From: a virus
Lineage: Duplodnaviria; Caudoviricetes
IMG/VR virus record: IMGVR_UViG_3300016484_000913
Location: 1 to 37,619 of that record
Length of the DNA stretch: 37,619 nt
Strand: one strand, 5' to 3'
How positions within the stretch are numbered: the first letter of the stretch is position 1; each line of letters opens with the position of its first letter. Under the pieces are notes generated by a model. The model ran no database searches and was not told the origin of the DNA. It worked only from the letters and a program-made list of their open reading frames with translations. Made by a program: the position numbers and the translations under genes. Positions 1 to 37,619 of this stretch are shown here, piece after piece.

Positions 1-1272
1 AATGACAGCTGTGATGTCGCCGCCGCCGGCAACGATCGTCTGCCACGCCGCGGCACTCGGGCCGGTGGCTACGAGGGCCTGTCCCGCGCTGGGCGCTGCC
101 GCGGTCGAGACGCTGACCACGGTGGTCGCCGTGCGAATACCACTTGCAGTGCGGTCATCCGAGAGCCTGGAATCGTTGCCCTGAGCGCTCGTTCCTGCAG
201 CGGTGCCATAGACCACGCTGAGCGTCGCGTCGCCGCTCGTAGCGCCACCGCTGAGGCCGGTACCTGCCGTAACCGAGGTGATGTCGCCGGTCGGGATGGG
301 AGCGGAGACGACGGTCGCGCCGGACCGCACGAGCATTTGCCCGTCCGCGATCGTGCCGACACTCAGATTTCCACCGGTCGCCGCGATCACGTTCGCGCGC
401 TGGGCGTCGGCGAGCACGCCGCTGAGACCTGAGACGTTGAGCTCGTCCGGCCCGCCGTCTACGTGCGACAAAGCGTGAGCCGTCGGCGCGCGCGCGTCGG
501 TGTACGCAGCATCGTTGCCGCGGCGCGTCTGGTTCACCCCGGTGCCGAAGTCGACCGCGAGCGTGACTGAGCCCGTCGCGCCACCGCCGGTCAGACCAGC
601 CCCCGCGCTTACGTCGGTGATGTCGCCTGGCGCAGTAATCCACTGCGTGTCGCGGTCCGCGTTCGAAGCCTTGGCGAGAATCTGCCCGGTGCCGCCGCCG
701 GTCGGGATAGCCGCAAGCGCCGCGGCCGCGGTGCTCTGCGCGGTGCTAGCCGCTGTTTGAGCGTTGCTGGCCGTCGTCTGCGCGGTGCTAGCGTTCGCGA
801 GTGCGGTATCAGCCGTGGCTTGCGCGGCAGCGGCATCGAGCGTGGCGGCGTCGGCCGTGCTCTGGGCCGTTGCCGCGGCGGAGGCTGCCCCTGCCGCCGT
901 GCTCTGCGCGGTCGCTGCTGCCGATGCGGCTGACGCGATCGAGACGTCGTGGGCGGCGTCGGCGGCCTGCAAGGCGGCGATGTCCGCCGCCGTCGCCTCG
1001 AACACCACCCATGCGCTGCCGTCCCAGCGACGCGGTAGGTTGGCACTCCGATCGTAGACCGTTCGCCCTTCCGTTGGCGTCTGGTACTCCCACGCGGCTG
1101 CGGCGTTGCGGCGCGCGATCTGACCAGCGCGCCCAGACCATGCGCCGGTTGGCGACGCACCGATCAGGTAGCAATCGTTGAGCACTGGCGTCGACGGCGG
1201 AGCGCTCGCGACGCTCAGGACGGAGAACGGCCAGTCCAACAGTGGGACGGTGATGAGATCGATTTTTGCCAT
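1..1272 (-). CDS. Tail fibre-like protein 3 (N-terminal DUF2793-like domain, Ala-rich AQSTA coiled coil, Gly/Thr repeats); runs off left edge
   Basis: Not in ORF track. Manual translation from ATG at 1272 gives MAKIDLITVPLLDWPFSVLSVASAPPSTPVLNDCYLIGASPTGAWSG...WEYQTPTEGRTVY...RWDGSAW, open to position 1, and shares GDITxVxAGxGL(T/S)GG and GNDxRLSDDRTASGIRTA repeats with the next gene. Confidence 0.85.
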   Translation of the reverse strand, partial: MAKIDLITVPLLDWPFSVLSVASAPPSTPVLNDCYLIGASPTGAWSGRAGQIARRNAAAAWEYQTPTEGRTVYDRSANLPRRWDGSAWVVFEATAADIAALQAADAAHDVSIASAASAAATAQSTAAGAASAAATAQSTADAATLDAAAAQATADTALANASTAQTTASNAQTAASTAQSTAAAALAAIPTGGGTGQILAKASNADRDTQWITAPGDITDVSAGAGLTGGGATGSVTLAVDFGTGVNQTRRGNDAAYTDARAPTAHALSHVDGGPDELNVSGLSGVLADAQRANVIAATGGNLSVGTIADGQMLVRSGATVVSAPIPTGDITSVTAGTGLSGGATSGDATLSVVYGTAAGTSAQGNDSRLSDDRTASGIRTATTVVSVSTAAAPSAGQALVATGPSAAAWQTIVAGGGDITAVI

Positions 1273-1275
1273 CTG

Positions 1276-3069
1276 TTAGGTCAGTGATACGAATGCGTAT
1301 GGCGCGATGGCCGAGGCGTTCTGTGCCGCGGTGGGCAGCCCCAGGCTGTATGTGCTCGACACCGCAAACGACGACGCTTGTGTCCCGAGCATCACGAAGC
1401 CGAAGAAGCTTTCGCCGTGGTGCCACGGGTTGAACGTGACGCCGGCCGGCGTGCGCACTCCGTACCAAAGATGAGTGCCAGCCGTCGCCGACGCTGTAAA
1501 TGCCGAAGCATTGCGCTTTACGCCAACGCTGGTCGTAAGAGCGTTTAGGGCGTTCGTGGCGGCGATGCACGTCAGCGTGGAGGCTGCGTTTGGCGGAGCG
1601 GTCGGCGACGTGAACAGGCCGAGCTCAACAGCGACCGACGAGCCGGTGGCTGTGGCCACGTAGATGTTCAGATACGCAGGGACAAATGTTGCAGCTACTT
1701 CGCCGATGTACACGTAGTAAGTGCTGTTGGCGCCGCTCGCTGAGTTGCCGACGGTGAACGGAACTGGCGATGCGATTCGCATCGGCGAGGGCTTGATGTA
1801 CAGGTTTCCTGCGGCAATCGACTGCCACTCTGCCGCAGTCGGACTCGTCGCCACCAGCGCTTGCCCAGCGCTCGGAGCGGCAGCAGTGGACACCGCGACG
1901 ATCCCGGATGCAGTGCGAATCCCCGACGCGGTGCGGTCGTTGGTGTGCACGGCGTCGTTGCCAGGCCGCACTTGTGTCGCGCCGGTGCCGAAGTCGACGG
2001 CCAGCGTAACAGGGCCGCTCAAGCCGCCGCCCGTGAGGCCAGCTCCGGCTGTGACCGAATCGATGTCGCCGCCACCGCCGCCACCGCTGCTTGGTGTCTG
2101 CCACGACGCCGCGCTCGGGCCGGTCGCGGTGAGCACCTGCCCAGCGGTGGGCGCGGTCGCTGTGCTGATGGCGACGGTGGTCGTGGCCGTGCGCAGCGAG
2201 CTAGCGATCCGGTCGTCGGACAGTCGGGCGTCGTCACCGGCTGCCAGGGTGCCGGCTGTCGTCCCCACGTTCGCGCTAAGCGTTACCGCGCCGGATGTGC
2301 CGCCGCCAGTGAGCCCCGCGCCAGCGGTAACCGCGGTGATGTCGCCTGCTGCTGGGTCTGTCCAGTGCGCCCCCGTCGGGCCGGTAGCTGTCAGCACCTG
2401 CCCGGTTGTGGGTGCGGTGGCGGTGGACACCGCGACGATGCCGCTCGCGGTCCGAATGCCGCTCGCGGTTCGGTCGTCTGCGAGGCGCGCATCGTTGCCT
2501 TCGCAGGCGGTGCCAGCGGTGGTGCCGAAGACGTTGTGCGGAATGGCTGCGCCTACCAACTGCGTTCCGCTCCGCACGAGCATGTGGCCGTCGGTCACAG
2601 TGCCAATCGACAGCTGTGTCGCGCCGCTGTGGACGGCTGTCACGGTCGGATTCGGGTACGTGGCGCCAAGATCTCCGCCAGCTGCGCCTGTCGGCGCCCC
2701 GCTGCTTGGCGATTGCCACGTGGCGTCACCGTTGGCGTTGCTCGCCTTCGCGAGCACTTGCCCCGTTGTGCCGCCCGTCGGCAGTGCCCCAGCGGCGTCG
2801 GCAGCCCATGTCGAGCCGTCCCATTGCCGCCACGCCGTCAGTGCTGAGACGTAGATTCGCCGGCCAGTAAATGGCGGCTGGTAGTGCCAGCCTAGATCTG
2901 CGCCGAACCACGCGACGGCGTTTGCATGTCCCGCCCACGAGCCCGTGGGTGACGTGCCGACGACGTGGCATGTGCCAACGGCAGGCGAGCCCGGCGGCGT
3001 GTTCGTGATCGACGAGCACGACGCGGGCCACGGACTGTTGGGAACGTCGATGAGCTCGATATCGGGCAT
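1276..3069 (-). CDS. Tail fibre-like protein 2 (DUF2793-like N-terminus, three internal repeats, C-terminal beta-rich head)
   Basis: TNTPPGSPAVG...SPTGSWAGHANAVAW...WHYQPP...WRQWDGSTW anchor, repeated shaft units, position at the distal end of the tail operon. Confidence 0.85.
   Translation of the reverse strand: MPDIELIDVPNSPWPASCSSITNTPPGSPAVGTCHVVGTSPTGSWAGHANAVAWFGADLGWHYQPPFTGRRIYVSALTAWRQWDGSTWAADAAGALPTGGTTGQVLAKASNANGDATWQSPSSGAPTGAAGGDLGATYPNPTVTAVHSGATQLSIGTVTDGHMLVRSGTQLVGAAIPHNVFGTTAGTACEGNDARLADDRTASGIRTASGIVAVSTATAPTTGQVLTATGPTGAHWTDPAAGDITAVTAGAGLTGGGTSGAVTLSANVGTTAGTLAAGDDARLSDDRIASSLRTATTTVAISTATAPTAGQVLTATGPSAASWQTPSSGGGGGGDIDSVTAGAGLTGGGLSGPVTLAVDFGTGATQVRPGNDAVHTNDRTASGIRTASGIVAVSTAAAPSAGQALVATSPTAAEWQSIAAGNLYIKPSPMRIASPVPFTVGNSASGANSTYYVYIGEVAATFVPAYLNIYVATATGSSVAVELGLFTSPTAPPNAASTLTCIAATNALNALTTSVGVKRNASAFTASATAGTHLWYGVRTPAGVTFNPWHHGESFFGFVMLGTQASSFAVSSTYSLGLPTAAQNASAIAPYAFVSLT
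1830..2530 (-). repeat. Three tandem intragenic fibre-shaft repeats (G(N/D)DA..DR(T/I)AS..RTA....A(V/I)STA.AP..GQ.L.AT.P....W)
   Basis: Visible three times in the 597-aa translation; a further copy lies in fibre 3 near 40-200. Confidence 0.85.
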
Positions 3070-3072
3070 GGG

Positions 3073-4314
3073 CTACGAGAAGTCCGCGCGAAGAAGAGGG
3101 CAGCAGAAGCCGGTGCTGGCCGCCGGTGAAATCGTGGTCGCGGCGTAGGTCGAGCTGACCGCAAACGCCGGACTGCTCGTGAGCCGGAGCGCTGTCCCGG
3201 TGACATGATCAGCGCCGACCCATCCGTGGATCGCTAAGGTCGCTGTCGCCCGGATGCCGTACCAAAGCTCAGTCCCAGCAGGGATCGTCGTCGCAAACGC
3301 AGTCGCATTCGACTTCACGCCCGATGTCGCCGCGACACCCGTGATGGTTGCAGCATCGATGCACGTGAGGGTCTGCCCAGACCTGTTAGGCGGTGATGGC
3401 GACGAAAAGAGCCCGATCCCGGCATCAACGCCAGCTGAAACAGTGTTCACGTAAAAGTACAGATGCGATGGCGTAAGCGGGACTGCGGTACGGCCGAGGT
3501 AGACGAAGTACGCCGTCGACGCAGTCATGTTGGCGGCCGACGACGTCTCAATCGACAACGTGGCCGGAGACAGGATGTGATTGTGCGTGACCAGCCCGGC
3601 GCTCGCCGCGCCGACGCTCGACCACGCGACCGCGTAGTCAACGCCGGACGTCTTTGTCAGCGCCTGGCCAACTGTCCCACCAGCTGGGATCCCAGGCAGA
3701 GGAGCTGTCCACCCGTAAGGATCTCCTGCACCGACCGTGCGCGTAAGCACGTCGCCAACAGCACCGCCGAATGGCGCCGCGCGAATGGTGCCAACACCTC
3801 CCCATTGCAGCGGAATGCTGGCTGCGCCCGTCGCCAGGTAGTGGGCGCCGTTGTCGCGTGTGATGTAGACGTCGCCTACTTCGTAACCACCGGTTCCAAC
3901 CTGCTCGAAGTTGTCGACGAACCAGATCTTTGAGTTGCGGTTGCCGAGATCGACTGTGTACCAGGAAGCGTCACCGTCGGCGTTCGAAGCCTTGCGCAGC
4001 CATTGGCCAGTGGTGCCCCCAGCCGGTAGAGCTCCGCCAACGTCTGCGATCCAGGCGGATCCGTCCCACTGTCTCCAAGCGCTTAGAGACGTGACGAACA
4101 TTCGGCGGCCGACGAACGGTGTCTGGTAGTGCCACTGGGAATCCGGACCCATCCACGCGACGCGGTTGGCGTGCGCTGTCCAGACCCCAGTCGGGCTAGC
4201 GCCGATCACGTAGGTTGCGCCGCTCAACGTGGAGAGCGGCGGCGTGTTTGTGATCTCAACACAGGACGCCGGCCAGTCGAGATTGGGGACGTCTATGAGT
4301 TCAATGTCAGGCAT
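3073..4314 (-). CDS. Tail fibre-like protein 1 (DUF2793-like N-terminus, head homologous to fibre 2)
   Basis: Start reassigned to ATG 4314 (MPDIELIDVPN, identical to fibre 2). C-terminal YFVYLG..GLFSSP..TLTCI..GVKSN..LWYGIR matches the fibre 2 head. Confidence 0.85.
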   Translation of the reverse strand: MPDIELIDVPNLDWPASCVEITNTPPLSTLSGATYVIGASPTGVWTAHANRVAWMGPDSQWHYQTPFVGRRMFVTSLSAWRQWDGSAWIADVGGALPAGGTTGQWLRKASNADGDASWYTVDLGNRNSKIWFVDNFEQVGTGGYEVGDVYITRDNGAHYLATGAASIPLQWGGVGTIRAAPFGGAVGDVLTRTVGAGDPYGWTAPLPGIPAGGTVGQALTKTSGVDYAVAWSSVGAASAGLVTHNHILSPATLSIETSSAANMTASTAYFVYLGRTAVPLTPSHLYFYVNTVSAGVDAGIGLFSSPSPPNRSGQTLTCIDAATITGVAATSGVKSNATAFATTIPAGTELWYGIRATATLAIHGWVGADHVTGTALRLTSSPAFAVSSTYAATTISPAASTGFCCPLLRADFS

Positions 4315-4325
4315 GTGAGCGGCGT

Positions 4326-4784
4326 TCAGTCGTCTCGGTCTGGGCGCCACACAGCGAGGCGCGAAAGGCGCAGTGCTTCGGCGGGATTGGCGCCGTGCTC
4401 AGCGAGTCGGCGCTCGAACTCGCGCGCGTAGAATCGGCGAGCTCGCTCGATGTACTCCGCTCGCCGCGGACTCTTCGCGTACGCGCGGTCGACCTCTGCC
4501 TGCGCGTGGAGCTCGATCAGCGTCTTCGCCATTTCAAGCGCGAGCGCCTGGAGAGCAAGGATCTCGCCGTGGTTCGTGTGGCCCTGGGACTGGGCCTCTT
4601 TGGCCACCAGCGTCACGTCGACGAGGAGCGGGCGCACCTCATCGACAGACGTTCTCGACCGGATCCAACCCCAGGTAGTGGTAGCTGCTGTGGCGGCGGC
4701 GGTGAGAACCACCGGAACGAGCAGCTTGCCGATCGCAGTCGCTCGACGCACCGTGCTTGCCGGTACGCGGATTGACTCCGACAT
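4326..4784 (-). CDS. Membrane-anchored coiled-coil protein in lysis cluster (i-spanin/holin-like candidate)
   Basis: N-terminal hydrophobic segment (IGKLLVPVVLTAAATAATTTWGW) followed by a helical region. Start near the upstream stop (4784 ATG or 4790 GTG). Confidence 0.5.
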   Translation of the reverse strand: MSESIRVPASTVRRATAIGKLLVPVVLTAAATAATTTWGWIRSRTSVDEVRPLLVDVTLVAKEAQSQGHTNHGEILALQALALEMAKTLIELHAQAEVDRAYAKSPRRAEYIERARRFYAREFERRLAEHGANPAEALRLSRLAVWRPDRDD

Positions 4785-4786
4785 GC

Positions 4787-5317
4787 TCACGAGATCCATC
4801 GATAGCCAAGCAGTGCGGCCCGCGGATATCGCGCGATCGTAGGCGCTGGCGTGTGATGGTCGCCGCCGAGGCAGTAGTCCCACGTGGCGGTGCCGCCGAC
4901 CCAAAACCCGCAGCGTGCGGCGAGAGACTTGGGGTCGTCGACCCAGTACACAGCTGGGGCGCCGTATCGAGGCTGCTGGAGTTCCTTGCCCCAGCGGAGC
5001 CACGTGCGACCGGAGACGTGACGCGTCGATAGGACGCCGGCCTGCTCCATGCACCAGCACATGAATGCGCTTCCCCAGCGCGGCACCTCGCCGTAGGACT
5101 CAGCCGACAGCGCGATCTGACACGCGGAGAAGTACGCACCGAGTCGAGCCTGGTCGATCTGACCAGCGATCGTGCGACGGTGCTCTGTGTATGCGATCCA
5201 GGCCCAGAGCGGTGCGTCGTGCGGCGGTGTTCGCGCCGCGGGTAGCAGGGCTGGAGTGGTCCCAGTGTCGAAGCCGGGGTTATCCTCCGGCGTCCTTGGG
5301 TGGGTCTTGTCCGTCAC
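4787..5317 (-). CDS. TIGR02594/NlpC-P60-like cell-wall hydrolase homologue with altered catalytic residues
   Basis: W.SAFMCWCMEQAG, RTWLRWG...P.YG, GF.VG, LGG, YP...LLGYRW pattern. GTG 5317 is preceded by GGAGG. Confidence 0.7.
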   Translation of the reverse strand: MTDKTHPRTPEDNPGFDTGTTPALLPAARTPPHDAPLWAWIAYTEHRRTIAGQIDQARLGAYFSACQIALSAESYGEVPRWGSAFMCWCMEQAGVLSTRHVSGRTWLRWGKELQQPRYGAPAVYWVDDPKSLAARCGFWVGGTATWDYCLGGDHHTPAPTIARYPRAALLGYRWIS

Positions 5318-5486
5318 GTTGTTTCGCCTCCCGAGCTGCTCGCGCGCGCGCAACAACCGCGTCGATCGACAGCCTGTCGAGGGCGGGGTCAAGAGTGAGC
5401 CGTTGCCGCGCCGCGCGCTTGGCGGCGAGGCGTTTGGCGACGGCTTCCGCTGCGCGGACCGCGAGATCTATGATGGTGCTGATCAT
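5280..5486 (-). CDS. Small hypothetical protein (68 aa) in lysis cluster
   Basis: ATG 5486 overlaps the upstream stop (ATGA); MISTIIDLAVRAAEAVAKRL... Confidence 0.6.
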   Translation of the reverse strand: MISTIIDLAVRAAEAVAKRLAAKRAARQRLTLDPALDRLSIDAVVARARAAREAKQRDGQDPPKDAGG

Positions 5487-5932
5487 GGTGAGCAGTGCTT
5501 GTCGCCGGCCAGCATCCTGAGCTGGCTCGCTGTGACCGCTGCCGCGGCGTAGAACGGCACCCCTCCAGGGATCTGCCCGTAGGAGCGCCACAGGTCTTCC
5601 AAGGCCTTCACGGCGCAGGCAAAGCCGGCTTGGGCTGCGTCGCAGGAGTCGCTACCAGCGGCGAGGCACTGGGAGAGCGCGACGTTGAGCGCGAGCTCGG
5701 CGTGACGCCCGGCGTCCAAAGCTCTGGCAACACCATTGTACGGCTTGAGCGCTGCCTCGTAGTCCGCGTCAGCCCGGCCCATGTGCTCGGCACTGACGGC
5801 GCCGTAGAGCGGAGCGAATGCATCGGAGGCGTCGACCAAGACGCGGCGGTAGACGTTGTGCGCCGTGACAGCTTCATCGATCGGCACATGCGAGCACGCC
5901 GTCAGCAGCGCGAGTGCAGCTAGACGCGTCAT
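5483..5932 (-). CDS. Lipoprotein after endolysin (spanin-like candidate)
   Basis: ATG 5932 overlaps the endolysin stop; MTRLAALALLTA-C signal with lipobox. Confidence 0.7.
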   Translation of the reverse strand: MTRLAALALLTACSHVPIDEAVTAHNVYRRVLVDASDAFAPLYGAVSAEHMGRADADYEAALKPYNGVARALDAGRHAELALNVALSQCLAAGSDSCDAAQAGFACAVKALEDLWRSYGQIPGGVPFYAAAAVTASQLRMLAGDKHCSP

Positions 5933-6471
5933 CGTGATCCGACCTCGAAGTGCATGCCGTCGGGATGCGACCAGAATCCGCCCCAGACAAATCCGACTTC
6001 GAGCGCGATCGGTACAAGATCGATGACTGCGCCATCTGCGCCGCGGACGGCCGGGCGCACGCCGAAGCCATTCCATCGGGCATTGACGTCGATGGCTGCG
6101 CCGAAGCTGTGCGTGCTGAGTTTGCTGGTGTCGAGCGCCTTTTCCTGGCCGCGCTTCATGCGGCAGACGTGTGCGCCGTCGAACGTCTTGAGCAACGGCA
6201 ACAGCCCAGCGTTGTCCCAGCGTCCGAATAGCTCGACGAACTTGCTTGCAACAGCGCGGTGGACGGTTAGCGGACGCTCGTTGCCGTACTTAGGGGTCTT
6301 GACCGGCCACGGCACGAGGACAGTGACGAGGTTCTGCCGCTCCCACGCTTTGTCAGGCACCAAGCGGCCCGTCTTCGCGTCGAGGCGTGCCGGTACACCG
6401 TACACCGCCAAGCGCTCGGCGTGAGTCATCAACCGCGGTCTGAGGCGCGGAATGGGTGGGGGTGCTGCCAT
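5929..6471 (-). CDS. Endolysin, peptidase M15 family
   Basis: STHSFGAAIDVN (SxHxxGxAxD), GFVWGGFW, DGMHFE motifs. Confidence 0.9.
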   Translation of the reverse strand: MAAPPPIPRLRPRLMTHAERLAVYGVPARLDAKTGRLVPDKAWERQNLVTVLVPWPVKTPKYGNERPLTVHRAVASKFVELFGRWDNAGLLPLLKTFDGAHVCRMKRGQEKALDTSKLSTHSFGAAIDVNARWNGFGVRPAVRGADGAVIDLVPIALEVGFVWGGFWSHPDGMHFEVGSR

Positions 6472-6482
6472 GGCGCCGTGGC

Positions 6483-7040
6483 CTATTCGGTCGGGTTGAG
6501 CACGTCATTGCCGGCATGGCCGACGCGCTGCGCGTTCAGGATGACGTAACTGCTCGCGGTCTCGGGGGTGCCAGCGATGCGGTAGACGCGGTCAACGCTG
6601 TCCCATGTCGCGCGCACGGTCGCATTCGGGTTGAGCGTGATTGCCGAAGTGCGGATCTGCTGTGGCGTCGCGCCCGTCGTCACGATTGCGATCGCTGCTG
6701 AGCCGACGTTCGTGAGGAACTTGATCGGTCGGATGGAATCGGCGCTCGAACCGAGCCCGGTCAGTGTCACGCCGCCACCGTTGGCCGAGAGCCGAACGAG
6801 CGCGGCGGAGGCGATATCGTCTAGCGCCGGAAACCACGTGCCGCCGACCTGGGCCGTGGTCAGGGTGACCGCTGGCAGCGAGCTGCCGTCGATCGAGACA
6901 TCGGTGCGGCGTCGCGTCGGGTTGTCCGCCGCTGCCGCACCGATGAGGTTGAGCCGGCGCCTGTAGACGAGTTGCTTGGGCTCGCCGTTCTTCGAGACGT
7001 AGATCGGCCCGAGGATGTCTGGAAATGCCGTCAGGCTCAC
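6483..7040 (-). CDS. Tail-associated hypothetical protein, paralogue of 7037..7516
   Basis: GTG 7040 overlaps the upstream stop; shares NG.P, LN..G, SAA.VR, TLTGL, L.NVG, P.ATV, VD..R blocks. Confidence 0.7.
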   Translation of the reverse strand: MSLTAFPDILGPIYVSKNGEPKQLVYRRRLNLIGAAAADNPTRRRTDVSIDGSSLPAVTLTTAQVGGTWFPALDDIASAALVRLSANGGGVTLTGLGSSADSIRPIKFLTNVGSAAIAIVTTGATPQQIRTSAITLNPNATVRATWDSVDRVYRIAGTPETASSYVILNAQRVGHAGNDVLNPTE

Positions 7041-7516
7041 AGCGACACCACTCGCCAACGGCTATCGACTTCGTCGCGCACGAGCTCGACCGTTGCGCCA
7101 GGCAGCAGCAGGTAATTCGTGCCGCTCGGCGTGATGATCCGGTGTATCGCCCCGCTGCTCGTGCTCTGGTGCTGTATGGTGACAGTGAATGTGCCGACGT
7201 TGACGAGCATTGGGCGCGGGTACTGGTTCGCCTGGAACGAGAGCCCGGTCAGCGTTGTGACCGCGGTCGCGTTGACGCGAACTACCGCGGCGCTGCCGAT
7301 GCCGGACGGAGCGAGGTCGTTGACGGTGCCGCTGACGAGCGTCGTGATCGTGGTGCCCGCGATGCTCGATACGGTGACGTTTGTCGCGCCGACGATCGGA
7401 TCGTCCTCGATCACAACGGACGTGCCCACGAAGTTCAGCAGCGCGCGACGCTTGACCGGAGGGTCGCCGTTGACGCTGAGGTCGTGGATGCCGATCAGGT
7501 CGTCGAGGAATGGCAT
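7037..7516 (-). CDS. Tail-associated hypothetical protein (beta-rich)
   Basis: Tightly coupled in the tail operon; paralogue of the downstream gene. Confidence 0.75.
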   Translation of the reverse strand: MPFLDDLIGIHDLSVNGDPPVKRRALLNFVGTSVVIEDDPIVGATNVTVSSIAGTTITTLVSGTVNDLAPSGIGSAAVVRVNATAVTTLTGLSFQANQYPRPMLVNVGTFTVTIQHQSTSSGAIHRIITPSGTNYLLLPGATVELVRDEVDSRWRVVSL

Positions 7517-7519
7517 GGG

Positions 7520-8527
7520 CTAGATGTTCCTCGGGCCGGGATCGAGCCAGTCGATGCGGATGGCGTCGACGACGTTGGTGTTGTGCGGCACCCAGCGCAG
7601 CAATAGGCAGTCTGACTCCTGTACCGAGATGCCGGATCCGAGCGGTAAGAGAAACACCGTTAGGCCGGACGTGACGCTGCTGGCTGTGGCAGTGGACAGT
7701 ATGGCCTCGGCCGCCGCGGTGTTGCCCGTGAAGAGGTCGAACGAGCCCGGGCTGCGGCGAATCAGCTGGAAACTGTCGGTCGGAGTGTAGATCGATGCTT
7801 TGACTCCGATTGACAAGATCACCGCGTCCGGCGGCAGGTTTATCGGCCAGCTAATGAACCCGGTGTCGTTGGCCACGACGCGACCATTGAACCCGTCGAA
7901 CAAAACGTTATAACCAGCCGCGGAGTACAGGTTTAGATAGGTCGTCCTCGGCTTCTTGAGCGCGTAGACGTACTCGCCGAGTGTGGCGACGTTACCAACT
8001 GGCTGCCCGACTGGCACTGTACCCGGCCACTGCGTCCACGTCGCCGCGGTGCCCGCGGGTTGGATTCGCCAGGTGATGTCGCGGCCACGGTGGAGCAGCG
8101 CGAACGAGTCGCGAGTCCCGTCGCCCTGGTGCCACGCCTGATCGCCGACCGACCACCACGCGTTGTACACGATCGCCCAGTGTTCGTCGGTGGGGTCGGA
8201 CCCGGCGTACAGCGCGAGTGTCGTCGATCCGTTGGTCGGCACCTCAAGTATGCGCTTCCACTTGTTTGCGCCGTTGGCCGGATCGTCGGTCGGGTACTTC
8301 GTGCTTTTGACGAGCGGTTCCTCGCTGTTCGTCGCGTCGATCACCTGACCGCGAGAGAAGATGTTGACGAGCGCGAGTTTTGCGAACGTGTACCAGTCGT
8401 GAGCGCCCTTATCCGCGAGCGCGCGCAACGCGACGTTGACCGATTCCGCGGTCGCCGCATCGAGATCCGACGGCAGCTGATACGTCGTCGGGTCGTTGTT
8501 CGGATTCGGCGTGTAAGTTGTCGGCAT
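7520..8527 (-). CDS. Putative baseplate-proximal tail fibre/tail protein
   Basis: Follows baseplate J and I-like genes; fibre-anchor-like N-terminus (VNVALRALADK). Confidence 0.6.
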   Translation of the reverse strand: MPTTYTPNPNNDPTTYQLPSDLDAATAESVNVALRALADKGAHDWYTFAKLALVNIFSRGQVIDATNSEEPLVKSTKYPTDDPANGANKWKRILEVPTNGSTTLALYAGSDPTDEHWAIVYNAWWSVGDQAWHQGDGTRDSFALLHRGRDITWRIQPAGTAATWTQWPGTVPVGQPVGNVATLGEYVYALKKPRTTYLNLYSAAGYNVLFDGFNGRVVANDTGFISWPINLPPDAVILSIGVKASIYTPTDSFQLIRRSPGSFDLFTGNTAAAEAILSTATASSVTSGLTVFLLPLGSGISVQESDCLLLRWVPHNTNVVDAIRIDWLDPGPRNI

Positions 8528-8533
8528 GCGTGG

Positions 8534-9223
8534 TCAGCGCTCGAAGTGGTAGAGAGCAATGGGCTGCAGGTGCCCATCGCCGGGGTCGTAGTGGTTCGCG
8601 CGAGCGGCAGGGTCGCCCCATGTGCCATCAGGCTGATCCGCCGCCCATCGGGTCGCGTCCATCACGACGACCGTGATGGGGAACATGTGAGCTGGCTTCC
8701 ATTTGCGGATCAACCGCAGGAGTGTCGCAGCTTCGGGCTGCGTTGCGTCGCAGCCCCAGACGCCGTTGTTGCCCCAGTAGCGGTTGCTGGCCCAGTAGGT
8801 CGGACCCCACGAGTGGACGCTGATCACGACCCAGAACCGCGACCACCATGCCGCGTTGCCGTCCCAGTTCCAATCGTAGACCTGGTGGATCGATGCGGTG
8901 AATCCGGCGGCGGCGAGCTCGTCGACGAGGTACTGCGTGCCTGCCTGGCGCCACGATTCCCAGGCGCCCTTGACCCGCGTTTTGTACGCGGCATCGGTCT
9001 CCGCTGGATAGCGCTCGATCATGCGCTCGTGGCCGATGTATTCAAGGGCCTCGGCGGGGAAGGTCGGCGCGTCGAGTGTGCCGGCGGCGGTGGCCTCGAA
9101 GTTCGCCTCTTCGAGCGCATCGAAGACGAGCCCGATCGCCTGAACCAGCTTCTCACCCCATTCACCGCGAAGCCAAGGCGGCGCGAGGTCGAGCGCCCAC
9201 TGTCGATAGGTGCGGACTGGCAT
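8534..9223 (-). CDS. Baseplate wedge protein, P2 gpI/Mu gp48-like
   Basis: LAPPWL, ALEYIGHERMI.R...ETD..Y..R, LIRKWKPAH motifs; follows baseplate J. Confidence 0.75.
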   Translation of the reverse strand: MPVRTYRQWALDLAPPWLRGEWGEKLVQAIGLVFDALEEANFEATAAGTLDAPTFPAEALEYIGHERMIERYPAETDAAYKTRVKGAWESWRQAGTQYLVDELAAAGFTASIHQVYDWNWDGNAAWWSRFWVVISVHSWGPTYWASNRYWGNNGVWGCDATQPEAATLLRLIRKWKPAHMFPITVVVMDATRWAADQPDGTWGDPAARANHYDPGDGHLQPIALYHFER

Positions 9224-10362
9224 CAGTGGAGCGACGTGAATGTGGAGGTTCCGACAGCGACCTTGCCAGCTGGGATGGTCACGTCACCGGGCGCTGGAGG
9301 GTTGATGCCGGTGCCGAAAGGCCGTGTGAGCACGACGTTCGTCACGCCTTCGATGGACATCAGACGGCGATACATCTCAGCGAGCAGGTACTTGCCGCCG
9401 ACTGGGATAGTCGACACGTAGTCCTTGACCGCCTTGTCCGCGCGCTGGCGGATGGTTTCGAGGTTGGCCGCTGGCTGCGAGTAGATGGTCCCCTGGACCG
9501 AGATCGTCTCGTTGACCGCGCTCTGGACGTGCAGGTCGACACCAAGCGGAAGGCGATAGATTCCGTCAACTGCGCCGCGGATGTAATTGTCGACGGTGGT
9601 CGCGACCGTGCCCGGCAATGCGCCGCCAGCGCCAGCGATGTAGACGTCGACACGCCCCGTGCCGAGCGTGTTGAGGTCGTCGACCCACACGCGGGTGACC
9701 GACGCGGATGCCTCCAGCGCCCACAGCTGGTAAGCGGCGGTCGGGGCTGCGTAGGCGAGTGCCGCCCACTTGCTCTGATTGCGCAGGCGCAGCCGTTCGT
9801 CGGTCTCTGGATCGGCGCCGGGGCGCTCGGTGCCGTCGTATGTGACAGTGGTACCGGCAAGAGGAGTGGACAGGACGATTGCTGTCGGCGCAGTTGGCGC
9901 CGCTACATCACCTGGCACCTCTGCGTCGAAGAAGATGGTCGCAACGGCGCCTGTGGCGAGGCTTAGCGATTGGCTGTTGCGATAGGTGACGCCCTTGGTA
10001 TCGGTAGCAACCAAGTCGCCAATCGCAGCAGTGAACGGGCCTACCGAGTTCGGGCGATCGTCTATGATCACCTTGATACGCGCTGCAACCGCCGGGATCC
10101 GCGTGTTGCCGTAGTGCGACGCGCTCAGCAGCGTCAACCAATCACCGGTGGCGGTGTCGTTGTAGCGCCCTTTCGCGAGCACGACTGTCGTGTTGCTCGC
10201 CGACGAATGGAGCCGCGCAAGAAGCTGGACCAGCGTCCGCGCGATGCTTCCGCTCTGCCAGGACCGCGCGGTGAAGCCGAGCCCGGTGAGGATGTCGAGG
10301 ATGGTGTCGAGCGACTGCTGCTCGGTCGACGGCGTGAGCAGTTGCGCGAGTGAGAGGCTCAC
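9223..10362 (-). CDS. Baseplate J/gp47 family protein
   Basis: ATGDWLTLL...G.TR.PA, GADPETDERLRLR, Y..WAL, G.GRVDVYI motifs. Confidence 0.93.
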   Translation of the reverse strand: MSLSLAQLLTPSTEQQSLDTILDILTGLGFTARSWQSGSIARTLVQLLARLHSSASNTTVVLAKGRYNDTATGDWLTLLSASHYGNTRIPAVAARIKVIIDDRPNSVGPFTAAIGDLVATDTKGVTYRNSQSLSLATGAVATIFFDAEVPGDVAAPTAPTAIVLSTPLAGTTVTYDGTERPGADPETDERLRLRNQSKWAALAYAAPTAAYQLWALEASASVTRVWVDDLNTLGTGRVDVYIAGAGGALPGTVATTVDNYIRGAVDGIYRLPLGVDLHVQSAVNETISVQGTIYSQPAANLETIRQRADKAVKDYVSTIPVGGKYLLAEMYRRLMSIEGVTNVVLTRPFGTGINPPAPGDVTIPAGKVAVGTSTFTSLH

Positions 10363-10742
10363 AGCGGCTCTCCGTTGAGCAAGATGGAACTCGTGACCTT
10401 GTCGATCGTGAGCGTCAGGTCGAAGGGGCCACCGCCATCGACGATGCGCACACCGATCGAGAGCGCCTCACCAACCATCGAGACGTCGGCGTCGGCGGTA
10501 AGAACGCGCTCGTCTGCCTCGACCTGCTCGAGCACTCCGGACGCGATCGGTCCTGAGCCGGGGTAGATGCCGCTCAGGTACTGCCGCAGGTCGTACCCAT
10601 ACGACTGGTCGTAGAACAGCGCACCTCGCGGGGTGGACAGTCGGCGCCCAATCGACTCGATAAGTGCGCGCCGCCCGTCGGCTTCTTCGAGCGCGGGCGA
10701 GAGGTCACCGAGACCTGAGATGTCGGAGCCGTAATCAGCCAC
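10359..10742 (-). CDS. Baseplate wedge/sheath initiator, gpW/gp25/gp46-like
   Basis: RRLSTPRGALFYDQSYG, DERV motifs; directly upstream of J. Confidence 0.85.
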   Translation of the reverse strand: MADYGSDISGLGDLSPALEEADGRRALIESIGRRLSTPRGALFYDQSYGYDLRQYLSGIYPGSGPIASGVLEQVEADERVLTADADVSMVGEALSIGVRIVDGGGPFDLTLTIDKVTSSILLNGEPL

Positions 10743-10759
10743 GTATACCTAGACGCTCA

Positions 10760-10789
10760 TTGCGACCGACAGCGGCGCGCGGCGAGAAT
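10760..10789 (+). promoter_or_regulatory. Putative sigma70-type promoter TTGCGA-N18-GAGAAT, 6 nt before ATG 10796 (leaderless)
   Basis: Sequence match only; no SD before the ATG. Confidence 0.35.
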
Positions 10790-10795
10790 TGCGGG

Positions 10796-11551
10796 ATGGG
10801 ACATCGACGGTGGATTTGGGTCGCCGCGCTCAGCGCGTGCGGAGGCGGGGACATGCAGCTGGCGCCAAAGGCGCCCGAAGCCGGCTCAACGGCGGCGTAT
10901 GCCGCGGTTGGCGGCAGGGGTGGCGACGTTGCGGCTGCGGGCGGCGCGGGTGCGGTGGCGGATCCTCGCCAGACTGGTGAGGATCCGGGCGGTGCGGGCG
11001 GGATAGCCCCAGCGATGCCAGTTGGCGGGATGGTGGCCGGGAACACGGGGGAGGAAGTTCACCCCGTGCCCCAGCCGCAAGCGGGCTCAGGCGGCATGCC
11101 AAAGCCGGAGACTGGTGGTGGTGGAGCTCCGGCCATGCAGCCTGTCGAGCGCGTCCTGTGGTCGCAGACGTGGACCGTGGCGCTGCACGGAACGGACGTG
11201 CGCAGCGAAACCGAGGGGGACCGGATGGGGCTGATGATCAGCGCCGGGAAGGGGTGTGAGTTCGGCGCCGAGCCGGGTCTGAGCGGCGAAACCAAGTCAT
11301 ACCCGACGAACGGTGCATGCATCAGCGCCGCCATCAGTTCGGCGCGGGGTGGTGCGGCGGTGTTCTCGGGCACTGACCAGATCGCTTGGACTGGCAGCGC
11401 CGAACTCTCCGGCTGGACGGCCGCCGTGACCGGCCACACCGTGCTGTACCTGCGACGGACGCAGACGTACGAGCTCTGGCTGCTGGATAACGGCGCCTGG
11501 ACCTACGATTACGCGGACTTCACCGGAACATGGGAGGCGGTGGGGTACTGA
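10796..11551 (+). CDS. Antisense moron lipoprotein (Gly/Pro-rich linker plus C-terminal beta domain)
   Basis: Start reassigned to ATG 10796: MGHRRWIWVAALSA-C lipobox, then a G/A/P-rich tether. Confidence 0.8.
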   Translation: MGHRRWIWVAALSACGGGDMQLAPKAPEAGSTAAYAAVGGRGGDVAAAGGAGAVADPRQTGEDPGGAGGIAPAMPVGGMVAGNTGEEVHPVPQPQAGSGGMPKPETGGGGAPAMQPVERVLWSQTWTVALHGTDVRSETEGDRMGLMISAGKGCEFGAEPGLSGETKSYPTNGACISAAISSARGGAAVFSGTDQIAWTGSAELSGWTAAVTGHTVLYLRRTQTYELWLLDNGAWTYDYADFTGTWEAVGY

Positions 11552-11566
11552 TATGACCCCTGCTCG

Positions 11567-11618
11567 CGTCTCGCCTCACCCTGTCGTATCGTGCAAGCGA
11601 ATGACGTGAGGCGAGACG
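11567..11618. repeat. Perfect 13-bp inverted repeat CGTCTCGCCTCAC-N26-GTGAGGCGAGACG enclosing a -10-like TATCGT
   Basis: Arms at 11567-11579 and 11606-11618; intergenic. Confidence 0.85.
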
Positions 11619-11662
11619 GCCTCACGGCCAGCCTCGATCACGCAAGCGAGAGGGGTTGGCCG

Positions 11663-11962
11663 ATGGAGACTCAGATGATGCTGTTTGGCGAGGACGTGTT
11701 GGGTCGGGCGGGCGCGGCGAAGGCGGACGTGTACGTCGAGCCCGGGCTGAGCTTTGCCGACGCCATAGACGTCGCGCGGAACTACGGGGCGGAGACTGCG
11801 GTGCGGTACCAGGTTACCGAAGAGGTTAGGGACAAGATCCGCAACTTCATCGGGGGCTTGGTAGCGGCGCACGATTACTCAGCGGACGAAGCTGAGTATC
11901 TGCGCAACGTCGCTTGGGCTGGGGCGGAGCGCAGCAATGCGCTTTCCGAATTGCCGTTCTGA
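11663..11962 (+). CDS. Hypothetical moron protein (99 aa)
   Basis: ATG 11663 with GAGAGGGG SD, within ORF 11591..11962. Confidence 0.7.
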   Translation: METQMMLFGEDVLGRAGAAKADVYVEPGLSFADAIDVARNYGAETAVRYQVTEEVRDKIRNFIGGLVAAHDYSADEAEYLRNVAWAGAERSNALSELPF

Positions 11963-11968
11963 ACCGTT

Positions 11969-11990
11969 GGCCCCTGGGAAACCAGGGGCC
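11969..11990 (+). terminator. GC-rich hairpin GGCCCCTGG-GAAA-CCAGGGGCC (terminator-like or stabilising)
   Basis: 9-bp perfect stem with GNRA loop just after the stop codon; no U-tract. Confidence 0.5.
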
Positions 11991-12016
11991 GTCTCGACCT
12001 CACGCATTCACCACAT

Positions 12017-12334
12017 ATGCGCTACCCGACCGAGAAAGAGCTAGAGCAACTCGCCACCTGGCCGATCCGTGCGCTGGCAGACTGCCAAGTCGTGCTAACG
12101 GCAGCGGCTGAACTGTGGTGGCCACCACGCCCGCACGACAGTCTCGGACAGTTTCCTCGGGCGCACTTCGCCACTGGGGGATGGTCTGGAAACGAAGACG
12201 TTCTTACGGCGCTGAAGGCAAACGCCGTCTTCTGGGCGCTGTGCTGGGAAAGCAGCAGTGTAGGCGGCCTGCACGTGTTCAGGCTGCCCGATTACCCCAC
12301 GTCTTCAGACGGCGCTGGTGGCGCCATCGACTGA
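12017..12334 (+). CDS. Conserved phage hypothetical protein (TGGWSGNE motif)
   Basis: ATGGWSGNED.L.AL..N..FW..CW.SS..GG.H.F pattern recalled from phage hypotheticals. Confidence 0.75.
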   Translation: MRYPTEKELEQLATWPIRALADCQVVLTAAAELWWPPRPHDSLGQFPRAHFATGGWSGNEDVLTALKANAVFWALCWESSSVGGLHVFRLPDYPTSSDGAGGAID

Positions 12335-12549
12335 ATGCGCACGACCTCGTCCTGGGGCATGCTCTGGACGATCTTCTCGACGACGGGGCTAGCCGGGATG
12401 AACGCCAGCTTGCCGTAGAGGAACGCTGCGGCGCCGACCAGCGTCGCCTGCGCCTCCGCGTTGCCCTTGAGCAGGGTGAACGCCAGCGCGTAGCAGATGA
12501 CGATGACGGCGATGCACGCGATGTGGACGTACGAGATCGACTGCTTCAT
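12292..12549 (-). CDS. Small two-TM membrane protein (holin-like candidate)
   Basis: Two hydrophobic stretches and a polar C-tail; on the late strand. Confidence 0.6.
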   Translation of the reverse strand: MKQSISYVHIACIAVIVICYALAFTLLKGNAEAQATLVGAAAFLYGKLAFIPASPVVEKIVQSMPQDEVVRIQSMAPPAPSEDVG

Positions 12550-12660
12550 GTGGCCTGTTTGCAGCTAGCGGCTGCGTGTGGTGGAGTGGCTGCGGAAGGA
12601 ATCGTGGGGCAATGGCGCCTCACGGCCCAAACCTCGCGAGGAAACGAAAGGGGAATGGGT

Positions 12661-12897
12661 ATGCAGCAGCTACGTTTGACGCCGACGGTTCTGAATCTTG
12701 TGTCTCTCGCGATCAAGGCCTACGAGGTAGGCGTGGCCGCAGCGGCTTCGCTGAAGGACCCCAGCGTCGATCCAAAGTTCGTAGACGCAGACATCGACCT
12801 GGCCATCATGTTGATGGAGGTTCAGTACGATCTGTCGCTGACTCAGCGTGATTACCTCCTCGGAATGGCGAGGAAGCACGCTGGCCTCACGCACTGA
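12661..12897 (+). CDS. Hypothetical moron protein (78 aa)
   Basis: ATG 12661 with GAAAGGGG SD; 3' part of ORF 12115..12897 (MQQLRLTPTVLNLV...). Confidence 0.7.
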   Translation: MQQLRLTPTVLNLVSLAIKAYEVGVAAAASLKDPSVDPKFVDADIDLAIMLMEVQYDLSLTQRDYLLGMARKHAGLTH

Positions 12898-12962
12898 CGG
12901 CGTGGTGCTCACCGGCTCGGCATGGAGCTGAACCGGTGGGCGCTGTTGCCTCACGAGACCTT

Positions 12963-13400
12963 TCAGGACCACGGGACAGGCGAGCCAGATACCGGCGTCG
13001 CCGTCCCGGTGCGCGCCCAGGCGTCCATCGCGCTGGCGATCTTCGTCGCCGCGAGCGCTGCCGTCTCGGGGTAGGGCGGCGCGAGCAGCGCGACCCAAGC
13101 GAACGGTACCGGGGGAGGCACTGCGGCGAACGCAGGGGCCATCCCGACGCCCAGCGCTGCCGCGTAGGTGGTCAGCGCCGTCGTCATGCTCGGGATAGCG
13201 TTGGGGAGCGCGAACGCGGCTGCTAGCTGCGCCTGGAGCGCCGCGCGGGCTGCCGCTTGCGTAGAGCTCGGCGGCGCGATGGCAGCGAAGTAGGTGCCTA
13301 TCGCGTCGGCCCACTTGGCGGCGCAGTCGGCCACCGTTGCCCCCGGATGCTCGAACGTGTCGCGCAGCCGCGATTCGAGTGTGGCGGAAGCAAGGGGCAT
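12963..13400 (-). CDS. Ala-rich hypothetical protein after baseplate spike
   Basis: ATG 13400 in TGATG overlap with the spike stop; MPLASATLESRL... Confidence 0.75.
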   Translation of the reverse strand: MPLASATLESRLRDTFEHPGATVADCAAKWADAIGTYFAAIAPPSSTQAAARAALQAQLAAAFALPNAIPSMTTALTTYAAALGVGMAPAFAAVPPPVPFAWVALLAPPYPETAALAATKIASAMDAWARTGTATPVSGSPVPWS

Positions 13401-14521
13401 CAGGTCGGCGGCATCCCAGGTGTTGGGACGTCGGTTGGCCCTGTCGCGGCGGGATGGATGTGCCGGCCAAGGCGCACGCGCGTAGCTGGCAGCGCGCTGT
13501 GCGCTGTGATCTCCCCCGTGCACTCGATGTCCCCGTCGACGATGAGCTTTGGCGTCCTGATGCGGACCTCGGTGCAGCTGGACCCGTCGGGCCACAACGC
13601 CGCCGCCGGGAGCTTCGGATCGCCAGCCTCGAAGAAGAGCAGCACCTTGCCACCAGCCGGCACGCGCACTGTGACGCCTGGGATCCCGTGCCGGATGGGT
13701 ACGCCGGTCAGCCCGTTGCCGCGCAACTGCTTGGCGTCCGGGATGATCTCCAGCGTGCCGTCGGCGCTCTGGCTGAGCACTTTGGACGGGTACAGCCGGC
13801 TGTAGTCGATCTTGTCTGCGGTGCGCTGGTCGACGATGGCTGCGATATCCTCGGCCACGCGCGAGCCGCCGTTAGCCGACTCGTAGAGGATCTCTTGCCG
13901 CAGACCGCCGCCGTTCTCCGTGCTGGTCGTCACGCGCGAGACGCGGCGACCACCGAACGACTGGCCCGGAGCTACATGCGGCGCTTCGGGCGCAATCACC
14001 ACGGCGTCACGGCCTGGGGTACGATCGATCTCGTCGTGAGCGGTCTTTGACTCCGCCCACTTATCAGCCCCCAGCCAGACCGTGCCGTCGCGTTGAACTC
14101 TCCAGACGAGGCCGAGCTCGTCTGCAACCTTCTTGAGCGTGATGCTCGCTGGCCCCTTGGTGCGGGTCCACCGCGCCACCTGGTGCCCTCGCACCGCAGG
14201 GTCGGTGTCGGAGGACAGCGACTCTCCGGTCTCCCGCATGATGTCGGTCACCACTGCGCCGAGGTTTACGCCTCGGTAGTGTTTGACCTCCAGCACCTTG
14301 CCCAGCTTCCCGGCGCCGCCGACGAGCTGCAGGTGCACGCGCCCAGCGTGGTGGTCGCCCTTGACTACGATGCCCGTCCACGTGACGCCGTCAATGACTA
14401 GTGACACTTTGCCGGTGATGGCAGCGTCGGCGTCGACGTCGACCATGGCCGACCAGACGCCGACGCGCGGCTCGGTCAGCGTGCAGCTGATGACGTTCTT
14501 TCCGTTGCAGGTAGCGGTCAT
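13400..14521 (-). CDS. Baseplate hub-spike fusion (gp27/gp44-like hub plus gpV/gp45-like OB-fold spike)
   Basis: WRVQRDGTVWLG hub motif; V.AGGKVLLFFEAGDP..P OB-fold; C-terminal HIH apex motif. Confidence 0.8.
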   Translation of the reverse strand: MTATCNGKNVISCTLTEPRVGVWSAMVDVDADAAITGKVSLVIDGVTWTGIVVKGDHHAGRVHLQLVGGAGKLGKVLEVKHYRGVNLGAVVTDIMRETGESLSSDTDPAVRGHQVARWTRTKGPASITLKKVADELGLVWRVQRDGTVWLGADKWAESKTAHDEIDRTPGRDAVVIAPEAPHVAPGQSFGGRRVSRVTTSTENGGGLRQEILYESANGGSRVAEDIAAIVDQRTADKIDYSRLYPSKVLSQSADGTLEIIPDAKQLRGNGLTGVPIRHGIPGVTVRVPAGGKVLLFFEAGDPKLPAAALWPDGSSCTEVRIRTPKLIVDGDIECTGEITAHSALPATRVRLGRHIHPAATGPTDVPTPGMPPT

Positions 14522-15195
14522 TGCCCGGTCAAGAACGGAGCGATCGCCGAGGATGGGTCAATCGAACGGTTGAGCGTCGCCTCGGGCGGGTTGCGCGTGT
14601 CCGTGTTGGACAACGGCTGATGGTCCGCGTCGTAGTCCTCGGCGCTGATGAACGGCTGAATCGTCGACGTGCGCCACGAGCCCGCGCCGCGCAGTTGCGC
14701 GACCATGATCTCGGAATCCGTAGGCGGCGTCACCTTAGGCTTGACGTTCGTCTTCTTGGGCTCGGCCGACCACTCGATCATATCGATCGCGAACTCCAGG
14801 ATGCCGTCCTTGATCTCAGGAGGACGAATGCGCTCGACGTACACCGTGGTAACGCCGATCAGCGCGGCGGCCGGGTGATAGATCTTCAGCGGCTGCTTGA
14901 TTCCCCCGGGCTTCTTCGGGTGAATGTCCGGCATGATCCGCTGCAGCTGCGCCCAGTCGTCGTTAGGTTGGCCGTTTGCGTCGCGACCAGCCAAGCGCCC
15001 CACTGCTTGCAGTCGGGGCGGCAGCAAGCCCATGTCGCGGATGCGCGCGCCGTCCTTGTCCTTGGTCTTCTTGTGGTCGACCTGACGCGCGCATTCGCCG
15101 CCGGTGATCGCCCAGACACCCGGCATCACGTGCACGCCGAGCGTGAGCTTGTCCCACGGCGCGTCTGGATCGTCCCAGTGCGGAATCGATGGCAT
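14518..15195 (-). CDS. Putative tail tube initiator/baseplate-associated protein
   Basis: Lies between TMP and hub; IYHP...IG and IEW motifs typical of that slot. Confidence 0.6.
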   Translation of the reverse strand: MPSIPHWDDPDAPWDKLTLGVHVMPGVWAITGGECARQVDHKKTKDKDGARIRDMGLLPPRLQAVGRLAGRDANGQPNDDWAQLQRIMPDIHPKKPGGIKQPLKIYHPAAALIGVTTVYVERIRPPEIKDGILEFAIDMIEWSAEPKKTNVKPKVTPPTDSEIMVAQLRGAGSWRTSTIQPFISAEDYDADHQPLSNTDTRNPPEATLNRSIDPSSAIAPFLTGQ

Positions 15196-17178
15196 TTACA
15201 TCGCCCCTGCTTCGAGCGCTTGAGACTGGAAGAACTGCTCCAGCATGCCCTTTTGCGCTTGGCCGACGTCGCGCGCGATGGCTGCAGAGTCCTTGCCGTC
15301 GCCGTTTATGTGGATCGCCGACTCGAACTTGATCTGGTTGTTCGTGGTCTTCTGCGCGCCGTTGGCCGCAAGGTTCTTGGCTGCGTCGGTGGGGACTGCG
15401 CGCAGCCCGCGAGTGGTTTGTTGCTCGTCACGCGCAGCGAACGTGTCCAAGCCCCACTGCGCGATCTCTTCGCGGAAGGCGTAGGAGAGACCGGCGAGCC
15501 CAAGTCCAGCGAGCGCGCCGCCACCAGCTAGCAGGCCCGCGGTGCCGAGGCCCGCGGTCAGCGCTGCCAGCCCCGTGGTGCCGCCGCCTGCGGCTGCGGT
15601 GGTGGCAGCGGCCGTGGCTTCCGCTCCGGCTGCTGCCGCGGCGGCTTCGGCTGCGGCTGTTGCCGCCGCACTCGCGGCAGCGCGCTTCGCGAGCGCCTTA
15701 CCAGTAGCCCACTGCAGGCCGAAACCGATGAGGCTGTCATCGAACTTAGGCGCAGAGTCGCCGCCACCGCCGCCAAGAAGCACTTTGAGCAGGGAAGCGG
15801 AGTTGCCGGCGCCAAGCAGCTTCAATACACCGATCGTGCCCGCGCCGAAGAGTGCGAGATTCTGATGATCTGCGAGCCACAACACCGCATCAGCGATCTT
15901 GCTGATCGCCTTGAGCGCGAGTTCGAACGCCTCAGCTAGACGCTTGCCAAGTGCACGCGCCTTCTCCAGCGGCGGCACCGCGCCATCGGCCGCGCCCATG
16001 GCATCGACGATCACGCTGAAGCCTTCGCCGAATCCGGTCGCGAACTCCAAGGCCAGCGGGATGATGCGCTCAGCCATCTCCAGCACCTTGCCGATGAACC
16101 TGGTCATCTGGTCGCCCTGGATGCCGTCGATGGCCTTGGTGATGCGCTCGACAACCGGCTTGAGCTTGTCGAGGTTCTTCTTGACCGCTTCGCCCAGGCG
16201 CACGAATAGGAATTGCGGCGCGATCTTCAATTGGCCGATGAGGCCATCGAAGGTGTTCGACATCGTGTCTTTGCGCAGCTGGCCGGCGCTGCTGCTGTGC
16301 GTTTTCTCTAGGATCGCCGCTTTGATCGCCGCGATGCCAGTGTCAGCGTCGATCTGTCCTTTGGAGATCATGCCGCGCACGGCCTCCTCGGACTTGCCGG
16401 TGATCTTTGCGAGGTTCTTGTAAACAAGAACCGTTGAGACGTTTGCCTCCGCCAGCTGACCGACGAGTTCCTCTGCCTGCAGCTTGCCCTTGGCTTTGAT
16501 CTGCGTGATGGCGGTCAGCGCCCGGTGCGCGGCCTGTGCGTCTCCGGTGACGCCCTGCAGGTCGGCTGAGATCTTGACCAGTTCCTCCGCTTCCGGGAGC
16601 TTGAACTGCATCGCGAGCAGGTGCTTCATCGAGCCGGTCGTCTCCTCGACGTCCTGACCCAACTCGCGCGCGAGACGAAGCGACGTGTCCCACGCCCGCT
16701 GTGCCCCGTCAGCGCTTCCGGTCAGCGAGTGAAACGCGACCTCGGACGACTCCTTGAACCGCGCCATGTGCACGGCGCCTTCGACCAGCTTGTACCCTGT
16801 CGCGCCGGCCACTGCGGTCGCCCCGAACGCGGCCCACTTCGCGGCGCTTTTGGCTTTGTCGACCATGTAGTCGATCGCCTTGTCGGCGTTCTTCGTGGCC
16901 GTCTTGAGCGGGAACTTGCCGATTTGACCAAAGGCGCCGCCCGCACTCGGCCCCTTGCCATCACCGACGAACTTGCCGCGGGGGTCGCGCCAGCGGCCTG
17001 CCTTGTCTTGCGTGAATCCCTTGGCGCGGAAAGCAGCCTCGCTGGCCTTCTTCGCCGCGTCAGCCGACTTCTTCATCCTGTCGAACTGCGCACCAATGGA
17101 CCCGATCGCACGCACGGCGGCCTTCGCAGGTCCCGAGACCTTGTCGACCAAACCGACTGCAAACGATGCGGAGTCCAT
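15196..17178 (-). CDS. Tape measure protein
   Basis: LVDKVSGPA start, AITQIKAKGKLQAEEL..QLAE tape-measure motif, Ala/Gly-rich helical body. Confidence 0.92.
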   Translation of the reverse strand: MDSASFAVGLVDKVSGPAKAAVRAIGSIGAQFDRMKKSADAAKKASEAAFRAKGFTQDKAGRWRDPRGKFVGDGKGPSAGGAFGQIGKFPLKTATKNADKAIDYMVDKAKSAAKWAAFGATAVAGATGYKLVEGAVHMARFKESSEVAFHSLTGSADGAQRAWDTSLRLARELGQDVEETTGSMKHLLAMQFKLPEAEELVKISADLQGVTGDAQAAHRALTAITQIKAKGKLQAEELVGQLAEANVSTVLVYKNLAKITGKSEEAVRGMISKGQIDADTGIAAIKAAILEKTHSSSAGQLRKDTMSNTFDGLIGQLKIAPQFLFVRLGEAVKKNLDKLKPVVERITKAIDGIQGDQMTRFIGKVLEMAERIIPLALEFATGFGEGFSVIVDAMGAADGAVPPLEKARALGKRLAEAFELALKAISKIADAVLWLADHQNLALFGAGTIGVLKLLGAGNSASLLKVLLGGGGGDSAPKFDDSLIGFGLQWATGKALAKRAAASAAATAAAEAAAAAAGAEATAAATTAAAGGGTTGLAALTAGLGTAGLLAGGGALAGLGLAGLSYAFREEIAQWGLDTFAARDEQQTTRGLRAVPTDAAKNLAANGAQKTTNNQIKFESAIHINGDGKDSAAIARDVGQAQKGMLEQFFQSQALEAGAM

Positions 17179-17181
17179 GTG

Positions 17182-17666
17182 TTATTCGCCGGGGCGTTTG
17201 AAGAAGAAGCTTCGTATCAGTGCGATGTCATCGAGGGCCATTGCCACGAGCAGCGCGCCGTCCATGCGTTTGGACCGGGGCGCGTCGCTGTCGAATAGCG
17301 CGAGGAGCGCGGCGGCGGAGCACAGCGGGTGACTGCGCAGCCGCGTCAGAGTTTTTTTACGTCGAGCTCGTCGCTGGCGCCCGCCAGTTCGGTCAGCTTG
17401 GTGCTGATGGTGGTCGGCAGCGCCGGCTTCTTCGCGAACACTGCGAGCACGTCAGCACGCGCCGGCCAGACGATGTTGTCCAGCACGTAGTTACGCATCG
17501 CGCTCACACGGTCTTTTTCGCGCAAAATCTCGCTCTGGAACGCATCCCAGGACTCCGCGCTTGGCGTACGCAGCACCCACGTCGACCCGGAAACGCTCAC
17601 CGCGTGCAGGTCGACTCCGGGGTACTTCGATTTCAGTTCACGAATCGTCTCTTCCGTCAGTTCCAT
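17182..17666 (-). CDS. Tail assembly chaperone, extended (gpGT-like) -1 frameshift product
   Basis: GTA AAA AAA CTC TGA; the -1 frame reads KKTLTRLRSHPL...FFFKRPGE* and stops 3 nt before the TMP ATG. Confidence 0.8.
17346..17666 (-). CDS. Tail assembly chaperone (gpG-like)
   Basis: 106 aa between tube and TMP, ending at a slippery A7. Confidence 0.85.
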   Translation of the reverse strand: MELTEETIRELKSKYPGVDLHAVSVSGSTWVLRTPSAESWDAFQSEILREKDRVSAMRNYVLDNIVWPARADVLAVFAKKPALPTTISTKLTELAGASDELDVKKL

Positions 17667-17697
17667 AGGTGCCTTCCCTTCATCAACTCGTGGCCCG

Positions 17698-18204
17698 TCA
17701 GAGCCCGATCAACGCCGCTGGCGCACCGCCAAGCCCGGAGCCGGAGCCCGCGACCTTGTAAGCGCCGTTCCAGCTGATGCGGTACACGCTCAGGTCGACC
17801 TTGGTGACCAGCGCGTCGCCGCTGCCGCTGCTGTGCGAGTTCTCTTCCTTCATGATCCGGCAGCCCTCGATCGTGTCGGTGATCAACGCGCTGCCGGGCT
17901 CGCGATAGACGACCGTGATCACAAACGGGGCTTCTCCGTAGCCACCGAGCCCGAGAGCGATCAGGTCGCGCTTGACCGTCTCGAAATCGAGCTTGGCCAT
18001 GGTGAACGACGCCTCGGCCTTGTACGGTCCGCGCGTCCGACCGACCATGTACGAGCTCGTGCCGTGGAGCTCGCCAGGTTCGAGGCTGTCGGAATACGAG
18101 ATCTCAGTGACAGCCGTGCGCGAGATGCCGTTGATGGCGATCGTGATCGAGCTGTAGCTGTAGATGTTGCCGTTGATGACGCGGCCGGTTTGTAGTGCGG
18201 GCAT
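17698..18204 (-). CDS. Tail tube protein
   Basis: INGNIYSYSSI, EISYSD, GRTRG.Y.AEAS motifs; follows the sheath. Confidence 0.85.
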   Translation of the reverse strand: MPALQTGRVINGNIYSYSSITIAINGISRTAVTEISYSDSLEPGELHGTSSYMVGRTRGPYKAEASFTMAKLDFETVKRDLIALGLGGYGEAPFVITVVYREPGSALITDTIEGCRIMKEENSHSSGSGDALVTKVDLSVYRISWNGAYKVAGSGSGLGGAPAALIGL

Positions 18205-18210
18205 GTGCTA

Positions 18211-19656
18211 TCAACCTCCGACGTTGGCCGCGAAGCTCAACTCGTTGACGATGGATTTGGCGTAAGCGTGCGGTCGGATCGCGACCTTGACCTTGACCGT
18301 GTTCGACGCGAGCACATTGGTTGTGCGGTCGACCTTGACGTCGAGCGCCGACACGTGCCCTTGCAGACCCTGCGCGTTGTCAGGGTCCTGCAGCACGGTC
18401 CGCAACGCGTCACGCGCCTTGTCTTCCATCACCACCGCGTAGAGTGGATCGATGGTGCCGTCCTCTTGGACGCCGACGATGCTCGACAGGAACGGCAGCA
18501 GCGCGCGGTATGCGGTCGCGGTTGCGACGTCCATCACGCGACCGTGCTGCCAGAACTGGTAGTCAGAGCCTGGCGACGCTTTGAGGCGCGCGCTCGTGAC
18601 GAAGAAGCCAGGGATCCCCTGATGCGTGCGCAACGTCGTGAATCCGTCGCCGTCGAGAAGCTCCTGCAGGTACTCGTTGTGCGTGATGGATTGAACGCCG
18701 GGCAAAGCACCGGCCGAGTACCAGGCGAGATCTGTGCTGATCAGCGAGTCTGCGGCTCGTGCGGCCACAGGGCGAACAATCGACGTGGCTGGCGCGCCGC
18801 GGCCGATGATCGGCTTGGCCGAGGTGCAGACACAGCGGCCGTATCCGACGAGGACGCGCTCGGATGCGAACGACAGGAACGCGGTCTTCGTGGTGGCAGC
18901 CACGTCTGACCCAGCATCCAGCATGAACCTCATCGGCCGAAACTGCTGAAACAGCGCAGTGGCGTGGGTTGAGCATGCCGCAGCCATCGTAGCGGCGTTG
19001 GCGGCGGTCTCGATGCGGCCGGACAGGATGATCGCAGCGAGGCTGGTGTTGTCGGCCTTGACCACGTCGATGCCTGTAGCGAGCGACGTGGTCGAGAACA
19101 CCTGCTCATGCGTCGTGAACGAGTGGACGTCACCCTTCTCGAACAGCACAGGCCCGCCGCCAGGAACGAACGTCAGCGTCAGGCCAGTCTTCGGCACAGC
19201 GTACGTGCCTCCGCCTCCGCTCGGCACGATGATCTGCTCGCTGTACTCCTTGCCGGCGTCGAGCGAGTAGCGAAACTGAGCAGCGCCCAGAGCGCCGGTG
19301 ACGCGGATCTCGACACGCACGTCGTAGGAGTCGAGAGGCGTGCCAGCAACCGTGACCGTCCCCGTGCTCGTGGACGCTGCCGTCTTGGTGACCGTGCTGA
19401 TCGGCGTGGTCGGCGCCGTGCCCGTCAGTCGCAGCCCGTAGACCGGCCCACCAGCGATTGCCAGGTGGTAGCAGAGGTCTTCGGAGAGCGGCCCCTGGCC
19501 GTAGGTGTCGATGACGTCACCTGGCGAGGTGAAGGCGCCGAGCGCGGTTGTTGAGCCCTTCTCCGCGACACCCATGTAGAGGAACGAGGTGATCGCTGCG
19601 GGAGCGGTGGGCAGCCCCGGATCGCGGATGGTCTGCGTGATCGATGGAATTGCCAC
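18211..19656 (-). CDS. Contractile tail sheath protein (DUF2586-like)
   Basis: YG.GPL, FRYSLD.G, GFTTLRT..G..GFF, GSDYQ....GRVMD, V.IRP..YAK.I motifs. Confidence 0.9.
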   Translation of the reverse strand: MAIPSITQTIRDPGLPTAPAAITSFLYMGVAEKGSTTALGAFTSPGDVIDTYGQGPLSEDLCYHLAIAGGPVYGLRLTGTAPTTPISTVTKTAASTSTGTVTVAGTPLDSYDVRVEIRVTGALGAAQFRYSLDAGKEYSEQIIVPSGGGGTYAVPKTGLTLTFVPGGGPVLFEKGDVHSFTTHEQVFSTTSLATGIDVVKADNTSLAAIILSGRIETAANAATMAAACSTHATALFQQFRPMRFMLDAGSDVAATTKTAFLSFASERVLVGYGRCVCTSAKPIIGRGAPATSIVRPVAARAADSLISTDLAWYSAGALPGVQSITHNEYLQELLDGDGFTTLRTHQGIPGFFVTSARLKASPGSDYQFWQHGRVMDVATATAYRALLPFLSSIVGVQEDGTIDPLYAVVMEDKARDALRTVLQDPDNAQGLQGHVSALDVKVDRTTNVLASNTVKVKVAIRPHAYAKSIVNELSFAANVGG

Positions 19657-19661
19657 TGGCG

Positions 19662-20000
19662 TCAGCTCCTGCTGCGGTAGTCAGCCGCGGGATGCGGCTT
19701 GAGTTGGTCGCTGGCGGCGGCGTCGCACGCGGCCGCGTACTGCTCCGACGTCAGCTGCGGAGCGATGCCGCTCCGAGCTTCGTACGCAGGCCACCCGTGC
19801 AGCTGCTCGGCACTTGCGTGCTTCCAGCGCTCCGGGTGGAGCCGGCCACGATCCGACATCGGGTAAAAAACCTCCGCCCACTGCGCAGGCGTCCGGGTGG
19901 GTGACGCGCCGCCTTGGGAAGGCGAGTCAGCGGAGACGGTGGCCGCTGATTGCGGCACGTCGCTTGTGTCCACCTGTTCGGTGGGCGGAGTCTTGGGCAT
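19662..20000 (-). CDS. Hypothetical protein upstream of sheath
   Basis: Tightly packed in the operon; typical small pre-sheath gene. Confidence 0.7.
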   Translation of the reverse strand: MPKTPPTEQVDTSDVPQSAATVSADSPSQGGASPTRTPAQWAEVFYPMSDRGRLHPERWKHASAEQLHGWPAYEARSGIAPQLTSEQYAAACDAAASDQLKPHPAADYRSRS

Positions 20001-20003
20001 TGA

Positions 20004-20564
20004 TCAGACCTGCTCTTTGATCGCGAGCTCTTGTTCGAGCCGCAGAACTGGAGGCGTGGCTGTGACCTGCGTCCTGTCGACGAGGTCGATCTCGTTGAGC
20101 CTGACGAACTGCATTTCAGGCGTTTTCGTGACGTTCATCGACCAGACGAAGCGCTGCAGGATCCGACTGTTGCCGCCCCACATATGACCGGACGAGCCGA
20201 ACGCCTCGGTCTGATAGACGCCATCGGCGGCTTGGCTAGACGTCTTGAACACCGCATGCACGGCGTTGCAGACAGCCTTGCGAATGGCGCAAGCGTCGGC
20301 GAAGTTGCGCCCTGTGATCTGGCATTCGACGGTGACGTGGTCGACGTGCAGCGTGTCCCATGCCTGACCGGTGATCGGGTCGTAGACCGGCGAGGTCTGA
20401 TCGGGTGGCTGGCAATCGAACTCAACCGGGATCCACACGACACGGCGCAGCGAGGCGTGCTCAGACTCGGAGGTGCGGAACAGGCCGAAGTCGATCGAGT
20501 CGTCAGCAATAGCGTCCCGCACGAGCAGCACAAGGCGCTCGAAGTCGCTGATGGAGTCGTCCAT
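20004..20564 (-). CDS. Putative tail terminator/neck protein
   Basis: Position and size between gpG-like gene and sheath. Confidence 0.55.
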   Translation of the reverse strand: MDDSISDFERLVLLVRDAIADDSIDFGLFRTSESEHASLRRVVWIPVEFDCQPPDQTSPVYDPITGQAWDTLHVDHVTVECQITGRNFADACAIRKAVCNAVHAVFKTSSQAADGVYQTEAFGSSGHMWGGNSRILQRFVWSMNVTKTPEMQFVRLNEIDLVDRTQVTATPPVLRLEQELAIKEQV

Positions 20565-20582
20565 GGCAGATGTGCTGTTGAA

Positions 20583-21242
20583 TCAGTCGACTACGCCGGC
20601 TTTTCGTGCGAGCGCGCGTAGTCGTTGGAGCTTGCGGATCAGGCCGCCAACACTTGTTCCGCGTGAACTGCTGCGCCTGTCGCTCTTGCGCGTGCCGCCA
20701 TTGTCGTTCGCGGGCTTACGCGATGGCACCGCCACATCGGCAGCGCTCTTGTTGCCCTTCGTGCGTCTCTTCACCGCGGGTTTGGAGCCGTCAGCGGCAT
20801 CCCCGAAGTGGTCATGCATTTCGGCCAGCGCCACTGCGCGCAGCTCGCGTGCCCACGTCTTGGGCAGTCCCTTGGCACTGGTCGGAACCATCGCGCGCTG
20901 TGGGCGTGACCCGTTGCGCGGCTCCTGGTGATAGCCGGCGTATTCGACGCTTGGAGCAATTCGCCACGTGCGCGCGGTCGCCTTCTCGACGTGCCACCCG
21001 TTGCGGAGCCGCGTCGTCTCGCCGTGGAGGATCTTGCGGCCGTCTGGGCGCTGCTTCTTCTTCCACTTGCGTCCGTACGGATCACGCTGTCGGTCGAATC
21101 CCTCGCCGACCAGAGTGATGGCAACCTCGGCCTGTGCCTCGGACGTGTGCTCGACCACGACGGATGCGTCTGCGAGCAACTCAGCCCAGCGGTCAAGCTT
21201 GGCCTTGAGGTTGCGGGCGTTGACTTTGATCACACCCGCCAA
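20583..21242 (-). CDS. Virion morphogenesis/tail completion protein (Mu gpG / P2 gpS-like) with basic C-terminal extension
   Basis: FDRQRDPYGRKW, IL...T.RLR, VEYA.YHQ, RPQR motifs. Confidence 0.85.
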   Translation of the reverse strand: MAGVIKVNARNLKAKLDRWAELLADASVVVEHTSEAQAEVAITLVGEGFDRQRDPYGRKWKKKQRPDGRKILHGETTRLRNGWHVEKATARTWRIAPSVEYAGYHQEPRNGSRPQRAMVPTSAKGLPKTWARELRAVALAEMHDHFGDAADGSKPAVKRRTKGNKSAADVAVPSRKPANDNGGTRKSDRRSSSRGTSVGGLIRKLQRLRALARKAGVVD

Positions 21243-21958
21243 GACCTGCCGCGTTCGCTCGCGACATAGACCTCGTTCTCAGCAGCCTCGGGCGTAGAGT
21301 CGACGATCCCGACCGGGCGCAGTTTGCCGTTGGCGATGCGGTTGAGCCACGTGATGGCCTCTCCGCGACCGACTTCAAGCGATGCGTCTTTGCCGCTGTC
21401 GGGGTCGAATCCGCGGTGCCGCATGGCTTCGTAAGCGGCCATCTTGGCGACGTGCGAGCGCGTGCCGATGTCCCACGCTGTCAGCGGCAGCTTGTACGCG
21501 CTCGACAGGTAGCCCTCAGCTTCGCCGCTGGCAGCCAGGCACGCGCGCGCCAGTTGCTCGGGCGACACGAGTTCAAGCGCTGCAGCTGGCAGGCCGTAGC
21601 GCGCGATGTCCGCCGGCAGCGCATAGAGCTGGTGCGCCACGGCGGTCAGGGCAAACGTGGCGCTCGGAGATGAGCCAGCGATGGCCCAGCGAGCCCGGAT
21701 GAACCGCAGAGCGTCGGGGATGACCAGTGCCCGTGTCGACGGCTTCGACAGCGCGTCGAACCGCCCGGCAAACACCCACTCCGTGCCCGTGCGCGATGTC
21801 TCTACGATCACCGTGACCACGGTCGTCGCGGCCAGCGCTGTCACATCGAGCGTGAACTCGACGAGCGTACGGTCTCCGAGGTCGATTGGCGTCGAACTCG
21901 CGCCCGACGCTGACTCAGCGCCTGAAGCGTGAAGGGTGATGGCGATGGTGTTTGGCAC
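21230..21958 (-). CDS. Head-tail adaptor, Mu gp36/DUF1320-like, with extra N-terminal beta domain
   Basis: YA...D, AS.EA.GYL..AY.LPL, A.Y, AI.WL..IA.GK motifs in the C-terminal half. Confidence 0.85.
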   Translation of the reverse strand: MPNTIAITLHASGAESASGASSTPIDLGDRTLVEFTLDVTALAATTVVTVIVETSRTGTEWVFAGRFDALSKPSTRALVIPDALRFIRARWAIAGSSPSATFALTAVAHQLYALPADIARYGLPAAALELVSPEQLARACLAASGEAEGYLSSAYKLPLTAWDIGTRSHVAKMAAYEAMRHRGFDPDSGKDASLEVGRGEAITWLNRIANGKLRPVGIVDSTPEAAENEVYVASERGRSWRV

Positions 21959-21963
21959 AGGGG

Positions 21964-22278
21964 CTACGGAATGGCTGGAAGCGCGGCGAATGCTGCAAGC
22001 ACGGCCTCGGCATCGAACTGGCTCATGCCGACCGTGCGCATCAACTCGTCGACTGTTGCGCCGTCGAGGTATGCGCGCTCGGTGTAGCCGGCGGATGCGA
22101 GGCGGGCCGCGAACGGGAAGGTAAGCGGTAGGACGTCACCGACCGGAAGCGTGGCGATGTTCGCTCGCCACACTCCGGCCAAGTGCTGTTGATCACGCGC
22201 TTTCGCGTCGTGGTACTTGAGCAGCAGGTAGCGCTTGTGCGTGACCGGCTGCTCGGTGATGAGTGGCTCAAGGGCCAT
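21964..22278 (-). CDS. Hypothetical protein with helix-hairpin-helix-like C-terminus
   Basis: ARLASAGYT....L.GATVDEL..TVGM pattern. Confidence 0.7.
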   Translation of the reverse strand: MALEPLITEQPVTHKRYLLLKYHDAKARDQQHLAGVWRANIATLPVGDVLPLTFPFAARLASAGYTERAYLDGATVDELMRTVGMSQFDAEAVLAAFAALPAIP

Positions 22279-22472
22279 CAGCGGCGCTGTTGCTGAGCGT
22301 TGCGCTGCTGCGGCTGTTGGGCGGTCGGCGGTGCCTTGGGCGCGTCTGCCGCCGCGACAGAAGCCGCGGCGGGTGCTGGCGCCGTGCCCAAGATTTCCGC
22401 GCGCTCGCGATCGAACTGCTCGCGCTCAGCAGCGCGCTTCGCTGCGTGCATCGCGTGGTAGCGGCGGTACAT
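22278..22472 (-). CDS. Small hypothetical protein (64 aa)
   Basis: TGATG overlaps at both ends; MYRRYHAMHAAKRAAERE... Confidence 0.65.
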   Translation of the reverse strand: MYRRYHAMHAAKRAAEREQFDRERAEILGTAPAPAAASVAAADAPKAPPTAQQPQQRNAQQQRR

Positions 22473-22930
22473 CAGGCGACCACGACGAACGGCAGGTGGA
22501 TGAAGCCCGCGCCTGCGGTGAACGCCGAGGCGATGCGATCGAACTTGATCGTGCTGCCGCCAGGCAACACGACCATGCTCGGCGCCGCGGTGATCTTGGC
22601 GCCGCCGGTGCCGCGCTTGAAGCCTGCGACCAGAGTTGCGGTCAGGTCGCCGGTTGCACCGCCATGGACGTCGCCCTTGGTGGTGTAGCCGGTCGCGCTC
22701 GACGAAATGCCGATCGCAGGGGTTGAGCCGCCGGTGAAGGCTGTGGTGACCTCCCATGCGCCGGCCATGAACATGCCGATCGTGAGGCCAGTCGGCACGG
22801 TGTAGAGCACCTCGCCGTCGGTGGTGGCGTAGCTGATTGCCAGCTTGAGGTAGAACGGCTCGCCGCCGGAGCGGACGCCGTTCTTGGCCATCGGAAACCC
22901 GTAGGCGGATGACGAAGGAATGCCAGCCAT
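22472..22930 (-). CDS. Putative capsid decoration/cement protein
   Basis: Beta-rich 152 aa directly after the capsid gene; V.TAF.GG...I.IG pattern. Confidence 0.6.
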   Translation of the reverse strand: MAGIPSSSAYGFPMAKNGVRSGGEPFYLKLAISYATTDGEVLYTVPTGLTIGMFMAGAWEVTTAFTGGSTPAIGISSSATGYTTKGDVHGGATGDLTATLVAGFKRGTGGAKITAAPSMVVLPGGSTIKFDRIASAFTAGAGFIHLPFVVVA

Positions 22931-22956
22931 GTGCTTGTTCTCCTATGGGCTTTCGA

Positions 22957-23850
22957 TCAGAGGGTGAGTTGCGTGACGACCTTGACGGCCGGGGTCTTCG
23001 TCGAGCCTGGGATCCGCTGGTAGCGGTAGGGAACGAAGTAGTGATGGGCGGCGACGACGGTCGCGTCTGCAAGGATGTCCTTGTCCGTGTCGACGCTCAT
23101 CTCGCCGTTTGCCCAGATCACGAGCGACTTCTCCTTCAGGAGGTAGCTCTCGTAGTTGTAGGTCGTGCCCGAGACGAGCGTTTTCTTGCACTTGTCCGAG
23201 ACGACCAGGAGCGCGCCGCCCCAGCGCGCCGGCTGGTAACCATCCGGGCCTTCGGTCTCGACGGAGACGAGCGGACGACCGAAGCCATCCTTCTTCTTGA
23301 GGATGTCGAAGTACACGTCGGAGTGACACGCGATCAACGAGATCCGCGTCTGCTCGTCGCCCCACTTCTGGCGCGCGCCGAGCATGTTGTCGTAACCGAG
23401 CGTCTTGTCCGACAGCCCGGTCACGTCGTGCACGAAGTTTACCGGCACGTTGGTCGAGGCGACATCGATCAGCGCCTTGTCCCAGCGGCGCTGGATGACC
23501 TCGCGGATCTGCCGCGCCGCCTCGGCATACGGGTCGCCGTATGACGCCCACTGCGCCCACTGCGTGATGGAGAACGCCTTGCCGATGTGCAGCGCGCTGG
23601 CTTGCTCCTTCGTGGCGGTGATGCCTTCCGGCGTCAGCGCGTCGCCCTCGTTGAGGATGTCCTCGGCCTCGCCGAGCGTGCCGAAATATGGCACGGTCAC
23701 GACGTCGCCGCCGCGAACCGAGTTCGGCAGGCTCATGTTGACGGTTGCGGCCGACGATCCGTACAGAGCGGTCATCAGCGCGAATTCGCCGCGCATGATC
23801 TCCGTGAGGATCTCGGGAATGATCAGATCACTGCGTCTGGTTACAGGCAT
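22957..23850 (-). CDS. Major capsid protein (HK97 fold, N4-gp56-like type)
   Basis: T...DLIIPEI, GD.VTVP.F..LGEAE...EG..L, GKAF.IT, GDP.AEA..QI, V.TD.DIL motifs. Confidence 0.92.
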   Translation of the reverse strand: MPVTRRSDLIIPEILTEIMRGEFALMTALYGSSAATVNMSLPNSVRGGDVVTVPYFGTLGEAEDILNEGDALTPEGITATKEQASALHIGKAFSITQWAQWASYGDPYAEAARQIREVIQRRWDKALIDVASTNVPVNFVHDVTGLSDKTLGYDNMLGARQKWGDEQTRISLIACHSDVYFDILKKKDGFGRPLVSVETEGPDGYQPARWGGALLVVSDKCKKTLVSGTTYNYESYLLKEKSLVIWANGEMSVDTDKDILADATVVAAHHYFVPYRYQRIPGSTKTPAVKVVTQLTL

Positions 23851-23893
23851 TTACGTGTAGCCTTTTCGTTTTGGGGTGAATGACTCGCCGAGC

Positions 23894-25369
23894 TCAGGCG
23901 CTTGCGCGCTGCTGCTGGCTCTGAGCTCGGGATGCCCCGCGCTCGACGCTGTTCGCCTTCAGTTGCTCGTACAGTTCGCGGTCGCTGGTGAAGAGCGCTG
24001 CGAGCTCAGGCCCCGTCATGGCCTCGTAAGATTTGCCGTTGTGAGTGAGGATCCCGGCTGCGGATTCCTTCGCCGCTTCGGTCTTGGGCGCAGGCTGCGA
24101 CGTGCCGCTGCCGCTCTTTGACTCGACCTTGAGCGCGACCGGAGCGACGGCGAGGAACGCCTTGAGCTCGGACACCGGGCGCTCTGCCCAAAACGCTTCC
24201 ATGGCTGGGGTGAGCTTGCGGCCTTCGGCGGCTGCCTTGTCCGCAGCCAAGAGCGACGCGCGCTCCTGCGCTTCGAGTTGCTTCGCCTGGGCGTCGATCT
24301 GCGCGGTGAGCGCCGGCACCTGCTCGGCTGCCGCCTGCAGGCCGCGGATGGCGCCGAGCACGGCGTCGGTCGACTCGCTCTTGGTGATGTTTCTGAGCTC
24401 GGCGACGAAGCGCGCGAGCTGGGATACGGCGGTGATCACCGCGCTGTCATCGGCGTCCGCATTCAGGCCCGCCGCTTGTGCAATCAGTTTGATGCTCATG
24501 TCTTGTAACCTCTTGCGGGCGGCAGAGGCCTCCGCAGTTGTCGCCGCAGCTGGTTGCTGCGGAACGCTGTTGGCGCGCGACAGCAGGCCTTCCATCGCCT
24601 CGCGCAGGTCTTCCTTGGTGAGCGGCTCGGCTGACACCTCGTCGCCCTCGGCCGGCTCGTCGTCATCAGCGACGTCGTCGTCGGCCTCGTCTTCGTCGTC
24701 GACTTCCCCCTCGTCGTCTTCGGGCGGAGCGATCGGAACGGTCTCGTCATTCGGTCCGGCGACGAACGCCGGGACGTGCTGGTAGCCGTAGACCGATAGG
24801 TCAAACGACGCGGCGACCTTGGCCTTGCCGGGCACGATCTCGTCGCAGAAGCCTTCGCGCTTCGCCGCTTCCGGCGTCAGCCACGTTTCGGCCGCCATCA
24901 TCTTGCGGCAAGCTGCGGCAGTCTTGCCGGTCCGTGCCGCGTACAGCTGCGCCATGCCGTCGTTGAGCGTTTCGAGCGCGTCCATGGCCTTGCGCAGGTC
25001 CTCGACGCGGCCTTTGACCATGCCCGAAGCGCTGGCCTCGTGGATCATGAGCGCCGAGCCTGTGTGCATGCGGATCGTGTCGCAGCCCATGGCGACGATG
25101 GAGCCTGCACTCGCGGCGAGCCCTTCGACCTCGCACGTCTTTTTCGCGGGGTGCGAGGCAAGCATCGCGCGGATCGCCATGCCGTCGAACGCCGAGCCGC
25201 CTGGGCACGACATGCGGACAGTGATGGTGTTGACGTTGCCGGCGTCGGCTATGGCGCGTGACACGACGTCTGCGCTGATGCCTTCGCCGAACATTCCGGC
25301 GCCGATCGGGCCGTACATGCGCAGCTCCAGCCCCTCGCCGGTGGCGAGTGCTTCGAACTTCTTGGTCAT
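23894..25369 (-). CDS. ClpP-type (S14) head maturation protease fused to scaffold
   Basis: SCPGGSAFDG, GLAASAGS (catalytic Ser), MIHEAS (His), ETWLT...A...GF.DEI; acidic linker; coiled-coil C-half. Confidence 0.92.
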   Translation of the reverse strand: MTKKFEALATGEGLELRMYGPIGAGMFGEGISADVVSRAIADAGNVNTITVRMSCPGGSAFDGMAIRAMLASHPAKKTCEVEGLAASAGSIVAMGCDTIRMHTGSALMIHEASASGMVKGRVEDLRKAMDALETLNDGMAQLYAARTGKTAAACRKMMAAETWLTPEAAKREGFCDEIVPGKAKVAASFDLSVYGYQHVPAFVAGPNDETVPIAPPEDDEGEVDDEDEADDDVADDDEPAEGDEVSAEPLTKEDLREAMEGLLSRANSVPQQPAAATTAEASAARKRLQDMSIKLIAQAAGLNADADDSAVITAVSQLARFVAELRNITKSESTDAVLGAIRGLQAAAEQVPALTAQIDAQAKQLEAQERASLLAADKAAAEGRKLTPAMEAFWAERPVSELKAFLAVAPVALKVESKSGSGTSQPAPKTEAAKESAAGILTHNGKSYEAMTGPELAALFTSDRELYEQLKANSVERGASRAQSQQQRASA

Positions 25370-25404
25370 GTGGATCCTCTGGGCGCGTTACCCGCGCGGT
25401 ATCT

Positions 25405-25420
25405 GGCAGCGCTCGCACCA
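25405..25420 (-). promoter_or_regulatory. Candidate sigma54 -24/-12 promoter TGGTGCGAGCGCTGCC upstream of protease/capsid genes
   Basis: Correct GG-N10-GC spacing ~35 nt before the ATG; imperfect match in GC-rich DNA. Confidence 0.25.
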
Positions 25421-25481
25421 GTCGCTGCGGGTGCCGGCTGCCCAGTCGTGGAGACCGACGAAGCAGAGCAGGCGCCGGGCG

Positions 25482-25490
25482 TGGTAGGCT
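25482..25490 (+). promoter_or_regulatory. Extended -10 (TG-G-TAGGCT) 6 nt before ATG 25497; leaderless promoter candidate
   Basis: Sequence match; no SD; same arrangement at the paralogue. Confidence 0.5.
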
Positions 25491-25496
25491 GCGCGA

Positions 25497-25796
25497 ATGG
25501 CAAACATCTGGAAGCTCAGCGACGGGACGGTCATCACGCAGGACGGCGGCGTCACGTCGGTGACCGGCGACAGCAAAGCCGCGGTAGACCTGCAATCCGA
25601 TCTCGAACTGCAGAAGATGGGCGACCGCATCACGTCTCCGAGCGCGTTCGTGCGTCAGTTGCTTAACCCCGCGGATGCGTGGTCGGTGCACTGCTGGGTG
25701 GCCGAGAAGGCTCGGGAAAACGGCTTGGAGATCACCGAGGAGCCCGACATTGAGAAGCCGGAGCAGTTCAAGACGGTGAAGGGTCGAATCTACTGA
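25497..25796 (+). CDS. Antisense partner (putative immunity protein) of the MuF C-terminal domain
   Basis: 99 aa; paralogue of 27983..28273; 7-nt stop overlap with MuF. Confidence 0.85.
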   Translation: MANIWKLSDGTVITQDGGVTSVTGDSKAAVDLQSDLELQKMGDRITSPSAFVRQLLNPADAWSVHCWVAEKARENGLEITEEPDIEKPEQFKTVKGRIY

Positions 25797-25821
25797 TTCG
25801 CGAGCTGGCCGAGTACGAAGT
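25788..25821. repeat. 34-nt repeat copy 1 spanning the convergent stop codons (copy 2 at 28265-28298)
   Basis: ATCTACTGATTCGCGAG(C/T)TGGCCGAGT(A/G)CGAAGT, 2 mismatches. Confidence 0.9.
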
Positions 25822-27589
25822 GAAACGTGTCCTTGTCCTGCGCGACCACGCGGCCCATTTTCGTCGGATTGTTGAGATGCTCGGTGGTGGTGGCGAGCAA
25901 TTCGGTTGCCTCGCGACCACCAGGGCCTTTGCCCTCGTAGACCTTGCCGGCGAACGGAGTGTGTAGCTTGTCCGGCTGCGCCAACTCGTCGTGGCCGTAC
26001 GCTTCATGATCCTTGAGCGTGTTGAGCTTCACTACCGGCTCGCCCTTGGTTCGGGCCTGCAGGTAGGCGACCGACTTGGCCAGGCGCTCTGGGTTGCGCT
26101 CCTCGATGGCGTGCCCCCACTCGTGCATCACGGCGCTGGTGATCTCGTGTCGATTGGCGGTGCCGCCCGCTCCTAGATTGATGTGCGACCCCTGCTGAAA
26201 CGCTCGATCTTCGTGGTCGGCCGACCAGCGATACCCGGTCGGCTGCTTCAGATCGGCATGCGAGAGAGCGCCGAACGCGGCGGCGGCATCGGCGCGCGCG
26301 CCGCGGAGCTCCACGTGTGGCAGCCTCGCGCCTGCTGCGACTGTAACGTCGTGGTCGAGCCTGATGTCGCCTGCCCGGTCGTTCCCGAGCGCGCGGTGAT
26401 GAGCCGCGATAGCGATCGTGGCCTCGAACTCGGCCACCTTCTTGCGCTCCATGTCGGCCAACATGGGGTTTTTCTTCGGAGCGTTGGCCGATGCCTTGGC
26501 GGCGTCGATCAGCGAGCCTGCGTCCGCGTGCCCGTCCTTGAGCAGTTTCGCGTGCATCGGCGACGTGCGGATGTCGTAGACGTCCACGCCGGCAGCCTTG
26601 AGCGCGTCCACCGACTCGTGCAGCTGCTCCGGGGTGAGCGCGCGGCCCTGGTGTTCCATCGCGCGACCCCACGCAACCGTGCTCGCAGCCTCTCCGTACT
26701 GCGCCTTGAGCTCGGCCTCGTGATGGGCCGGGTCATGCAGCGGTGAGGCGTACGAGCCGCTACCGGAGCGCCCAGACGTCCACTGCCCGCCCTTGGACGA
26801 GCCGGCTGGGACGCGGGGCTGTCCGCTCGCAAACTTGGCCTCGAGCGCGAGCTCGGTGTCGGCCGACTTACGGCGGCGCTTCTTCGCCGCCCGCGCACGC
26901 ATCGACTCCTGCTTGCGCGTGTACTCGCGCGCGAGGTGGTGGTCGTACTTGGCGAGATCGGGGTGCCACATCGCGCCCGCTCGGAGCGGCGGGGCAAGAC
27001 CCCAGTCACCGGCGATGTCAGGCCGCGGCGCTTCGCGTGTCGGACCGCCAGCCCGCTTGACCATGCGGTCGCTGAGAGCGCGTACGGCGGATCGGCAGCG
27101 ATGGTGGGAGGGTGGCCAGTGAGTCAGCCACCATGGATCGTCATGCCGGCGGATCGTGCCTGTGAGAGACCGGCAAACCCGCGTCGTACTCTGATCGAGC
27201 ACGGCGTCGTACCGAAGATACTTCAACACCTTGGTCACTTCTGGCTTGTTCATCTGCCAGTAGCGGCCCGTGTTGTAGGCCATCTGGTTCGCGTTGATGA
27301 ACGCCGTCGTCAGGTTCGTCGCGTTCTTCTCAGTGAACCGCTTCCCGAGCTTCTCTTTGATCGCCTTTCGCCACGCGTCTATCGCCGTGCCGTTGTCGAT
27401 GGCTTTGGCGATCTCGTCGAATACGGCCTGGACGACCTCAAGCTGCTGCGTGCCAGCGAGCACGAATGCCTGCCGGCGCTCGGCAACCGTCAGTTGCTCC
27501 CACTCGTCGCGGGTGACCGGGACGCGACCGCGGAACCAGTCGGAGGCTTCCCGGAAGCGCGCGGGGTCTGCGGGGGCTTTCTTGGGCAC
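25790..27589 (-). CDS. MuF/gpF (SPP1 gp7-like) head morphogenesis protein with C-terminal HExxH zincin-like effector domain
   Basis: AYNTGRY, YDAVLD..TT.VC..L.G, DDPWW..HWPP.H.RCRS MuF motifs; then QPRVPAGSSKGGQW; C-terminal HEWGH...GKVY...TE. Confidence 0.92.
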   Translation of the reverse strand: MPKKAPADPARFREASDWFRGRVPVTRDEWEQLTVAERRQAFVLAGTQQLEVVQAVFDEIAKAIDNGTAIDAWRKAIKEKLGKRFTEKNATNLTTAFINANQMAYNTGRYWQMNKPEVTKVLKYLRYDAVLDQSTTRVCRSLTGTIRRHDDPWWLTHWPPSHHRCRSAVRALSDRMVKRAGGPTREAPRPDIAGDWGLAPPLRAGAMWHPDLAKYDHHLAREYTRKQESMRARAAKKRRRKSADTELALEAKFASGQPRVPAGSSKGGQWTSGRSGSGSYASPLHDPAHHEAELKAQYGEAASTVAWGRAMEHQGRALTPEQLHESVDALKAAGVDVYDIRTSPMHAKLLKDGHADAGSLIDAAKASANAPKKNPMLADMERKKVAEFEATIAIAAHHRALGNDRAGDIRLDHDVTVAAGARLPHVELRGARADAAAAFGALSHADLKQPTGYRWSADHEDRAFQQGSHINLGAGGTANRHEITSAVMHEWGHAIEERNPERLAKSVAYLQARTKGEPVVKLNTLKDHEAYGHDELAQPDKLHTPFAGKVYEGKGPGGREATELLATTTEHLNNPTKMGRVVAQDKDTFHFVLGQLANQ

Positions 27590-27614
27590 GTCCTAAAACA
27601 CGTCAGGCGCACGG

Positions 27615-27857
27615 TTACTTTGACGCATACTCGGCAGATGTTTGAGCGCTCTCACAGGCAATGGCCTGGTTTGCGGTCATCACCACCTCGCGGATCTTAC
27701 GAACCGCGCAGGTTTGGTCTGCCGATGGCGCCGTGCACGCCAAAATCACCTCCGCAAAGGCCTTCCCGGCATCCCGGATGCGAATATAGCGTTCCTGTTG
27801 GCCAGGCTGCGGCGCGTGGTAGACGAACCAGTTGTCCAGGTCTGTTTGAGTGATCAT
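27615..27857 (-). CDS. Acb2/Tad1-like hairpin protein (putative anti-defence nucleotide-signal sponge)
   Basis: ATG 27857 with GAGGAAG SD; WF.YHAP..GQ.ERY..IR..GK.FA..I....PS.D...A.RK.RE.VM.AN.AIA pattern. Confidence 0.7.
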   Translation of the reverse strand: MITQTDLDNWFVYHAPQPGQQERYIRIRDAGKAFAEVILACTAPSADQTCAVRKIREVVMTANQAIACESAQTSAEYASK

Positions 27858-27969
27858 TTCTTCCTCGAACGCCACACGAACCACCATGACAGGAGAATCC
27901 ACGACGTCTATTTCCTCTCTCATCCCTGCGATCAGCGAGAGCGTGCTCGCTTGGGCACGTAGGCAGGCG

Positions 27970-27975
27970 TAGGAT
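27970..27975 (+). promoter_or_regulatory. -10-like TAGGAT 7 nt before ATG 27983; leaderless promoter candidate
   Basis: Mirrors TAGGCT before the paralogous gene. Confidence 0.45.
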
Positions 27976-27982
27976 GCGGTCC

Positions 27983-28273
27983 ATGAAATGGACGATCTCA
28001 GATGGTACGACCGTGCAACTTGGCGGGAACGTCAGCGGAAAGGGCAAGGTCGCCGTCGCGCTGCGAGCCGACATCGCGGCAACGGCTCGTGGGGAGGCGG
28101 TGTTGGTAAACGTCTACCCTGAGCCCGCCGGATCCGAGGAGCTCAACCTGTCCAACCCGCTTCACGTACACCTATGGGTGGCCGATGCGGCGCGCTTGGC
28201 CGGCGAGACTGTGACCGATGCGCCCGAGATCGAGATCCCGGAAAGCGAATCGGACCCAGACGAGATCTACTGA
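27983..28273 (+). CDS. Antisense partner (putative immunity protein) of the portal C-terminal domain
   Basis: Paralogue of 25497..25796 (W..SDGT, K.AV.L..D, VH.WVA..AR..G, P.IE.PE, IY*); 7-nt stop overlap; alternative start 27974. Confidence 0.85.
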   Translation: MKWTISDGTTVQLGGNVSGKGKVAVALRADIAATARGEAVLVNVYPEPAGSEELNLSNPLHVHLWVADAARLAGETVTDAPEIEIPESESDPDEIY

Positions 28274-28298
28274 TTCGCGAGTTGGCCGAGTGCGAAGT
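28265..28298. repeat. 34-nt repeat copy 2 spanning the convergent stop codons
   Basis: Matches 25788-25821. Confidence 0.9.
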
Positions 28299-31200
28299 TC
28301 ACGGTGTCGGGGTCACGTTTGTTGATTCGCGAGATGATCCTGTTGTCGTGCATGAACTGCACGCCCATGGACGTCACCTCGGTCGCATACCGGCCCTTGT
28401 GCTCGGCGTAGCCCTTTTCGCCTTTACTGCCAGAGTAGACCTTGCCCACGTACGGGTGCCAGAACTCGTCCTCCTGCGTGACCTCGTGCTTCTTGTAGCG
28501 CGCATCGCCGGTCAGTTTGGACATCTTCTTCGGCAGTGCGCCTTTGGCACGGGCCTCGATGAACTCGACCGACTTGGCCGTGAGGCGCGGGTTCGCGGCC
28601 TCTAGCACATGCGCCCACTCGTGGATCGCGGTGCCCTTGTGATGAGATAGGGATGCGTCCTTTAGCCCGACGCCTAGATTGACCGTGCGTTTGGCTGGGC
28701 TGGCAGCGCCACGCAGTCGCTCGTTCGCGTGCCAGGCATAGTCGGTCGGATGCACCAACGACTGATGGCTCATCGCGCCGTAAAACGCGCTCGCCTCGTC
28801 GACGATTCCTTGGGCTTGCTTCGCTGAGATCTTCGAGCCTGTCGTGTGCGTCAGCGTTCCGAGCGTTGCCACGCTCGACCGTTGACCGTCCAGCGCCTGG
28901 TGGTGCGCGGCCAGCTTCGAACTGATGGCGATGCGGTCTGCGATGCCCGGGCGCGTGGCGCGGAGTTTGTCTTCGAGCTCGCCAGCGGTCTTTGCTTTGA
29001 CGCTGCCGATCAGCGCTTTGTGCTCTCGATGGTCGAATACGCCGACGCCAGATGCTTTGAGCATGTCGACGCGGGCATGGTACTCCCGCATGGGCATATC
29101 GCGGCCGCGCGCTGCCATGGCGTGCCCCCACGCTACGGTGCTAGCGGCCTCGCCATACTGCGCCTTGAGCCGCTGCGCGTGATGCGCTGGATCATGCTCG
29201 GGTTTGGGTGGCGCGGGCCTTGATCTCTTGGCCGCTGCGGGCTTTTTTTTTGACGCCGCCTGACGCGTCGAAGCCTTCTTCTTCGCCGCCTTACGCGGCT
29301 TGGCAGCGGCTGGCTTGGCGGACGAATCGCCGCCAGCCTTGCGCTTGGCGGCTTTGCGCTTGGCGGCGGGCTTCTTCGCGACCTTGGCCTTTGCCGCAGG
29401 CTTCTTGGCGGCCTTCTTCTTCGGGGCGCCCTTGGGCGCTGCCGCCTTCTTGCGGGCGGCCTTCGGCTTTGCCCCTGCCGCAGCTCCACCGCCGCCACCA
29501 GCGGCTTTCTTGGCGCCGCCTGGTGCCTTCTTGGCCTTGGTCGCCGAGCCTGCCGAGCCGTTCTTGGGCATGAATTGGCCGCCCTTGCTCGACCCGGCAG
29601 GGTAGTGCTGGACGGCGGCCGTGAGGTCGGGAAAGAGTTCGGTCTGCCGCGCGTCGACAGACGGCTCGGCGTCTTCGGGCAGGTCTTCGAGCACGGAGTG
29701 GCGGCCTGACAGATTCGCCAACACGAGCCCGGCGTGCACGATGTCAGCCAGCTGATCGGGGTCTGCCTCGGCCTGGAATGCCTTCAGCACGGCGTGCCGG
29801 ATCGATTCGTAGTCCTCGGCGCCGTCGATGGCGGCCGTGATCCGCGCAACCATGCCCGTCAGGTTGTCAGCCGCGCGCGAGACGCAGCGCTCGCTCAGGT
29901 CGTCGACGTAGAGCTGGCCGTGCACGAATCCCGGAGCTTCGTCCGGGTCGTCACCGCTGGCGAGGTATACGCCCGCGGCAGAAGCTTCCGACGTCGGGTC
30001 ATCCTCGACCGCGTCTGCGCCGTCGGCTGCAGCGTCATCTTCAGCCGGTTCCTCGTCCTCGACAGGTGCACCGCCGCCGTCGGGATCCTCAGGGTCCGGC
30101 TCCTCCTCGTGCTCCTCCAGTACGACGCCGTATTCCTCCTCGATGGTTTCAAGCGGCAGCTTGTAGCCAGCCGTCTTGAGCCCCGTCAGCGCGTCGGCCA
30201 ACGTCTTGAGTCCCGCCGCCTTTTCGGCGAAATCCTCCGGCGGCTCGGTATGCCAGAACGGGTACGCCGCGAAGTCGCGCGTGCCGAAATTGAACTCCGA
30301 CCACCAGGAAAGGGACTGGAGCTTGATCGGCTTTGCGATCATCCAGGCCGCATTGCGGACGCGACGGTTCTCTTTCTTGTCGTGAACTTGGGCCGCTGCG
30401 CGCGAGCCCTCCTGCACGTTCGTCGAGAGGTTCTGCCCGAGGATCGCGATTGACGCGGCCTCGTCCGCCATGCGGATCTGCGCGCCGTAGATCTGGTCGA
30501 CGTTCGCGTTGGTCTCGATCAGCTTCAGGTCGAAGCCGATCGGCAACGCGATCACGGCGTCTTTGCCGGCCTCGTAGATGTAGTTCGCGACGGCCTCACG
30601 CTCGTCGGCCGTGCTCTCCGGGCTGGCAGTGGCGACGAGTTTCGCGGACTTCTCGGAGTGAATCCCCGCGTCTTGCTGCGCGTATTGCTTGAGCAGCCAC
30701 CACGCGCCGAGCCCGCGCCACAGGCCGTTTGCCCACGGCCGCCACTCGCCACCCTTCGTGACGATCACCCAAGTGCCGTCACCGGCTGCGATAGGAGTCC
30801 AGCGCTCAGTCCCAGGCTCGCGCACGTGCCATGAGTGGTGGCGCTGGTCTCCGGTATGCGGGTGGCCGTCTTTGACGCGCCACGAGAAATGCTGCGGGTG
30901 CCACCACTTGAGCGCCGGAACAACGCGACCACTATCGGTCTCGCGCCATGCCTCGTGCTTCGCGAATCCAACGCCGGTGACGAGCGTCCAGGCGATCAGG
31001 TTGCGCAGCTCGTCGTCGTCGTAGCCGACCTCCCAATCGGCTTCGAGCTCGGCGCTCTTAGGCGCTGAGCCAACCGACGTGCGGAGCGAACGTTCGAACG
31101 TCAGGTCACAGCCAAGCACGTCGTCAGCGAGCTGACCGAGCAGCGCGCCGAATCGGTCATCGGCCATGATGCAGTCGCACAGATTGGCGAGCAGCGCCAT

Positions 31201-31344
31201 GTCGCCAGCATCCGCCCGGCGGAGCACCTGACGCAGCAGCGCAGGCGTCCACAGCACTCCCTGACGCGGCGACGGCGCGCTGATAGGCACCGACGCTTCA
31301 CGCGGCACAGCGCGCAGAGCAGCTGATTTCGCGGACTTGGACAT
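28267..31344 (-). CDS. Portal protein (Mu gp29/DUF935-like) fused to Lys/Ala-rich linker and C-terminal HExxH zincin-like effector domain
   Basis: L..AD.GD, ILGQNLST...GSRAAAQVH portal motifs; follows terL; ~470-aa extension with PAGSSKGGQF, KKAA/KKPAA repeats, HEWAH...PYVGKVY...TEVTSMG. Confidence 0.92.
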   Translation of the reverse strand: MSKSAKSAALRAVPREASVPISAPSPRQGVLWTPALLRQVLRRADAGDMALLANLCDCIMADDRFGALLGQLADDVLGCDLTFERSLRTSVGSAPKSAELEADWEVGYDDDELRNLIAWTLVTGVGFAKHEAWRETDSGRVVPALKWWHPQHFSWRVKDGHPHTGDQRHHSWHVREPGTERWTPIAAGDGTWVIVTKGGEWRPWANGLWRGLGAWWLLKQYAQQDAGIHSEKSAKLVATASPESTADEREAVANYIYEAGKDAVIALPIGFDLKLIETNANVDQIYGAQIRMADEAASIAILGQNLSTNVQEGSRAAAQVHDKKENRRVRNAAWMIAKPIKLQSLSWWSEFNFGTRDFAAYPFWHTEPPEDFAEKAAGLKTLADALTGLKTAGYKLPLETIEEEYGVVLEEHEEEPDPEDPDGGGAPVEDEEPAEDDAAADGADAVEDDPTSEASAAGVYLASGDDPDEAPGFVHGQLYVDDLSERCVSRAADNLTGMVARITAAIDGAEDYESIRHAVLKAFQAEADPDQLADIVHAGLVLANLSGRHSVLEDLPEDAEPSVDARQTELFPDLTAAVQHYPAGSSKGGQFMPKNGSAGSATKAKKAPGGAKKAAGGGGGAAAGAKPKAARKKAAAPKGAPKKKAAKKPAAKAKVAKKPAAKRKAAKRKAGGDSSAKPAAAKPRKAAKKKASTRQAASKKKPAAAKRSRPAPPKPEHDPAHHAQRLKAQYGEAASTVAWGHAMAARGRDMPMREYHARVDMLKASGVGVFDHREHKALIGSVKAKTAGELEDKLRATRPGIADRIAISSKLAAHHQALDGQRSSVATLGTLTHTTGSKISAKQAQGIVDEASAFYGAMSHQSLVHPTDYAWHANERLRGAASPAKRTVNLGVGLKDASLSHHKGTAIHEWAHVLEAANPRLTAKSVEFIEARAKGALPKKMSKLTGDARYKKHEVTQEDEFWHPYVGKVYSGSKGEKGYAEHKGRYATEVTSMGVQFMHDNRIISRINKRDPDTVNFALGQLANQ

Positions 31345-31358
31345 TGACTGACGAGTGT

Positions 31359-31387
31359 TTGCAACCGTGCCAGTGCCGCGCTAATAT
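31359..31387 (+). promoter_or_regulatory. Sigma70-type promoter TTGCAA-N17-TAATAT for antisense two-gene moron
   Basis: Near-consensus hexamers with a 17-nt spacer, 20 nt before ATG 31408. Confidence 0.7.
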
Positions 31388-31407
31388 AGCCGTGGAAGGC
31401 AGGTAGT

Positions 31408-31548
31408 ATGCGATTCGTGGTGTTGGCCACGCTGGACGGCGTCCGGCGTAGGTGTGTCTATGAGACGTCTGGGGAAGCGCTGGCCGCCAAGTCAGCCCTC
31501 CAAGGGGCCGGGTGGTTCGCGGTTATGGCACCGGAGGTGGCTCGATGA
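31408..31548 (+). CDS. Small moron protein (46 aa)
   Basis: Not in ORF track: MRFVVLATLDGVRRRCVYETSGEALAAKSALQGAGWFAVMAPEVAR*; SD-like GGAAGG/AGGT; ATGA overlap with the next gene. Confidence 0.6.
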   Translation: MRFVVLATLDGVRRRCVYETSGEALAAKSALQGAGWFAVMAPEVAR

Positions 31549-31961
31549 ACGCGCCGATCATCGACTGGCACGCTGGCACTGTTGGGGCCAGCCCATTCCC
31601 ACGCGTCGACGAGATCGAGACGCGGGTCAGAGCCGTCGCTCGGGACAACCGGGAGATGGCCGAGCTCTGCAACCTCCTAGAGGCCGAGCTCAGGGCGCAG
31701 GGCGGGCTCCGCGTCCAGCTGGCCAATGTCGAGCGCGAGCGCGACGCGGCGCTGGAGGTCGCGACGCCGCTGTTGGCGCTCTGCCAGCAGCAGCACGAAG
31801 AGATCGAGCAGCTGCGCGCTCAGCTGGCCGCGCTCGTGGAGCAGCGCGACAGGCTGGCGGCTGCTGCTACCGAGCTGTGTGAGGATGTCGAGCGGCGCGA
31901 TCCGGATGGTCGGACGCGCAAGTTGGCCTGCAACGCGAGAAGGGCGGTGCTGGGGATCTAA
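31545..31961 (+). CDS. Coiled-coil moron protein between terL and portal
   Basis: ATG 31545 with GGAGGT SD; heptad-rich; convergent overlap with the terL stop. Confidence 0.75.
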   Translation: MNAPIIDWHAGTVGASPFPRVDEIETRVRAVARDNREMAELCNLLEAELRAQGGLRVQLANVERERDAALEVATPLLALCQQQHEEIEQLRAQLAALVEQRDRLAAAATELCEDVERRDPDGRTRKLACNARRAVLGI

Positions 31962-33439
31962 CTCCACCGCCCACCACTGCGCGTCGGGATCTCCACGCCG
32001 CCGCCACCAGCGAGCGCTGCGTCCACCGCGGCGACCAGAGCGTCCACCTGGTCGTCGTGGAGGTCCTTGACGCCAGTGAATGACGTCACCTCGTCAACGA
32101 ACACGTCGACCCACGGATAGGCCTCGCTGTCAGCTGGGACGAGGATGCGGCCGGCGTTCCAGTGCTCTGACGTCGTCTGCGCGCGGGTGAACTTGTCCCG
32201 CCCCTTCGGATCAAGCACCATCAGCGGGATGCCCTTGGCCTTGATGAACTGCGCCGAGCCCTTTTCGGTACCAGACGCGTACCACCAGAACTTGCCGCCA
32301 CGCTGCGACGACTTCGCGCGCAACGTGAGTGCAAATGCAGGCGCTTCCACCTGTTTGCGCTGGACGTCTACGACGTAGAAACGCCAGTCATCCGGTGATG
32401 CGCCAACTCCGCGGGCTGGTGGCACCGCCCAGACTTCGACGCAAACGCTGAAGTCGGCGTGCGTCTTCTCGGTGTACGAGAGGTCGACGCCAAAAGAGAC
32501 CTTGAATCCGTGCTCAGGGAGCTCCGACCAGTAGGTTGGCTCGCGGAAAAGGCTGCCACCGCGTGGGCGCGGCTCGCCCTGGTACATCGAGGCGAAGTTC
32601 CATTCGTTGGAGCGGCGTCGTTCGAGCCAATACTCAAGCGGGCGCTTCGACGGCCACAACGGGTCACCTGGTTGGCGGTTGTCGCCTTCCGGGATGTGGT
32701 TATCCGCGATCGCTTTGATGTTGATGTACGTGAAGCCGAGTTCGTTGACGAGGTACCCGACGAGGTCGTCTGGATGCCAGCGCGTCATCATCGCAATGAT
32801 CGAGCCGCCAGGATGGACACGCGTCTCAGCTACCGAGTGGTACCAGTCCTTGTGGTTCTGGCGAATCGTTGGCGATTCGGCTTCCTTGCGGTCCTTGAGC
32901 GGGTCATCGATGACCAAGACGCCGTCGATAGGCTCACCGGTCAGCGCGCCGCCAACAGACGTCCAGAGCGTTTGGCCGCCGTCCTTCGTGCGCCACAGGC
33001 CTAGGTTTGCTGTGTCGAGTTCAACGCCTGCGCGCGCGGCAATGCCAGCAGCATCGCGGCCAACACGTTGCGCGCGGTCGCCTGAGTAGGTAGCGTAAGC
33101 GTTGCGGTAGCGCGGGTGCTTCAACGCCCACCACGCAAAGGCATGCTCCGTAGACTGGGACTTGCCAACCTGTGGAGGCGCCGAGAAGCAAATACGCAGC
33201 CCACCACCCGGCGCGCGCTGCAAGACGTCGACGTACGGAGTCAGGTGACGGGGAGACTCCCACCGAGGAGTTACCCTCGGGATGAAGTCCATCAGCGGTT
33301 CAGTGAATTCCGCCTTCGGTTTGCCCGCTCGAACCGCTTGAAGCCTCGCTCTCGCCTTCTCCTCCAGCGAGGTACTCTTCGAGGACCAACTCGAAAATTT
33401 CTGGTTGAGAAAGCCTCTCTGCGACCCGTTGGACGACAT
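31958..33439 (-). CDS. terL: Terminase large subunit
   Basis: APPQVGKS Walker A, LVIDDP Walker B, MTRWH.DDL, YQGEP, GVDLS, HDDQVDA nuclease motifs; alternative start ATG 33292. Confidence 0.96.
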   Translation of the reverse strand: MSSNGSQRGFLNQKFSSWSSKSTSLEEKARARLQAVRAGKPKAEFTEPLMDFIPRVTPRWESPRHLTPYVDVLQRAPGGGLRICFSAPPQVGKSQSTEHAFAWWALKHPRYRNAYATYSGDRAQRVGRDAAGIAARAGVELDTANLGLWRTKDGGQTLWTSVGGALTGEPIDGVLVIDDPLKDRKEAESPTIRQNHKDWYHSVAETRVHPGGSIIAMMTRWHPDDLVGYLVNELGFTYINIKAIADNHIPEGDNRQPGDPLWPSKRPLEYWLERRRSNEWNFASMYQGEPRPRGGSLFREPTYWSELPEHGFKVSFGVDLSYTEKTHADFSVCVEVWAVPPARGVGASPDDWRFYVVDVQRKQVEAPAFALTLRAKSSQRGGKFWWYASGTEKGSAQFIKAKGIPLMVLDPKGRDKFTRAQTTSEHWNAGRILVPADSEAYPWVDVFVDEVTSFTGVKDLHDDQVDALVAAVDAALAGGGGVEIPTRSGGRWS

Positions 33440-33887
33440 CTAACAGCCGGTCGTGTTCTTCAGCGATGGTGTGCACCACCTTTTGTGACCAGCGCTTGGG
33501 GTGCCTGCGTTCGAGCGTTTTCAGCGCGACCTCTGCCGCGGCCGACTTCGCCTTCTGGATTCCTTCGTGGCGCATTGCCAGAGCCGCGATGTGCTCCAAC
33601 TCTGCGACGTACTGCTCATTGCAGTGCGGACAGACGATTTTGACCTCGTCCATCGGCTGGACGGCCCGATGCGCTGCTTCTACAGCTTCGAGCTCGGCTC
33701 GCGCCTGAGCAGCGTTGATCTCGTCCAGGAACCGCTGTGCTTCTTCGTTGCCGCGCTTCGCGCGGGACCGCAGAACGTAGAAGTAGTCAACATTCAACCC
33801 GGCGGCCGTGCACGCGACATGCGGGTGTGCACCCTTGCCGACTGCGTCCAGCACCTTGGCGCGCTGCTCGTTACTGAGCTTCATCAC
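33300..33887 (-). CDS. Putative terminase small subunit with CxxC insert
   Basis: N-terminal HTH (AC.AAGL...Y), LERRHPKRW motif, directly upstream of terL. Confidence 0.75.
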   Translation of the reverse strand: MMKLSNEQRAKVLDAVGKGAHPHVACTAAGLNVDYFYVLRSRAKRGNEEAQRFLDEINAAQARAELEAVEAAHRAVQPMDEVKIVCPHCNEQYVAELEHIAALAMRHEGIQKAKSAAAEVALKTLERRHPKRWSQKVVHTIAEEHDRLLDVVQRVAERLSQPEIFELVLEEYLAGGEGESEASSGSSGQTEGGIH

Positions 33888-33992
33888 ACAACCTGCGCGC
33901 GTCCGTCCTATCGCTCACCTGTCGCAGCGCATTCGCCTCGACCGTTTGCGACACCTCACCGCGCTGCCGCATCGTGCTCTGCCAGCGAGAGG

Positions 33993-34011
33993 CCCTACTT
34001 AACACGTAGGG
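33993..34011. promoter_or_regulatory. Inverted repeat CCCTAC-TTAACAC-GTAGGG in the intergenic region before terS
   Basis: 6-bp arms with an AT-rich centre at the expected late-control or packaging region. Confidence 0.4.
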
Positions 34012-34046
34012 TATCGCCGCTCGATTGACGTCGATTGTGATCGATC

Positions 34047-34277
34047 TCATTCGTCCAACCTCGCGAGGATATAGTCCGCATCCTCTGGGAATGCCTGTCG
34101 TATCAGCGCGCGGGTTGTGTAGACACGGCCGTACGGGCCGGTAGCTTCCTTACGTGATATTCGGTGGGACATCAGCCATCGCTTGGTGCGCGTCTGCGTC
34201 CAGCCGAGCACACGAGCTACCTCGCCAGCTGGGATGATCACCTCGCTCAGCCCAGTTGCAACTTTGCGTCGTGCCAT
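34047..34277 (-). CDS. Small HTH DNA-binding protein (76 aa)
   Basis: ATG 34277; GEVARVLGWTQTRTKRWL helix-turn-helix plus wing (GRVYTT). Confidence 0.75.
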   Translation of the reverse strand: MARRKVATGLSEVIIPAGEVARVLGWTQTRTKRWLMSHRISRKEATGPYGRVYTTRALIRQAFPEDADYILARLDE

Positions 34278-34903
34278 GCCGCGCGCGCCTCCTTCTCCAA
34301 CTGCTCCGCCTGTCGGCAGCACTTCGCCAGCGCCATCGCACGCTCCTCGGCCGCCTTCGCTCTTGGCTGTGCCTTGTGCACCGCCGCGATGACTTCGAGC
34401 CGCTGCGGCGCTGGGATCTGGATTGCATTGGGCTCTGCGCTGGCAGCCGCGACCAACGCGCGGCCCTTGTCGGTCAGGTGGTACAGAGCTCCAACACGGC
34501 CATGCCCGGTGGTGCCGAGCGCCCAGCGGTTGCCCGATTCCCCGAAATACAGGGCCAGCACCGTGGCCGACAACTGCGACCGGCGCTCGACCAGCATCAC
34601 CAACCGGCTGACATGAGCATACCGTTCGAGCACGCGGTCGTCGGGGACGTAGCCGCTGACCTCGTGCGTCTCCGCCGTCGGGCGCGCAGTGATGGCACTG
34701 CGGTGCCCGATGCATACACCGGCCGCGGTGAGCACCGGTTCCATCGGCCAGGTGTACGTGACCGATCCGAACGCCTCCGCGCGCTCCAACATGCCGCCCA
34801 TCGTCGAGCGCTCGAACGCAGTCTGACCGGGGCCGAAGTACCAGAGCAGGTCGGACTCGTCGCGCGGCGAATACTGCGGCACTGGAGCGTGGCTGGCCGT
34901 CAT
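34247..34903 (-). CDS. Hypothetical protein (218 aa), possible late regulator
   Basis: ATGA-coupled to the bEBP stop; position only. Confidence 0.7.
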   Translation of the reverse strand: MTASHAPVPQYSPRDESDLLWYFGPGQTAFERSTMGGMLERAEAFGSVTYTWPMEPVLTAAGVCIGHRSAITARPTAETHEVSGYVPDDRVLERYAHVSRLVMLVERRSQLSATVLALYFGESGNRWALGTTGHGRVGALYHLTDKGRALVAAASAEPNAIQIPAPQRLEVIAAVHKAQPRAKAAEERAMALAKCCRQAEQLEKEARAAWHDAKLQLG

Positions 34904-35856
34904 TCAGCAGCCTCTCGCTGTGAATCCCGGTCCCATCTCTTGAGCATCTCAACCAGCGTGGTGCGATGGAGCCCGAGCATTCGAGCAGCCTTGGCCTTTT
35001 CCCCGCCAGCGATCACCAGCGCACGCCGCACGCAGTCGCGCTCCAGACTGGAGAGCATAGGACGGAGATTCACAGGGAGCGTCACCAACGTCTGAGCACC
35101 ATAAACGTCTTCCTCGGGTAGATCGGAACGGCCGATCTGGCCTTCGGCGCGAGTGATGACGGCGGACTCGATGACGTTTCGGAGTTGGCGGATGTTGCCG
35201 GGCCAGCACCTGCCCCGCAGATCTTCCAGCGCGCGGTCACTGATGCCTGTGACTTTGCGGCCGTGGAGACTGTTGAGTTCTTCGAGAAACTGCCGCGCTA
35301 GGTCATCGATATCCTCGGCGCGAGCTCGCAACGGCGGCACCGTCACTACATACGCGCTGATGCGATGGTACAGGTCGAGGCGGAATCGACCGTCGGCTGC
35401 CAGCGCAGGAAGGTCCCCGTGCGTCGCGCAGATGACCCGGACGTCGATGCGACGAGGCTGGGCGCTCCCTACGCGGGTCACTGTCCTGGATTCCAGAATG
35501 CGCAGTAACTTGGCCTGCTGCGACAGCGGCATGTCGCCGATCTCGTCTAGGAAAATGGTCCCGCCGTGCGCCACCTCAAACGCTCCACATCTTGCGGACG
35601 TGGCCCCCGTGAATGCGCCGCGCTCGTGCCCAAAGAGCTCGCTCTCAAGTAACGGCTCGGGGATGGCAGCACAGCTGACCGGCACGAATGGAAGGTTCGA
35701 GCGGGGACTGGCGGAGTGAATCGCGCGTGCGAGGACATCCTTCCCAGTACCGGTCTCACCTCGCAGCAGCACCGAGCAAGACGTGTCCGCCACGCGGTTG
35801 GCCGCGGTCAAAGCGGACATCATGGCCACGGACCGACTGACGATCCCGAGGGTCAC
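34900..35856 (-). CDS. Sigma54-dependent enhancer-binding protein (AAA+ plus Fis HTH) lacking an N-terminal sensory domain
   Basis: GETGTGKD, ESELFGHERGAFTGA, FLDEIGDM, FRLDLYHRI, WPGNIRQL, AARMLGLHRTTL. Confidence 0.96.
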   Translation of the reverse strand: MTLGIVSRSVAMMSALTAANRVADTSCSVLLRGETGTGKDVLARAIHSASPRSNLPFVPVSCAAIPEPLLESELFGHERGAFTGATSARCGAFEVAHGGTIFLDEIGDMPLSQQAKLLRILESRTVTRVGSAQPRRIDVRVICATHGDLPALAADGRFRLDLYHRISAYVVTVPPLRARAEDIDDLARQFLEELNSLHGRKVTGISDRALEDLRGRCWPGNIRQLRNVIESAVITRAEGQIGRSDLPEEDVYGAQTLVTLPVNLRPMLSSLERDCVRRALVIAGGEKAKAARMLGLHRTTLVEMLKRWDRDSQREAAE

Positions 35857-35859
35857 GGT

Positions 35860-36045
35860 TCACCCCTCCATGACAGGTTCGTTCGTGCTCGGCATGCGGT
35901 TCACCTCGTGGAGCCCGACACGCACGCAGCGCTGCACGACCCAAGAGATGGACCGGTCGAGCCGTGCCGCCTCGCGGTGGATCTCGGTGATCATCGCGTC
36001 GGGGAAATACAGGCTCTGCTTACGTCGATCTTTGCCGTCTGACAT
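35860..36045 (-). CDS. TIGR04563-like (MXAN_4361/4362 family) small ribbon-helix-helix-like protein
   Basis: ATG 36045 with GGAGG; RKQSLYFP..M..EI..EA.RLDRS.SW.VQ signature. Confidence 0.88.
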   Translation of the reverse strand: MSDGKDRRKQSLYFPDAMITEIHREAARLDRSISWVVQRCVRVGLHEVNRMPSTNEPVMEG

Positions 36046-36083
36046 CTTGCCTCCCAAAGACCGCGCCAGTGCGGTCTGAAACG

Positions 36084-36599
36084 TCAATGCTTGCCGCGGA
36101 CCGCATCGCGCAGGCCGCGCTGAATCGCAGCCATATCCGAGTCCGTGACATGCGGCGGCAACTCCTCGCTGTACGGCTGCCCGCGATGCCGCAGCGCCGT
36201 CTTGGAGATGTGCCGGTGCGTCACGACATCCCCGTCTTCGTCCAATGCAATAAGCTCGTGGGTCGCGACCAACCGGCCGCTCGCGCACAGCTGACAGCTG
36301 CACTCGACCACCGTCCACTCCTTGACGGCCTCGGCGGCCACCAACCTGTCAGCGCCGTGCATCGCGTAGAGCGCGCGCGCCGTCATGACCACGCGGTCAC
36401 CTGGCCGGAACTCACGCGACGGCTTGTAGCCGCAATCCTGCTCGTCGCACCAGCGCGCGTGGTCCGCGTTTGCGATGGACTTGAGCAGCGCCCCGCCGTC
36501 CATCACCCGCTCGATCAGCGGCTCGATTGCTCGCTGGTACTCTGCCAGGCCGTTGTCGTTGGCTGGCTCTCTGTCCCGTCGCTTGCCGCCGTCCGCCAC
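36084..36599 (-). CDS. Hypothetical Cys-containing protein
   Basis: 171-aa ORF with HxxxCxxxxC and CxCxxC; co-oriented with the operon. Confidence 0.7.
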   Translation of the reverse strand: MADGGKRRDREPANDNGLAEYQRAIEPLIERVMDGGALLKSIANADHARWCDEQDCGYKPSREFRPGDRVVMTARALYAMHGADRLVAAEAVKEWTVVECSCQLCASGRLVATHELIALDEDGDVVTHRHISKTALRHRGQPYSEELPPHVTDSDMAAIQRGLRDAVRGKH

Positions 36600-36735
36600 G
36601 TCTCACCCTGACCGTGCACGCGGATACTCCGGCACCAACGGTCACTAGTGAGACTCGCGTACGTCGCAATGGACGCGCAATCTATTTCAGGCGACCGCGT
36701 TCGTTATTGTACGGGTGTCGGTTACAGGTGGGAGC

Positions 36736-37431
36736 TTAGCTCCCATGCACAACGTCGCGACGTACTGACCAGCCGTGGATGCGCAGCGGATTCCAGTTCC
36801 CGGCTTTGCCGTCCGGTATGACGAGTTCGGTGTCGAACGTACCGGACCAGGTCTCAGGCTTGCCGTTCGCGCGCCCATCCGGGTACCGATGCTGCTCGGT
36901 CCAGCGCAGCCAGTAGCGGCCTGGGAGCTTGTCCTCGGGCTTGTCCCAAGCCGTGACTGTCACCTCGACGCTCTCACGTGCCATGCGGTCCTGGATCTGC
37001 TTAGCCGACCCGAACTCCGTCGCCTGGTGTTCGACGAGTTTGGTAGCGCCGGCATCGACGAAGACCGGGAACGTATCCACCCAGCACTTGGTTACCAGTT
37101 TCGTGACGGTCTCCAGGCCGCGGATGCACTTGACGACGTCGGTCAGGCGGCTGACGACGATGCCATCCACCTTGGTGATCTCAAGCTCTGACATCGGCGC
37201 AGCGTGCAGACGTCGACCATCCTCGTCGAGCACCTGCGGTTCGCACTTCGCCGCATCGATCTTTGCTGCGATGATTTGACGCTTAGCGTCCCACGACTCG
37301 TAATAGCCAAAGCTGGCGCCAATCAGACCCAAGACAACCCACGTCCGTTCACGGAATCCGGCCATGCGCACCATTTGATTGACCTGGTTTCGCGCTCGCT
37401 GGTATCGGTCTTCTGCGTTCATGTATCCCAC
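36736..37431 (-). CDS. VirB8/TrbF-like type IV secretion protein
   Basis: YQRAR N-terminus, single TM, V..IR......V...W, W.E.....G.....W.G, P....NPL motifs; start may be ATG 37422. Confidence 0.75.
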   Translation of the reverse strand: MGYMNAEDRYQRARNQVNQMVRMAGFRERTWVVLGLIGASFGYYESWDAKRQIIAAKIDAAKCEPQVLDEDGRRLHAAPMSELEITKVDGIVVSRLTDVVKCIRGLETVTKLVTKCWVDTFPVFVDAGATKLVEHQATEFGSAKQIQDRMARESVEVTVTAWDKPEDKLPGRYWLRWTEQHRYPDGRANGKPETWSGTFDTELVIPDGKAGNWNPLRIHGWSVRRDVVHGS

Positions 37432-37443
37432 CTAACAGTCTGA

Positions 37444-37459
37444 TGTTTCACGTGACACT
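37444..37459. promoter_or_regulatory. parS-like palindrome TGTTTCACGTGACACT
   Basis: 14/16 match to TGTTTCACGTGAAACA, essentially intergenic. Confidence 0.45.
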
Positions 37460-37619
37460 ACCGCGACTTCGCTGCGCCCTGCCAAGCACGGGTGAAGTTG
37501 CCGACCTTGCCGCCGATCATGATGCCGATGAAGACCACGCCGCCGCTGAGCACGGCGATCAGCCCTGACGCCATCATGACGTTCATGGCCATGCCCAGCG
37601 TCATCTCCTTGCCGGCATC
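37458..37619 (-). CDS. C-terminus of a membrane protein (possibly VirB6/TrbL-like), partial
   Basis: Manual translation DAGKEMTLGMAMNVMMASGLIAVLSGGVVFIGIMIGGKVGNFTRAWQGAAKSR*; upstream of the TrbF-like gene. Confidence 0.55.
   Translation of the reverse strand, partial: DAGKEMTLGMAMNVMMASGLIAVLSGGVVFIGIMIGGKVGNFTRAWQGAAKSR

Follow-up and report, generated by a model that had tools for sequence, protein, structure and literature searches.

The portal and MuF proteins encoded in the window, the whole 37,619-nucleotide stretch of phage DNA analysed here, end in homologous modules of about 310 residues carrying an intact zincin motif, and each fusion gene is met tail-to-tail by a small gene of a single partner family. 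On balance we favour, at somewhat better than even probability, a reading of these cassettes as head-packaged zincin effectors with cognate inhibitors that would be made from their own leaderless promoters and not from the late operon. Effector fusions to portals and catalogued MuF metallopeptidase toxins are known already; what is new is the layout with the flipped partner.

Zincin modules on two head proteins

The head genes follow the order terminase, portal, MuF, protease and capsid (Table 1), the protease being identified by profile search as a Clp-type prohead protease. In the MuF protein both PF04233 and TIGR01641 exceed their cut-offs, while Portal_Mu is the sole match in the portal protein (P0001), where no MuF domain was found; the portal copy is MuF-toxin-like in its working at most, and we do not class it as a MuF toxin. 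A PAGSSKGGQ-type motif is common to the two proteins and also precedes each module in related portals, and the composition of the portal's Lys/Ala-rich linker suggests that this segment may bind DNA.

Table 1. Features of the two cassettes, by position in the window
Feature	Position	Strand	Remarks
Extended -10-like element TGnTAGGCT	25482-25490	+	6 nt before partner A ATG; predicted leaderless promoter
Partner A	25497-25796	+	99 aa; convergent to MuF; C-terminal Tyr
Junction A	25788-25821	.	7-nt stop overlap (25790-25796)
MuF fusion protein	25790-27589	-	599 aa
Effector module A (MuF), zincin	25793-26737	-	sequence comparison
E563, putative third zinc ligand, MuF copy	25901-25903	-	
HEWGH zinc motif, MuF copy	26111-26125	-	H489-H493
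PAGSSKGGQW linker motif, MuF protein	26780-26809	-	
MuF domain PF04233	27083-27424	-	aa 56-169; E 6.9e-14
Acb2/Tad1-family gene	27615-27923	-	between the two cassettes; PF24729, 44.9 bits, cut-off 27
-10-like hexamer TAGGAT	27970-27975	+	7 nt before partner B ATG; predicted leaderless promoter
Partner B	27983-28273	+	96 aa; convergent to portal; C-terminal Tyr
Junction B	28265-28298	.	7-nt stop overlap (28267-28273)
Portal fusion protein	28267-31344	-	1025 aa; Portal_Mu, acidic linker, GGQ motif, Lys/Ala-rich linker, C-terminal zincin module
Effector module B (portal)	28270-29196	-	helical subdomain residues 1-107, zincin fold 108-309; predicted structure
E989, putative third zinc ligand, portal copy	28378-28380	-	
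HEWAH zinc motif, portal copy	28609-28623	-	H908-H912
Lys/Ala-rich low-complexity linker, portal	29203-29547	-	about aa 600-714; sequence
PAGSSKGGQF linker motif, portal	29572-29601	-	ahead of effector module
Portal_Mu domain PF06074	30124-31182	-	aa 55-407; E 1.8e-40

The two C-terminal domains are 38% identical over 330 columns (E 6e-46), and every motif from which the initial annotation had deduced their homology is present. Its assignment of the domain to the zincins is likewise borne out. The H, E and H of HExxH and the downstream Glu are invariant in 101/101 aligned homologues, rows that had been chosen for HExxH and many of which were retrieved by a motif including that Glu; in the predicted structure (pLDDT 94) this putative third ligand, invariant in motif-selected rows, begins a C-terminal helix. 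The best structural matches of module residues 108-309 are zinc peptidases (Z 7.4, rmsd 3.5-3.9, about 150 residues aligned), and the 50 matches listed are overwhelmingly proteins of the zinc-metallopeptidase fold. The likeness to the anthrax lethal factor catalytic domain and to Pro-Pro endopeptidases (Z 7.4, 147-152 residues aligned, 12-14% identity) is of fold only, there being no sequence match, and a Z below 8 denotes the common zincin fold, not function. Foldseek returned no match to the module at E <= 0.001, and the additional helical subdomain of about 107 residues barely aligns to any known structure and drew no usable match from an Atlas search. Motif and modelled fold together identify the C-terminal domain as a zincin with HExxH and Glu intact in both copies; its likely role is that of an effector protease packaged in the head.

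The modules had been described as duplicated, which stands as far as paralogy is concerned but overstates recency: the zincin copies, 40% identical to each other in this comparison, are no closer mutually than to homologues in other phages (35-38%), and the portal partner shares 52% identity with the partner at another locus (L162) against 34% with the MuF partner. By these comparisons the copies are old paralogues. Recent tandem duplication or gene conversion finds no support in the tree, nor in codon usage, since only 10/21 codons are identical where the N-terminal part is best conserved.

That a two-gene cassette has been joined to different head proteins is supported by the carriers in other phages. 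Of 80 upstream stretches, 40 hold MuF and 3 a portal, with no Pfam match in 34, many of which ended at the flank edge; and a second portal family, PF06381, likewise bears the module (P0008, P0009, L204 and L205). Its transfer between MuF and two families of portal suggests that the capsid location of the module is under selection. Cultured phages with the family include Flavobacterium pippi8-1, Lactococcus 62503 and Planktothrix PaV-LD, whose homologue is annotated as 'virion structural protein'.

A dedicated family of partner genes

The paralogous small genes and the stop overlap that they share were correctly described in the initial annotation. Partners A and B are 37% identical (E 2e-15), and both overlaps are CTACTGA, which reads Tyr-stop on the plus strand and Gln-stop on the minus strand; the longest open reading frame of partner B begins at 27974. 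The claim of a 34-nt conserved junction holds in its count, with 32/34 nucleotides matching, but this identity arises largely because the LGQLANQ-stop is conserved. Of eight identical residues there, seven use the same codon in the two window copies, compared with 6/8 and 5/8 against other phages. A conserved RNA or DNA element was rejected, as the two junctions fold differently and have no terminator-like site. Antisense shadow frames were also rejected: gene-like GC by codon position and 190 homologous clusters show both small genes to be real coding sequences.

The window partners match nothing in Pfam or NCBIfam and give weak PHROG matches only; among 136 homologues there are three scattered single-member matches and nothing more, an Atlas search produced no usable match, and the predicted fold has no clear PDB match (best Z 3.3), which does not imply that the fold is novel. 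The C-terminal residue is Y, F or H in 127/141 partner homologues, and no partner-zincin fusion occurs among 149 partner matches.

The view that each zincin has a dedicated partner is upheld from both sides. A partner homologue is adjacent to 45 of 66 distinct C-terminal zincins, the other 21 having none at the search threshold, and a search begun from the partner finds a zincin adjacent in 13/13 viral loci. Bacterial genomes show the link in 2/5 loci, and three orphan partners lie in bacterial MAGs, genomes with no zincin match, so that the proposed sign of independence, a partner without its zincin, does occur, though not among the viral loci. Orphan immunity genes are known in polymorphic toxin systems. 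A single-sequence locus search and a genome scan with the zincin alignment both gave no loci. In the tandem zincin array of L186 the partner is repeated alongside three of the four copies; PaV-LD has two zincin genes and one partner.

Tight linkage to a toxin-type gene across genomes, as found here, is a mark of immunity proteins, and the small gene likely encodes the cognate inhibitor or immunity protein of its zincin. We regard it as quite unlikely that the small protein serves instead as a substrate, an adaptor or an exclusion factor in its own right that travels with the zincin. Its resemblance to no known inhibitor fold and its persistence alone in the three MAGs would suit such a role, but its size, its position and its repetition with tandem copies are typical of immunity genes. 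The divergence of partner and zincin is also correlated (rho 0.37, n 20), although shared ancestry alone could produce this.

Repeated inversion and predicted promoters

The tail-to-tail layout is neither universal nor peculiar to this phage. The expectation that homologues always form convergent pairs fails, since of the 45 assigned pairs 37 are co-directional and 8 convergent, with 21 of the 66 zincins unassigned. Convergence from one origin is rejected (four changes, at least two of them forced; AU p 0.0012), in a test group to which two context-less proteins were added after the tree had been seen. Inversion of the partner has occurred repeatedly and is a minority, derived state. In the openly accessible literature, searched by title and abstract opening, no paper reports an immunity gene convergent with a MuF or portal zincin.

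A -10 box at leaderless spacing precedes 5/11 convergent partners and 1/40 coupled ones, against a background of 1.5%; with the window loci excluded the contrast is 3/9 to 1/40 (p 0.016). Two convergent loci found later both have the box, which thus lies 6-7 nt before the start codon in 7/13 of all convergent partners. Two co-directional partners (L004 and L152) have it as well and 6/11 convergent ones do not, so inversion and an own promoter are not strictly coupled. A sigma-70 consensus scan of the region found no full promoter. Judged from these elements, the convergent partner is likely expressed from its own promoter, outside the late operon.

This bears on a different role for the zincin, in which it would process itself or serve head maturation by trimming the portal and MuF extensions, and would be kept inactive by the small protein until assembly. 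Autoproteolysis has been proposed for metallopeptidases of phage polyvalent proteins (in the accessible text of PMC5512222), and two related portals (L003 and L205) have several modules stacked ahead of the zincin. However, a late assembly factor needs no independent promoter, the phage already has its Clp-type prohead protease, the window holds no further detectable effector domain for release, and the orphan partners occur where there is no zincin match; we consider this role quite unlikely.

Proposed function and relation to known systems

In the favoured reading, as head-packaged effectors with separately expressed inhibitors, fusion would place the zincin inside the head, in about 12 copies through the portal ring and in few through MuF. 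The module would be freed at or near the GGQ linker, pass into the next cell with the DNA and there cleave a host or rival-phage protein. The partner would bind and block the zincin, plausibly through an unstructured tail whose terminal aromatic residue fills the active-site cleft. Inversion would allow the partner to be made while the late operon is off, from a promoter that spares the downstream protease and capsid genes, and the carrier cell would thereby be shielded from its own and from incoming kin effector. Two diverged copies would represent two specificities, with one partner required for each. A folded 310-residue portal module would have to be cleaved and unfolded to leave the head, which counts against this reading, and whether MuF toxins are packaged and injected at all is described as still open (accessible text of PMC10083569).

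A bolder version, which we hold to be possible but improbable, would make the portal ring a 12-copy rack of exchangeable effectors, with modules swapped at GGQ, and the antidote an always-on, leaderless gene, repeatedly flipped out of the late operon, that shuts out kin virions and was taken up alone by bacteria and other mobile islands as defence against injected protease. Alternatively, the pair may work in or from the producing cell as a toxin and its immunity, by raising the fitness of the lysogen, by addiction or by being released when the cell lyses, the head fusion then involving no injection. The partner's predicted promoter suits constant neutralisation, the MuF toxin Bxa benefits its lysogen (PMC11699363, accessible text), PMC10083569 in its accessible text credits no MuF toxin with proven injection, and a folded portal-borne domain is hard to get out mechanically. 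Yet throughout the family the module stays attached to head proteins, its movement between carriers pointing to the capsid as the selected site, and a lysogen should keep late-operon genes silent; we think this alternative unlikely.

The closest published counterparts are the MuF toxins catalogued by Jamet et al. 2017 (PMC5576092), 191 in number and 20% of them metallopeptidases, in which a MuF gene after the portal has a C-terminal toxin-type domain and a small adjacent ORF. Here too an ORF below 150 residues, partner A, abuts the MuF stop, from the opposite strand. Table S4 of that work lists a phage 315.3 protein as a MuF protein whose toxin domain is a zinc metallohydrolase, and the window domain matches this homologue, so the domain family already sits in the catalogue and is not distinctive in itself. 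The window differs in its second copy, on a portal without MuF domain, and in a small ORF on the opposite strand with its own predicted promoter and a defined partner family; the words 'orientation' and 'opposite' are absent from the main text of PMC5576092.

Small protein inhibitors are proven experimentally for other MuF toxins (PMC12226406 and PMC11699363, as far as their text is accessible). Apk2/IapK and Bxa/Bsi resemble our cassettes in joining a head-module toxin to a small protein partner, and for those pairs neutralisation, largely cognate-specific, is known; they differ in that the toxins are an ADP-ribosyltransferase (Bxa) and (p)ppApp synthetases and the immunity gene lies after or beside the toxin gene, and no zincin member is characterised in the accessible parts of these reports (PMC12226406, PMC10083569 and PMC11699363). 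Nor are portal-borne effectors as such distinctive, as the initial annotation had taken them to be. PBECR, 2H, Nudix and ART domains fused to portal or MuF, with packaging and injection predicted, are in print (PMC5512222 and PMC9503650, accessible text), where enzyme-type domains are borne as they are here, and among polyvalent domains the zincin MPTase occurs most often; a portal-zincin fusion with a dedicated partner is not named in those portions. Polyvalent proteins (Iyer et al. 2017) combine several unlike effectors in a chain, whereas each window fusion protein has a single detectable one and falls outside that class; the relatives L003 and L205 have extras.

To the metallopeptidases, about one-fifth of MuF toxins (PMC5576092), the locus adds two zincin-partner pairs, and with them it defines the 190-cluster partner family. 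It bears on both the role and the injection of MuF-type head effectors, which the accessible text of PMC10083569 states to be open. From the repeated inversion and the predicted separate promoter one would expect a need for immunity while the late operon is off, a need that separates protection from incoming virions from self-protection during assembly. No Acb2 homologue was found in 201 other loci, and no integrase match among the 40 ORFs scanned of a record estimated to be 77% complete. Two paralogous pairs in a single phage constitute a natural test of cognate against non-cognate combinations, and the MuF copy deviates at near-invariant family residues, namely the SMG after the Glu and the Tyr before GKxY, and may therefore be weaker or differently specific.

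Homologous modules on two head proteins

The C-terminal modules of the portal (1025 aa) and MuF (599 aa) are 38% identical over 330 columns, and each carrier gene is overlapped by 7 nt by a plus-strand partner gene (96-99 aa), the two partners, A at MuF and B at the portal, sharing 37% identity. The initial annotation had correctly seen these homologous domains, each met by a paralogous small gene; the motif PAGSSKGGQ(W/F) precedes the module in both carriers. The annotation's conserved 34-nt junction stands as a match (32 of 34 nt), but the likeness mostly reflects the encoding of LGQLANQ-stop by one strand and of Tyr-stop by the other, because codons are almost as often identical in comparisons with other phages. 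Duplication of a cassette survives only in that paralogous pairs do lie on two head proteins: the modules are hardly closer to each other (40% identical) than to those of other phages (35-38%), and the portal partner is 52% and 48% identical to other phages' partners versus 34% to the MuF partner. The two copies are old paralogues or separate acquisitions. At least two zincin matches occur in 7 of the 45 matched records, some of these matches being fragments or repeats within a single ORF; one record has four tandem zincin genes. The three other convergent close-clade records searched (G001, G018, G022; 9-58% complete) hold one copy each, and portal and MuF copies in one phage were seen only in the window, on thin sampling.

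The zincin module and its carriers

Zincin loci were collected by alignment searches (11 loci, then 5) and a motif scan over 18 of 64 parts (at least 122 loci, only 80 with full flanks); the profile matched in all 146 loci then collected, giving 151 matches. HExxH, GKxY, the downstream Glu and a further Glu do not vary across 101 aligned homologues, rows partly selected on these motifs. AlphaFold modelled the portal module with pLDDT 94 and pTM 0.93; in the model, residues 1-107 make up a helical subdomain, found in the close clade, and residues 108-309 resemble zinc peptidases (best Z 7.4, lethal-factor catalytic domain and Pro-Pro endopeptidase); PDB searches by Foldseek and by sequence gave weak matches only. 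The MuF copy retains the zinc motif, with the nearly invariant SMG and Tyr altered. Invariant motif and fold match together support the zincin identity predicted initially.

PF04233 (MuF) is present in 40 of the 80 upstream stretches scanned, MuF2 in 1, portal in 3 (two of them portal-MuF fusions included in the 40), DdrB-ParB in 1, and intein or HTH matches only in 3; 34 have no Pfam match, many being cut by the flank end. The same module is found on another portal family, PF06381 (loci L003, L204 and L205, proteins P0008 and P0009), and in L003 and L205 extra modules lie between portal and zincin, each preceded by a similar linker motif (Table). L003 carries a second HExxH domain; the extra modules of L205 look ADP-ribosyltransferase (ART)-like by eye only, Pfam giving no confirmation of this. 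The portal thus recurs in this group as a modular carrier. The portal ring has 12 copies, with the C-terminus towards the capsid interior. Tandem stand-alone zincins (L186, L188), mostly with one partner each, start with a short Gly-rich GxSGxxGHxGxxGxxGGS motif, a possible head-targeting tag, and no MuF or portal was seen in them by eye. The domain is present in 23 GenBank phage records; in the two MuF cases inspected, a co-directional ORF of about 70 aa comes next, and the phage 315.3 match falls in a gene that Jamet et al. catalogue among the MuF toxins, with a zinc metallohydrolase domain (PMC5576092).

Partner genes, orientation and predicted promoters

A profile built on 11 partners reached 190 clusters at 50% identity. 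Of the 149 new clusters listed, 141 are at most 135 aa long, and 127 of these 141 end in Y, F or H, a count biased that way by the terminal Tyr in the profile. The partner model (pLDDT 92.5) has an unstructured tail and no clear PDB fold match. In P0053 the partner domain is fused behind a small Cys-rich domain that matches phrog_33375, so that the protein may be a double immunity protein.

On the zincin side, the 151 matches were filtered to the 96 that were closed and C-terminal with 450 nt or more downstream, and these collapsed to 66 distinct zincins. A leave-one-out partner profile, with a cut-off of 7 bits that was picked after viewing scores and was reached by 1 of 60 second-best frames, assigned an adjacent partner to 45 and none to 21. 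The independence of small gene and zincin considered initially is seen only in bacterial MAGs: a zincin adjoins the partner in 13/13 viral loci (10 distinct; 11 same-strand, 2 convergent), but among 18 bacterial genome matches five are true partners, two adjoining a zincin and three being orphans, in MAGs (completeness not given) where no zincin match was found. Orphan L168 adjoins an integrase and tRNA-Phe, and L170 carries a leaderless-type -10 box.

Nor do the homologues always form convergent pairs, a point marked initially for checking: of the assigned pairs, 37 lie on the same strand and 8 converge, counting both of the window's. The zincin tree, a quick one, requires four orientation changes, at least two forced by well-supported branches, and a single origin of convergence is rejected (p 0.0012); the window copies group with L003, L148 and L162 in one convergent clade (support 95). 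A junction-pattern scan returned seven loci, three of them chance matches; the other four have a zincin with a convergent partner, one being L003 again and two having an identical zincin end.

A TAnnnT hexamer lies 5-8 nt 5' of the start codon in 5/11 convergent versus 1/40 translationally coupled partners, and in 1/6 spaced same-strand partners, 1/3 orphans and 29/1930 random ATG/GTG; the pattern was first spotted in the window, hence the count without it (3/9 versus 1/40, p 0.016). In both loci found later, an extended -10 precedes the start codon by 6-7 nt, counted in one of them from the more upstream of its two possible starts. A -10 box so spaced marks leaderless transcripts; no full promoter emerged from a standard sigma-70 scan. 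Boxes without inversion in L004 and L152 indicate that a promoter can exist without it.

Proposed function and genomic setting

The observed architecture, motif, predicted fold, gene linkage, repeated inversion and promoter-like boxes are best read as a zincin effector that is associated with the head and paired with a cognate inhibitor. The effector would be packaged in the head, released near the linker, delivered, and act by proteolysis. Delivery of MuF toxins is stated as an open question in PMC10083569. Less probably, the pair acts in the producing cell, without injection, or the zincin is a self-processing protease. The partner's tail would inhibit the zincin; protein inhibitors are proven for other MuF toxins (PMC12226406, PMC11699363). 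The less probable rival is a non-inhibitory partner. For an effector with its inhibitor, inversion would allow immunity to be expressed without transcription running on into the protease and capsid genes; because the scan found no terminator at the junction, transcription could also run antisense over the toxin gene.

A zincin effector fused to a head protein with a small adjoining gene is of a known kind, though the layout here differs: published work describes MuF toxins of the metallopeptidase type followed by small ORFs (PMC5576092), effector fusions to portal (PMC5512222, PMC9503650) and immunity genes without their toxin (among PMC5576092, PMC3482391, PMC5512222, PMC9503650, PMC12226406, PMC11699363, PMC10083569). 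Literature searches, by titles and opening lines of abstracts, brought up nothing about partners that converge on MuF or portal zincins. Undescribed are the partner family, the recurrent inversion of the partner together with a predicted promoter of its own, the orphans, and the occurrence of two paralogous pairs, one on each of two head proteins.

The window record (37.6 kb, completeness estimate 77%) carries a minus-strand morphogenesis operon of terminase, portal, MuF, Clp-type protease, capsid, Gp36, sheath-like DUF2586, tape measure and baseplate J. The third plus-strand ORF has family matches all within noise. Acb2/Tad1 proteins have an anti-defence role, and no homologue of the gene here was found in 201 other loci. 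Two of the three orphans lie in Polyangiaceae MAGs, a hint only at that possible host lineage.

Table. Coordinates and descriptions of features in the window and homologous loci
Feature	Location	Strand	Description
DUF6848 / LIC_10177-like gene	17346-17666	-	inserted between tail genes and tape measure gene
Acb2/Tad1-family gene (cyclic-nucleotide sponge family)	27615-27923	-	in head module, between portal and MuF, i.e. between the two cassettes
Portal linker	29203-29547	-	histone-H1-like, Lys/Ala-rich, about 115 aa, ahead of zincin module
Third plus-strand ORF	31512-31961	+	GC by codon position is gene-like; between terminase and portal, convergent to terminase
Sigma-54 activator, phage-borne	34900-35856	-	AAA+ and Fis HTH, receiver domain not detected; upstream of terminase genes
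Stacked PF06381 portals, 1250-1490 aa	L205 1564-6024; L003 994-4749		RxPxGS..GG(Q/R)(W/F) motif before each module
MuF proteins with AAA_18 kinase-like insertion	L162 236-2188; P0161; P0162		zincin module at end
MuF-type zincin carriers with intein/HINT insertions	L009 2676-5315; L026; L029; L079		
Tandem stand-alone zincin genes	L186 1-5234; L188		
Orphan partner genes	L165; L168; L170		in bacterial MAGs

What the first reader, a model, noticed from the sequence alone, without database searches (positions are those of the whole stretch)
28267..29700. Portal protein with a ~470-aa cargo extension
The DUF935-like portal appears to finish near LSGRHSVLEDL (~aa 555), but the frame continues through a linker, PAGSSKGGQF, a basic tract and the zincin domain, with no MuF domain in between. 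Portals are dodecamers whose C-termini face the capsid interior, so this could load up to 12 effectors at the ejection channel (inference).
Basis: partly seen in the sequence, partly recalled or inferred. Interest (0 to 1): 0.8.

Follow-up and report, generated by a model that had tools for sequence, protein, structure and literature searches.

The report
Swappable protease cargo on phage portal

Summary
The fusion is real. ORF 28267-31344(-) is a Mu-type portal (ends at about aa 555) followed by a header peptide, a Lys/Ala tract and an HExxH zincin, with no MuF domain. Contigs from three other studies bridge the junction in frame, and 16 of 24 listed substitutions in the extension are synonymous. 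The extension is a swappable module. 7 of 46 clade portals are extended, needing at least 5 gains or losses, with different cargos; all 7 carry the header peptide, and the two nearest sisters are short. The same zincin sits on this phage's MuF and on an unrelated portal family. An unnamed ~100-aa gene follows it in 22 of 39 cases and has its own promoter-like signal when inverted (7 of 8). Mu's virion portal lacks the homologous tail, so the cargo is probably cut free, not held at the channel. Portal-effector fusions and MuF metallopeptidase toxins are already in print. The scan noted a similar tag on other DNA. I found no paper on the tag or the partner family. Verdict: new variant of a known kind; packaging, cleavage, activity and inhibition untested.

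The parts
28267..31344 (-). Portal-cargo fusion ORF, 1025 aa
   Evidence: junction bridged in runs X3, X5, X6
30124..31182 (-). Mu-type portal core, aa 55-407 (PF06074)
   Evidence: E=1.8e-40; clade profile hits Mu portal 9khx at E=1.9e-5
29965..30123 (-). Acidic linker, aa 408-460 (22 D/E, no K/R); candidate region for a head-protease cut (inferred)
   Evidence: Mu comparison
29680..29964 (-). C-terminal portal domain, aa 461-555, homologous to the Mu gp29 tail; normal end of the protein in relatives
   Evidence: 21.4 bits to Mu gp29 452-511 against 4.8 for the best of 500 shuffles
29572..29601 (-). Header peptide PAGSSKGGQF, aa 582-591
   Evidence: pattern present in 7 of 7 extended and 0 of 39 short clade portals, shuffle rate 0.4% (pattern written after seeing the sequences)
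29203..29568 (-). Lys/Ala-rich basic tract, aa 593-714; likely DNA-binding (inferred)
   Evidence: 42 K/R, 1 D/E; in-frame length variants in relatives
28270..29202 (-). Zincin (gluzincin-type) metallopeptidase domain, aa 715-1025; H908, E909, H912, E989
   Evidence: invariant in 58 of 58 aligned; model pLDDT 95.7; best fold matches Z 7.5, 7.2, 6.6
27983..28273 (+). Partner gene 1 (96 aa from ATG 27983; 99 aa from 27974), convergent, stop overlaps the portal stop by 7 nt
   Evidence: 6 of 7 listed substitutions synonymous
27970..27975 (+). TAGGAT, -10-like hexamer 7 nt before ATG 27983 (leaderless-promoter signature, predicted)
25790..27589 (-). MuF minor head protein (599 aa) with the same header peptide (aa 261-270) and a paralogous zincin
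   Evidence: PF04233; 38% identity over 330 aa, E=7e-46
25497..25796 (+). Partner gene 2 (99 aa), convergent on the MuF zincin; TAGGCT 6 nt before its start
   Evidence: 37% identical to partner 1, E=2e-15
23894..25369 (-). ClpP-like prohead protease/scaffold, the candidate releasing enzyme (inferred)
   Evidence: PF00574, NF045542 above cut-off
27615..27923 (-). Acb2/Tad1-like gene between the two cassettes; absent from at least one near relative
   Evidence: PF24729 E=1.3e-11; loose end in X6 equals the MuF start

Best explanation
The portal gene carries an exchangeable C-terminal module (header peptide, basic tract, zinc-metallopeptidase domain) that is likely built into the prohead with the portal ring, likely cut free by the phage's head protease, and likely injected with the DNA to cleave a host protein, while the small gene behind it likely encodes its inhibitor. 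Shown here: the fusion, its conservation in frame, repeated exchange of cargos at this position, an intact metal-binding motif, and the tight linkage with the partner gene. Inferred: packaging (from portal biology), release (from Mu), retention on DNA through the basic tract, ejection, a host target, and inhibition by the partner. When inverted, the partner has a predicted promoter of its own and so would be made outside the late operon, which suits self-protection or exclusion of related phages.
For: Fusion real and under selection. 7 of 46 clade portals extended, at least 5 changes forced by well-supported branches; sisters P0194 (73%) and P0200 (72%) are short. Cargos differ: GNAT (PF13673 above cut-off), kinase-like (PF00454 E=2.5e-5, below cut-off), another HExxH domain, a basic tract with a small domain, and two ART-like domains (motif reading recalled; no Pfam hit). 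A GNAT cargo is 51% identical between portal P0011 and the MuF of L003. Of the 150 best zincin relatives, 62 carry PF04233 MuF and 3 carry a portal without MuF; four loci have it on the unrelated PF06381 portal. H908, E909, H912, E989 invariant in 58 of 58; fold among gluzincins. Partner family lies directly behind 22 of 39 distinct zincins (22 of the 24 closest) and in none of 139 zincin-free loci; identities co-vary (rho 0.48). TAnnnT lies 6-7 nt before the start in 7 of 8 convergent and 1 of 14 same-strand partners, background 0.6%. Mu virion portal lacks its last 124 residues (PMC11915804), homologous to the domain before the cargo. A related zincin of phage PaV-LD is annotated 'virion structural protein' (basis not seen).
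Against: No particle, proteome, transcript or activity data. The Mu tail could be missing from the map through disorder; the authors say 'may' be cleaved. No cleavage motif was established here: residues before the tag vary. Fold Z scores under 8 may reflect only a common arrangement. Iyer 2017 proposes autoprocessing as a main role for such phage zincins. Linkage and co-variation of neighbours follow from co-inheritance and do not show inhibition. 17 of 39 zincins lack a detectable member of the partner family. MuF cargos in L003 and most of the 150 hits have no match to the tag pattern, so the tag is not required for every cargo. Host and lifestyle are unknown; the record is about 77% complete.
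Confidence: 0.5

Rival explanations
1. The zincin is a processing peptidase for the phage's own head proteins: it cuts itself, the portal tail or other tagged cargos during maturation or after entry, and the small protein is a regulator or chaperone.
For: Iyer 2017 (PMC5512222, passages) argues for autoproteolytic roles from P1 DdrB and N4 vRNAP. Some relatives carry the zincin last in multi-cargo chains (P0033, P0036, L085).
Against: Here the zincin is the only enzyme-like domain in the extension, so there is little to release. Sister portals and many MuFs assemble without it. It is interchangeable with GNAT and kinase-like domains at the same position. The phage has a dedicated prohead protease.
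Confidence: 0.25
2. The cargo acts in the producing cell, or stays fused on the portal: it shields the portal or packaging machinery from host sensors during assembly and is never injected.
For: Iyer 2022 (PMC9503650, passages) raises this alternative for head-associated ARTs. An Acb2/Tad1-like counter-defence gene lies in the same late cluster.
Against: The same cargo on MuF, a head protein, and the basic tract fit packaging better. The homologous tail is missing in Mu virions.
Confidence: 0.16
3. The module is a mobile protease-partner cassette that lands behind head genes and is tolerated, with no role in infection (selfish or addiction-like element).
For: Scattered gains and losses; partner with its own predicted promoter; the two window copies are not each other's nearest relatives in a quick tree, on unstarred branches.
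Against: All detected carriers are head proteins. In-frame fusion with tag and basic tract is kept under selection. Unrelated enzymes use the same slot.
Confidence: 0.08
4. Assembly error, or the extension is not translated as part of the portal.
For: No RNA or protein data. An in-frame Met follows the tag (aa 592).
Against: Three independent studies bridge the junction in frame; six other clade portals show the same layout; that Met is not conserved in them.
Confidence: 0.01

Closest known systems
MuF polymorphic toxins (Jamet et al. 2017, PMC5576092; passages and section 7 read; Zhang et al. 2012, PMC3482391, passages)
   Same: Head-module protein with a variable C-terminal enzyme (20% of 191 MuF toxins are metallopeptidases) followed by a small ORF (89.4% under 150 aa) read as immunity. 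The window's MuF gene has this layout.
   Different: The carrier here is the portal, with no MuF domain; the partner is on the opposite strand with its own predicted promoter; a header peptide and basic tract precede the cargo; temperate lifestyle not shown.
Phage-type polyvalent proteins and portal-fused effectors (Iyer et al. 2017, PMC5512222; Iyer et al. 2022, PMC9503650; passages)
   Same: PBECR, 2H, InPase, Nudix and ART domains fused to portal or MuF and predicted to be packaged; zincin-like MPTase is the commonest domain of the class.
   Different: In the passages seen, no portal-MPTase fusion, no header peptide, no cognate small partner and no exchange series within one portal clade are described. 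The paper's supplementary files were not read and may list such fusions.
Phage Mu portal gp29 (Zhou et al. 2025, PMC11915804, passages; author name recalled)
   Same: Homologous portal core and C-terminal helical domain; dodecamer; tail absent from the virion map.
   Different: Mu gp29 is 512 aa with nothing behind the tail; this phage's protease is ClpP-like.
Gluzincins of the PPEP / lethal-factor-type fold
   Same: HExxH plus downstream Glu; best structural matches 1yqy (Z 7.5, rmsd 3.5, 153 aligned), PPEP-3 (Z 7.2, 3.7, 146), PPEP-2 (Z 6.6, 3.6, 141).
   Different: 12-13% identity, no sequence-level match in the PDB, Foldseek nothing under E 0.001. The first ~110 residues are barely covered by the matches. 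Fold likeness gives no substrate.

Membership tests
Mu-type portal (PF06074) | Portal_Mu domain above the curated cut-off, downstream of the large terminase | tested here: met
   139.8 bits against 23.9; terminase at 31958-33439
MuF polymorphic toxin (portal ORF) | N-terminal MuF domain | tested here: not met
   No MuF hit in Pfam, PHROGs or NCBIfam on the 1025-aa protein; it can work like one without being one
MuF polymorphic toxin (neighbour 25790-27589) | MuF domain plus C-terminal enzyme plus small downstream ORF | tested here: met
   PF04233 53 bits; zincin; 99-aa convergent ORF
Polymorphic toxin system | Variable C-terminal domains on a conserved carrier | tested here: met
   7 of 46 clade portals extended, at least 5 changes, different cargos
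Polymorphic toxin system | Cargo is toxic and neutralised by the adjacent gene | not testable with these tools
   Only linkage, co-variation and a promoter signature were measured
Polymorphic toxin system (MuF type) | Encoded by a temperate phage | tested here: inconclusive
   No integrase or transposase among 36 ORFs scanned; record about 77% complete
Zincin (gluzincin) metallopeptidase | HExxH helix plus conserved downstream Glu in a zincin fold | tested here: met
   H908, E909, H912, E989 invariant in 58 of 58; fold matches
Polyvalent-protein MPTase clades (Iyer 2017) | Membership of one of the 12 published clades | tested here: inconclusive
   No Pfam hit on this domain; nearest Atlas cluster auto-named 'DdrB domain protein', score 0.95; the paper's profiles were not available
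Head-protease-released portal tail (Mu) | Cleavage upstream of the C-terminal domain | not testable with these tools
   Homology to Mu's missing tail shown; cleavage itself needs virion proteomics

The most novel reading that the evidence does not exclude
The portal C-terminus is a general, stoichiometric (12 per head) loading dock for a polymorphic effector system: a short header peptide marks modules that swap among MuF and at least two unrelated portal families, and an unnamed protein family, switched on from its own leaderless promoter, plugs the incoming zinc protease with its conserved C-terminal tyrosine, giving carriers immunity to virion-delivered proteases of related phages.
Probability: 0.25. 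Interest if true: 0.8.

Novelty: new variant of a known kind. Interest (0 to 1): 0.55.

Why it matters
How phages carry proteins into the cell with their DNA is known for few models. If the reading holds, the portal tail is a fixed-copy loading site with a recognisable tag, the zincin is a candidate first-strike protease against a host or rival-phage protein, and the partner is a new protease-inhibitor family. The protease-partner pair is small, folds confidently in prediction, and can be tested in a laboratory strain; cultured phages carry the MuF version of a related zincin (Lactococcus phage 62503, Flavobacterium phage pippi8-1).

Tried and rejected
Complex prediction of zincin with partner was not available, so binding is untested. 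No RNA holder listed. Partner fold: model pLDDT 89.6 but no match in BFVD (best E 0.22) or among 48,161 solved chains (best Z 3.4); no Pfam, PHROG or NCBIfam family; no match in isolated phages; Atlas gave only unnamed viral clusters at 0.90-0.91. Small ORFs behind the zincins of three cultured phages did not score with the partner profile, so they are at best distant or analogous. Zincin: no PDB sequence match, no Foldseek match, no locus from a single-sequence scan. An internal start at Met592 was rejected as a general explanation because it is not conserved. A head-protease consensus before the tag was looked at by eye only and not established. Literature: searches returned no paper describing the header peptide or the partner family; the library lacks most subscription papers, and supplements of Iyer 2017 and Jamet 2017 were not read. 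The JBD30 paper (PMC11445458, passages) said nothing on portal-tail cleavage; the KS10 paper (PMC2628397, passages) gave only the Grimaud 1996 reference, which I did not read. The PaV-LD paper is not held.

Full report
Setting. The window is a linear virus record of 37,619 bases, about 77% complete. Its minus strand holds a head module: large terminase, portal, an Acb2/Tad1-like gene, MuF, ClpP-like protease/scaffold and capsid, then tail genes. Host and lifestyle are unknown.

ORF 28267-31344(-) is 1025 aa. Portal_Mu covers aa 55-407 and PHROG 113 reaches aa 557; nothing MuF-like hits it. Of 77 distinct closed portals from fetched loci that reach the C-terminal helical domain, 76 stop within 40 residues of it. 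The extension is an acidic linker, PAGSSKGGQF (582-591), a 122-aa tract with 42 K/R and 1 D/E, and a 311-aa HExxH domain. Contigs from three studies other than the possible source bridge the junction without a frameshift (X3; X5 and X6). Of the substitutions the tool listed (40 of 178 and 40 of 47), 16 of 24 in the extension and 12 of 18 in the zincin are synonymous, against 0.24 expected, with no stops. Indels seen in the basic tract are multiples of three.

The extension is a swappable module. Two searches gave 45 clade proteins, and locus L045 added one; both searches scored only about 8,000 candidates, so the set is a sample. 7 of these 46 carry more than 150 residues behind the portal end. 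A maximum-likelihood tree of the portal part needs 5 gains or losses, all forced by well-supported branches; the direction is not determined. The two nearest relatives, 73% and 72% identical, are short. Cargos differ: a GNAT (PF13673 above cut-off), a kinase-like domain (PF00454, E=2.5e-5, below cut-off), another HExxH domain whose relation to this zincin I did not test, a basic tract with a small domain, and two domains I read as ART-like from recalled motifs (no Pfam hit). All 7 have the header peptide 24-35 residues after the portal end; 0 of 39 short portals have it; shuffles give 0.4%. The pattern was written after seeing the sequences. Five of the 7 have a clearly basic stretch behind it.

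Cargo moves between carriers. The window's MuF has the same peptide and a zincin 38% identical to the portal's. The GNAT on portal P0011 is 51% identical to the cargo on the MuF of L003, which lacks the tag. Of the best 150 of 1,391 zincin relatives, 62 have PF04233 MuF (one of them also a portal) and 3 have a portal without MuF, two PF06381 and one PF06074. Loci L085, L089 and L095 are PF06381 portals with tag and zincin, and L086 matches P0036 in layout. In a quick tree the window's two zincins are not sisters, on unstarred branches, so a recent local duplication is not indicated.

The zincin looks intact. H908, E909, H912, E915, R932 and E989 are invariant in 58 of 58 aligned sequences. The model has pLDDT 95.7. 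The best structural matches are gluzincins: 1yqy Z 7.5, PPEP-3 Z 7.2, PPEP-2 Z 6.6, at 12-13% identity over residues ~110-311. These Z values are middling and give no substrate.

Each zincin in the window is met head-on by a ~99-aa plus-strand gene whose stop overlaps by 7 nt; the two are 37% identical. 6 of 7 listed substitutions in partner 1 are synonymous. Across 210 loci, 22 of 39 distinct zincins have a family member directly behind them (16 same strand, 6 convergent; 22 of the 24 closest), and none of the 139 loci without a zincin holds one. Several more distant zincins are followed by other small ORFs ending in a similar acidic tail and Tyr. The last residue is Tyr in 18 of 22 partners. 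Identities of the two proteins co-vary (rho 0.48, p=2e-4), which co-inheritance alone would also give. A TAnnnT hexamer stands 6-7 nt before the start in 7 of 8 convergent partners and 1 of 14 same-strand ones, against 0.6% of all start-like triplets (up to a few candidate starts per gene were allowed). This is the pattern of leaderless sigma-70-type promoters (established knowledge, recalled), and implies expression apart from the late operon. The family has no database name or fold match (see Tried and rejected). Binding could not be modelled.

How it likely works. The Mu portal is a dodecamer whose last 124 residues are absent from the virion map, read by the authors as probable cleavage by protease I (PMC11915804, passages). 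A profile of this family's C-terminal domain matches Mu gp29 452-511 at 21.4 bits against 4.8 for the best of 500 shuffles. The cargo therefore hangs behind a part that Mu appears to shed. I infer that up to 12 copies enter the prohead with the portal ring, are cut free by the ClpP-like protease, stay with the DNA through the basic tract, and are ejected to cut a host protein, with the partner as inhibitor (0.5). The main rival is a processing role on the phage's own proteins (0.25), as Iyer 2017 proposes for such domains. What the header peptide does is unknown; loading cannot be its only job here, since the portal already supplies that. A related zincin in phage PaV-LD is annotated as a virion structural protein, but I could not see the basis.

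Compared with what is known. MuF toxins with metallopeptidase cargo and small downstream genes are published (Jamet 2017; Zhang 2012). Portal fusions to PBECR, 2H, InPase, Nudix and ART domains are published as predictions (Iyer 2017, 2022). The portal ORF is not a MuF toxin, since it has no MuF domain, but probably works like one. Searches found no description of the header peptide or the partner family. Earlier notes of this scan report a header tag on portal and MuF cargos in other phages and a GNAT-partner pairing; their letters are withheld, so identity with this peptide is likely but unchecked, and they are not independent evidence.

Verdict. Real, selected and more structured than first noted; a new variant of a known kind. 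Interest 0.55.

Noticed in passing
window 27615-27923 (-): Acb2/Tad1-like gene (PF24729). In near relative X6 the MuF start follows directly at 27950, so this counter-defence gene looks like a recent insertion or loss between the two cassettes.
   Followed up: partly
P0014, P0015, P0017, P0019, P0183, P0187 (last ~55 aa): Short clade portals end in a small helical tail finishing LGQL-x-Q/S, like the zincin's last residues LGQLANQ. Remnant of a deleted cargo, a C-terminal signal, or chance.
   Followed up: no
window portal aa 461-464 and protease 23894-25369 aa 8-11; L003 8600-10066: LA[ST]G occurs at the start of the portal's C-terminal domain (L461, A462 invariant in 23 of 23) and at the protease N-terminus; possible shared cut site, but it also occurs in L004, whose protease looks to be of another type.
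   Followed up: no
P0033, P0036, P0037, P0041, P0045, L085, L089, L095: In the PF06381-portal lineage the header peptide is preceded by an R-x-D motif, whereas this clade has L-x-A-like residues; the upstream motif may follow the head-protease type.
   Followed up: no
L213 4359-6881 (Planktothrix phage PaV-LD): Two tandem stand-alone zincins of this family, one annotated as virion structural protein, followed by a 91-aa gene ending in DIVY.
   Followed up: partly
window 34900-35856 (-): Sigma-54-dependent activator (AAA+ with Fis HTH) upstream of the terminase genes; possible late-gene regulator and host clue.
   Followed up: no
P0027, P0028: Mu-type portals with an N-terminal XRE helix-turn-helix domain.
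   Followed up: no
L004 3969-6572; P0053, P0067, P0155, P0166: Intein-like insertions in a large terminase (by eye) and in MuF-zincin proteins (Pfam intein hits).
   Followed up: no
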